Below, piece after piece: positions 1 to 64,000 of a DNA stretch of 64,000 nucleotides. The number at the start of each line of letters is the position of its first letter. Within the stretch, counting starts at the first letter, position 1. This DNA comes from Takakia lepidozioides. Its lineage: Eukaryota; Plantae; Bryophyta. The notes beneath the pieces are model-generated. The model did no database searches and was not told where the DNA came from. It saw only the letters and a program-made list of their open reading frames with translations. The stretch covers positions 85,498,001 through 85,562,000 of the forward strand of contig CM060731.1 in the NCBI GenBank assembly GCA_030704615.1. The letters run 5' to 3'. A program made the translations under genes and the position numbers.

Positions 1-3000
1 GGTACCGGAGGAGGGTGCTGCCGCTCAACGTTCGCAGCAAGACCTCACCACCGATGAGCAAGCAGGCCCGGAGGAGGCCTCTGCAATGGCAGAATTGCCC
101 GCAAACAGGCCCCAGAGTGCAGCTCCAGTTGAGGATGCTCCAGCTGCTCAGCCACTACCGGCACCTACAGACATGTCTCCGGAGGATTTCAAAAGTGCAG
201 CGGATAAAATGTTGGAGGAGACACACAGTAGCATTGGTAGAGTTCTGGGCAGCATGTATTCCAGCGGACTCTTCGAATCCCACTCTGTCGCATGGTCTCC
301 CTTCCCATCGTCAGGCAGGCCCTTCCCGGAGATGTGGATAAGCTGAAGTTCGCATTTCGAGAAGGGTATCGTCTGGGATCGGCAGCGTTTTACGTTTCCA
401 TTGAGAATGAGGACGGCGAAACTCGTGGACCCACTGCCGATGAATTGTGAATGTGGGATACCCACTGGCACACACGCAACGACGAATTCGAGGCGACGCT
501 GAAGGGTGATCCAGACTTCGGCCATATGTCGGGTAAAATGTTCTTTGTGTGGGACGGGAATCACCGACTTCTTGCCTGGTGGGAGTACATCAAGCAGAAC
601 CATGCCAAGCACATTGGCTGGCATTACATGGTGGAGTGTGTCATCCTGAAGGTGAAGGCGGCAGACTCCTCCCTGCTCAAGAATGCCATGGCGGACCTCA
701 ACTCGTAAGATACTCATACCCTCCCTAGCACGTTCGAAATGCGGTGCCGCATTTCGGTTTCCATTCTGGTTTGTTTCCGTGCTTCCGTGTACTGAATTGG
801 AGAGTGTGCCTTGCAGGGTCACTGAGAATGCGTACGTCCATACCCACATGGCACATATGTTGTACAGGGTGAGGAAAACTGGTCTCACTGATCCGCAGAT
901 GTTTGCGGAAATGCTGGAGCCCGAGCTCATTCAGAAAGCCGTTGCAAAAACAGACCGGACATGGTATCGTCTCACTATGGATGGAATGGTGGAGGTGATA
1001 TACGAAGTAAGTCATCCTCCAATTCCCTCTGCTCATCCTTCCCCAATTTCCAGTAATCTTTCCACATGAATCGAATGTAACGCTTCTGCATGTTTTTGTT
1101 GGCAGTCAAACATCAAGCTGGATTTGGCCCATGCCAAACGCTTCTTCATGGAAAGTGAGGGGCAGGTCAAAACATTGCAGTCATTGACTGAGCACTTGAA
1201 GGAAGCCGGTGTCAAGTCCAGAACCAAATACAAGTCAAAGCTTGTGAAGCTGGTGGCAATTGGAGATCCGACACTTGGAAAGGACTTCATCCCCGAGATT
1301 GCAAAACACTATTCTCGGGCCATGCAGCCGACCATGCAATTGGAGAAACTGCATCACCTCTCAACGGCATGTGTTGAGGCGAAAGAGAAGGTGAGGTTTC
1401 AATGCACTGAAGTTCCTTCCTAGCAATAGCCACTCTCTTCCAGCTCCTGACATTGGATCGGAAATGGCAGACACGGTGGCTGTCGATCTGGAATGCATCC
1501 GAGAGCATAAGGACAATGTGGTCTTTTCCACTCGAAGTTTCCGACCCTGCAATGGATGCTACGTGATAATGCATTTGGGAATCGCAGGTAATGTCGAATG
1601 CGAAGGAGCAAGTCGTAATGCACACAAATTCGTTCGGCTTGTACGTCAAATGGGATGGAACACAGACATTGGAAGACTACGTGACACGTTTCAGATGTGC
1701 GTACAAGGACAACCTCTTCGCCAGAGAGCTACAGACAGCAAGAAGGAGCGTGGAGTTTACACATCAGGAGGGAGCGGGGAAAGCTGCAATGCGAATTGTT
1801 TACAGGTGAAGCACAGCTACCCTTGTATGCGAAGCTTGGTTACGAGGTTTGTCTCGGAAATGCGGCACCGCATTCGCATTTTATGTTTTCGGTGGCACTC
1901 TGCAAGTAGGTTCGTCCAATCTTATGCTCACGCATGCTGACTGCCTTGCAGGTATATGAAATACGTGCTCCTTCAGACAGGGGCCCTGGCTCAAGAGCCC
2001 CCGTTCTTCATGGCTTGGACCGTGGCGGGCCCAAGCTGTGTCTACACAACCGAGATGCATAAACAATGGCATCCCGTGCATCTCGTTGGATGCCCCTGGT
2101 ACCTGGATATGTCTGGCGGTATTGTTGACGAGTTTGAGAAAGATCTGCACGCCTTGGCAGAAGAGAAGAGAAAGGAAAGACGTGTCCCTGCTGGGCCAAA
2201 GTCGGCAAAGGAATCTGCTACTCTGGAAGAATCCAGAAAGGCAGCTGAGATGGCACAAAAGACGGTGGATGCAGCTGTGCAGGCCCAACAGAAGGGGTCG
2301 AAGAAGAGGACTCGCCAGCAAGGAGCAACCGTTGTGACACCCGCCAAAACGAAGAAGCAAAAACAGCCTGTTCAGGAAGAGAGTGACGAAGAGGACTCCG
2401 ATGGAGACTTTGCAACCAGCCCACCCCCCCCAAACGCAGGCTGCCTCCCCTGTGCCCACCATTGTCACGAGAGGCACGAGAACTGGCTCGGCAAAGAAGG
2501 CACTCTTCAACCCCCCAGGGGGGCACCCTTTCGAGCCGGTGGAAATGAAGAGGCCGAAAGTGGCTCCCGAAACAGTAGTCCAGTGTGTAAATGAGAGTTT
2601 CTTGGCGGCTTTGGATGGAGGGCAGCCAAGTTGGCATACATGAAGACCATGGAGGGTCTGAAGGGCAGAGCACTGAAGAAGGCGACTGCCGAAGAGCCTT
2701 CCGACACCCCAAGATTTCAGAATATGGTCTCGTTCTTTGAGAGGGTGTGTGCAGACAAGGATTGTAGGAGGGGCGGAAATGCCACCGAGTGGTCTTGCGA
2801 TATGATCATCTTGGATATTCCGGACGGAGAGCCTGTGGAAGACTGCAAGCTTTGCCATCTTGGAACAGGTACTCGGAGGACTTTTGGAAGAAAGGATTCG
2901 GGCTTGCCCGCATGGTGTTGGACGACAGAGGCTGTGTGGTTGTCCTGGCGAGCAGAGGAAAAAACACTCAGACAGGAATTGCGAAGTGGACCCGCAAGAG

Positions 3001-4302
3001 CGCCGTCCCGATTCTGAAAAAGAAGTGGACGTGCATCAACACACTGGGCCTTCGGTCGGAAGGGAAGAAGGTAATTACGACACTGGCACTCGTCCATTCA
3101 TTTGCTTGGGTGTTTTCAAATGTGGTGCCGCATTCGGTTTCTAATCGTTCCCCCTGTGTATGCAGACGAAGCAGTTCGATGCATACTGCTTTGTGAAGGA
3201 GAACTCCACCTTTGCTTTCCGGAAGGAGGGAGGAAAGGTTGACCCGAACTGTGACCCCCTCGATTACGACGTTCTGTTCAACAACGTTCCCAAGGAACTT
3301 CTCCCTCATAGCCTCACTTCAATGGAACCCCTGCGGTACTCACGGACTCGGAGCCCTGCCTTCATTCAGACAATTATGGAGACATGCACAGACATGGAGG
3401 GCACAGTGCTGGACCTCATCTGTGGGACAGGTATGCAGAATCTTGATCTAAGTTGTTCTGCAAATTCTCGTTAGGATGTAGTTCGCAACATCTGAAGCGC
3501 CATGTTGTAATGTGTGGATGGCATTGTAACAGGTGCCTCAATGTGGGCTGGGCGGTTTTCCGACCGGCACCTCTTTGCCTACGAGGAGGACTCATCCGTG
3601 TGGGAATCCCATCTGGAAGGGCTGCAACGGAATGTTAAGGCTCCCAACAGAGCGGAAGTCTCCTCGGATTCGTCGGAGTCCGAGGAAGACACAGTGGACA
3701 TTGATGCGGAGGAGAACCCGGAATACGAGTGAGTGCAAACATTGTAAGTTTGCAAAGCCTTCTGGGTCATTTTTGTCAAACAAATTTCCGGACTGTGGTT
3801 CTCATTAGTCTCGTTGATGATTGTCATGTGCAGGATTGCAGGGTCCGGGTCGAAACATGTAGGGCCTACACTTCCTGCCAGGAAGAATGTCCCGTTCTTT
3901 GCGAGGGCCGACTTCATGACGAGCCCGGTGAGGGACTACTCCCTTCCTAGTTATGCAGCTAAACTCGCAAATACAGCGATTAGAAGAAGTGAGAATCCCA
4001 GTAAAGTAGAGCAAATTTTGGAGAGGGCTAGGGAGGACAGAAGGATAAGGAAAGAGTTGGCAGCAGCTCAGACAGGTAGACGGGTACGAAAGTACATATG
4101 TGATTCAGCGGATGAGAGCGACGCAGACAGGGAGGAAGACGACCCAACGGAGGTGAGATGGACAGTTCCGCAAGGGGAAGATGGGATTTTCGAAAGCCTG
4201 GCCAACGAGCAGTCCGCTGGAGATGAGAAAGGCAATGAGGGGGTGGAGGCGGAGCAGGACAGTCTAGAACAGGATGAGGATTCGGATGATTTTCAAGATT
4301 AA
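1..4302 (+). pseudogene. Spliced gene encoding a ParB/Sulfiredoxin-like domain, an unknown helical region, a charged linker and a beta-class N4C/N6A DNA methyltransferase. Degenerate copy with several stops and frameshifts; the 5' end may lie outside the window.
   Basis: Phase-consistent GT-AG exons: <=704, 817-1006, 1106-1390, 1471-1805, 1952-3070, 3166-3430, 3533-3728, 3834-4302. Exon 1 reads LRIPLCRMVSLPIVRQALPGDVDKLK...FFVWDGNHRLLAW (GxxRxxA). The C-terminal part reads SCDMIILDIPDG (motif IV-like), then WNRYSEDFWKKGFGLARMVLDDRGCVVV, then RSPAFIQTIMETCTDMEGTVLDLICGTG|ASMWAGRFSDRHLFAYEED (motifs X, I, II). In-frame stops at 448 and about 1564-1569, and frameshifts in exons 1 and 5. Confidence 0.8.
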
Positions 4303-4436
4303 TAGAATTTTAATGAAGTCTCTGTAAATGTAAATTCTCTTCCAGAGTATATAAAGGAAATCCCCGACATTCGTGACCCCTCTCCAGTGTGCATTCCAGC
4401 CACACAATCGCCCAAACCACGACGCTCCCAAAATCA

Positions 4437-5205
4437 GAAATGGGGCACCGCATTTCCAAAATTTTGGCAACTCTAAAAACCTCTTTTGGAAATGCGGCAC
4501 CGCATTTCCAAAACAGGGGAGGGACTAAATTTTCCATTTCATGGTTGGCATAGTAAAAAGTAATCGGCCGATTGGAAATGCGGTGCCGCATTTCCAAAAT
4601 TTCCTTTGTCCACACGCCAGTTTTGGCCTCTCCCGCTCATTGCATGGATGCCACCACGCTTACAGAGGTCGAACAAGGAGGTCGAACAAGGAGGTCAAGA
4701 TGGCGGAATTGGAAATGCGGTGCCGCATTTCCATATTGGGGATGGTCGTTGTTCGAACTGCAGGCCCATCAGCAAAAATTGGCACCGCATTCCATTGTAA
4801 AAAAAAAGTCGATGACGGACATGGAAATGCGGCGCCGCATTTCCAGAACGGACATCGCAATTTGTTCATTTGCAGACCCTCTCACGGAAATGCCGTAACG
4901 CATTCCATCGCGCTGGTCGGAAATGTCACACTTTTCGAAGTGTTGGACGGAAATGCGGCACCGCATTCCCTTGTCCAAAAAGAAGTTTCCATTGCCAAGC
5001 TGGAAATGCGTCGCTGCATTTGCAATGCCAACCTCGTTGTCTGTCCAATTTATAGACCCGTGTTGGTATTTCATGTACATGGACGGAAATGATGCACCGC
5101 ATTCCATTGTCCGACACTGAAATGCGGTTCATACATTTCCATGTCGGCATTGAAATGGGGCACCGCATTACAATGTCCGACATGGAAATGCGGTGCCGCA
5201 TTTCA
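4437..5205. repeat. Array of about 14 palindromes GGAAATGCGG-(TG/CA/CG)-CCGCATTTCC with variable spacers
   Basis: Copies at about 4437, 4488, 4574, 4711, 4776, 4823 (perfect 22-mer), 4886, 4919, 4949, 5002, 5085, 5119, 5152 and 5184. The last four have a period of about 33 bp. Confidence 0.95.
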
Positions 5206-5461
5206 ATGTCCGACATGGCGTTACTCTAGTATATTCTTGACACATGACTCTCATACCGGTTACTCTGGTATATTCATCCGGACAGACAAATTGTAGAAAT
5301 GAGACATCAAATTGTAAACAGTGGGCCAATTCCGACAGTTATTCAACAGAATGAAACACAATCACACAGAAGTGAGGTACGATGGGTTTATTGATCGGAC
5401 ACGATGTCTCACATTTACCAACTGCAGACAAAACTAAGCCCTTCCTCCTTCTACATGGGCT

Positions 5462-6041
5462 TCACCAAGTCGACGGAACTTCGATACCCCTCAAAACAAG
5501 CTCATTACTGCTGCGGCACCTCGAGGTAAACTGCAATTCGGTCGTTCTACTGCCCTTGCTGGAGCTGACGACAATGTCATGTCCATCAATGATACCACCA
5601 TCATACATTGACAAGGTCACTGTGGGCCTCATGTGCCCGTGCGATTCGTCTTCGCAACTCAGCCGAATGTCTCCATACACTGGAAGAGCGGAGTGATCTC
5701 CACGTATATAGTTTTCCCCGGTGCCGTCCTCCCTGGTCCACTGGCAGCAGTTCCAGCGCCAAAGCGAGGCCGTGCGTGATCTGTCCGGCATCCCTTTCCA
5801 TCTTGGTATATCGAGGTCAACAATTTTTCAGGACCCACGGACCGCATTGACCCTCGCCCTCACCTCGCTCAAAGCGGTAATAGCCCTCCAAATACTCCAT
5901 TGCGTGCAAAGACTCTTGCTTGATTCCAGCAGCGTCTGTGAAAACAGAGAGCCAGACAATGATGTCCCCTGATTCTGGTTTGAACATAGCATAATCGTGG
6001 CCATGATAAGGGCAGTCGGCTGGAGTTCGGTGGCACGGCAT
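5462..6041 (-). pseudogene. Orphan protein of about 190 aa, paralog of 6573-7136, frameshifted
   Basis: ORFs 5817-6041 and 5462-5791 together align with the plus-strand ORF (DCPY.G.DYAM, GDI..W, FERG, RWNCCQWT, YGDIR, LS.YDGG.I.G.DIVV, ELVLR..EVP). Confidence 0.8.
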
Positions 6042-6572
6042 CCTTGAAAACTACTGGAGTACTGGAGTACGCTCAATGACAGCAGCTTCCGGATGGAGGA
6101 GGAGCAGCGCGGTGGCTGGAAAAAGTTCAAGCTAACGCTGCAATTCCTCACAAACCTCCAGGGCACATTTAAATTCCCCCCTACAGGATCCTGGACGGAT
6201 GAAGATTGGCTGCTCCATGAACGTAGCCGTTTCAGTTTCCTACCCTGCCATGCAAACTATGGGCAATGACTGCTAGGTGGGCCGATAGCCACTCGACACG
6301 ACAAAGTCCATCCCCCCTTCGATGTAAATGCGGCGCCGAATTTCCATCCGGGGATGGACTTCGGTGGCATATCTCAACCTATACCCCGTGGATGAGAAAG
6401 AGGTATGGGCGTCATACCTCCGTCGGTGGGTGCGTAGGACCCAGATGCTCCATTATTTGAGCCCGGACTGCTCTTCCGCTTCGCATCATTTCCAAAATCT
6501 AAGGGCTTCGTTGCTGTCCGCAAGGTCATTGTCATCGGCATCAAAGACGTCCTCAGGTCCTCCTTTGCAAGG

Positions 6573-7136
6573 ATGCCGTGCTTCCGGAACCGGGATGACT
6601 GCCCTTATGGAGGCATCGATTATGCAATGTATTCGGCCACATCGGGAGACATCGTTATCTGGTACACAGATTACACAGAAGATACTGGTTCAAATGTGGA
6701 AACATTGTCCGCTTTTGAGTATCTCCCAGGCCAGTACGCCTTCGAGCGGGGTGACGATCTTGGTCTGAGGAGTCCGTGGCTCCTGCGCATCCTTGATTCC
6801 AATTTTCCCAGCTACGACGGGCACCCATGCAGAAGAATGCGCACTGCTATGCTGTTGCGGTGGAACTGCTGCCAGTGGACGTGGGTGGACTCCATCGGAG
6901 AGACTTATACTCCTGAAGGAGTGCGCTCATCTTCTCCATTGTATGGGGACATTCGCATTGGTGTGGAGGACGAAAACGTGAAGCTTTCCATATACGATGG
7001 TGGTATGATTGAAGGGCAGGACATTGTGGTGAACATCAACAGGGGCGGTACAACGGCTGCAATCGACTTTACCTGGAGAAGCCCGAAGACTCATGAGCTA
7101 GTTCTGAGAGTAGTCGAAGTCCCATTGACAACGTGA
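6573..7136 (+). CDS. Intact 187-aa hypothetical protein of unrecognised family
   Basis: Uninterrupted ORF. Full-length protein similarity to the divergent minus-strand copy, with the same start context (CAAGG-ATG-CCG-TGC). Confidence 0.7.
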   Translation: MPCFRNRDDCPYGGIDYAMYSATSGDIVIWYTDYTEDTGSNVETLSAFEYLPGQYAFERGDDLGLRSPWLLRILDSNFPSYDGHPCRRMRTAMLLRWNCCQWTWVDSIGETYTPEGVRSSSPLYGDIRIGVEDENVKLSIYDGGMIEGQDIVVNINRGGTTAAIDFTWRSPKTHELVLRVVEVPLTT

Positions 7137-7599
7137 CTTTCAGTGGCACAGGGCTAACGATTTCTTTGCACAATCAGCACAGTAGACGTGCTTCAAATTC
7201 AATTCATGTGGATCAATAAAAACCTCATTGTGCCCTCTCTTTATTCTATTCTGTGTCCATCGTTCCCAGAATGCGTCATTGCTCATTTCGTTTGGGATTG
7301 GGAGTGTGGGAGGATTTTGCAAGTGGCTGTTAGGCTGAAATGGGCCCCCATTGTACAGAGCAGTACCACCCTACCATTCGCGAAACATTGCCATTCAATA
7401 TATAATTCTAAAAAACATTGCCGAACCTCCTTCATCGGGAGGTCCTTCTCCCCCTATGACCGTGGCACCCTTAACCCTATTCCCGCGGACACATATTTCC
7501 GGAAAATAGTCTGCTCATGTTTTTTTTCACACTTACGACTCTGCTCATGGCTCATGCCGCTCATGGCTCATGGCTCATGAAATAGCAGCCCCCGGCTTA

Positions 7600-8020
7600 T
7601 GGCAGACAGAAGGCGACCTTTGATGGAGTGTGCTTTAATTGCGGGGAGCTCGGGAACATGGCCAAGAAGTGCACAAAACCCCCACAATTGTACATGACTC
7701 GGGCGGCCACAGAGCTGTCCGAAGATTCCATTAGCCGCTTGGTGGAGGCGGTGGTCACCAAGACTTGCAAGGTAGGCAACTACTCTTGTGAGTTGTATCA
7801 GGAAACTAGCGCCTTGTGTAAAGGGAGTCAGTTAATGTTTGTGAGTGGGATAATCTCCGGAACTAACGTGTCGTTGTTGGTGGACACAGGAGCGTCGCAC
7901 TCCTTCATGACACCAGCAACGGCACGAAAGCTAGGGCTCCCGACAAGTGATGCGGGGGCCTCCATTGAAGTGCGCTCTGCTAAAGGAGAACCACAATTGG
8001 CAACGAGGTTGGAGCAAGTC
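7600..8020 (+). mobile_element. Ty3/gypsy gag-protease fragment
   Basis: Zinc-knuckle remnant CFNCGELGNMAKKC and aspartic protease motif LLVDTGASHSFM. Confidence 0.8.
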
Positions 8021-8081
8021 CGGAGCGGTCATAAATGGCCGCAAAAGAGTAGTCACGCTACCGTGTGGGAATGGTAGCGAA

Positions 8082-11000
8082 GTGTTACTGTTAGAGGGCT
8101 GTCTGGGACTTAGACACTTTTACGGGTTCTGTGGGGTACCCTTAATTTTTGCACAGACTTACGAATGGTACACTTGGACCAGCATAGGCCTTAGGGGTAG
8201 TAGACAGGCTTACACAGTCAGTCACAACATTACATAGTTAAACACAGCTTGACACAGCTTGTCACAGTCTGACACAGCCTTACATAGCCTATCACAGTCT
8301 ATCACATCCCGACATAGCCCGACACAGCTTCGCACAGTTTCACATAGCCAGTCACAGCCCGGCACAGTTTGGCACAGCCTGTCACAACGTACATAGGGAA
8401 TGGTTATTATTCGTAGGGAACGACTGTGTGGGAACGACATCTGCAGAGGGAACGTGCTTACTTTTTGGATGACAGTTAGTTAGTTAGGCGGTTAGAACAG
8501 CTTGCAGATAAATTGGGCAGAGCAACAACATGGAGGACACTTCTCGGGGAGCACTTCTTGGTCATCACGAGAGGAGATCAGTGGAGAGCACGACTGGAGC
8601 AGGAAAGGAGAACATGGTGAAGGAGGAGTGACGATCTGTTGATGCTGTTACATGCAAGCTGTAGAGATATACTGTAGGGTAGACTAGGGACACCATGGCT
8701 TCGGCCGGATACTGATAGATCTTAATTTGATACACATTCCATACTCACACTGTGTAGAGAGATTTGAGTGAAGTTGTGGAATGAATGGATGAGTGATTGG
8801 AACCTGGTAGTTTGCTGAAGCAATCTGATGCTTGAATATAAACAATAAGGTAATTTGCTGCCATGAAGGCAAGAAGGAATACAAACATGAATCACTTCCA
8901 TGATACACTAGTTGTAGGTCAGACTGATTGTTCTGAGCGGGCTGAGTGCTTGGAGATATCCAACTCTTCTATCTTGGAGTTCCCACCTTGGATAGCGAAG
9001 GGATGGGTGAGTAAAAGCCGCTCGACATTTGGCGACCATACTGGGGAACTGGGTCAAGAACAACCAGATGTGACAGGCATCTGGTGGGATGATGGTGGTT
9101 GGAGAATCAAAGAATTTCTTGTGAATCAAATTCCATGTGGAACTAAGAAGGAAAGATTGTCCAAGCAATTCTTTCAGAGATTCTTGGAATTGCCAGACGG
9201 TTGCAAGGAAAACATTCTTAAGAGAGTGCATGATGCTGATCCGCAGTGGGGTCTGGAGAAAGGAGTGATAAAGATTTATCAAGTGGCCTGTGGAGGGAGA
9301 GCAAGTTGGTTACCAACACTGGTTTTTATGTGATAGCGTTGCTATCCATTAAACGAGTGGAGTTTGAAGGCTGGGAGGAACGGAAAGTGAATGTTTACAC
9401 TCATATGCATGAAGAATTGGTACTGGTAAAGAATTGGATTCCTAAGGATATCCTGTGGATCAAACTTACACCAAGAACAACTTTTCAGATGTGCTTGCCA
9501 TATGGTTATATGGTAACAGAGACTGCTAGTATAGCCAAGGGTGCATTGAAGTTTGAAAGAAATCCAGGCATGTACGAGAGATACTACAGAAGAGAGTTTT
9601 GGTTATTGCCTCATTAAATATATGAAAAGACATGGGACATGAGTGATGAAAGAGAAGCTAGACTCCACAGATATTCAGCGAAAAGAGAAAGTTATTTAAG
9701 GGCTAATTATCCATATCTTTGGGAGAGAGGAATAGACATAGGGGAATCATCTGGACCTCTCACACCATTAAGATCATAGAGTACATCACCCATACCGGAG
9801 GAACCAGAGTTGGATGCCACTCCTTCTTATTCTTTACAAGAAAGATTAAGGGATTTGGTACAGGAAGAAGATCAGCCACGAGGGGAGAGATCTGAGGTAC
9901 ATCCCTGGATAAAAGATTTGACAGAAATCTTTGATCAGAGTTGGCATGGGACACCAAAAGCAGGAACTCCAGTTTCTGAATCACAAGACTAAGAAGGAGA
10001 GGAGGATGTGGCAGAGCCAACAGAGAGTTCAGACTCTCCAACACCACTCCAGTTGAGTTATATGAGAGAGGAAGAGGAAAACCAGGAGAAGAACTTGGAA
10101 GATGAAAACATGAAGAAGAATTTGGAAGATGAAGAGTATAAAGAAGTAGATCCAATAGCTGAGGTTGAGACTACAACCAGGACATCCCAACCTGTTGGAC
10201 CTGGATCAAGTGGAGCATTTGGATCACAGGCCAACGAAGGTGTCGGCTCGGGGGGATTAGGCAGGCAGCTTGGATCTGGCTCTGGGGGGACAGGGAGTGT
10301 GGGAAGTAGTGCAACTGGGGCTGGGAATACTTTGAGTACAGAGGGGCCAGAAGCAGGGAGTGCTCAGGGGCCAACACCTGGTGGGAGACCCACCACTACA
10401 ACAGTAGGTCTTCTAGGACCAGCATCAACAGGAGGACCAGCACCTGTCAGTGGGCAGGGTGTAGGGCCACAGATGGCGGTACCTCCAACACGGGCAAAAC
10501 CACCTTTTCCAATATATGCAGGAAAAGGGGATCCTGATGTACACATCAGCCAATTTGAGCACATGTGTATTGTGAACAATGAGAATGGCGATGATGCCAA
10601 GATGAGACTGTTTCCTTGTTAACTTGTCAAGAAAGCAAGTGAATGGTATGCAAGATTCCCTGATAATCATTTCCTAACCTGGAATGGCCTTAGTACAGCA
10701 TTCCGAAATAGGTTCAGGACAAGCAAAACTGAGGATGAAGTGTATGGGAGTTTACAACAGTTAAAGCAAAAGAAGCATGAAACTGTTGAAGAGTACATGG
10801 AAAAGATGGAGTTGATGATGAAAAAGCTGGCTGTTGTGCCAGCACCAGGGTTACAGAAGACCTGGTTTGTGAGTGGATTAAGATCTAAATTACAAAAGAA
10901 AGTGGATATGCTACCCCATAATACAGTGGAGGAGGCATTTGAAACAACCAACAGAATTGAGCAATTGGGAATGCTCAGAAGAGAGAAAAGGGATGATGAG

Positions 11001-13378
11001 GACTCTGAAGATGAGTCAGATGAGGAAGAAGAGCAAGAGCTCAAGAGGAAGAGTAAGAAGAAGGAAAAGTTGAAGAGGGAAAACTATGAGAAAAGACTTG
11101 AGGAGATCTCGAAGAAGTATGCCACAGAGGCTGCAACACATTGGAGGAAGGGTGTTTGGTGTGCAAAATGCCAGAATGAAGGCCATACCACAGCTGAATG
11201 CCACATGAAGGAGAAACACTGTACTATTTGTAAAATGGATAACCATACTGAGAATTGTTATTACAACAGAAGGACAGCTGCAAGAGAACCTAGGGTGCAT
11301 CAAGTGCAGCCCCAGCCAAGAAGAAACAATGATCAGGACCACTATGGAAGGCCTGGTGGTTATAACAATGGTATGGCAGGGAGAGGTAATCCAAGAGGAA
11401 ATTACCAAGGCAATCCCAGAGGCAACTATCAGGGTAAACCAAGGGGGAATTACCAGCCAGGGAATCAGGATTATAGAAATAATCCCAGAACAGACCAAGG
11501 GAGAGGACCTAATGGGGAAGAACTGTGTTACTATTGTAACCAGGCAGGACATCGCAAGGCAGCCTGTCCATTCTGGATCAGACACCAAAATGAGATGAGA
11601 GCTCCTGTGAATGAGGGCCCAGTAGTGGCAGCTCACATGGTTAGGCCATGTTTTGTACCAGGAGTAAGTACAATGATAGTTACCAGAAGCAAAGCTAAAC
11701 TAATACCTCCTGTGGAAGAGGAGGAAGATGTTAATGAAGATGGCAGTGATGTGCCTGAAGATGATGAGGCTTGGAGAGATGAGAAGAAATTGCACAAGGA
11801 AGTGGCTGATACCATAAGGGAAATGCAAAAGGATATTGATATCATTATGGCTGATTCTTCTGATTCTGAAAGAGAATATGAAGGAAGTGAGGATGAAGTG
11901 AAGCAAGAGGCTTCACGAGTGCAAGGTAATGAAGGGACTTTGGCTGAAGTAATATGCCAGACCAAAGCTGAGATTACTATTGGACAGCTATTGGCTGTGG
12001 CACCTCATTGTAGGCACAGGCTGTATCAAGCAATCAATCAGATTGCTCATGTGACAGAGAACACAAACTTGAACAACAAGGTGACAAGTTATAATGTGAA
12101 GCCTGAAGGGCGAGAAATAGTCATGGACTTTGATGATTCTATGCCAGTAATCCAATTGAGAATTGGAAGCACAGACTTGACTGATGTACTGATAGATGGA
12201 GGCTCAGGAGTGAATATCATGACAGACCAATTAAGGTAGAAGCTTGGTCTGAGTAGTATGAAACCAGCCCCATTCACAGTAACAATGGCAGATCAAAGGA
12301 GTGTACAACCTTTAGGTTTGATAAGAGGAGTAAAGATACAGATCCAAGAGATGATTTTAAAGATCACAGTGACTATGTTGAAAATGGATGATGTTATGGA
12401 AGCTTACTCCTTATTGCTGGGATGACTATGGCTGAAACAGGCCAGGGTATTCCATGACTGCTACCAGAAGACCTCATGGAATCAGAGAGTATGACTGGAG
12501 GGGAGGACTTGATGAGGAGCAGGAAGCTACCCTGTTTGTTGCGCACCCAGAGTGGGAGCAGGTTGGAGAAATGCAACTGGGAGGCCTGAGTTGTTTTAAA
12601 GGTATTTGTTGTGGTGCAGTAACAACAACACCAATTGAGGGGGAAACAAGTAGTTACCCACCACATTTCTATGAGGAAAGAGAGGGAGAAATGGAAATCC
12701 TAGAAGAACCAGCTACTGTGAGCTTACAGGATGAAGTAGTGGCTGGATGGACAATCACAGCTGAAGAGCACGTGGGAGACGTGAATGTGGGAACTGAGGA
12801 GGAACCAAGAATGGTGAAAGTAGGGGCTGACTTGGAGCACAAATTCTTTGAGGAAGCTAAGAGCCTGTTTATTAAATACAAAGATGTATTTGCTTGGACC
12901 TATGAGGATCTGAAAGGGATACCACCTGAGATCTGCCAGCATAAGATTGAACTGGAACTAGGGTCGGTACCAATCAAATAGGCTAGGTATAGAATGAATC
13001 ATAACTATGCACATAAGGTTGGGGAAGAGATCAAGAAGTTGGCTGAGGCTAAGTTCATATACCCGATAGAGTATACAACTTGGTTGTCACCCATTGTGAT
13101 ATTTCCCAAAAAGAATGGCAAACTGAGAGTTTGTGTGAACTATAAGAAGTTGAATGCATGTACAAAGAAAGATCCTTTTCCTTTACCATTCACAGAAGTT
13201 GTACTGGACACTGTGGTAGGCCATGAGATGTACTCATTCATGGGTGGCTTCAGTGGGTATAACCAAGTGCAAGTGGCGGAAGAAGACCAGCGAAAGACAG
13301 CTTTTATCACAGACTAGGGTGCTTATGCATACAAAGTCATGTTTTTTGGACTTTGTAATGCACCAGCAACTTTCAGAC
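8082..13378 (+). mobile_element. 3'-truncated Ty3/gypsy retrotransposon: putative 5' LTR about 8082-8695, extra 5' ORF, gag, protease and RT N-terminus
   Basis: Retrotransposon gag motif (FPIYAGKGDPDVHISQFE...EWY...TW..L...F..RF), three CCHC-type knuckles, protease VLIDGGSGVNIM, RT WLSPIVIFPKKNGKLRVC...FSGYNQV...KTAF...GLCNAPATF. Many stops. LTR limits are tentative (TGTTAC start; CA-TGG at about 8694-8698). Confidence 0.85.
8213..8390. repeat. Tandem repeat of about 10 bp (CACAGCYTGW-like) inside the putative LTR
   Basis: acacagcttg acacagcttg tcacagtctg acacagcctt... repeated more than 12 times with variation. Confidence 0.85.
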
Positions 13379-13400
13379 GGGTGCAGATCACGACTGCAAG

Positions 13401-13760
13401 ATGGAATCGGCTAGAATTTTGCAGGCTCGGGTGACTCGTATCACCGAAGTCCCTGCCCCGGGGTATGGACGGATTTACACAGTGCTGTCTATTGGCTCAG
13501 TTCTTCATGGCAAAGAATATCATGTTACCGTGGGGAATTTCCCTACGTGCACTTGTCCGGATTTTGTAACGATGCGTGAGGGTGCTCTCGGCATGAGAGG
13601 GAAGTGGGTCTCTGCAAGCGTCAATATTACATATACCTTGTAATTATGTGCTGCGACGGTAAGAGAGACCAATTCATTCACCAAGCCACACTAGGCTACG
13701 GAGAAGTCATCACCCTTCTGCAGCGGGACACCTCACGTAGGGCTCCGCCAGATTCTCTTT
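13401..13760 (+). pseudogene. SWIM zinc-finger fragment, probably derived from a MULE or other transposon
   Basis: YHVTVGNFPTCTCPDF...KWVSCKR-type CxC...CxH remnant with a frameshift. Confidence 0.65.
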
Positions 13761-14184
13761 GAACACATACGAGCCATGCCCGCTTCCCATGCTGGTTTCC
13801 AGGTTATCGTGTGAAGACTTTGCATTTAGGACAAACACATACATTTCGTTCACGGAACCAGGGCCAATGCACATGCCATTCATTGTAAGCGTCTATCTGT
13901 GAATTGAAATAAAGTGTGTCAATCATTCTGAGCTCAAATCTGCCATATTTTCATATTCCTCTTTTTGTGCAGGCATTGCAGACATGGTGCATGGTGGCCC
14001 CCTTTGTTTTGTCCACGGTAATAGGTCCTCTTCCTGCAATCCTCGCCTATAGGACCTGCTTCTCCAGCAGATTTGTGCCACTCATGCTTCCCTGAAGCGT
14101 GAGCTCAGCTCACGCTTTGCAGCTACAACGTGAGCTCAACTCCCAGGCTCACGGGGCTGGGCTCATGCCGTAGCTACGCTGTGG

Positions 14185-15740
14185 AACAGATTCTCTACCT
14201 CAAACCCACCACCTAGCCAGCTCACGCCAACTAGGCAAGACTTTGCTACAGAAGTTTGCTAGCTCGTGGACCGCTATCTGATCGATTACCCCCACCCCCC
14301 CACCCCCCCCAAAAAAAAAAACCTCGCTTGCTCCTCAAGCTAACACAAACCCAGTCTCATACTACCCTCCCACCGGACATCCTAGCACTTCTTATAGACT
14401 CTTTCCAAATCACGCACTCTTATTACTCAGGCCCACTTACATGCCCTATGACACTCTCATCATACTCAAGCTCGCACCCCCGCGACTGCATATTTGGAGC
14501 CATTGGCTTTGCCTCCCAACATACCTGGACTGGCCGCGGCTTTGCACACCCGCCCCAAGGATCTCCCACGCATGACGCGTTACAATGGGCTCGCCTTGCG
14601 GCCCAATCCTCCCCCTCTGCTGCCACCATCCTGCTTCTGACATACCAACAACTGCCAATGACCCGCACCCCCTCCTCCAGCTTCCCCCCGAGGTTACGCC
14701 CTTAGCCGCAATTGACGTTTGGGGAGGGGGGATAGGGAATGTGGTGGCCTTCATGCCATGTGTATCTATTAAAAGGTGTTTGAGGCGGGATGGGAAGTCG
14801 GCGGGTATAAGGGTGTCTGCAGTGGTGCGGTGGACAAGCAGTATGAGGGTTAGGGTGGGTTCTCGATGTTTAAGGTATTTGGGGGGGGGGGCGATAATAT
14901 TGGATCTGTTCTGCCCCTCGCCTCTATCCTAACATAAACAGCTCTAAAACATGGTCTCGTATGTCAGCCGTCCACCAGTCCCCCCTATCATACCTGTCCA
15001 CACCAAACCCCCGTTATCCCAGAAGGATCTTCCTCTCAGATACCCACCAATACATGGGCCACCAACATAAACACATCTTCTGGCCCCGCCTCTTTCCCTC
15101 CCCAAACTGTCCACTCTGTGCTAGCACCCACTCGACCCCCGACACTTGGCCCCACCTACTCAGCCAATGCACACACCCCGTCATCCATGGCCTTCGTATC
15201 ACTCGACATAACCATGTTGTCTGGCACATCCATAAGCTACTCCTACGCCGCCCTAAAACACGCTGGTTTTCACTCATCAATACCGGGACCTACCAGGGCA
15301 GGCTTCCTGACCACACGGTACCCCAATGGCTCCTGCCATGTACATGCCGGCAACCCTCACTCTGCACTTGCCCCGCCAGACTCTGTCCAGACATACTTCT
15401 AATCCACGGACTACCCATAAACGCACCACCGCCCAGCTCCCCATCCCCAAACCTTACCATACACTTTATTGAATTCACATATTGTAATGATCGCTACCCC
15501 GGCTTTTCCACAAAAAACACCAAAAATACGCTCCACTCATTCTAGCCATTCGTCACCGTGGGTGGTCTACAGGCCCCTCATGGTCATTACTGCCGGTACC
15601 AGAGGCGGCATCCACAATGCTAGTATTTATGCTCTTCATAATAACCTCAAAATACCTATCTCTCCTATACACAAATGCATCAAAGCTATCCACCTGACTG
15701 CGTTGCACCCCCTCAGTGCTATTATCACCAACAAGAAGGA
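14185..15740 (+). mobile_element. Rearranged fragment of an RLE-type (RandI/Dualen-like) non-LTR retrotransposon
   Basis: CPLC...DTWPHLLSQC...RHNHVV, PDILL...FIEFTY (restriction-like endonuclease). Upstream PCIF1-like MTase segment at 14370-14640. Same family as 28055-30914 and 62023-62760. Confidence 0.8.
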
Positions 15741-17056
15741 TTCTTCCTGATGTTTACAAGGTTCGTACTACATCGGCCTAATGCCAGCGGGGGTGGAGCG
15801 GCGCTCCGCCCTCCCACCATGATCTTGTCTACGTCTTAGCAAGGCTTTAGTTATGACTATCTTTTAGGGTTCCGCCAAATCCCTAATCTCCTCGTCTTCC
15901 TAAGCTCTCCAGATTAGCAGTCCTATACTTAACCATTGTAGCCGCCATGGCCTCTGCTACCTCTCTATGTGCTCTCACGCGTTGCTCTCACCGCCTCACC
16001 CCTTTCTCTAGCAATGTCTTCTACTGCTTTGCCATAGCGCTTCTTTTGAGCTCCTCCTTGGCGTTTTCAGACTGGATTACGCCAGCAAACAATCTCCAGC
16101 ACCATCGACCTCCGCCGCCATAGCTCTACCCCCTGGCTTCCTCCCTACGATAAGGACCCGCTGCGCGAATGGGTACTCTTCCACACCCCCCCCCCCCCCC
16201 CTCCTTGTATTATGAAAGGAGCTATGCTACGATATGAACCAACTCAACCCTTCATCTCCCTCATGGAATTTCTTGGGCAACAGAATATACTTCCCCAAAC
16301 ATTGTCAACAGTGCAAGATCAGAATCACTCTGTTCCGCTCTGGTGGCCTCAATCGAGCGGCATGCACACTTTGGAAGACAACTTTATTTCTATTTGCAAC
16401 GCGTCTTCCCTCAGGGTGGTTTACATAGCCCCCGCAGGACTGGAGTTCTCTACATCAGTTTTCTTTTGCAAGTTGCAAACACCACACATCACAATACGTC
16501 GTCACCAACAGGAGTGATTTCACCAACCTGCTATCGTCATCCACTCCAAGCTGCTACCTAAATACTGTTCCTAGCGGAAAAGGGCGGAGCTACCTTCCAA
16601 GGCAAAGTATAAGGTCTCTCTAACCAGGCCAACAGATCTCTGTTTACAGCCTAGTTACTCTCAGGATGATCGCAAGCTGTTGCACAAGGCGCCAACCCCC
16701 TCTCAGAGGCACAGACGAGATCACTACTTCTATCTCCCAAATGCCGAACTGGAGCCTTCTACACGTCGTACACCCAACCGACACTACATTGCGTCAGAGG
16801 CTCTTCACTGCTGCATCCCTACTCTGCCCCCGTTGGCACCTCACCCGGGGTCTTCACTCAACCATCTCTGTCTATATATCTGTTTCCCACATTTGATCGC
16901 ACATTACCAGGTACCATCGTTGCAACATCTATGCCTATTCACTTATGCTCCTCTCAGGTACCATGTCTTCCCATCCTCTCAATTCACTACTCTGTCCCAA
17001 TTCTGCCTCCCTCAGCATGCCAGGTGCGCAAAGGCATGGGCAGGTCATTTCCCAGC

Positions 17057-17312
17057 TTCCAGATCATCAGAGCCGGATTTGAATCAGGTGATAGAGTGAG
17101 GGCTGCCCTTGCCAAGGGGTTACAGGGGCCCGTTCACAAAAACCATCACATGGCTGCCAGTGCTCATGCGACTGGCTCCACCGAACCATGCAGATAGAGC
17201 TATATCCGAATACCAATGCTTCTCAGATCGCCGCGACCCTTTTGAGGACATGCCAGATCTAAAAGAGCTCAATATGTTGCCACACGAATGGTGGGATCTG
17301 ATTGGAGCTTTA
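17057..17312 (+). mobile_element. hAT-like transposase fragment just upstream of the dimerisation domain
   Basis: KGLQGPVH...VLMRLAP...EYQCFSDRRDPFEDMPDLKELNMLPHEWWDLIGA; P..WW is typical of the hAT C-terminal domain start. Confidence 0.55.
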
Positions 17313-17844
17313 GGAGTATAACTTGTCAGATCCTCTTCAAATTCGGTCAAAGAGGTTTTTAACAACGGAAGAAAATAGCCCATCTCCAGTCCTTCTCTGA
17401 AACATTGGACTTGCTTTTCGCATAACCAATTCTCCCACTGAAGTCTCCCACTAGGAGGAGCCTTACTCAATCGTTGTTGACATACTTTTCAATTTGCCAG
17501 TCCTGAAGTTTTTTTCTCTGAGGTTTTCCTCCATTTTCCCTCTAAGCTCTACGACTTTTCTGCACCAAATTTTCATTTCATTTCATTTTCATACTTCTCA
17601 TCTTTGGTCCTGGTTGAAGAGGGAATTTCACATGTCATTTTCCGTTTTTCAAATTTTAAGCAATTTTCATTTCTCTTTGTTTTTATTTGGTGGTCTGACT
17701 TTTTATCCTCTCTCTTGTTTTCTTCAGATCCATTTTCTCCCATGAGATCCAGGCGCTTCCCAAAAGTCGTTATATAACGCCATTTTCTTTCCAAATCTCA
17801 TAGTGTGTACTTTTATTTTTTATTTTTTTTGGCAATTTAGGATT

Positions 17845-19560
17845 TAGGATTGACATACCTATTTTATAGTACCTTGCTTTTTATGTTAGCATTACCCCTA
17901 ACCCTTACTATTTTCTGCAAATGGCCCATGAACTATTCATACCATAACCATAGCCATAACCATAACCATTATGGTTATTGAAATGTCTTCTCCCTTCACA
18001 TTTGCGCTAGCTTTTTCCTTTGTTTTGGATTGACATGCATTTAGACATGTTACAGTTTGCTTTCTATGTTACATCTTAATACTAGGTCCAGGTTCCAACG
18101 ACGAGTCTTTCATTTAAATACTTGTCCATAATATTAGGTTATTCATTTTTTTTTTTTGTTTACTAGTACCCTACTAACAACACTAAGTTCTAGCGAAGTC
18201 TGGAGTTTTCCATAAGTGTTTGTCTATTTTGTAACTTAAACAAAAACTCTAAACCCTTACCATAAACCCTTACTAGAAAACCCTAAACATTTACCCTTAA
18301 CCCAATACCCCAAAACCCTTTCCCTTCCCTTTGCAAATGGGAATCAACTTTCCATACCATAACCATAACCATTTTGGTTATCCAAATCTCTTCAATGTAT
18401 CCAAATTTCCATTTTGTACCCTACTAACACACACTAAGTTGTAGCGAGTGCGAGTCTTCCGGCATGTATGCTCACCATTTCTGCCTTCAACCCAAGCCCT
18501 AAACCCTCGTCAAAAACCCTAAGCAAAACCCTACACCATTGTTACCTCTAAACCCTTACCCTTCCCCTGCAACTGGGAATGAAGTATCCATACCATAACC
18601 ATAACTATTTATGGTTATTCAAATCTCTTCGCCCTTCACCTTGTGCAAGGTTTTGCCTTTGGTTTGGATTGACATGCACTTACCTTTTTTAATCGAACTT
18701 TGCTTTCTATGTATCTTAATACCAGGTTCCAAGGACGAGTCTTTCATTTAAATACTTGTCCGATGCAATGACTACACTTCCATAATATTAGGTTCTTCAT
18801 TTTTATTTTGTTTAGTACTACAGGCTTACTAACAACACTAAGTTGTAGCGAGTGCGAGTCTTCCGGCATGTATGCTCACCATTTCTGCCTTTAACCCAAA
18901 CCCTAAACCCTCGTCGGGAACCCTAAACAAAACCCTACGCCATTGTTACGTCTAAACCCTTACCCTTCCCCTGCAAATGGGAATGAAGTATCTATACCAT
19001 AACCATATGTATCTTAATACTAGGTTCCAAGGACGAATCCTCAATCTAAATACTTCTCCGGCCCAATGACTCTTCCATAATATTTGTTTCTCCATTTTTT
19101 TATTTTTTTATTTTATCCTACTAACACACACCAAGTTCTATCGACTGTGAGTCTTCCATATTTGTTTGTCCAATATTGTTCTTAAACCCAAACCGAAAAC
19201 CCTACCTTTACCATCACCCCTAAACCATTAATCTTACCATAAATCAATAACTTTAGTGTACTACCCTAGTTATACTCCAAACCTTGTTGTACTACCATGT
19301 TACCTCTTCTCAATATTTCATGCTCTTTTAATATTTTCTTTTGTTGGATAAGGTATGATAGAATGATTACAGGGATATCAAATTCATCAACCATTTCTTA
19401 ATTCTACCGAGTGTGAGTCCATCATATTTGTTTGTCCTTTTGTACCCTAAATCCAAACCCTAAACCCTTACCCTTACTGTAAACCCAAACCTTATTACAC
19501 TTCTCTCTAGTTACACCCCAAACCTTATTGTACTACCCTAGTACCTCTTTTGAATGTTTC
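17845..19560. repeat. AT-rich composite tandem repeat (units of about 250-420 bp) with AAACCCT and ACCATA motifs
   Basis: Recurring blocks CTACTAACA(C)ACACTAAGTT.TAGCGA at about 18170, 18421, 18826 and 19118, plus GGATTGACATGCA, ACCATAACCATAAC and AAACCCTAAACCCT. Confidence 0.85.
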
Positions 19561-20004
19561 ATGCTATTCTAATATTTTATTGCCCTTGTCACATCCAAAA
19601 CATGATTCATTCCATTGGCGTGGTATGTGAACATTGTGCTTCATATGAAGATTCAATCAATAAAATTACTAGCAAGTTGTATCGAGTATGGTAGAGTTTG
19701 AGTTTGGCCATGTTCGATGCGACCCATTTGTTTATCGTGATCCTGCAATGGAATATTACTTTATTCGATTTCCAAGTGGACATTCAATGAATTGTTCAAT
19801 ACTGCTACTTCACACATTGAGCACTTCAATGTCAAATGGACCTCTTATATGACACATTTTAAAACAAGTATGACATCACCTGAAATTTCACAAAGTTCAA
19901 TCACACATTACACCATGATATTATTAATATTTCAATTTTAATACAAATATATATTAAGTTTAGTCCGGATTTAAGCCAAAAGTCCAGAATTAATTAAAAT
20001 AGTG

Positions 20005-21555
20005 TTCAATAAAAAATGCCCAAAAAAAAAAGTCGCTCACTATTGCAGAATTATGAATTATGTTCGTTCCCAAATTTGGCACGCACGTTGCATACGGTTA
20101 CATTACACGCCCCATTCAAAAACGAAATGAAAAAAAAATCGTGAGCACGCGAAACACAGTCCAACAGGTCCCAAAGCAATAGCAGATCCAACAGAATACA
20201 TTCAACGGGTGAACGGATGGTTGCCCATCCAAATTATTTTTGTTTGCTTCCAAACTTTGCCAGTACGTTCGAGACACCCTCTCACAGATCCCGGACTAAT
20301 ATGAGATCAATCGAAATTCATTCGATGGCTCAACGGATGGTTGGCCATCGAAATGATTTTGGTTCGCTTTGAGACTTGGCCACTATGTTCAATGTGCCAT
20401 GTAAGAGGCCCTGGAGTAATATGAGATCAATCGAAATTCGTTCAGTGGGCCAATGGATGGTTGCCCATCCAAATGATTTTCTTTCACTTTGAAGCTTGGC
20501 CAGTGTGTTCAATGTACCCTCTGATACGTCCCAGTGTAATACGAGATCAATCGAAATTCGTTCGATTGTCCAATGAGGCGTTCACTTGCCATCTGGTTTT
20601 TGTTCAATGCGAAAAAGAAATCATGCAATGCGTGCACGACTATTGCACCCATTAAACGGATGTGGTTGGAGCCCCTCTTTTGCCCCCATGTGCTGAAACA
20701 TGTGTGGAGACACATTAGACGAATAAATCATTTGCCTCCCCATCGACGCGTTCACCCCTCAAGCCATTCCACAATTCAATTGAATTTAAATTCATTTAAA
20801 GCCAATAAATATGTTTGCACTGCCTTTCATTGGGGGTTTCTGGTACGTCACGATTTTGTTTTTGGCTCAATTTTGTTCTGCGGCTTCAAGCATCCCACCG
20901 CTACTGCCCCGCCAAAATTTGGACTAATAAAAAATGCCCCAAAAAAAAAAGTGTTCTCTTCGCTCACTATTGCAAAACTCTCTATGAAGAATGCATGGAG
21001 TTGAACACAAATCAAGTTTGGAGTGCAAAACAGGGAAGAAACTGTGGTTTTGGGTCCAAATGAATTATGTTCGTTCCCAAATTTGGCATGCACGTTGCAT
21101 ATGGCTACATTACACGCCCCATTAAAAACCGGAATGAAAAAAAAATCGTGAGCAAGCAAAACACAGTCCAACGGGTCCCAAAGTAATAGCAGATCCAACG
21201 AAATACATTCAACGGGTGAACGGATGGTTGCCCATCCAAATTATTTTTGTTTGCTTCCAACCTTTGCCAGTACGTTTGAGACACCTTCTCACAGGTCCCA
21301 GACTAATATGAGATCAATCAAAATTCATTCGATGGCTCAACGGATGGTTGGCCATCGAAATGATTTTGGTTCGCTTTGAGACTTGGCCACTATGTTCAAT
21401 GTGCCATGTAAGAGGCCCTAGAGTAATATGAGATCAATCGAAATTCGTTCAATAGGCCAACGGATGGTTGCCCATCCAAATGATTTTCGTTCGTTGGCCG
21501 GTATGTTCAATGTACCCTCTGATACGTGCCAGTGTAATATGAGATCAATCGAAAT
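20005..21555. repeat. Direct duplication (about 20005-20575 vs 20925-21555) built from subrepeats of about 120 bp containing the hairpin GGATGG-TTGC-CCATCC
   Basis: Near-identical blocks such as GAATTATGTTCGTTCCCAAATTTGGCA at about 20057 and 21062. AATATGAGATCAATCGAAATTC recurs six times. Confidence 0.9.
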
Positions 21556-21947
21556 TATTTTGTGCTTTGAGAACTTTGTAGGTATGTTCGTAGAAAGATC
21601 ATAGATTTTGCGAAATGATTATGAAATACGCAGGGACCAGGCGAAATTTGTTTGGAAGACGACCTTTCGTAACTCGTTATAACTTATTGGTTAAGATCAA
21701 TTTTTCCTTGTTCTCCAACTTTCGGAGTTCATTGCAAATACCCACATACACGTCATGACCAAATATGACACCATTGTAAATTTGTTTACAGGGTGAACTA
21801 CTTCTTCCCCATCACACGAGTGTAAATGTGAAGAAACGCTGCTTATGCAATTGAAATTGGCAGGTGCCGCACATGTGCATTGTGTATTAACAAAATTGGT
21901 GATATACAAAATTGGCGGAATGCCATCACTGTGTTTTCCAACAATAT

Positions 21948-24325
21948 TCAAGGTACAACAAAAATGCATATTGTATATGTACTACGCTGCCAGTCATTAA
22001 AAGCGTCCGAGGATAAGGAATTTGATGTTGTGGCCTGATTTGCACTGCCAATTGCCAGAGCTTGCGACCGTGATCTCGTGATCAATGAGGGGCCCAATGG
22101 CATGTGATCAATTCTGGCTTGCATCCGCCTACTTCGCGGCGAAAGTTGACTTTCTTCTTCACTCTCACGACGTGGCGGAGGTGGATCGAGAACAAATGCT
22201 CGGGCTGCATGCAAATCGGCAACGAGGCCATCCACATCCGGCAATAGAGCCCCCGAAACACAATGATAACGGTCTATCCATAGTCGCCTCCATTTCTCTA
22301 CAACTGCATTGATGGTACTTTTAAAACTTTCCAACTGCCTCTCGCGGGCCCTGTCCTTAATCATTGTGTCGTTTCGATGATAAGCCGCCTCGTACGCCTC
22401 ATTCATTTGACGTTGACATATTATAGCATCTTCCAGTTCGGACAACAACAAATGTCTCCCAATTGGTTGTCGGTCATACAATTCGTTCTCCTCTGGCACC
22501 CATGGAACCTGTGGGAGCCGGATAAACCTGGACATTTTTGAATCCAATGCCCTCCCAGATTGCGGCAAAACTGCTCTCTCTCCCACCAATCTCGAATGCC
22601 TCCCGCACGTATGGTTATCTCCCAGAGATGTGATCTAGAAATACTGGGGATCTTTGATGTATGCAGGGTTTCCGGCATGTATACCATACATCTCTCTGTC
22701 TGCATCCCATACCAAGTTCTTGCCCCAATGCACACAATTCAAAAATGTGAATGGTAGCCCATCCAATGGGAGATTGTGTCGATTGTATTCAAAATCTATG
22801 GGCATCCGTTCCTCCAAGCCCACCAGCTCTTAGAAACGGCGATGGATTGGTGTACGACATTCTGGGCAAGTGCTCATCCGCAAGGCTTGCGGGATAAGAC
22901 ATGTGAGATGGAACATATGTCCACATGATCCAAGCACATGACATCCCTTTGGGCCGTATGGATTCCTACACATCGAACAAACTATGTCATCTGATATCCA
23001 TGACGGCAAAATGCCTCGTGGTATCTCCTCCCTCTTGGCCGGTTTGATGTGGCTGGTCATCCTTGTTGTGGTGTCCCACTCTTCCTCTATTTCCAATTCC
23101 TAGTTAATGCTTCTGTTCGATCCCGAAATTTTATGCTCACATCGATCGAACATAGAATCCACATCTGCCCAATTGGTATATCCGGCGAACACGCTTGATG
23201 CGATGCGGAGATCGTTCTACCTTTGCATGTTGGCATAAATGCTATCCACGCTACGGTTCGACATGCGTGCGACACGTTGCAAGCCTGATAGTGCCCTCTC
23301 TACTCGTGCTTCTCTGGAGGCCAAATGGGTCGCCCATTGTACCCAATTCTCCCAATCGCCATTCAATGGGATCCATGCCCGAATCTCCAGCGTTTTGGAC
23401 AAGCGCCATGCAATTGCCATGACAATGTCCCGCTCCTTTGTCACACGGTCGACATCTAATATCGGGTTCATCTTGGATTGAATGGCGACCCTCGAGCATT
23501 CCCCGGTTTCCAGTACTGGTTCTTTTCATTTCCTCCTTCTCTCATCCGCAATTCGCTGTTCCTCAACTATGGTTTCATCGGCCACAGGGTCAAGGACGTC
23601 CGTAATTTCGTGAATGATGAGGTCAATACTGCGATCGGACATCGCAAACTCCGCGTCCATGTCCACGACGTTTGTTCGATATCCTCATTGTGGACAACAG
23701 TGCCTTCATTGTTTAGAGGCATGTCTTGCAATCTAGCTTCCAACTCGGCTATGCGCAGTGTTTGCCAGTCTAGTCGGTCTTGCACGGTCCTGATTTGCTG
23801 GTCTCTTTCCGCCAGTTGTTCCTCTAACGTTGCAGCAGGTTGTATTCCGAACGTGTCCGGGATGTACTCCAAATCATATAACAACCTTGCGTTCCTCCTA
23901 CTAGCAGTTTGCCAATTCACTGGACGCAAGAGTATGACCTCCACGTACAACATGGCTGCCAAGGTGTACGAGATTTGGCCCTTTTAGAGAGATTGACCCC
24001 ACAATGTGCAATGCACCTCATTCGCCCTATGCTGAAAATGCAAGTTCGTGCAAGACCTGGACTCTGTGTAATTGTTTCAGGTTTGCACGTCATGACTATC
24101 CAAAGGCCGATTGATGTGGTACCATTTCACGAATTTTTTGCATCTCGCCATCGGCCACATGAACTCTTCCGGAACATCCTCCCAGCCCTCTTCTGCTAGT
24201 ATGCTAGGGTCACCATATACTTCTCAATTCAAGTCTTGCCTTGACCCTTTGATTTTCTTAGGGGGCGGTCCATGTTCATTGGGGTCATCTCTTCCATGAC
24301 GGTCATCATCCTGGCCCTCTGCCAT
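21948..24325 (-). pseudogene. Intronless-looking degenerate gene of about 790 codons with a coiled coil and a RING-H2 finger, probably TE cargo
   Basis: Collinear minus-strand ORFs from ATG 24325 (MAEGQDDDRH...PPPKKIK) through ...AMLYVEVILLRPVNW..., the coil TLEEQLAERDQQIRTVQ, RING CSMC...SCGHMFHLTC...CPECR (22830-23096) and 21948-22589. Confidence 0.7.
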
Positions 24326-24609
24326 TTTGCAACAATCGGAGCAACACAAAACGAGGTTTACTAATAAGACGTAACTCTAAACCCTTCACCCTAAACGAGT
24401 TTGAGTAGGGTCAAAATAGTTCATAAAAACTAATTTTGTAGAATAAAATGATCCTGGAAGCGAGAGGAGGGCCTATGGAAGCATTCTGCAACGACCTCAT
24501 AGAAATCGCGGCAAGAAATACCCTTCCACCCAACCAATGGCCTCCTTCTCCACGTGACTACGTGTCGTGGAATAATGAAATGTCACGCACACAGAAGTTG
24601 TGTGGAGAT

Positions 24610-24690
24610 GAAGTGAGGGGAGAATGAGCCTCCCTTGGCTTATATCCCCCCCCCCCCCCCTCATTCCTCGGGCCACGTGCAGGGCGAATC
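24610..24690 (-). promoter_or_regulatory. Putative core promoter of the RING gene: G-box, poly-G, TATA-like element, pyrimidine-rich initiator
   Basis: On the minus strand: CACGTGGC...GAGGAATGAG(G)n ATATAAG...CTCATTCTCCCCTCACTTC, about 300 bp upstream of ATG 24325. Confidence 0.45.
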
Positions 24691-25029
24691 TTCTAGAAGC
24701 GATCGCTCCATTTTTCGGGAAAAAAAAAAAAAAAACGACTGCCAGAACTGGCCAGTTTATTTCTGGCAAAATTTCGTACTTTTCCGACCTCAAAAATCAA
24801 AATCGAATATTTTGTCGTAAATTCCCTGTTTTCTCATGGATGAAATAGCCAAAATTCTCAAAAAAAAATATAAATCTTGGATGAATTCGCCTAATATGGA
24901 TTATATACATGGATGAAAGTACAGAGGAGGATGATTCTGTCCAAATTTCAGTGGATGAGCAGAAAATATGGCTATTTCCTGCAAAACTCAGTAGCCAGTC
25001 CTGTTCTTTTCAAAATTTGAAAAAAAAAA

Positions 25030-26705
25030 CACTGGAACTGGCGGTCGCTCCATTTTCCGGATAAATAAAAAAACTGCGACCGCCAGAACTGGTGGTCGCT
25101 CCATTTTCCGGAAAAAAAAAAAAATAAGCGACCGCCAGAACTGGCGGTCGTTCCATTTTCCGAAAAATAAAATAAATAAGCGACCGCCAACATAGGCGGT
25201 CGCTACATCTACGGAGACATTAAGAATTGAAGCGACCGCCAGTAATGGCGGCCGCTTGATTTTCAAAACAATTAAAATAAAAGCGACTGCCAGTCATGGC
25301 GGTCGCTCCATTTCCAACAAAATTTTAATAAAAGCGACCGCCAGTAGTGGCGGTCGCTGGATTTACAAAAAAAAAAACAATTGCGGCGACCGCCCGTTAT
25401 GGCGGTCGCTCGATTTTCCTCCAAAAATTAGAGAAGCGACCGCCTGTAATGGCGGTCGCTTCATTTTCAATTTAAAAAAAATAAAAGTGACTGCCAGTAA
25501 TGGCGGTCGCTTCATTTTTATTTTCAGAACAATTAAAATAAAAGCGACCGCCACAAATGGCGGTCGCTCCATTTCCAACCAAATTTAAATAAAAGCGACC
25601 GCCACTAATGGCGGTCGCAGCAATTACAAAAAACAACAATAGCGGCGACCGCCCCTAATGGCGGTCGCTCGATTTTCCTCCAAAAAATAAAAAAGCGACC
25701 GCCAGTAACGACGGTTGCTTCATTTCCAAAATAAGTAAAATAAAAGCGACCGCCAGTAATGGCGGTCGCTTCATTTCCAAAATAATTAAAATAAAAGCCC
25801 GCCAGTAATGGCGGTCGCTTTATTTCCAAAATAAATAAAATAAAAGCGACCGCCATGTATACCCCCCCCCCCCCCCCCCCCCCCCATTCCTCGCTCCACG
25901 CTCATGACAGACCTCGTAGAAGCGACCGCCACCTTCGCGGTCGCTCCATTTAAAAAAAAAAAACGACCGTCAGTAATGGCGGTCGCTCTATTTCCAAAAA
26001 TAAAAAAATAAAAGCGACCGCCAGTAATGGCGGTCGTTGATTTTTAAAAAATAACAATTACAGCGACCGCCACAAATGGCGGTCGCTACATTTTGTAAAA
26101 ACAAAAACTGCTAGTAATGGAAGTGAGGGGAGAATGACTGGGAGCTTATATGCCCCCCCCCCCCCGCCCTATTCCTCGTTCCACGCGCAGGGCAGACCTC
26201 GTAGAAGCAACCGCCACCTTGGCAGTCGCTCCATTTAAAAACAAAAAAAAGGGACCGCCACAAATGGCGGTCCCTCCATTTCGCAAAAAAAAAGAAACAA
26301 AGCGACGAGCAGTAATGGCGGTCGCTGCATTTATAAAAACAAAAAAAAACTTCAAGCGACCGCCTGTAATGGAAGTGAGGGGAGAATGAGTCCGAGCTTA
26401 TATGCCCCCCTCCCCCGCCTCACTCCTCGCTCCATGCGCAGGGCACACTTCGTAGAAGCGACCGCCACCTTGGCGGTCGCTCCATTTAAAAATCCCAAAA
26501 AAACGACTGCAAAACATGGCGGTCGATCCATTTTCCAAAATTAAAAAAACAACCGACCGCCACTATTGGATTTTCAGAAAAAATAGAAATTAAAGCGACC
26601 ACCAGTAATTTTACGAAGAAACAAAAGCCGATCGCTATTACATCGCGTTCACTGTATTTACAAAGAATAAAAAACAAATGCGACCGCCAGTGATGCCGCT
26701 CGCTG
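25030..26705. repeat. Array of about 30 palindromes AGCGACCGCCA-NNNN-TGGCGGTCGCT separated by A/T tracts, period about 51 bp
   Basis: Copies start at 25128, 25180, 25232, 25283, 25334, 25386, 25436, 25487, 25544, 25595, 25645, 25695, 25746, 25797 and onward. Confidence 0.95.
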
Positions 26706-26975
26706 CATTAAAATAAAAATGAATGCAAAGTTGGAAACATGACACAATTGTTCTCCATTCCACAAGCAAATCACCGAACACAAACATGAGCAAGTGATGG
26801 TGCCTTTGGCCGACATTTTGACTGGTATACACATGGGCAACATCTTTTATTTTCCAACACATACACAACAACAATACAAATACTCATAGACAATAATCAC
26901 ACTGATATTACTTTACTACAGAAATATAAACATGTCCACTAAAATGTGCTGATGCATGCCTAAAGCTGTTTTGCT

Positions 26976-28054
26976 TCATTTCCTTCTACTGCTTTGACAG
27001 CGGGACGAAGAAGATCCTAATCCTAATGCTCCGATGGGTTGAAAATCCGGGTCACCCTCGACTTCACCACCATTGCCATCATCAGTGCTGGAACCGTCTT
27101 CCCTATCCGACCTCATATGTCCAAGCCTTTGAATCTGCAAGCGACCTCGAACTACATTTAGTTCTCTCCGAGGTCGACTCCCACTCCGGTCTTGAATACC
27201 ATCCACGGTATCTGGCCTGTTTGTGGGCCGATCGCCTACAAAAGGTTGGACTGTTCTCTGTCGTTTATGGACTTGGGACGCAATCGAAGGTGGTCTCGAA
27301 GGAGGTATCAGAGGGGGGTCTGCCCGAGATGGACCGACATTAGATGGTCCGGCATGTGAGGAACCACGGGTCTGCTGCGCAACACGTCGGTTAAGGTGAA
27401 TTGTAGTGGCAGGTTGTCATCATCCGAGGCTTCAACTTCCGCCCGGTCCAATGCAGCAGAATGATGCGTGCGTGTGGAAAACAAATCAACCCTGTTGCTC
27501 CTTAATGCCCGTTGTGTTGATGGGGAGTTGGATCGGTTTTGGCATTGGGGTGGAGCTAGTCGTATCGGTGAGACATGATTCCGTCCCGTCGACTGTAGAA
27601 TGGGTTCGACACCATCGTTTGTATGAATAGGGTTGCGTACGTCGCTCGGTCCTGGAAGTTCATCACCTCTAAGCTCTATTAGGGCACTACCGGTGGCTTC
27701 AGCGTGTAGTGGGGGGCGAGGGTCAACCCCAACTTCATTTTGAGGACCATGTTCTGGGGATGACACAATTGCAGCTTCACCTTCATCTGCGATACGCACT
27801 TCTTCAAGAAGGTCATCAAAGGTCGGCTGGATATAAGCATCTTCCTCTGTGAATGTAAACGGGTCATACGCATTTTCGGGAGTATCATCGGATCCATCTT
27901 CACTATCGGAGGCAGATGATTCCCTCTGAGATGATTCTCTTTGAGGCTTAATATCGTCACTCATCGAATCAACCTCAGAAGCAGAGTCTTCGGAATGCAA
28001 ATTTCTCTCATACCATGCTGCAGCATCATCCACTGCCCTCTCACGTAGCAGTCT
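26976..28054 (-). pseudogene. Acidic low-complexity C-terminal tail of a probable hAT-family transposase, cut by the LINE insertion
   Basis: RLLRERAVDDAAAWYERNLHSEDSASE... followed by a D/E/S-rich tail. Begins abruptly at the LINE junction. Confidence 0.4.
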
Positions 28055-30914
28055 TTATGGTGTGGGCTGACATATTATGTGGTTATTTCCATGGGGCATG
28101 TAAGGGGGCTGGAACAATATGAGTGTGTGAGCTGGAATGAGTTGATGAGTAGTGTGAGAATGTCTTGGGGAAGGGTGTTGTGGGTACATGCCTGTGCTAG
28201 CCAGTTCGGGGAGCGTGGCTTTTTCGAGGGGGAGGGGGGGGGGGGGGGGTCCTTGAGATATCTTTGAATTAGCCAGTTGATTTCGGTGGCAAAGTCTTGT
28301 TTGGGAGGTTGTAGGGATGGTATGTGGCTCGGTGCGTTGGAATATTTTTCCCATAGCCATTGCAAGCGGTTATTCGGGATTAAGCCTATGAATATGCCAT
28401 ATTTAGCATAGATATTAGAGAAGCGTGGGCCCATGTACATCATGGGGGAATCGTGGTTAATGTCTTTGTCAGGGTTGTAGTCAGTGATGTTGATATGGAG
28501 GTTGGGGGCTTGGATTGGGTTTTGTACGTGGGTGAGGAAGTTGTTGTTGGTAAGTTTGTGGAAGTTGGTCAGGAGGGTGAGGTTATGTGCTGGGTCACAG
28601 TTTAGACCATTGTATTTGAGGGCAAGGAATTTGAGGAGTCCCTGGTAGATTGTACCTAAGCGGTCAGGGTCGTTGAGGGCTTCTTTTATTTGTGTGCCGA
28701 ATGTGCGGGCATAGGAGATGATTAAAGGGCTGGATCCGATACCGTAGCAGTCGGTAGGGAGTTGGGTGAGGGCATTGGGGCACAAGTGGGTAGGCCGCAT
28801 ATACGTTTTGTGAGCTGGACAATATTCTTATCAATTTTCTTGATATTAGGGAGGGAGAAGGGTGCAGCATGGAAGGAGTATTGGATTTGGGTTTTGAGTA
28901 CAGTTGTATACTGGTACCGCCACCCAACACACATGGTCCGGCAAAGGCCTAAGGCCTTGCTCACCCCCCACTAGGGCCTGCGACACACGAAGCCTTCCAA
29001 TGGGCGCGCCTAGCTGCCAAGGCTTCCCCTACCGCCCTCACCATACTTATTCTCACCCAACAAAACTCGCCCGATGACTCCCACCCCCTCCTACGTCTCC
29101 CCACTGGTATTCATCTAATAGCAACCATCGAGCCAAATCAACTTAAATACACACACACACACCCCCTCTCCCCAAATACCTCCAGCAGAAGGAATCATCT
29201 CTAACTCTCATCTTACTAATACAAAACCCCATCTCAGCCCACGTCTCCCCTCCTTTCCTCTAAGATCTCCACAAACTACTCATACGCGTACACAAAATAA
29301 AAGCGGGCATCGCCCCCCGCCCCCCCACACAAACAGCCCACCCCAAACTACGACACCACCCCGGCCCCTTTTCGAAATATTAAACCCAATAAGGCATGGC
29401 TACAGGCCCCCACACACCCACCACACACCGCCCACGCCGTATCCCCACCCATCATCCCTCAAATTTACCAACAACAAAAATCTCTCAGATTCCCCCTCAT
29501 CCACTCCCATTACACAGACGGTTTCGTCATGAACTCGAGCGCCGGCTATGGGGTATTCCATGCGGCCACCCAACAAGGGCTTGCCCTCCGCCTACCTGGT
29601 CCCGCCACAATCCTACGAGCAAAACTCATGGCTATCTACAAAGCCATATCAAGACTAGATGCCCCCCCCCCCCCCCCCCCCCTTATTATATTTTCACTGA
29701 CAGTCTCACCTCACTCTTCCTTCTCCGTAACCATCTTGCGCGTCCATCATCCCATCACCACCACCCAGACCGCAACCTTATCGCCGCCATTATCCAACTA
29801 GCTCTCTCTAAATCCCAACCTATCCACATCTATAAACTTCGCTCGCTGCCGCCTCAATCAGCCACACTAAAGTCCATATACAAAAATGGACACAATCCTC
29901 CATACTCCACCATAAACTCTCAAATCACTTCTGGAACACCAAAATCAACACAGATGCACAAATTTGACAAACACTCAAATTAAGATACGCTCAGTACATG
30001 GGCCACCAGCGTAAACACATTTTCTGGCCACGTCTCTTCCCGTCCCCATACTGCCCCCTGTGTTCCAACACTCACCAAGAACGAGACACCTGGCCACACC
30101 TACGTAGCCAATGCACACACCCCATTATACATGGCCTACATATCACCCGCCACAACCAAGCAGTCTGGCACATCCACAAATTACTCCTTAGTCGTGCCGA
30201 AACCAGATGGTACACACTTCTCAATGCCGACACATACCAAGGCCGCCCACTTGATCACACGGTCCCACCCTGGCTACTCCCATGCATATGCACCTCTCAA
30301 ACATGCACCTGCCTCGCCAAACTATGCCCGGACATCCTATTGGTGCAAGGCTTACACACAACGGCCTCACCTCCTACCACACCCTCCACATCACTTACTA
30401 TCCACTTCATCGAATTCACATACTTCCATGACCGCTATCCACAAGACGCTATATTAGACAAAGGACAAAAATATGCCCCACTCATCCTAGCTATCCGCCG
30501 CCAAGGATGGCGTACTGGTCCCCTCACTGTCATCACGGCAGGCACCAGAGGTGGCATCCACAATGCCAGCATTAAAGACCTGCACAAAAAATTTCATATT
30601 CCAATCTCTCCGATCCACAAATGCTTTCAAGCTATTCACCTCACAACTCTTCGCTCTCTCACTGCCATTATCACCAATAAAAGAAAACTTGAATCCAACT
30701 CCACCACATTACCCTAGGCACCCGGGGTGCCCCCCAGGGAGGGGTAACCCCCTCCCTGTTACCATTAACCCACCCATGCACACACACCTCTGGTTACTAG
30801 GTGCCCAACCGGGCACCAGTTTTATCATAGGGCCCACCCCGACAGGGGGTGCCCAGTAGCCGTGAGGCAAAGTGGCTCTTAGTTACGCCGGCTTCGGCCG
30901 GAGTCTTCTCTCTA
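28055..30914 (+). mobile_element. RandI/Dualen-like non-LTR retrotransposon 3' portion with an inverted 5' segment (28055-28912 on the minus strand)
   Basis: RT-thumb-like region and MTase N-half on the minus strand. Plus strand carries the MTase C-half, RNase H (YTDG...AGYGV...ILRAKLMAI...IFTDSLTSL), the CCHC/RH/PD..E endonuclease ORF 29998-30717 and a 3' UTR ending GAGTCTTCTCTCT. Confidence 0.85.
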
Positions 30915-31636
30915 TCGTGAACATCTTGTCAAGTGCTATCACTATCCAGAATCTGAAGCTACTTGGGAAAAGGAGAGTGACCTGCAATTGGATTTTCCCC
31001 ATTTCACTTATCATTGCAGGCAATGATCACTCTTTTTAGTGGGGGAGTTTGTTACGGCACTCTGCATAACCAGAATTGGTTTATGGGTGGAAAGGCCATG
31101 GGGTTGGTTGAATGACAGGTGGGGGAAACTGGCTCAGATGCCATGTAATGGCCAGGGGCTGGAAACCGACAGGTTCAAGCTTTGGTTACCAGTTGAAGAG
31201 GTCCCCTGTCCGAGAAGGAAGGAAGACGAAGATCAACCAAAACGATGACTTAGGGATTTCAGGGGCTCTGCAGAAAAGATGGACGAGTACTGATATGTAT
31301 AGGGATTATAAATGCATAGCACGGTGTGGCGGTAGGGTGGACCGGAAGTGTATCTGGTACCGTGTTGTTTGAACTAGGTGGCAGTAAGATAAGAGATCGT
31401 CTTTTGTTGTTGTCAGGAACTAGAAATGATGATACCATCTCTGCACAGAGGATTGTAAATGTTGTGAATAGACTTCTACTGGATGAGTCACACTGGTGTG
31501 GATCTGAACTGAACTTTGTCATGATCTGAAAGTAGACTGGTTTCATGTGAATATGGTTTCATTAAGAGCAAAGTTGTAAAGATACTGGTTGGAATTGATT
31601 CCTGTCACAGTCTGGGTAGAAGAAAGAGTCGTTACA
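30915..31636 (+). mobile_element. 3' end of a chromovirus: chromodomain remnant, PPT and 3' LTR (31050-31636), abutting a PPR pseudogene
   Basis: REHLVKCYHYPESEATWEKESDL; PPT AGTGGGGGAG; LTR TGTTACG...CGTTACA. The PPR reading frame CSHTG breaks exactly at 31636. Confidence 0.65.
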
Positions 31637-33160
31637 GCCAGTGTGGCTGCATGCAAAGAGAACACATATAAAGGTGATACTGTCCAGCTTCAAACCATTC
31701 TCTTGCATTCCTTCAAATAGTTGCAGGACCTCCCTATGACAACCATGCTGGGCATATCTTGCGATCATCGCGTTCCCCGACACCACACTCGTTCAGTCAT
31801 ATTGTCAACTACTCTCTTTGCATCGTCAATGGACCCACATTTCGCATACATGTCCACCGGGGCAATGTCCAAAATGACATTTGGTACACTTCCAGCTTTG
31901 ATGATGTCACCATGCACCTCTTTGTCCTTTCCAGGGCTACTAGGCTTGCAAAAGCACACCACAACCACTGGAGTCAGAAAAGTATCATTCCACAGCTTCT
32001 CCTCGTCTCTGTTACCTGTTTATGGATACTTTCTTGTTGTCACATTGGCAGTATCATGTCAAAGTCACTCCAAACTATCAAAGATCACTCAACCAGCTAA
32101 CTTGCAGAATTCAACCTGAAAATTTAGGGCCGATTATGATAAGAGGGAAAAATAGGGTGAAATGTGTTGAAGAAGGTGCCTTCATTGGCAGTGCCTAATT
32201 TTATCAATTGTGCCGCTGCTGCTGCGGCTTCCAGATTAGGTTGAAGAAGAAGGTGCCCTCACCACATTATCCTTGACCTTGTGTCATGACCCATGGAGGA
32301 TTTAACCGACCATCAACCCAAAAGGACCCCGTGTGTGTGCTGCTTGTGTCTGTAGTCAGGTAATGTCAGATTGGTCTGTGAGAACCACCACGGTGCAGTT
32401 GAGCAGGCAGAGATTGAAACACGAAGCTAAGACCAAGCTGACTCTCCCAAGAACCTTGTAAACATCAGGAAGAATACCAAATCATGGTACTAACAGTAGG
32501 AGTGAGACCATGATCTTGATTCATGGAATCAAAGGAGTGACATCCTTCATCCACTATGCCCACATGGCTACATGTAGAGAAAAGAGATACGAACGTGACA
32601 CTGTTGGGCTTCTAGCCTTCCTGTTGCATTCTTTCAAATAGTTGCACACCCTCCCTACGACAGCCATACTAGGCACATGCTGCTATCATCCCACTCCATG
32701 AGATCAAATCTCTTTTAGCCATGCTGTTGAACACTTTACGAGCATCCTTCATGCCCCCACATTTCGCATACATGTCCACAAGGGCATTCTCCAAATTATT
32801 GTATGGGACAATTCCAGCTTTCATAACGTCAACATGGACCTCTTTGCCTTTCTCCAGGGCTCCTAGGCTGACACAAGTATTGAGGACACATATGAACGTG
32901 AACCTTCAAAGCTTCCCTACCACACCCATGCTGGGCATATCCTGAAATCATTGCACTCCATAAAACCACATTCTGTTTAGGCACACTTGCCGTGCATCCA
33001 TCACGCTCCCACATTTAGGATACATATCGATAAGGGTATTCTCCAAAATGATATCTCGCGTAATTCCACTGTTGTTGATGGCAACATGGACCTGCTTGCC
33101 CATTTCTAGGGCTTGTAGGCTAGCACAGGCATTGAGAATGCAAGTGAATGTGACCCTGCA
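31637..33160 (-). pseudogene. PLS-class pentatricopeptide-repeat pseudogene fragments (two blocks)
   Basis: DMYAKCGSIDDAKRV, NAMIARYAQHGCHREVLQLFEGMQENGLKLDSITFICVLFACSHTG, TFTCILNACASLQALEMGKQVH; many frameshifts. Confidence 0.85.
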
Positions 33161-34717
33161 GGTCCCGTTGCATTCGCTCATAGATCTTGCAAGCCTCCCC
33201 ACCATTGAAACACGGCCTGCTAAGACCAAGAAAACATTTCGGGTAGTCCGGGCAGGTCCCAACGGCCTGCTACGACCAAGAAAACATTCCGAGCAGTCCG
33301 GGCATGTCCCAATAACATTGACGACGATGACGTGGCTATGAAACGTGGCGACGATGATGTGGCACTATGGCACCCTATATCTGCTCTATGCTAAACTAGC
33401 TTTCGACCTTCGGTCGTCGCTAGAACTAAGTCAACAACAAAATTGTAGCCCAGAGGTAATGGGCACATATCACCGCGGAAGCGGTTGTGGGTTCAATCCA
33501 CTGATTGGTGTCACAAAGGTATCTTATTGAAAGGCAGTAGACTTTGGGGTCAAGAGACACCATAATTTACGCGTCATATATTATTGTTGTTATTACTATT
33601 AAGTCTACTGCTAAGAATATTTTCTTTTGGGCCTCCGTCCATTAAAAAATTAAAACTAGTAAATCGATGCTCTTTACGTTTTGTTAAAGTTCCCCTTAAA
33701 CACCCACCAGCCTGTTATGGGCTTTTTCAAAATTAAAAATCTTAATAACTGTTTCAGATCTTAAAATTTTTGGCTGAAAATTTCTACACTTTTTCCTTGC
33801 GCATGTAGGGCTCAGATTGAGCTTTCGATTGAATCCGACCTGGAAAAAAGTTAGGGTCTTGATGTCTCAAACATGAGGGGGTATGAACGCTCCCCTGTTT
33901 TCTTCTTCCGGCACCCTCAGTGTGCAAACTTTACAGGTGTCCGATCTGCTGTGCACCAGCTGCCCACCGCCCCAACTTTGACCAAGTGCCTAGGAGCCTA
34001 CACTGCACTGTCTGACATGTTCATGGGCTCAAAAGATGCAGATTCTCGTGAGCATTCTGTTCTGAAAATCTGGGTCCAGGGGACATTCATCCCGATACTG
34101 AAAAAGTGAGAAAACTGCCAGGTAATTGATTACTCCAAAAAAAAACACAATTCATCCAATTTCGTAAGGGGGGCGTTTCGCGAGATCTCACCTGATTGGC
34201 CTGAAATTTTTCCAGCAGGGCTGCCAGGTAGTTGAGAACCTACTGTCGGGGTCAATTTTTTTAGAAATTTTATTTTCTTAAAGTTATGCCTGATTTTTCG
34301 TGCAGGGGTCTGACTTTTTGGGAAAAAGTCAAACTAGGGTGGTGGGCGTTTAACGGTTAAATCTTTCCTTTGGGATGATTGCAGTAAGCGTCTCTTGGCC
34401 TGCCCGTTAAAAAATATTTCTTCTGCCCTAAGGTATAAGGCCATATGAAATTTCCGTGGCGCGCGAAAGCGCGTTGCTCAAGAGGGAGACGGATGAACGT
34501 TGGATCATCCATCCACAACACGTTGTGGGATGGGAGCGCGCTTCCCAAGTTGGCGTCGTTACGAATGCTTCCGTTAGGTGGGACACATATGCCGTTAGCA
34601 ACGCTCGCACTTGCCAAACCTCAATCGGGGGATTGAGTGAGGGTGGCGGCGTTAGTCAACACGGAGTCGGGCAGAAGCAGCGCAGTCTTGTCCACCAACT
34701 CTTCTTCCGACCCTGCA

Positions 34718-34735
34718 CGCTCCTATATATCACCC
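34718..34735 (+). promoter_or_regulatory. Putative TATA box of RBOH
   Basis: CCTATATATCA about 500 bp upstream of the ATG; the 5' UTR probably contains an intron. Confidence 0.45.
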
Positions 34736-35229
34736 CCACCTACTCAACCAGACTCAACAAATCCCCCAGGTTGCGCTCTTTTGCGAGACCTTATCCAGTC
34801 TACACGACGAACAGGCTGCAACCGACTCCAGACTGATGAGATTGAACGGTACGCACTGTTGGAGGCTTTGAAGGTCAGTAGTAAGGAGTTAGGTAATGTG
34901 ATCTGCTGTAGCTGTGAGCTGCTTGATCAAGTGTGGGTTGCATCCACGCCCACGAAACTTTCTAGTCTCGTCTCGTCTCATAGTACGTACGAAGTGTAGG
35001 AGGTTTTGGACGTGCGTCTCGTGGTGCAATGGCCAAGTTCAGCTTCACTGCAGTGAGATGAATGCAAACATGATCTGGTGAACCACCTTCTTTGATCAGA
35101 AGAAGTGCTCCATCTGCATCCCTTGATTGACATCGGCCACGAGGGGTCTGGGGAGTGGACCTGTAGTACTTGAATAGTGGGTATTTGGTAGCTCGACTAG
35201 TAGGACTGAGGACAGGTCTGCAGAGCCAC

Positions 35230-38200
35230 ATGGAGAGGGGGTATGGGGACGGGGGAACCGCACAAGTGGCCATAGAGTTGGGCATCGAATTCAGCGGGCC
35301 AGGGGGCAGCAGAGTGCCCACGCCCATACAATGGCAGCTCAAGGATGCCGCAGGGGAAGATTCTCTCGCAGACGTCATGGGGCACACAATGCTGGAAGTA
35401 ATGGTGGATGTGAGCCAGGATTCAGTCTCCTTACGTAGTGTGATACCGACTCTCAAGGACCCGGGAGGCCGAATGCTGAACGATGACTGGGAACTCAGCG
35501 CTTACGATGCTAGTTTCATGGCAGATGGACGGTTCAAGAAGAACAGCAGCTCTTTTAGTGCATCCCTCAAGCGCTCTGCCTCACGAATTGTACAGTTCTC
35601 ACAGGAATTGGCACGATCACTGCCACGCAGTGCTTCCTGCGTGCTGTCTAGTGGATTGAACTGGGACCCTGATAAAGACCCTCTAGTAGGCATGACCAGT
35701 ACCAGCGGTGCCCCTTTTCGTCGGCAGCAAAGTTTGCGCCTTAGAAGAACAATATCAGGAGCTGAGAATGCATTGGAGGGACTGCGCTTTATAAGCAAAG
35801 CCACGTCCACGGCGGACCTGAAGAGCCTCTGGAAGGCTGTCGAAGGTCGATTTCATGAGTTGGCAGCAGCTGACTCGAATCTGCTTTCACGCTCCAATTT
35901 TGGAGAATGCATAGGTCAGTTATCCCTTGAATGAATCTGTGTGTGGGTCCGTTTTACGTATATGCAGACAAACATGCAGCTCCCTTTTGTATGTGAGGTC
36001 ATGGGGGCTCGCTCCAAACACGAGAGGCATTCTCTAGATAAAAAGTATGTAACTTAGGGTAGAGAGAGTACTAAGCATCCAGGGAGTCACTGACCACATT
36101 CACGGTCACCTGGGGATCTCATGGCGGGTGAGAAGTGGATGGGTCAAATGATATTGTGTCATGGCACTGTCCACGCAGGAATGAAGGACTCTAAAGAGTT
36201 TGCAAATGGGCTCTTTGATGCTCTCGTCCGAAGGAAACTTGGTCACACAGTGGAAAGCATCTCCAAAGACGATCTCCATGAGTTCTGGCTGCAGATTACT
36301 GACAATAGATTCGATTCACGCATGCAGATCTTCTTTGAGCTGTAAGTGTCTCTTGAGAGCTTCATATGGGGCACATATATGTATCTGCCATGATGCAGCA
36401 AATCGCAGGGTAGTGTGGATCCGATCACTTACAGGCGTGGAGGTGCTTTGATTACAAATGCAGGTGTGACAAAGATGCGGATGGTCGCATCTCCGGGGAA
36501 GAAGTGAAAGAGGTGAGATGCTCAAGCTCAAGTCACACTTGATACTTCAGCTTCAATTCCAATATTACTAGTACCTCAAATCAGAGATCTGCCAATTGAT
36601 GCAATACTCTTCAACGGGACCTTTACCGGTCGGGAAATCCCGGACGTCTCGAGAAAATTTTCTTCAATGTTCAATAAATATTAACAAGTCAGGTTTCTAA
36701 AGTTCTACCCTGCATATCTAGTACAGGTCATCATGCTGAGTGCATCGGCCAACAAACTTTCGACATTGAAAGAGCAGGCGGCAGAGTATGCAGCACTTAT
36801 TATGGAAGAACTTGATGTCGATGGTGTGGGGTACATTGAGGTGATTGCTTCTGTCCACTTTAGAATATATAACTGCAGCTCCACGGGTGGCTCTGTGTGC
36901 GTTGCTTACATTCTAAGAATAGATTCTGGAAACAATCTCGTCAGGGAATGCTTACTAATACTGGGCACTGCCATTGTTTCCAGCTATCGCAATTGGAAAC
37001 TCTGATGCGAGGATCGGCCGTAGGATTGGGAAGGGATGCTGTCTTGCTTTACAGCCAGACTCTGGTCCCCCAAAAAAACCAAAACCGAATTGACAGATTT
37101 GTGGAGAAAAGTAAAAGCGCTTTCAAGGATAACTGGAAACGAATTTGGATCATTTGCCTGTGGCTAGTAGGCTTGGCAGCGCTTTTCGTCTGGAAATTCA
37201 TGCAATACCGCAACAGAGCAGCGTTCCATGCGATGGGATACTGCTTGTGTACGGCTAAAGGTGCTGCGGAGACCCTGAAGCTCAACATGGCCCTGATTCT
37301 TCTGCCTGTCTGTCGAAATACAATCACGTGGCTTCGCTCAACCAGGCTCGGATCATTCTTCCCGTTTGATGATAACATCAGTTTCCATAAGGCACGTCAC
37401 GGTCCAAGCGCATTTCCACCATTCGTACTGTTCAAATTGTATCAGAGAATGTCAAGCTTCTATATGCTAGAAAAAACTACCCTTCTCACTGCTCTGAAGT
37501 CTTTAATATCGTTTAATAACTACACAATCGCACTGTCGCAAAGAATCTGGATCAGTGTGCGGTCTCATTGGTGACGAATCTTGGATGGCGTTACATTGGA
37601 TGTGCAGGTCATTGCAGGAGGGATTGCAGTGGGAGTTCTTCTGCACGGGGGTTTGCATATAGTTTGTGATTTTCCGTTGATGGTCGACCTCCCCTACGAC
37701 GAGTTTGACAGGACGATAGGAGATGACTTCAATTATATGCAGCCGTCTTACGCAGATATAGTGAAGACACCCGCAGTGATGACAGGTCTCTTCATGGTGG
37801 TCCTGATGTCCATTGCGTTCACATTTGCCACTCCCTGGTTTCGACGAGGCCTCGTCAAGCTGCCAGGGACTTTACAAAAACTGACTGGCTTCAACGTATT
37901 TTGGTACACGCACCACCTGTTTGTGATAGTATACGTGCTACTCATAGTCCACTCCACCTACCTCATCCTCGAGCATAGTTGGATACAGAAAACCGTAAGT
38001 GACACTTGGCCGACTCAAGTGTGCTTTTTGGAACTGTGCATAATTTCTTGTAATCTACCCGGAACTTTCTAGTATCAATATTGACTCTTCGATCTTGTGC
38101 AACCAACAAATGTTAAGTAAACTGCGACAAGTTTCTTTCAGAGAGGATCTTGCTCTTGCCTGTTTAGCATAATACTAACACAAAAGAGCACATTCACGCC

Positions 38201-40364
38201 TGCAGACATGGATGTACATTTCTATTCCCTTCATTTTATATGCGAGTGAACGGCTTTTGCGTTTTATGCGAGCTGGACATTACAAGGTCGACGTTGTGAA
38301 GGTACGGATCTAGACGTGCACAACACCATCTGAAGCAAGCCATGAATCACGTGTATGCTGCGAGACCTGCTCGGGACTTACTTCTTGTCGCAGTAATCTA
38401 AGACTTAAATATAGCTTTCTTCGTTGAACAGGTTGCTATATACCCAGGCAATGTATTGGCGATACATATGCTCAAACCTCAAGATTTCAAGTACAAAAGC
38501 GGAATGTATCTCTTTCTGAAATGTCCAGCAATATCCTCCTTTGAGTGGTACGTCACCTCTTGAGCGTCATCTCACATTCTCCATGCATGTATAAGTTTGA
38601 TTCCATTGTGACCTTCACAAAAATTCAAGTACAGTTTTGTCCAATAGCTGTGCTACTTGCATTTCGCCTGTGGAACTCCAGGCCACATGTACCATTTTAC
38701 ATGTCTAATGGGGTCCCTTTCACAAACTGCAGGCATCCCTTTTCAATCACATCAGCACCTGGAGATCCTTTCTTGAGTGTCCATATCCGCACATTGGGTG
38801 ACTGGACACAGGAATTGAGGAAAAGATTTGCAGAGGTATGCAAGCTAGAGCTACACCTTCAATTTGCCGACTATGCATGTGTATTTGCCTTTATCAGAAA
38901 TTAATTGCCAGAATTTGGATCTGATTTTTCTCACAGACAATTTCATTGATAACGCGCTTGCCTTTCCTCTTGCCTTTCCAGGAAAATGGTGGACGAAATC
39001 GCTTGCAAACCGTCAACAATTTTGGATTGAGTGGAGAGGTGACATTGGCAGCAAGGTTCTGTAATTCTCTTTATCTTGTTTTATCTCCTTGGATATCAGG
39101 CCGTGTAATTGATCTTTAATGATTCCATATGTTTCTATTCTCGCTTCAGATAAGATCGCGCTCCGTACTTGCCAAAGAAACATCAGAGAGCTTAGCTGAG
39201 CTGAGCCTTCCGCACAAGCTGACCAAGACAACTTTTTGTCGGTTGACAGATTCCCGAAGCTCTGTATAGATGGGCCATATGGAGCACCTGCGCAAGATTA
39301 CTTGAAGTATGATGTCTTGCTGCTTGTGGGACTTGGCATCGGGGTTACGCCGTTTATTAGCATCCTCAAGGACATTCTGAACCATAGCAGGGCAGGCAAT
39401 CTGGTATGCAATCTCTTTCCTTGCAGATGCTCAAGTGGGACATTCTAGCTGCTGCGTGCGTGGGATGTGCAATGCATACCAGTGCTCAACATTTGACAAA
39501 ATTTACTTGTTGTTTCTGAAGGATGCCACTCCTGAGGTAGGCAATGAGACGCAAAGGAAAGCCAGGAAGCATCCGGGAATCACCCATGCCTACTATTACT
39601 GGGTCACAAGGGAGCAAGGCTCCTTCGATTGGTTCAGAGGAGTAATGAAAGAGGTCGAGGAGATAGACAGAAAGGTACCAGCGTTTAAACTTCTTATTCC
39701 ACTCATTGTCGAAGATAGAAAATTGGATCATGCGCTGGATGTGAAATGCCTGCTTCTCGTCAATTCAGATGCCCATATGAGAGAGTAATGCATTGTCTGA
39801 GACCAGGCTAATTTGGGATCTGTCTTGCATACAGGGCATGATAGAGATGCACAACTACTTGACCAGTGTATATGAAGAGGGGGATGCACGATCAAGCTTG
39901 GTCATGATGTTGCAGGCCTTACAGCATGCCAAAAATGGCGTTGACTTAGTCTCAGGAACTCGGGTGAGTACATGTTCTCCTTCCTTTCTCCTTCTATGAA
40001 TCACTCATGAAACAACACGGAGTCTCTTGTACAGCATTGAACTGACTTGTCTTGGGATGGTCGCATTGCAGGCGCGCACACATTTTGCAAGGCCCAATTG
40101 GAAAAGTGTGTTTTCACGACTGGCCGCAACTCATAAAGATAAACGAGTCGGTAAGCCAGCATGGTCCCCGAACTGCAGCCACTGATGTTCCGAAGCTGTT
40201 GCTTTCTCATGCAGCTTCTTCAACTAAGCCCCACCAGTATGCTTTGCTGTGCAGGGGTGTTCTACTGTGGGCCAGCGGCGTTGGCCAAGGAGCTAGACTC
40301 CTTATCAAGATCGTACACCGAAAAATCGACCACCAAGTTTGAGTTCCACAAGGAGAACTTCTAA
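35230..40364 (+). CDS. RBOH: Respiratory burst oxidase homolog (plant NADPH oxidase), 15 coding exons, apparently intact
   Basis: Exons 35230-35914, 36179-36341, 36464-36512, 36727-36840, 36984-37391, 37608-37994, 38206-38301, 38432-38547, 38733-38835, 38982-39055, 39250-39403, 39522-39674, 39835-39963, 40072-40150, 40255-40364. Motifs: [15 protein letters not shown]-hand [78 protein letters not shown]. Confidence 0.97.
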
Positions 40365-42279
40365 TGATAAAGTGGAAAGATGCATGCAGATATTTTGTAC
40401 GAATCTTAGTTCATGATCTCATAGATACAACTGCCTGCGTGCAGTGCCGTGCACACAAGTTGCACAATCTTAATCTTCCCATTTCCTGGGGTTTACATTC
40501 AGATTAGGTATTTTTCCTGCTCTGACATTGGTGCAGATGATTCTGGCTGACACACTTCGGAGGGAGAAGCTTCTGTAGATAGAGGTGGAGAACACAGAGG
40601 AGGACAGGCATTGCCAGCTGAAGATGTTTTGGCCAAGTATCCCCTGGAGCCATGTCAGATTTGAACAAGAATTCGCTAGATCACAGGGCTAACGACAACA
40701 AGCGGGCCCTTAGTTGTATCTAGACTGAGGTATCAATTTTTCGTCAAACGGAGGTTTTGATCATTATGTACTTTGTATGTGGGACAACATTGCTCCTACC
40801 AGTGAATAACACAGGAGGGCAGGCATCCCAAGCGAGCCTGCCCCCATTTCGATCAAAGAGCTTGAACTTGACGATGGAATGATCTCTTAATCTGATTTCA
40901 AGTCTATTGGGTTGGAACCGTTATTTAGCACATTGTGCATGATCAGCAAAATATCTTGGTCTCCACAGTTTGAAAGTAGATGCACATTAAGCCGTTCCTG
41001 TCTCCCCTCAGGCAAGAGTGAGCCAAGAGTAGGTACTTCGTTGAAGCGACCTGATTCAATTCCTCAGTTCAATTGGCAAGAGAGAGATCTCATGACGATA
41101 TAGGGGGTTGGGGGGGTAATTAGTTTATGGAATAATGGATTTCAAGACTACAACCCACATCATCGTGACGGAGTATTGAGCCTACTGCAACTTGAAAGAA
41201 AGTTCTAACAAAGAAGAACCTGTGAACATTTATCGACGTAGCATGGACTGCATTGAGTGCATTATGTAAACCTGGAAAGGATCGTGATTTAGCCACAAGA
41301 GCCCTTGGCACAAGTATCTCTCTTCCTGAGAACCTTCCGGGGGCATCGCTTTGTTGGGCGACGTGCTGGCTCATTGGGTTCTGCAATTGTCTTCTCCGAA
41401 ATTTGTGGTGTGCTTTGAACTGGTCACGCTGAAATGCTGGATAATCCTTGACAGCCAAGTTGTCCTCTGGAATGATTATGATACATTGCCGCAATTGAGT
41501 TCCATTAGATTCTAAGCATCGCTGCACGACTGCCGCCTACGGATTGCTCATTTTTCTACAAAAGATTGGTCAAGCCCGCTTTTAGAAGAATGTTTGAAAA
41601 GCTTCGGTTCGTGAATCTTTGAAATGGTTATGGTTCCGGCGCAAGAACGGGGCTATTTCCTATTATGCACGTTTTCTCTTGTCGCGTGGAGAGGGGGCCC
41701 CATCTTTTTCCTGCAATAATCAATATCCTTAAACGTCCACAGGAGGTCGTTGACTTTTCCAAAAACATAGACCCCTTCAGTGAAAAATCGAGAGAACTCG
41801 CTGGAAAATGGGAATTTTAAAAATCTGACAGCACATTACTTATGTGCTCACCTATGTACCACATCAAGACATGTGCAAATTTTGGAGGCATTGCCCCAGA
41901 TCTACAAAATCTCCACCGTTGAACGTGGGGCCCATTTTTTGGGCCCAGTCATTTATGTAGACATACAAATGATTACATGGATGCGCTGATGTCGGACAGA
42001 TGCCACGCTGGACGCTACGCGGAATGTCCGACAGATGCCACGTTGGACACCACTGGAGATGCCAGTCCTTCGCCACGTAGGCGCCAGGCGGATGCCACCT
42101 CAAGCCTGAAATGCAGCCCGTATGCATTACACGTGGACAGACATGTCCATGACTACTTTTGTGTCTAAATGAACCCTATGACTATTTCGTACAACTGACT
42201 CGGCATATATTTCTACGCGGGCACGTAGTCATTTTAACAGTTACAACTGATATTTAGTTGTAAACAGCAGTCATAAAAC

Positions 42280-43400
42280 AGGGTTTCTGTTGTAGTGAGT
42301 ACATGGTCAAAAAGCCAGTGAAATAAGGAATTAAGATCTCGTGTTTGGCTGGTGCGAATTCAAGGTATGTGCACAAGAGGGAGGTATATCTTGGCAGGGA
42401 GGAGGATGTGGAGTTGACAAATGGCATGGGGTATTCTGTTGTGACAAGGCTGCTATTTGGATTTGAGGGGGAAGGCCACATTGTCACATTTTTTCTCTAG
42501 CCCCTTGCTTTTCTATGACCTTGCACAATTCGGTATCTATGCTACAGGCACTGTGAAGACAGCGCGTGTGGGATTCCCTGCCTGCTTGGAATTGGTGAAA
42601 ATATGAGAGAGAGGGAGGCTGGACTACCGGATGCATATTTCTAACAAGCTTGTTGCCTTGTCTTGGTATGATAACAAGTGTGTGAACCTCTTGAGCTCCA
42701 CTGTCAATCAATCTTGTGGCTGAGAACTGTTTTTTTCATGTTGGAAAATAGCTCCCTAATCTACAACCTGACTTGTAGATAAAGTCTTAAAGTCTTTTGT
42801 CTTAAAGTCAAAGCTAGTCCATTATGGCACTACTTACATATGTAGTAAAAGTAGGTCTAAAAAACAAGTCTTTAGTGATTGCTTTTAGCCTAGCTAGAAC
42901 TATATAAGAAGCTCCGGGTGAAGCCACAGATCAGTTGTTCATGCTGTGTGCTTCTATGGTTGGGTGGAGAGCTTCTATACAATCCTCATTTTTATTCTAT
43001 TTACGTTTTTCAACAATTCAAAGGTGGCACCGTGGTGCCCGCCATGATGTCCCCACCTCCCCCATTGTGAAGCACTACCATCAACATATGAGGGGTATGG
43101 ATGTGCAAGACCAGTTGCGTGGCTACTACTATGTACAAACCCGTGACCACAAGTGGTGGCACAGGTTGTACTGTCATTCAGTGAACACACAGCCTTGGTG
43201 AATTTGTATCTGTTACACAAGTCCTGGATGAAACGTCGGGGTCGGGACCCCCGATCACATCTTCTATTCAATGTAGAGGTTGCCAAAGGACTGACTGCCG
43301 GGTGGCTTGGTCCCAGGAGAACAGTTCAGCCAGGGTGTTGTGTCCCAAACCCGACAGCCCTTCACTTTTCCCTCAAGAGCCTGTTTTGTGAAGCGTCACA
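42280..43400 (+). mobile_element. Degenerate piggyBac-type (DDE_Tnp_1_7) transposase
   Basis: YMVKKPVK*GIK...EVYLG...GMGYSVVTRLL...FFSSPLLF..L...GIYATGTV...SWYDNKCVNLLSS, then PIVKHYHQHMRGMDVQDQLRGYY...HKWWHRL. Confidence 0.8.
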
Positions 43401-43563
43401 GCAAGGGCCTTTGATGGGGGTGAGTTCCATATGCTAACTACTTTGGCTTATTTGCAACTGCAGAGAGATGACTCCAGCTTTGCCACGGGTTCCTAATTCT
43501 GCAGGTGCTCTCTCATTTGTAGTATCAATGTTGTCTTATTCTGAACACTCTAACCACTTTAGG

Positions 43564-44330
43564 TGTAGGGGGGTTTATGCTAGTTCTATGCATGAAAAGG
43601 CTGTAAATTAGGTGTCACCTTGGCAATTGAAAGTCTACTGATAGGAGGGGGTGGTGCAGGCTGGTGTGGAACAAGCTGATTGATTCGGACATGGACACTG
43701 AAGTCCATGGGCAATGGGGGAACTGTTTTGGCTGGTTGTAGGCTATGGGGGCTGTGTGGGGGCCTTCATTTGGGTCTGCTGCTATCGTTGAATTAGAAAT
43801 TGGATGCAGTTTAGGGAATTCACTTTTAGAATGGTAGAGCTGGGCCGGTAGTGCTCTTCCAATTTTGTACAAACTGCTGTGCAGCTAACCAGCCTAGTTT
43901 GTGAGGCATTTTGTAGAGATGACCTTGGTAGTGAAGTTGACTGAGCTCTGCTACAGCTTTTGTAATGCTGCTAATGCTCAATGGCATTAGCAAGCTTAGG
44001 TCTTCGGTAGGTATGTAGGTGATAGTCCCCTGGCCAAGTGGGGGTGCACAAGGGGGAATTCCCCCCCTTGTGTGCATGCATGAGCTGTCAATTGGGACAG
44101 CTCCATGGATTCAAATCCCACTCATGCAGTTCAGATTTTCTATTGCCTGGCTTGTTTGCTTGTTCATGTCACATTCAGAAGGTGCTGCTTTAGAGGACTG
44201 CCATGGCTAGCTTGTTCATGTGACATTTAGAAGCTGCTGCTACCTGCATATAATTCTTTTCACCATGCAAAACCAGTGCAAACACAGAGTACTGGCACAA
44301 AGCTTGAAACCAAAAATGTACCCCCCCTAC
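43564..44330. mobile_element. Possible MITE
   Basis: Ends GTAGGGGGG.../...CCCCCCCTAC; internal hairpin TGCACAAGGGGG-AATT-CCCCCCCTTGTG at about 44045-44075; non-coding. Confidence 0.3.
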
Positions 44331-44569
44331 TTTGACCAAGTCTCACATATACATTGCTTGGCCAAATGGCATGCTTTTCATCTTGCTGGATGAAGGGTCT
44401 GGAGGGGAACAACTGGGAGCAGATTCAGCTAAAACGGATGTCATCCCGTCAGTCAAATTCCCAATTTACTGGTTCCAACTTTACTTTTTTAAATGGGGGA
44501 GGACGCATATCTCCGCACACGTGTGTAAGTTTTGTAATGCCACGTGCACTCTTTGCGCATGTCTAGTTG

Positions 44570-45255
44570 CCCTGCCCTGCCCTGCACTCCCTCTCCCTCT
44601 CTCTTGGTAGGGATAAGTGAAGGAGCAGGGGTGGAGTGTGGGTTCAGATTCGTCCAACAGAGCTGGATTTGAAGCACAAAGCTACGTAATATGTCGATAA
44701 TTCGCTGGCCTGCCCCCTTTAATTAAACCGATGAGACATTTTAGCATAAAGATGAAAGCTTGGAAGCTGGTGGGCAGGTGCACGTTCACCTTATCCAAAC
44801 TGGATTTAAGCCAGACCTTTTTTTAGGCAACGCCGGCCTCGTCAACATGTATGTTAAGTGAGGGAGCAGCGCTGAATACTCAGTAAATGCGGGAGCTCTC
44901 TGCAGGTGGCTCCCTGTCCTTGCCTCTCCCTGCCGTGCCCTCCCTCTCTCTTTCTCTTGGCAGGAATAGCTGAAGGAGCAGGGATGGAATGTGGGTTCAG
45001 ATTCATCCAAGAGGGCTGGATTTCAAGCACAAAACTACCTATAATCCTTTGCTCTGCCCCCTATAAACCAAGGAGACAATTCAGCAGATTCAGATACTTA
45101 GCTCTGTCTCTTGTATGTGTGCATAAGGAAGAAAGCTTGGATGCTGGTGGGCAAGTTCATGTTCACATTATCGAAGCTGGATCTAATCCAGACATTTTGC
45201 CTACATAACGCCTTGTTAACATGTATATTAAGTGAAGGAGCATTGTGAATACTCA
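44570..45255. repeat. Diverged tandem duplication of about 330 bp
   Basis: GAAGGAGCAGGG.TGGA.TGTGGGTTCAGATTC.TCCAA and AACATGTAT.TTAAGTGA.GGAGCA each occur twice; partial third copy at about 48865. Confidence 0.85.
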
Positions 45256-46769
45256 CCAATTGCAGGGGCCTGCTGCTGGTGGCTGGCTGCTGATGCAGCG
45301 GTGGCCTGCTTGCTCCCACACATGCGTGACCTGCCAGCCAGCCAGCTGCCCACCCACCCGAACAGCCAGCACACAAAAATAAAAATAAAAATAAAAAGAA
45401 TGGAAGAAGAGAGGGAGAAAGGAGATCTTTTCTTGGCAGGAGCATCCTTCATTTTGGAGGCTTCCAGAGCTGCGTTCAGCTCAATCCGCAGTCTGAGCTC
45501 CCATGCCCACCATATCCAGACCCACTCAGTACCTGGAGTGTCACCCTCTCCTGCAGGGAAATATGACCAACCTCCCAACCCCTTTCCCCACCCACACCAT
45601 CTCTTCTGTCCTGCTCATAAATTGGGTATGGGAAAGTAAAGCTGTGCAAATATCATGCCATGGAAAATAGACGATCAGAGGTGTGAGGGTACGCACTTGA
45701 GAAGCTTGTCCACACGTGTCAAGGCTAAAATAATAATGTGGTATTGTTTGCTTGGAAAGAAGGATCCGTTTAGCTGTGACCTGCACCATCATATTCCCCA
45801 AAACTGCTGATATGGATTGAATAAACCAACTGCAGTGGCCACTCCCCCTATCTCTTGAATCACAGAAATATACCTTCACGCAAAATTACCATATCAAAGC
45901 AGATGCAAGATTGCTAAGTCTGAGTGTTTACCCTTCTGATTTGAGTGTTAGGAAGGTCTCTATAGTCCACGTCTGCAAGGGGTAAAGGACCACCATCACT
46001 TGGTCTCTGTGAAGGAGAAGGTCCTGAAGCTGTATACATCAGACACATGCATCTTCCACTCAGGAGTTTCCACCTACTGGAAACAAAGTCAGAATAAAGT
46101 GTGAGGTCGATAGGTCTGTTTCAAGTAAAAGTTGCACAAGAGGCTAATGTTCTAGTTCAGAGCACGAAGCACTACAGTTGGACTAATGTCAGAACTCTTA
46201 GAGTTCATAATCTATTGGGGCAATCCAATGGGAGGACAGCCAAACAAACAGCATGTGAAACACCAAAGCCTCTATGACATTGGAAGGCATGTACCTGACC
46301 AACAGGGTGTCCTTGGCGTGCAGTTAATGGAAGTTATGTAAGCAGGAGTTCTGGCCGTCAAAATTCAAAGCTACGCAGATGAATCATTGGTATGTTGGTG
46401 TGGTACCCTGTGAAAGAATAGGACAAGGCAACCTTGGAGATGGAGTAAATGGAGGAAGGCTTTCTTGCCAAGATCCTAGTCCCAGTATTCTATTCTCTAC
46501 AGTACCAGAACTTGCAATATTCAAACATGAAACCATGGCATGTTCAAATGAAACGGCAGGTATGGACAACATAAGTAGGAAAATCATTGGAAGGCTCTCA
46601 AAGGACAAAGTCTCATCTTTTGAACTCATGAACCACCAATTGAATGAACAGAAAAACTGTTTACCAGCAGTAACCTAATGAAAACATGGTTGGCCCATTT
46701 TCTGTGGTGGAGTCCAAGTTTCTCTTCTACACATTAATGGTCAAATTTTAACTCATAATTTGGCCTCAC

Positions 46770-46844
46770 CGTCTCAATTTCGCAAAGGACATCACCAGTA
46801 GCGACCGCATCACCCTCCTTCTTTCGCCACTTTGCAATGTTACC
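46770..46844 (-). pseudogene. Lipoyl-domain exon of dihydrolipoamide acetyltransferase (pyruvate dehydrogenase E2)
   Basis: AG|[25 protein letters not shown]|GTGAG, a 75-nt exon with intact splice sites. Confidence 0.8.
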
Positions 46845-49210
46845 CTGCACGTGTCTGCCCCAAACTGATAAGTACAGTCTTTTCAAAATAGAAAACTGAA
46901 GAACCCGTACAAGGGCTTTGATATGAGCCAGCCTGGCATTCCTGCATGATCCTTCAGCCCAGGACTCCAATTAACCTTATCCGCTGTAACCTAATTCTTG
47001 AAGGGAAATGTCCACATTTCCTTTCTCTTATGCCATGTGTCCACTCCTAGACCAGGATGAAATTGAATCCAACTCAACTGGATGGGTATCAAACACATCT
47101 TTTTGGCACAGATTGTGACAACCAGAGTGACCCTAATTAACTGTTTTAAAAATCTGTTCTCGTTGATCTTCCAGGTATGGAGCAGTCTTTTGTGAGACCG
47201 ACACATCCTCCACGCATTGTTTGTTGTGTGTGAGGAGGTGGAGGAAGTGCATCAACTTTTGATTTGGAGATCCAATTTTGACCCACGTTGCAGTAGTATC
47301 CTGATCATGCAATGGTCTGTTAGAGTTTTTGGAGGACACCTCCAACACTGGCAAGCAGCAGCGCCCTCACCCATTCAGCGTCGAGTGTGTTGCATAATGC
47401 AGGGGCCTTGACTTAGGAGCTAGGATCCAGAGTAAATCATTTCGCATTGGGGGGCTTGGGATTGGACACATCCATGCTGGCCTCTTCCGTTTAGAGCTTG
47501 GTGTCTCAAGTTGGAACTGCCGTTGGAGGGCTTGGCATACTTGCCCCTCCGATGACCACAACTGCTGTCCTTGCCACCATAGCCACATCTACTTTCGTTG
47601 TGTCATTTTTAAGTTTATATGAAAGTAAAGAGATATTTATAGAGGGCGAAGATTAACCTTTGAGATACGATGCTGACAAAATTGCTGCTTAGTTCTAAAG
47701 AAGACGAGTGGACATCATCGTTCGATCCGCCAAAATAACGTTTGAATGCTCAACATTGACAGCCAGCATTCTCATGGACAAGTACGTAGGAAGGTAACAA
47801 GAGAAGGAAATTAAGTTGCGTTCTACTCAGCTGGTGGAGTTGATAACCCGGCTTGGACCTACTGCTATCAAGGTACGGACCTCCTTAAACTTCTAAAATC
47901 CCAAACTTTCCACAAACGGAAACTGACCTCAAATTTCGAATTGGGGGTGTACAACCGAAGCGAAAAGTGGAGTACCGGAAGTAAGTCTGTCAGTCAGGAC
48001 AGTCTGCTCCAATATTCTCATAGTAGGAGGTTTTTGTGCCTGAAGCCTCACATTGAAGCCACGCCAGCAAGTGTGCCCCTAGCTGAGAAGGGACAGGAGG
48101 GGGGTCATAGACACATCTGCCAACTTTTACCTCATTCCAACCATGTAGTTATACTCTAGCATTGCAAGAGGAAGAGCTGTGAATAGCAAAGACCTTGTGC
48201 AGACTGTGAAAGCAGAGTACAATAGGCTGGGTAAGAAACTCAAAATAGCCAAAAATCTAGTTCGTGGAGGGTAAAGTTACACCATTCCAGAAGGAGGGTC
48301 AGCAGAGCATGTTACCAACCACTTCTGTCTCCTAATATTTCAAATTTTTGGTGTCAAACCTTCAATCCATTTCTGTGCATGATCAGATAGGGCAGGCACT
48401 GAGTATAAGGCCAGACAATTGTCAGCGGTATACTTAGAGGAGTTGCGAAAGCTGCAAGACTGCGTCCTGCCTTTCTCAACTGCTGAGGCCAAATAGTTGA
48501 TTCTGGCGGGTCTAGGCAAACCAGCTGAGGAGATTTTCTCAGAGATTCCAGTGGAGCCAGTTGTTGCAGCATCTCTGGGGCAGGTCGGGACATTCTTTCG
48601 TGCCTTCTTGCAGGGTGATTTCTAGCACAGACAGACAGTTGTTTGTTATGCCTTTGTTATTCTGTTCACCAAATTTCACAGTGACTGGTCTGAAACACTT
48701 ATGTGACATCTGGGAACTTCAGATTGCAAAGCAAACACCACTTTAAATCATGCCTAGTCATATTCACTTGTGTTTGCAACGCACATGCAAGTCTGGTAGC
48801 CCTGGAAAAGACCACATCTACGGTTAGTCGCCAGGGCATCTGTACATGATTTGTGCAGAGGCAGGGATAGTTGAAGGAGCAAGGATAGAATGTGGGTCCA
48901 CAACTAAAATCAACTATTGGTAGAGTCTCATTTCCTAAGACCAAGACCAAGCCTAAGACCAAGCCGACCCTCCCAAGTATACCTTGTAAACACCAGGAAA
49001 AAAATCAAATCATGGAAGAGCAAAATTTGCAAGATGGACAACCTTCTTCACATCATACACTAAGATAGGCACACCTTGCGATTGTAGTTGTCCCACCATG
49101 TTGAAGGATATGAGTTTTGAAAGATTGTGACATTTGGCTAGAGGGAAATTATGTATTTCGGGTCAGAACTGACATTGCCAAGGTATGCATGTGCAGCCAA
49201 TCCTGTGCAG

Positions 49211-49249
49211 GAGATTGGAATGCCCTCTCTCACACCCACAATGACCCAG
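49211..49249 (+). pseudogene. Preceding lipoyl-domain exon of PDH E2
   Basis: TGCAG|EIGMPSLTPTMTQ|GT. Confidence 0.75.
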
Positions 49250-50649
49250 GTTTGTTGCACCTGCTTCAACATCTTCTCTCTTATCTGGTGTGGCAGTAGT
49301 AATAATAAAATTCTGCTCTCATTCCTGTTTTATTAGGTTGAAGCAAGTTTCCACCGGTATCACACTGGGTAAGTCATGCTCATGTCTGCTAGTTCAGAAT
49401 GGGAGTGGGGCTGTTGATGTGACATAAAGTCTGGTCGTCCTAATCCCAACCTAGAGGTCTGCCCATTAGGGTAGACTTTGGTGCCAAAACAGTAATGCTA
49501 GGGATTGGATTGGCTGAATGTAGCCAGTGTATGTTCTGCGGCTCAGTGACATGTAACAAATTTATCCTCATCTTTGTCCTCTTTGTGATGGTCATGCATT
49601 TGTGCATTGAGATGTTGTACATCGACCTCTTTTTCGTATTCTGCAGTCCAACCTGGTTGTCACTCTCTGGATGCTATTAGGGCAAGATTTCTGTACCGTA
49701 GGGAGTTAGAAGCTGTGGTTAGTGCAGGAAGGTGGGCTGCAAACTTAAGGGTCATGCACATGTACCAAGTTACCAGTGGAGTTGACCATCTAGCTCGCAC
49801 GTTTTGGGGGTGACCAGCAACCAAGCAGTCGAGTAAATCTTAATAGAAACTTCTCAACCACCTAAAACCCATGGCACAAACAAAACATTCTAGAAGAATG
49901 CAATTGATTTATAAAGGGAAAGCTGGCAAGAGTACACTAGCTTGTTTCCATCTATCATTGCCACTAATATTTTCAATCTTACCCACTTCCAGTTCCCTCT
50001 TCCACCTTTCCTGTTGAGCTTTCCTCCCCATTGACGAGCCCTGAGCGCGCAGTCAGGTGACGGCATATTAACTAGGGGGGAGGTTGGGCTCACTGAACCA
50101 CCTACCCGACTGCGGTTAGTGCAGGGGTCCGTGGTCATACATGATGGCTATGATCATTATCTAAGTCTTATCGGCAAAGAGAAGTTACGTACTCTTCTTC
50201 ACAGGGCGAGTTTGCGTTTCTAAGTCCTACGGTATTCTACAATCTACTTAGTAACTGTCTTCCAAGTCTTTTGTTTTATTGTCTAATTCCTACCGCCTAG
50301 GCCCTCGAGCCGCCTATAGCTGGGATATGTTTTAATTCATTCACAAGGCACCTGCCGAGCCTAGGAAGAAGAATGAAAATCTTCCTCTCCCAATGCCCCT
50401 CCTTCACCGAGTGCCTGAGTTCAAGTCACCTCTGATGGAAGGGCCAACGTTCCCTACCCCAGTGCCTAAAATACTTTGTTTTAGCATAAGAGCGGCCAAA
50501 ATACCTATCATAATCCAATAGGTTCACCAAGTTCAATAAGGTGACTCTTAGCCCCTTAAATCAATAAGTTCAATCAGTTTAATAAACGCCCCTCAGGCTA
50601 TAACTTGCACCACGTACATCTATCATATTTAAGCAATTTTGCACATTTG

Positions 50650-52526
50650 AAATGCTGGAATTTATTTATTTATTTTTTAAATCCAGAAAAATACCTCCCG
50701 TATGGGAAATCATGTGGGGAATCCAAAGATGCCATTGGCGCTTAGAAATGCCCTCGGGAACCCTGTGGGAACCCAGTGAGAACCGAGGAACGCCCGGGAA
50801 CCGTTCCCTGCTGCGAGGAACTGCTGCGGCCCTATTTGATGAATGAATCTCGCTGAGAATCCATCCCTTCCACGACATTCGTTAGTCCAGAACATGCATG
50901 CGTAAATAATAAAATAAACACTGGTGGGTCCAAGCCAGATTTCACCCCTTTACATTATTTTAAGGCGCTGGTGCGCTTTCCCTCCGTGGAAAAGTCATCC
51001 CCTACCTTGGGCTCTGACACAATGGCTCATTGTAGCCGAGTTTTTAGGACAGAGTACTTTCTCTCCTCCCTTGTCTCTCGAGGTCTCCGCCTCTAGCTCA
51101 CAGCTCACAGATCCGCTCGGCTCTCTCTTGGAGTCATACGAACGCTCCCCTCCAAGGCTACGTCCTCCCAAAATCCTAGATTTGATCTACCTCTGGCGCC
51201 TTAGATAATGGCTCCTAACCCTTAGCTGAATGGAAGAATGTATTGAGGAAAGAGCAATACGACGAATGCATCAAGAAAGCAGGAAAGACTTGGTATAACC
51301 TGACAGTCCGCAATGACAGAGATTTTGTACAAGGTAACATCATGTCTAAACCAAGTTTCATTCTTTGCATCCATAGACAAGATTCACCTCTGGTTCATGT
51401 TATGAACTATTTTGGTTCTTTTGGCAGCATGATATTGTTGAGGCCCAACGCATGGCGGGGGAAGCTTACAAACTTGTTGAGGGGCCAAAGAGTCAGGAGG
51501 GCCTTGAAGATACAATGAGACAGGTTGGATTGAAAACAAGGGAGCAACACAAGAGTCAGCTTGTGAAGTTGCTTCCTATTGCTGATCCGACCCTTGAAGA
51601 GGGGTTTCTCCAAGAACTTAAACTGCATTGGTCATGTGTAAAGGCATGATCAGAGGAAATGACCCAAGAGAAAATGGTGAACATTGCTACAGCCCGGGTG
51701 GATCCAGAAGAAAGGGTGGAATGGCTACATATATGGAATGGAGACCAAACACTTCACGACCGTAATTTTTTTTCCACCCGGGCCTATCAGTGGACCAACA
51801 CTTGATCCTTGGCTGAATAGAAGGACTTTTTGGTGGCAGGTACATATACAATCACTATCTTCTCAATGCAGTTGATTCATTTTATTGATGACACATTAAC
51901 ACAGTTATTTAACTGACTGTATTTTCTGGCAGTTTCGCAAGGTTGCCTTGGCATGCTGGAAAATAAAAGAAATTAAGAAAATCCAGAAAAATACCTTCCC
52001 TATGGGAAATCATGTGGGGAATCCCAAAGATGCCATTGGCGCTTAGAAATGCCCTCGGGAACCCCGTGAGAACCCAGTGAGAACCGAGGAACGCCCGGGA
52101 ACCGTTCCCTGCTGCGGGGAACTGCCGCGGCCCTATCGGATGAATGAATCTCGCTGAGAATCCATCCCTGCCACTACATTCGTTAGTCCAGAACATGCAT
52201 GCGTAAATAATAAAATAAACACTGGTGGGTCCAAGCCAGATCTCACCCATTTACATTATTTTAAGGCGCTGGTGCGTTTTCCCTCCGTGGAAAAAGTCAT
52301 CCCCTACCTTGGGCTCTGACACAATGGCCCACTATAGCCGAGTTTTTAGGACAGAGTACTTTCTCTCCTCCCTCGTCTCTCGAGGTCTCTGCCTCTAGCT
52401 CACAGCTCATAGATCCGCTTGGCTCTCTCTTGGAGTCATAAGAACGCTCCCCTCCAAGGCTACGTCCTCCCAAAATCCTAGATTTGATCTACCTCTGGCG
52501 CCTTAGATAATGGCTCATAACCCTTA
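50650..52526. repeat. Pair of direct repeats of about 575 bp (50650-51225 and 51953-52526)
   Basis: Near-identical text from AATCCAGAAAAATACC to GCGCCTTAGATAATGGCTC.TAACCCTTAG. Confidence 0.95.
51228..51760 (+). pseudogene. Fragment of a diverged paralog of the ParB-MTase gene
   Basis: CIKKAGKTWYNLT vs AVAKTDRTWYRLT; HKSQLVKLLPIADPTLEEGFLQEL vs YKSKLVKLVAIGDPTLGKDFIPEI; EKMVNIATARVDPEERVEWLHIWN vs EKLHHLSTACVEAKEKTRWLSIWN. Intron 51334-51427. Confidence 0.85.
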
Positions 52527-54140
52527 GAGGGGTCTAAATTGAATCTAACAGCTAAAGGTAAGAATACCCCTCTTTAAGGGAATTTGCAGACGCATTGCCC
52601 GCTGGGTAAAACGCCCCCGCCACGTGGCGGGGCGCAGATCCGTGTGTAGCGGTCCAAACCGTGGACCGCTGCGGTTAAAGCCGGCATCCGCCGGTCCGTC
52701 TCAGCTTTTGGTTATCCCGTGGGTAAAGACACGCACCCTGCTCGCACGCTTCAGGGCCTCACGCCTGAGCCACGCAGCTGATGTACTTGATCTCAGTATG
52801 ACTTAAGGTCAGTGCTGGGGCCCCACTTCCCGTACGTCGTGGCTGGGCCACGGCTGCTTCCATGCTTGAAGTAATCGAATGTCTATCTTCTAGGCGCAGC
52901 ACCCGGGCTCCTCCCGGGCTGCTCGCAACTTTGGGGCAGCTGTTGTCAAGCACGCCCAAACCCCAAGACAAAAAAAATAACAACCCACCCTCCCCTAGGC
53001 CTCCATGGCTTGCTTGTGGGGGGGGGGGGATTAATACCTAGTGACCTTATAGTGGCCTTATATCATAGATCCAGCCTGCTGGTCTTCCTTTTCCAGAGCT
53101 GGCTATATTACAAGTTAGTAACCAAAAACACAAAGATTTCTTCTTTAAACAAATCAAATACAAGCCTCTATTGGTACTCTTTCCAACTATTGGTTCTTCC
53201 CCTTGTCAATCATAGACATGAAATAGTGGGATCCCAACAATGCATGCTCCTCTTTTGAGGGCCCAAATCAGATTTTCAACTTCAAGCTTTGCTTGGAAAA
53301 TAAATGAATCACATACATAAATGGTGAAATGGTAAGATGGGATCAACCTTTCAATGCGAGAGTGCTTGGGATGCTCTATCGACTCAAGTAATGGTACTTT
53401 ATGCTGCCTTCACTTGGGCTCTCGTCCATAAGTCCATACCAGCCCCTCCTACTCGTCCACAAGTCACTTTCCTCCACATGAAATTGCCATCTTCCTTCAC
53501 AAATGAAAATGGCTCAAAGGCCCACAAGCTAGGCCTCTTGCCTTAGCTCTCAAGAATTTTACCTAACTAGGGAGCTTCAAGCTCCACTCCCTAGGATCTA
53601 GCCCTTTCTCAAGCCAAAACTAGCAAGCACTACAACAAGAGGAAACTAAGCAAATGAGCTAGATGAAGAGCAAGATGAAGAACTAGATGAAAAACAAGAG
53701 CCTTGCTCCTCTTTTATACTGTTTTTGAGCTTAATAAACTAATGAAAATATTCATTAAACTATTGTTTCCTTGGAGGATCTATAATATAATATTCAACAC
53801 ATGGATGAAAAGTCTTAGAGGCAAATGAAAGCTGGTTTTTCATCCATCCAATTGGATGACCAGTGGGCGCGAATTTTCATTTCATCCATCCAGCTCCTCA
53901 AGGCGAATTCCAGGATTTTTCATCCATCCAAGAAGTAGAAATTCAAATAATCGGCTTCGTGCGTGTCGTCGACTCAATAATTTGGCGCCGCTGCTAATCA
54001 GCTCCATAAATCACCAAACTTGGTGAAAAACTACAATTATATACCCTGTATCAGTCTATAAATTCACAGGTCCATCGGTGGTAAAAAGTTGCATCTTTTA
54101 TCATTTGTCGTACTTTCGCTACACAAAAATTTTGTGATAT
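51953..54140. repeat. Interspersed repeat (LTR-like) with a diverged second copy at about 62875-63950
   Basis: Shared CCCCGCCACGTGGCGGGG (52615 and 63159), CAGAGTA.TTT..CTCCTC and GGGATGCTCTA motifs in the same order. The right boundary is approximate. Confidence 0.55.
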
Positions 54141-54730
54141 TTTTGGAAATCAAATCCCTGGTGATGGCTCTGGGGTCTTTGACCCTGCCATTGAGTCATA
54201 GGTTGTCCGGAGTCCCCTCCAGTTTTCCCACACCGTTAACAAGTCCACGCTTCGCTGTTTGAAGTCGTCCTGACCTGTTGTCATTTCGATGCAGCCATTC
54301 GCTTCGTTGCGATATTTCATCGCAGTACATGTCGCTTCCAGCAATTGCCAAGCTCCTCGCCGTGTGTTCCTACTGGACTTTGAAGGGCGGGAGAAAAGAG
54401 AGATCGCAATCTGGGAATGGAACAGTCGTCATGTATTGTTCGAATATGATTACCTTGCCGTTTCTGGTACCGAATTGGCAGCCTAATCTGCTGTTGATGC
54501 AGCTTCCTACCGTCATCTTGACGTCAGAGTTCCTCTCCATGGTCGTCGCAGACACTGTCTAATTTCCTACGTGTTGTACCAACGATTTCCAGACAACTAA
54601 CAAACTAATCTGTTTTGGCAGTACAATGCCGAAACCGCTTGTCTTATGATCAAAAACGATCTGAAAAGAAAAGTGTACCAATATATGCATCTACACCCAC
54701 ACTCCCCTATTTTTTTCTTCAGAGTCTCTT

Positions 54731-57700
54731 TGTCGCGGCCTTTTGCCTTGAGGGCAGGGGGTCGAGACACGAGAGGGGCTGCCCCTGTGGTGGGGGCAGT
54801 GGCAACAATAGATGCGGGGGCTAAAGCACCCTTGAGTGCCCAAGGCACTTGAGGAGGCGGAGGCGCTCACTAGGTGGAGCCCTGCACACTGGGTTGCGGT
54901 GGGGTGGCTCCACAAGGGGGTGGCGGTAGCTTAATGGGACTTAGTGGGGGTGACATATGACTCACCATGGGGCGGAGACCTTGTGGTGGGAGTCATGGGG
55001 AGTCTTGGGACTCATCACGGTCCAATGGGGCCGTGGTGGGTGGGCCAAGACTCACCGCGACTCATCACCGGGAATCGAGGGTCTTTGTGGTGGTTCGCCA
55101 TAAAATGGCATGGTTGTTTGTGAAACCCCCGCGGACAGTCACAAAAGTATATATAAGGAGTATTAACCCCGAGAATAGTGCAAGCCCGTTGGTAACAAAA
55201 AACTAGTGAGTAAGCGAGCGAGCCGGAAAGCGACCAAGGAGTGGGGAGCTATTCCGGACTGCCATCTACCAAAGGGAATTTCCACTAGGCCCAAATTGGT
55301 GGAGGGTCTGTTGGAAGAGTAAAGGGGGACCGTTATATCCCGGTGAGCAGCCGAAGCTCCGAGTTGGCCCAGCGGCCATGTTGGGAGTTAGGGGCACGCA
55401 TCAAAGCGAGTAACTATGACTTGAAGGGGAGCTTACCAAAGTTAGGTGCGCGACACTTGGTATCAGAGCTTAGAGTTCAGTACGCGATCGTCCTTGGGAT
55501 CGGCAATGTCAAGTTATTTTACCACTAGTGTGAAACTAGCTAGGAAATAGCTAGCTTTTACATATTGACATTTGAGATTGGCCCAAGTGTCAATCCAGGG
55601 GTCAAGGCAGATTTAGGCCCTGGAGTGGTTATTCTTCACGGCAAGCGCGGGAGGCTCATCTTTATCGAGTTGAGCCTCACCGCGCCTAGCTATGGCGCCG
55701 TAGTGTGGATTCCCATGGCGTGGGGTGCACTTGGCTTGACTTGTATTTGAGTGATGAGGTTATATATGCATGAGTTTATGCTTCAGCTTTGTGAGCTCGC
55801 ATGAGCTCGTGCTTGTATTCTTCTTCTTTATCATTGTTTGGACTAGTGACTGCCATAGTGGGCAGCATAGTGGCAGCCTAGTGACTGACTAGTTGTAGCC
55901 TAGTGGTTGGACTAGTGGTGGACTAGTGATATACTAGTGTGTGGCGTGTACATGTGTTGTGTGGTTTTGTACAACGATGTAGTTGTGTAGCGATACGTAT
56001 GCGCACGACAGTAAGCCAAAGCGAAAGCGGAAACAAGGTATGGTTCATATGAGTTCTTGGTGATGCCTTTTTAGGCTCACCAATGCACCCGCAACCTTTA
56101 GCGCGCTAATGAACAGCCTTTTCCAGGAGTGGTTGGATGACTTTGTGATCGTGTACATCGACGACATCTTGGTGTACTCGAAAACAAAAGAAGAACACTT
56201 GGAGCACCTCAAAAGGGTGTTCCAGAAATTGCGGGAAGGGAAGCTATATGCCAAAGTTTCAAAGTGCAAATTCGGGGTCACAAAAGTGGAGTTCCTGGGG
56301 CATGTGATTACACAGGATGGGATCAAAATGGATGATAGAAACGTGAGAGCGATCTTGGACTGGGAGCCTCCGACTTCGGTCTCGGGAGTGCGATCATTCC
56401 TAGGACTCGCGTCCTATTACTGGAAGTATGTGAGAAATTTCGCCAAGATCGCGGGGCCGCTGTTAGACCTTCTGTGTAAATCCAAAGCTGGGTATAGAAC
56501 ACCTTTTGTGGCCAAGTTTTTGCCAAGTTGAAGCAGCGGATGACGGAAGCTCCAGTCCTCAAAATCCCGGAGTTCGACCGTCCATTTGAGATTCATACGG
56601 ATGCATCGGACTTCGCAATAGGGGGTGTGCTCACGTAGGATGGACGTCCAGTGGCTTACGAAAGTAAGAAACTGAATGAAGTGGAGCGACGGTGGCCAAC
56701 ACACGAGAAAGAGATGAAGGCGGTGGTGCATTGCCTCATGCTTTGGCACCACTATATTGGTTCCAACCCGGTGAAGGTGTTCACGGACAATGTCACGGTG
56801 AAGTATTTTGCCACGCAGCCTAAGTTGTCCCCAAAACAACTTAGGTGGCAAGACACTTTGACAGTGTTCGACGTGGATATCCAGTATAAACCGAGACGGG
56901 ACAATGTGGTGGCCAATGCTTTAAGTAGAAAGCAATAGCTCATGTTGGTGTACAGGGGCGAGACGGCGCTCCAAAGGAAGATCCGGAATGCTTACCGGAA
57001 GGATGAGATGGCGAAGTCCGTGATGCGGGACTTGAGGATGGGGGTTAAATCGCAGTTCCACTTGCAAAATGGACTGCTCCGGTACAAGCAAAAGCGTCTC
57101 TACGTGCCGAAGGGAGGGATCAGAAATAGTCTCTTGAGAGAATGTCATGATGGCCCGCTTGCGGGCCACGACCGCGGCACTCCTGAAGAAAGAGTATTTC
57201 TGGCCCAAACTGAGGGAGGAGGCCGAGGAGTATGTCAAGACATGCACCACATGCCAACAAAACCCGAGCGAGTACAAAAAGCAAGCGGGGCTGTTACAAC
57301 CCTTACCGATTCCAGAGGGGTCTTAGAAAAGTGTCTCGATGGATTTCATGACTGCTATGCCGCTGTGAAAAAGATTTGATGCAATCATGGTGGTGGTGGA
57401 TAGGTTCAGTAAAATGGGCCATTTCATCCCCACCAAGGAGACGGCAACGGCGCAGGAGACGGGGCGACTTTACTTCGCCCATGTCTTCAAGCATCATGGA
57501 CTCCCGAAGGATCTTGTCTCGGACCGCGATCCAAAGTTTATAAGTAAATTTTGGAGGGCACTTTGGAAGAAAATGGGGACGAGGCTCAAAATGAGCACCG
57601 CCTTCCGACCTACAACAGACGGCCAAACAGAAAAGGTGAATTCCGTGGTGAAGCAGATCTTGCGGAATTACGTGTCGGCAGACCAATCGGACTGGGTGGA

Positions 57701-60024
57701 ACACTTGGATGCGGCAGAGTTATGTTATAATAACACAAAACACTCCGCAACGGGAGTTTCCCCTTTCGTATTGGTCTATGGAAAAGCACCCGACAAGTTG
57801 GGCCGCCCATGACGTTGAGGAACCGGCAGCAGCGGCGGTACTGGAAGAACGCGAGCGTTTGTTGAAGCTCGCAAAATACAACATTGCCAAAGCTAGGAAA
57901 CGGTATGAACGGCAGGCGAATTGGAAGCGGAAGGAAGTTAAGTTTGAGGCAGACACGGAGGTCTGGTTGAACATCAAGAATTTCCGACTACCTCCGGAAG
58001 TGAGTCCGAAGTTCGTACCTCCGTATGCGGGACCATTTCGCATCCGGAAGGTTATGAATGAGGATGTGTATGAATTAGAGCTGCCAGCAAACAGCAAGGT
58101 GTATCCGGTATTCCACGTCTTCCTTTTGAAGCCTTACTTCAAAGATGAAGCGCGTCCGAATCGGCATCAAATGTTGCGTCCGCCACATGTGCTGTTGGAT
58201 CATGAAAATGAACCTGAGTACGAGGTGGAGGCAGTGTTTAAGTCGAGGAGGTTTAAGAATCGAGAAACGGAGTATCTCGTGAAATGGAAGGGCTATCATC
58301 ATGTGGAGGCATCTTGGGTGCGTGCCTCAAAAATGGGAAACGCATCCGAGGCGGTTGCAGCTTTCGAAGGGCGACCTCAAAAGCGGAAGAAACGTTGATA
58401 TGGACATCAACCTTGGATCGTGGGGGAGGAAATGCATGCTTAGCCCGGCTTAGCTAGCTCAGGAATCCGATTGCAAAAACTTGTATTGTACAAATTTTGT
58501 TATAAATGAAATGGTTTCCAAATGTTGTGCGTCATATTTTGTTTGGAATGGTGATGCATGGTATGGTTGGCTAGTGTATAGAAAGCATGTTGGCTTACAA
58601 AAGTAGGAGAGATAAATTGGATTAATCGTGTGTTTGCGTAGTGCCGAAATCGGGTAACTCCCATCCAAGGGGCAAGGAAATTTGCGCCTTCCTTGGGAAT
58701 TCACATGCTAGTGCGCACCTGGCGCGTGCGCGTACTATAACTGCGCTACCGAGGGGGTTGCCTTGTAGTGCGGCTAACGCGGAAGCTACGTGATTCCGTT
58801 CACGTACTATAATCGTGTAGCCTCGGGACGAAGTCGTAGTGCGGCTTCGGCGTGTTCCCGTACCTCAGGCCAGCATTCCAAGGCGGACCCAATTGTAGTG
58901 ATTGGGGCGCATGGTTAGTTCAAGGTTATCTTCCTAGTCAAAAAAGGGTTCAAGGTTAACCCTTGCTCAAGGTGATGCCAAAAGCGGCATCATGAGCGGT
59001 CGCAAAGCAATGTTGTTGCAGTAAGGCAATTCGATCCTCATGGAGGATCGTTCCTTGGCCTTGGAGTAGGCCAAGAAAAGTGCACTGGGAGGAGCTTGAG
59101 AGGCTCCACCCTTGGCCGGGACTTGGGGGAAGTCGGCCGAACTAGCTAGTGGAGAGTAGAGTCAAGTGTGGGGTTTGGTTCTTTGCCATGGGACGCCATG
59201 GTGCGGAAACAAACTCCTTGATGTGGGACGCCACAACTTGGATGTTCGTTTCTACAAAATGGACAAGTTGATGAGGACATCGACTCCCTGTTGGTAGGGG
59301 TGTATGTCGCGGCCCTTTGCCTTGAGGGCAGGGGGTCGGGACACGAAAAGGGCTGCCCCTGTGGTGGGGGCAGTGGCAACAATAGATGCGGGGGCTGAAG
59401 CACCCTTGAGTGCCCAAGGCACTCGAGGAGGCGGAGGCGCTCACTAGGTGGAGCCCCGCACACTGGGTTGCGGTGGGGGTGGCTCCACAAGGGGGTGGCG
59501 GTAGCTTAGTGGGACTTAGTGGGGGTGGCATAGGACTCATCATGGGGCGGAGACCTTGTGGTGGGAGTCGTGGGGAGTCTTGGGACTCATCACGGTCCAA
59601 TGGGGCCGTGATGGGTGGCCAAGACTCACCGCGACTCATCACCGGGAATCGAGGGTATTTGTGGTGGTTCGCCATAAAATGGCATGGTTGTTTGTGAAAC
59701 CCCCGCGGACAGTCACAGAAGTATATAAAGGGAGTAGTAACCCCGAGAACGGTGCAAGCCCATTGGGGACCAAAAACTAGTGAGTAAGCGAGCGAGCCGG
59801 AAAGCGAGCGAGGAGTGGGGAGCTATTCCGGACTGCCATCTACCAAAGGGAATTTCCACTAGGCTTGGTGGAGGGTCTGTTGGAAGAGTAAAGGGGGACC
59901 GTTATGTCTCGGTGAGCAGCCGAAGCTCCGAGTTGGCCTGGCGGCCAGGTTGGGAGTTAGGCGCGCGCATCAAAGCGAGTAACTATGACTTGAAGGGGAG
60001 CTTACCGAAGTTAGGTGCGCGACA
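54731..60024 (+). mobile_element. Chromoviral Ty3/gypsy element with an internal deletion of gag, protease and the RT N-terminus
   Basis: LTRs 54731-55455 and 59305-60024 (TGTCGCG...CGCGACA); TSD CTCTT/TTCTT; PBS TGGTATCAGAGC 55458-55469 (tRNA-iMet); PPT at about 59293. RT YIDDILVYS, RNase H TDASDFAIG, integrase zinc finger and DDE, GPF motif, chromodomain EYEVEAV...YLVKWKGY. Confidence 0.97.
55507..56010. mobile_element. Solo LTR of another family nested in the chromovirus
   Basis: TGTCAAG...CACGACA termini; the first 50 bp are repeated at 63951-64000. Confidence 0.75.
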
Positions 60025-61150
60025 TTCTTCTTTCTGTAAGTTCTGAGTTGCAGAACAATGAGTGCCCTGGACGATTGCCAGTGGAGTTCTAGATGAAATC
60101 TCAACAAACTTCACAGATCTCACTTGATATCATACTGATGACCGAGCATACTTAAGACATGAAAGTTGTCTATCATATATGAGATGAATTCAATTCACTT
60201 TAGTTCACCAATTTACTAGCTTTGTTCCCCTTTTCCCAGAGGACTACTGCATGAACTTTGGAGCTGGCAGTTTGAAGAAGCCAAACTTGTAGCAATTGGT
60301 GACTGGCAACGGGTGCAACTTCTGCTCGTCTAAATTGATATGTAGAAACAAGTCGTTATAAAGAGAGACCAAATCGGAGATGCATCTGACCCAAAACCTT
60401 GCAACTAAGAAATTCAAGGAACATAAATCCTGAAATACTTTAAGATTAGTTAGTCAAAGTTGGATTGTTTCTTGGCAGTTGGGAGAAAAACCTTCTGGAT
60501 CCAACATAGAGAGTTAATTTAGCAAGGAACTACTCCATACCAGTAGCTGGGGCCCCCAGGGCTCTTCAGTAGCAAAGAACGGTTGATCATTCTGAGGGGC
60601 CTTCATTCCGACTATTTTCCTGGGTGGTTCCTAGACAATTTTCCGGACACATCCAAAAACAGGCTGAAAATATGCATGAAGCCAAGTCCTGCTAAACTTA
60701 CCAGATTCTTTCTTGTCTTGGCTACTAGATTCTTGTTGCCTTGGGGTGCTTGTCATGAGAGGAATTCCAGCCTGCTAGGACCTAGCCATGTCGGAGAAAT
60801 GTCCATCTTTACTTCTCTGAGTTTGAAGCTGCTTGATCTCCTCGGGTTCCACAGTTATACTCACCACAATTTCATTCTGCAATGCAAACAAACATCTGAG
60901 AAGAAACACAACTAACTTCTAAAACTCTGGAAGCATCGACATAAATCATTTGGACTTCTTTGGAGGTAGTCACCATAGTTGAAGATGTTTAAAGACACCT
61001 TATTCCAACACCAAAAAAAAACCGGCAGAGGTGGACAGGGGTCAGAGGTCGCACTTGGGCCTCGACATAGGAGACGCACTTGGATATATAGGAGATTGCA
61101 CTTGGCTTACATAACACTGGACACTTGGGCCAACGGCACAGGCTACCCTA

Positions 61151-62874
61151 TCAATCTATGAAGCAAGACGTTTGTTTTGTTTTGTTTTGTTTTGTCACGT
61201 TGAGATGTCCCGAACCGCAAGGCCCCAGCCCTGGTGCTTGGTCCCGTTGGAAAGCCCTCGAGGAGGAGGGGTGCACGGGCTTGGTCTCAGGATTTTTGGA
61301 CCAGCGGTGTGGGAGATGTCGAATTCCAAGTTATATATGAAGCGACCACCATATTGGTGGTCGCTTAGTTTTTAAAAATAAAACAAAGAAGCGACCGCCG
61401 ATTTGGGGTCGCTTAATTTCTTAAAATAAAAAAGTAACGACTGCCAATTTGGTGGTTGCTTCATTTTCAAAAAAAAAAAACAGCGACCGCCAATTAGGCG
61501 GTTGCTTCATTTCAAAATCGACAGTCAATTTTCCGGTGGCTTAATTGTTTTAAGAGAAAAAAGCAGTGACCGCCAATTTGGTGGTTGCTTTATTTTATTT
61601 TTTCTTTAAATTTCAAGCGATCGCCAGTTTTAAAATTAAAAAAATCAGCGACCGCCAGTTTGGCGGTCACTTAATTCTTTTAATTCAGAAAAACCAGCGA
61701 CCGCCAATTTGGCAGTCGTTTTTTTATTTAAAAAATTAAAGAAAACCAGCAACCGACAGTTTGGCGGTCTTTAAAAAAAAATCCCCCTTAAAAAATACGA
61801 TTAATAAATAAATAAAAGTTGCGATCGCCAATTTTGCGGTCGCTTATAGTTTTTATTTTTAAAAATCTTGGAATGGTTTTCTTAATATGAAGCGACCTCC
61901 ATATTGGCGGTCGCTTAATTTCTTAAAATAAGAAAAAAATGAGCGACAGCCAATTTGCGGTCGCGTCTGTTCTTTTAAAATAAAAACAATCAACAACTGC
62001 CAATCTGGCGGTTGCTTCATTTTTAGAGAGAGAAGACTCAGGCCGAAGCCGGCGTAACTAAGAGCCACTTTGCCTTGCGGCTACTGCACCCTGTCGGGGG
62101 TGGCCCTATATAAAAGACAGGTGACCGGTTGGTCACCTAGTAACCAGGGTATGTATGTTGTGGTGCTAGAAAGGAGAATGAGGGGTACCATCAAGGGGGG
62201 GTACCCCCTGGGGGGGTGCCTTAGGGTTCCTAGGGTAACGATGTTTGGATTGGACTCGAGTTTTTGTTTATTGGTGATAATAGTTGTGAGAGAACGGAGG
62301 GCTGTGAAGTGGATAGCTTGAAAACATTTGTGAATTGGGGAGATAAGGATGTGAAAGTTGTTGTGCAGGTCATTAATGCTGGCGTTGTGTATGCCGTACC
62401 TGCCGTGATGACGGTTAGAGGACCGGTGGGCCATCCTCGCCGGCGGATAGCAAGGATGAGTGGGGCGTATTTTTACCGTTTTTCCATGATAGAGTCTTGT
62501 GGATATCGGTCGTGACAGTATGTGAACTCGATGAAGTGGATAGTGAGTGATGGGGATGGTGTGGTAGGAGGTAGGGTAGCCATGCGTAGAACCTGCACTA
62601 GTAAAATATCTGGGCAGAGTCTAGCTGGACAGGTGCATGTTCGAGAGGTATAAGTGCATGGAAGCAGCCATGGTGGGACAGTGTGATCGGGTGGGCGACC
62701 TTGGTATGTGCCTGCATTTAGGAGTGTGTATCATCTAGTTTCGGCGCGGGTGAGGAGTAGTGCTTCATTTAAAAAAAATAAAAAATAGATGCGACTGCCC
62801 ATTTGGCGGTCGCTTCATTTCTTTACAAAAGAAAAACAAACGGCGGCCGCTTCGTGGATAGGCGCTTCTACTTG
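61151..62874 (+). mobile_element. Non-autonomous Helitron-like element carrying the GCGACCGCC palindrome array (61341-62020 and about 62790)
   Basis: A^TC start followed by a (GTTTT)n microsatellite; 3' GC-rich hairpin-like segment then CTTG^T (variant of CTRR^T); internal palindromes like those at 25 kb. Confidence 0.45.
62023..62760 (-). mobile_element. 5'-truncated copy of the RLE non-LTR retrotransposon
   Basis: RLE domain and 3' UTR match 30200-30914. 10-bp TSD TGCTTCATTT at 62013-62022 and 62761-62770. Confidence 0.9.
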
Positions 62875-63950
62875 TCATCTTCTATGCCTAGCTAGTCACT
62901 GTAGCCTAAATTTCCGGCCAGAGTAGTTTAGCTCCTCTCTTGACCTAAAGTTGTCTTGGTTCGTGCTGGGATACACCAGTTCTCTACCTCGAGAGTGATG
63001 GCTTGTTACGAAGCCCCTCCTACGATTTTTCCATCCAATCCTCTTGTCATAGCAAGCAACATAAACTTAAGGGGGCTGGGTATAAAAGGTAATAGCCCAA
63101 GGTCTAGAATTCCTCCCCTTTTTTGGGCGGGGTCTCTGCCCACTGGTTAACCCCGCGCCCCCGCCACGTGGCGGGGCGCCGTGCAGTGCGGCAGACCGCG
63201 GGGCCAGTTCCCGGTCCGAGAGATTATCCAACGGTCCGTCCGCTTCCTCAAGGGACCAGGGGACGGCGCGCTTCTTGTGTGTCTCGGCGCCACGCAGCGG
63301 CTCCACACGAGCTGTGATCGTACATGTACCTTAGTCAACGGGGCCGCAGGCTGCAGCGCCTTGGCGCGTGGCCCCTAGAGTGTCCTGGCTAAACTGATTT
63401 GGGTTCGCCTGGCTATGGTGGAGCCCCAGCCACCCCGGCGGGCTGCTCCTTTGTCCTATGGCGGCTGGGCAGCCAGATTCAAATGATTCAAGTCCCTAGC
63501 ACCAAAAAAAACAAACACCTTGCTTCCCTTGCTTGTCAAGGGGTCCCCTTGCTATTAGGGGTGCAACTTTTAGAGGTTTAGCTTAATCCAATCCCTCCTT
63601 CACATAAATGACCTCTGGTCTTGTCTGACCATATTTTCCAGATCTGAAAATCAACAACTAGCTTCATAAATCATACAAGCTATGGGCTCTCAAGCCACTA
63701 TATAATGCTCCCAAGGTCTATGCCTTTGGGGTAAATCACAATGCTTCCCTTTTGATCATGTCAAAGCAGAGGGTTAGTTTTTCTTCATGCACACACATAG
63801 ACACTAGCCCCTAGCATTGCGAGCTCGGGGCTCAGTGAAAATCAATCAAATGAAATAATTTCAAAGCAAATAAAAGAGGGGGTGATGGTGGATCATCCTT
63901 ACATCAGATGGTGGAGCTCGGGATGCTCTACTAGCTCGGTAGAATGGTGC

Positions 63951-64000
63951 TGTCAAGTTATTTTACCACTAGTGTGAAACTAGCTAGGAAATAGTTAGCT
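63951..64000. mobile_element. Start of an LTR of the 55507 family, running off the window
   Basis: TGTCAAGTTATTTTACCACTAGTGTGAAACTAGCTAGGAAATAG matches 55507-55550. Confidence 0.85.

Follow-up and report, generated by a model that had tools for sequence, protein, structure and literature searches.

Why does a plant nucleus hold a gene with a ParB domain and a methyltransferase-like domain, accompanied by many copies of one palindrome and by a pair of divergent orphan genes? We analysed a 64-kb window in which an initial annotation had described the first 7 kb as one mobile module. Rather than standing alone as a module, this 7-kb block forms the right half of a DNA transposon, probably Mutator-like, that is decayed and present in many copies in a land plant. 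The idea of a mobile unit holds, as its right end is homologous to those of relatives L037, L045 and L046, while that of an autonomous module does not, the transposase presumably lying to the left of the window. The unit continues past position 7136 to 7593, and its beginning also lies left of the window.

7520–7593, no strand: right end of the element, carrying repeats of the heptamer GCTCATG
7594–7602, forward strand: predicted 9-bp target-site duplication

The alignment of copies, which had been proposed as a way to define the termini, places the right end at 7593: the terminus aligns with the end common to L037, L045 and L046, the junction in sequencing contigs falls at 7585–7593, and variant contigs span the gene, the palindrome array and the orphan genes unbroken as far as 7593. 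At 7594 the flank begins with a Gypsy-like gag-protease fragment that is interrupted. In L037, the left end is an imperfect inverted copy of the right end (terminal inverted repeats), and a unique 9-bp target-site duplication is present at 359–367 and 14556–14564; the duplication in the window is predicted from it, with its left copy outside. A MULE-type DDE transposase is absent within the 64-kb window. In L036, L037, L038, L042, L045, L046 and L047, the gene is preceded upstream by a divergent transposase, with a DDE-like core, a CxxH motif and a SWIM-like end recognized by eye; compared with Pfam, the relatives' transposase gave a weak SWIM match alone (E 0.73). The accessory gene is transcribed opposite to this transposase in L036–L038 and L045–L047. 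The copy in the window is dead, and 17 of its 20 listed transitions fall at CG or CHG; since this is decay of the 5mC type, any protection failed to last in this copy.

86–4302, forward strand: accessory gene with ParB-fold and amino-methyltransferase-like domains, 8 exons, ~1,160 codons (the true start may be left of 86)
86–704, 817–1006, 1106–1390, 1471–1805, 1952–3070, 3166–3430, 3533–3728 and 3834–4302, forward strand: its exons
271–704, forward strand: ParB/Srx-type nucleotide-binding domain with a DGNHR box
2781–3645, forward strand: beta-class amino-methyltransferase-like domain

The gene model is based on GT-AG boundaries and exon-by-exon similarity to relatives, and each exon served as a separate query in searches. 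In this copy the gene is a pseudogene, with stops at 448–450 and 1564–1569 and a frameshift near 256–271, and other copies show indel differences at 2424, 2619 and 2840. In relatives, both domains are under purifying selection (dN/dS ~0.1). No dataset containing the element is on record as RNA, run X8 being RNA by guess alone.

The ParB domain is borne out. It is 39–49% identical to 19 relatives, in which the DGNHR box is nearly invariant, and the predicted structure of an intact relative, P0012 (pLDDT 87), matches Caulobacter ParB (7bm8) with a Z of 9.2 and an rmsd of 1.9 over 94 residues. All 31 structural matches listed for this model belong to the ParB/Srx superfamily or resemble it, with Foldseek E-values that, taken alone, exceed 0.001, and the fold is nearest to the CTPases ParB, Noc and KorB, not to sulfiredoxin. 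The assignment rests on predicted structure because searches of Pfam, PHROGs and NCBIfam gave no significant match for any piece of the window or for the ParB domain, and a PDB profile search with the ParB alignment gave no match. No close prokaryotic or viral relatives of the domain were found; the single viral candidate, L041, was rejected because its match spans 11 residues of a structural-like phage protein and was selected by the search pattern. The likeness to bacterial ParB/parS, Noc and KorB lies in the N-terminal fold (Z 8–9) and in a palindromic site of 16–22 bp present in several copies. In contrast with these systems, the window has no ParA, a DGNHR instead of a GERR box, a methyltransferase-like C-terminal half, a spliced nuclear gene and no helix–turn–helix shown. 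What was shown is the nucleotide-binding ParB domain; a DNA-binding domain was not recognized in the accessory protein.

The gene had been called a ParB-methyltransferase gene, and N4C/N6A marking against silencing had been among the proposed roles of its protein. An active enzyme of this kind would mark its own palindromes, for example at the C of CG-N4-CG, to block 5mC or to flag self. The beta-class motif order IV-TRD-X-I and the SAM-binding motifs are kept in alignments (weak E-values, 0.006–1.6), with motif IV, DIPD, at ~2808–2819, motif X-I in exon 6 and motif II in exon 7. The SAM-binding exon weakly matches DpnA, CcrM and RsrI (five of the six PDB rows are amino-methyltransferases), PF01555 was matched in a relative with an E of 0.006, and phage DNA methylases are among further weak matches. 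The order IV then X-I-II is shared with these beta-class enzymes and with Marchantia DN4MT1, an example of the eukaryotic N4C enzymes that are known (10.1101/2021.02.12.428880). In addition, the motif IV exon is under strong purifying selection, and an interrupted palindrome with a CG is a plausible target. However, unlike DpnA, CcrM, RsrI and DN4MT1, which have the canonical catalytic (D/N/S)PP(Y/F/W), the family has D-[IVL]-P-[ED] (DIPD in the window; DIPE, DVPE or DLPE in relatives), the catalytic aromatic being replaced in every intact-looking relative read, and the motif IV exon matched no solved methyltransferase. This non-canonical motif makes DNA methylation by the accessory protein, and with it the proposed marking, doubtful, and we consider an active methyltransferase quite unlikely. 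What stands of the original assignment is a domain with SAM-binding motifs and weak matches that are mostly to amino-methyltransferases. Because it keeps these motifs without the catalytic aromatic, binding or reading of the CG core by the protein is likelier than methylation.

735–756, no strand: palindrome in intron 1
1856–1877, no strand: palindrome in intron 4
3116–3137, no strand: degenerate palindrome in intron 5 (mismatches at 6/22 positions, and at 1 within the 16-bp core)
4436–5205, no strand: palindrome array with a CG-N4-CG core

The 22-bp palindrome has 11 matches with up to 3 mismatches in the 64 kb, all of them in 735–6345, compared with 0 in 100 shuffles, and there is no copy with up to 5 mismatches in the window beyond 6345. 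Pattern search and the exon model agree with the initial annotation on its presence in three introns of the gene; all three intragenic copies being intronic in the GT-AG model has a chance of ~0.003. The array directly downstream is also real, with 11 copies with up to 4 mismatches and two degenerate ones (4773 and 5118), hence 11–13 rather than about 14. The distances between its copies approximate whole helical turns (for a 10.5-bp turn, the mean cosine is 0.74, with p ~1e-4).

Relatives from other samples have different palindromes, with a common CG-N4-CG core and arms that differ per family. Of 176 dinucleotide-spacer combinations, this one ranks first, and 8 of the 13 loci have at least two such palindromes. 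The claim that the palindromes accompany the gene extends to other organisms, where they stay with it while varying by family, and in L036 one also lies within the gene span. No array was found in the examined DNA of L001 and L047, and L040 and L042 have single copies. The helical phasing lacks significance in L040, and in L038 it is borderline. In AT-rich loci, the decayed TG-N4-CA forms are not enriched (21, versus 12–26 for other spacers). One recurring TG-N4-CA family is visible by eye in these loci.

Where a locus has enough flank, the same transposase clade is nearly always present too, which confounds gene and transposase. The palindromes might be internal sites of the element's own transposase, bound by a zinc-type DNA-binding domain for synapsis or self-activation, with the ParB-like gene doing something else. 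This clade lies beside the gene in 7 loci, and the N-terminus of the transposase is GCM-like by eye. The half-site of the window, ATGCGG, is one that we take to resemble the GCM-domain motif, but half-sites of other families do not. Searches gave no confirmation of a GCM identity for this N-terminus. A transposase can activate the copies of its own element in a sequence-specific manner (10.64898/2026.08.24.746577). On the other hand, the palindromes are distinct from the terminal heptamer repeats, since they lie inside the element, at least 1.2 kb from an end that has its own motif, and the end heptamer is conserved across families with differing palindromes. Furthermore, arrays adjoin or sit within the ParB gene, as for red algal PAG3, which is found under a different transposase superfamily. 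We regard transposase sites as an unlikely explanation of the palindromes.

These observations suggest, with a probability of about 0.55, that the accessory protein is a family-specific self-recognition (VANC-like) protein of a Mutator-like element and that the palindromes are its likely sites, a reading based on sequence. The element would have two separate repeat systems, end heptamers as likely transposase sites and internal CG-N4-CG palindromes with family-specific arms as likely sites of the accessory protein. The protein of intact copies would dimerise via the nucleotide-binding ParB domain, recognize the palindromes of both arrays and introns, and coat the copies of its own family, binding or reading the CG core rather than methylating it. 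This coating would shield the copies from host CG/CHG silencing or tune their transcription, as does VANC on VANDAL elements. VANC presumably has another architecture, with neither a ParB nor a methyltransferase fold. As in the window, Arabidopsis VANC is encoded by an accessory gene borne by a Mutator element, with family-specific motifs multiplied in the element's own non-coding parts; in contrast with our candidate, its anti-silencing function is proven (PMC5735166).

A bolder version, tentative and in our opinion unlikely, is a CTP-gated ParB sliding clamp in the plant nucleus, which would load at the family-specific palindromes, spread over the element and mark or shield it against silencing via a methyltransferase fold of altered chemistry. 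If true, the palindromes would form a recognition code akin to parS, with arms re-coded family by family. Alternatively, a CTP-gated clamp or bridge might compact the 15-kb element, pair its ends or hold an excised form, with no epigenetic role. The fold nearest to ParB, Noc and KorB, the occurrence of such genes on unusually large transposons and the phased arrays, which fit cooperative assembly, agree with this idea, but neither the block nor the genes of L036–L047 showed a ParA-like ATPase, nothing pointed to a circular form, and the conserved methyltransferase-like half is left unexplained, which makes it improbable.

The description of a new system was too strong, as algal transposons with ParB-methylase accessory genes, and the proposal that their proteins bind adjacent inverted-repeat arrays, have been published (PMC12477816; 10.1101/2025.02.11.637652). 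Ectocarpus Sola1-1_Ec32 carries an accessory ParB-like/N4-N6 DNA methylase gene, and earlier green algal cases are cited with it (PMC12477816). As here, it encodes a ParB and amino-methyltransferase fusion of ~1,100 amino acids and belongs to a giant DNA transposon whose transposase is transcribed in the opposite direction, with the same proposed self-binding role; judged by the published description, the window differs in its land-plant Mutator-like element, CG-N4-CG palindromes and non-canonical motif IV (PMC12477816). Bostrychia Plavaka PAG3/PAG2 and Chondrus Mutator elements likewise have a ParB-like accessory gene beside inverted-repeat arrays, and the ParB/parS analogy was already proposed for them; unlike in the window, the ParB of these red algal elements is fused to a 2OG oxygenase, with the methylase as a separate gene and an EnSpm-type transposase (10.1101/2025.02.11.637652). 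In these 2025 papers the binding and marking of their own transposons by ParB-type accessory proteins was proposed without test (PMC12477816; 10.1101/2025.02.11.637652). The land-plant family offers material for a test: defined ends, a defined candidate site in which the CG-N4-CG core is fixed, swappable family-specific arms and intact-looking relatives under selection. If our reading is right, self-protection of the VANC kind would have been reached by a second, independent route, and a ParB clamp might be at work on the chromatin of a eukaryote, with natural variants in specificity.

5462–6041, reverse strand: orphan gene A, ~190 codons, here with a frameshift near 5824
6304–6361, no strand: axis of an inverted duplication
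6573–7136, forward strand: orphan gene B, 187 open codons, frame open from 6438

As cargo, the two orphans are confined to the window's family, inside its ends and outside the conserved system. Its inclusion in the same module is correct for this family's transposon only, as the pair is absent from all related loci. No homologue was found among 5.8 billion proteins (length-limited search) or 1.84 billion representatives, scores against the atlas were at most 0.82, and the structure model has a pLDDT of 34. Other copies have an indel at 5824. The two genes are indeed divergent paralogues, with 64% DNA identity over 589 bp and a dN/dS of ~0.47 for B versus A. The palindrome reported between them is confirmed at 6324–6345 and lies between perfect 12-bp inverted arms (6304–6315 and 6350–6361), an arrangement that suggests that the pair arose by inverted duplication around one palindrome, whose position at the axis may place both orphans under the control of the accessory protein.

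The feature at window 1-7136 had been taken for one mobile module. A mobile element does end at 7593, but sequence comparison identifies it as a Mutator-like element that interrupts a Gypsy-like gag fragment, the feature being its right half, because window 7520-7593 aligns with the end of three related copies, heptamer repeats (GCTCATG) and final bases included, and because the junction at 7585-7593 is present in sequencing contigs. Aligning copies for termini and target-site duplications, as the initial annotation proposed, showed that these copies (L037, L045 and L046, one family) share this end and diverge at an identical base; in L037, whose left end is an imperfect inverted copy, a unique 9-bp duplication flanks both ends and delimits a 14.2-kb element. 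Seven loci with relatives of the window's ParB/methyltransferase-like gene (L036, L037, L038, L042, L045, L046 and L047) have a transposase-like gene upstream of the ParB gene, in divergent orientation; by eye it has a DDE-like core, a CxxH and a SWIM-like end, of which Pfam matches SWIM alone (E 0.73). A different transposase-like ORF, without Pfam match, lies just downstream of the ParB-methylase-like gene of another locus (L040, 5913-8761), and with its own 12-copy CG-N2-CG palindrome array probably forms a neighbouring element. The window's Gypsy-like gag zinc-knuckle and protease fragment (7594-8080), cut by the transposon at 7593, is apparently also cut by another LTR element near 8020. 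The window portion of the element contains:

86-4302, ParB/methyltransferase-like gene, 8 exons (GT-AG gene model)
4436-5205, palindrome array, 11 copies at ≤4 mismatches plus 2 degenerate copies
5462-6041, minus strand, orphan A, paralogue of orphan B
6573-7136, orphan B, paralogue of orphan A

The window copy of the gene is dead: its reading frame is shifted near 256-271 and interrupted by stops at 448-450 and 1564-1569; indels relative to other copies lie at 2424, 2619 and 2840. Variant contigs from this organism number in the tens of thousands, although their depth does not equal copy number, and they cover each of the 30 bins of 2000-7950; gene, array and orphan pair hence constitute one repeated family. 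Among the 20 transitions listed between the window copy and this family, on which the count rests, 17 are at CG or CHG (39% expected, p 3e-5), an excess that matches decay driven by DNA methylation in plants. Elsewhere in the window, at 50680-52525, a pair of direct LTR-like repeats (~550 bp) encloses ~750 bp that include a decayed, intron-bearing fragment resembling exon 3 of the ParB-methylase-like gene (41% identity, E 6e-9), as if a small retroelement had captured part of the gene. Pieces of a second methyltransferase-like gene near the first element (L045 17840-19056, L047 202-387) suggest clustered or nested copies.

Protein searches were run exon by exon, and exon 1 relatives were found via L001 (19) and in metagenome contigs (35 loci). 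The gene had been called a ParB/Srx-methyltransferase. The structure predicted for an intact relative (pLDDT 87) most resembles ParB, Noc and KorB (Z 8-9.2, rmsd ~2), with sulfiredoxins ranking lower; Foldseek E-values for the ParB-domain model are not significant by themselves. The match covers the nucleotide-binding domain, and none that binds DNA was recognised in the protein. The order of motifs in the C-terminal exons is that of beta-class amino-methyltransferases, and the motif X-I exon weakly matches DpnA, CcrM and RsrI, as well as PF01555 and phage methylases. Canonical amino-methyltransferases use an aromatic residue in motif IV. The window gene lacks this residue, as do its relatives: all have D-[IVL]-P-[ED] as motif IV, in contrast with TSPPY in Marchantia DN4MT1. 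In the relatives, dN/dS is ~0.1 for both the ParB and methyltransferase-like domains, which indicates purifying selection. We consider it improbable that the protein is an active N4C/N6A writer, and still less probable that it is a structural clamp for transposition.

The 22-bp palindrome was correctly placed in three introns of the gene (1, 4 and 5; chance ~0.003), and its reported confinement is borne out by a window scan, in which all 11 matches at ≤3 mismatches lie within 735-6345 (0 in 100 shuffles). The array directly downstream is real but smaller than the ~14 copies first counted. Its spacings (33, 50, 52, 53, 62, 63, 83, 86 and 137 bp) tend towards multiples of the helical turn (mean cosine 0.74, p ~1e-4), although they are partly duplication-derived and not fully independent data points; phasing in the L040 array is not significant. 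The orphan genes form the divergent paralogous pair described (64% DNA and 51-53% protein identity), and the copy at 6324-6345 between them sits at the inversion axis, with perfect 12-bp arms on both sides and faint similarity across the spacer. Their dN/dS of ~0.47 suggests that both were probably coding in the past. No homologue was found in any data searched, related loci included, and structure prediction did not yield a fold. The pair is cargo of the window's family, outside the conserved gene-plus-palindrome unit; that a putative palindrome-binding protein controls it is a guess from position.

Absence of the palindrome from other gene copies had been named as evidence against a link with the gene. 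The window's sequence is indeed found in no related locus, but most carry palindromes of their own: CG-N4-CG-centred palindromes with at least two copies occur in 8 of 13 related loci, in about seven families whose arms vary. This centre ranks first among 176 combinations tested, other spacers reaching at most two loci. In the relatives, the palindromes occupy introns, downstream sequence or the stretch that separates transposase from ParB gene, and none is in the ends. The palindromes might be transposase sites, as transposase and ParB gene co-occur in related loci, but this is unlikely given that the end heptamer is conserved and separate from the family-specific internal palindrome. Two repeat systems thus coexist, which favours the accessory protein as palindrome reader. 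We give a probability of roughly 0.55 to binding of the palindromes by this protein, which would serve self-recognition against silencing or regulation.

Similar proposals exist. In Ectocarpus Sola1-1, a 1,104-aa ParB-like/N4-N6 methylase gene opposite the transposase has been suggested to act on the element that carries it, by binding and modification (PMC12477816), and the same has been suggested of a ParB-like gene adjoining inverted-repeat arrays in Bostrychia Plavaka (10.1101/2025.02.11.637652); VANC anti-silencing proteins of Mutator elements are the proven functional analogue (PMC5735166). The candidate new system is thus a real feature, but of a recently described kind rather than categorically new; no paper on a land-plant form was found in the literature searched, which leaves most subscription journals outside its coverage. 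The site code defined here opens the published self-binding hypothesis to direct testing.

Four AT-rich, decayed related loci (L007, L010, L011 and L021) have in common a palindrome that recurs with TACTTT arms around a TG-N4-CA centre; a single copy of it (L010 7094) retains CG-N4-CG. The TG-N4-CA palindromes may be a deaminated form of the CG-N4-CG site; they show no statistical enrichment in the AT-rich loci. Arrays of another palindrome, with GCGACCGCCA arms, ~50 bp spacing and no CG-N4-CG centre, lie in A-rich DNA at window 25039-26372 and 61339-61769 and probably represent the subterminal repeats of a different DNA transposon. Exons like those of a plant RBOH (respiratory burst oxidase) gene, recognised by eye in ORF translations at window 35170-37574, point to a land plant as host. 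The window also contains several copies of non-LTR retrotransposon-like ORF fragments (14961-15545, 28075-30717).
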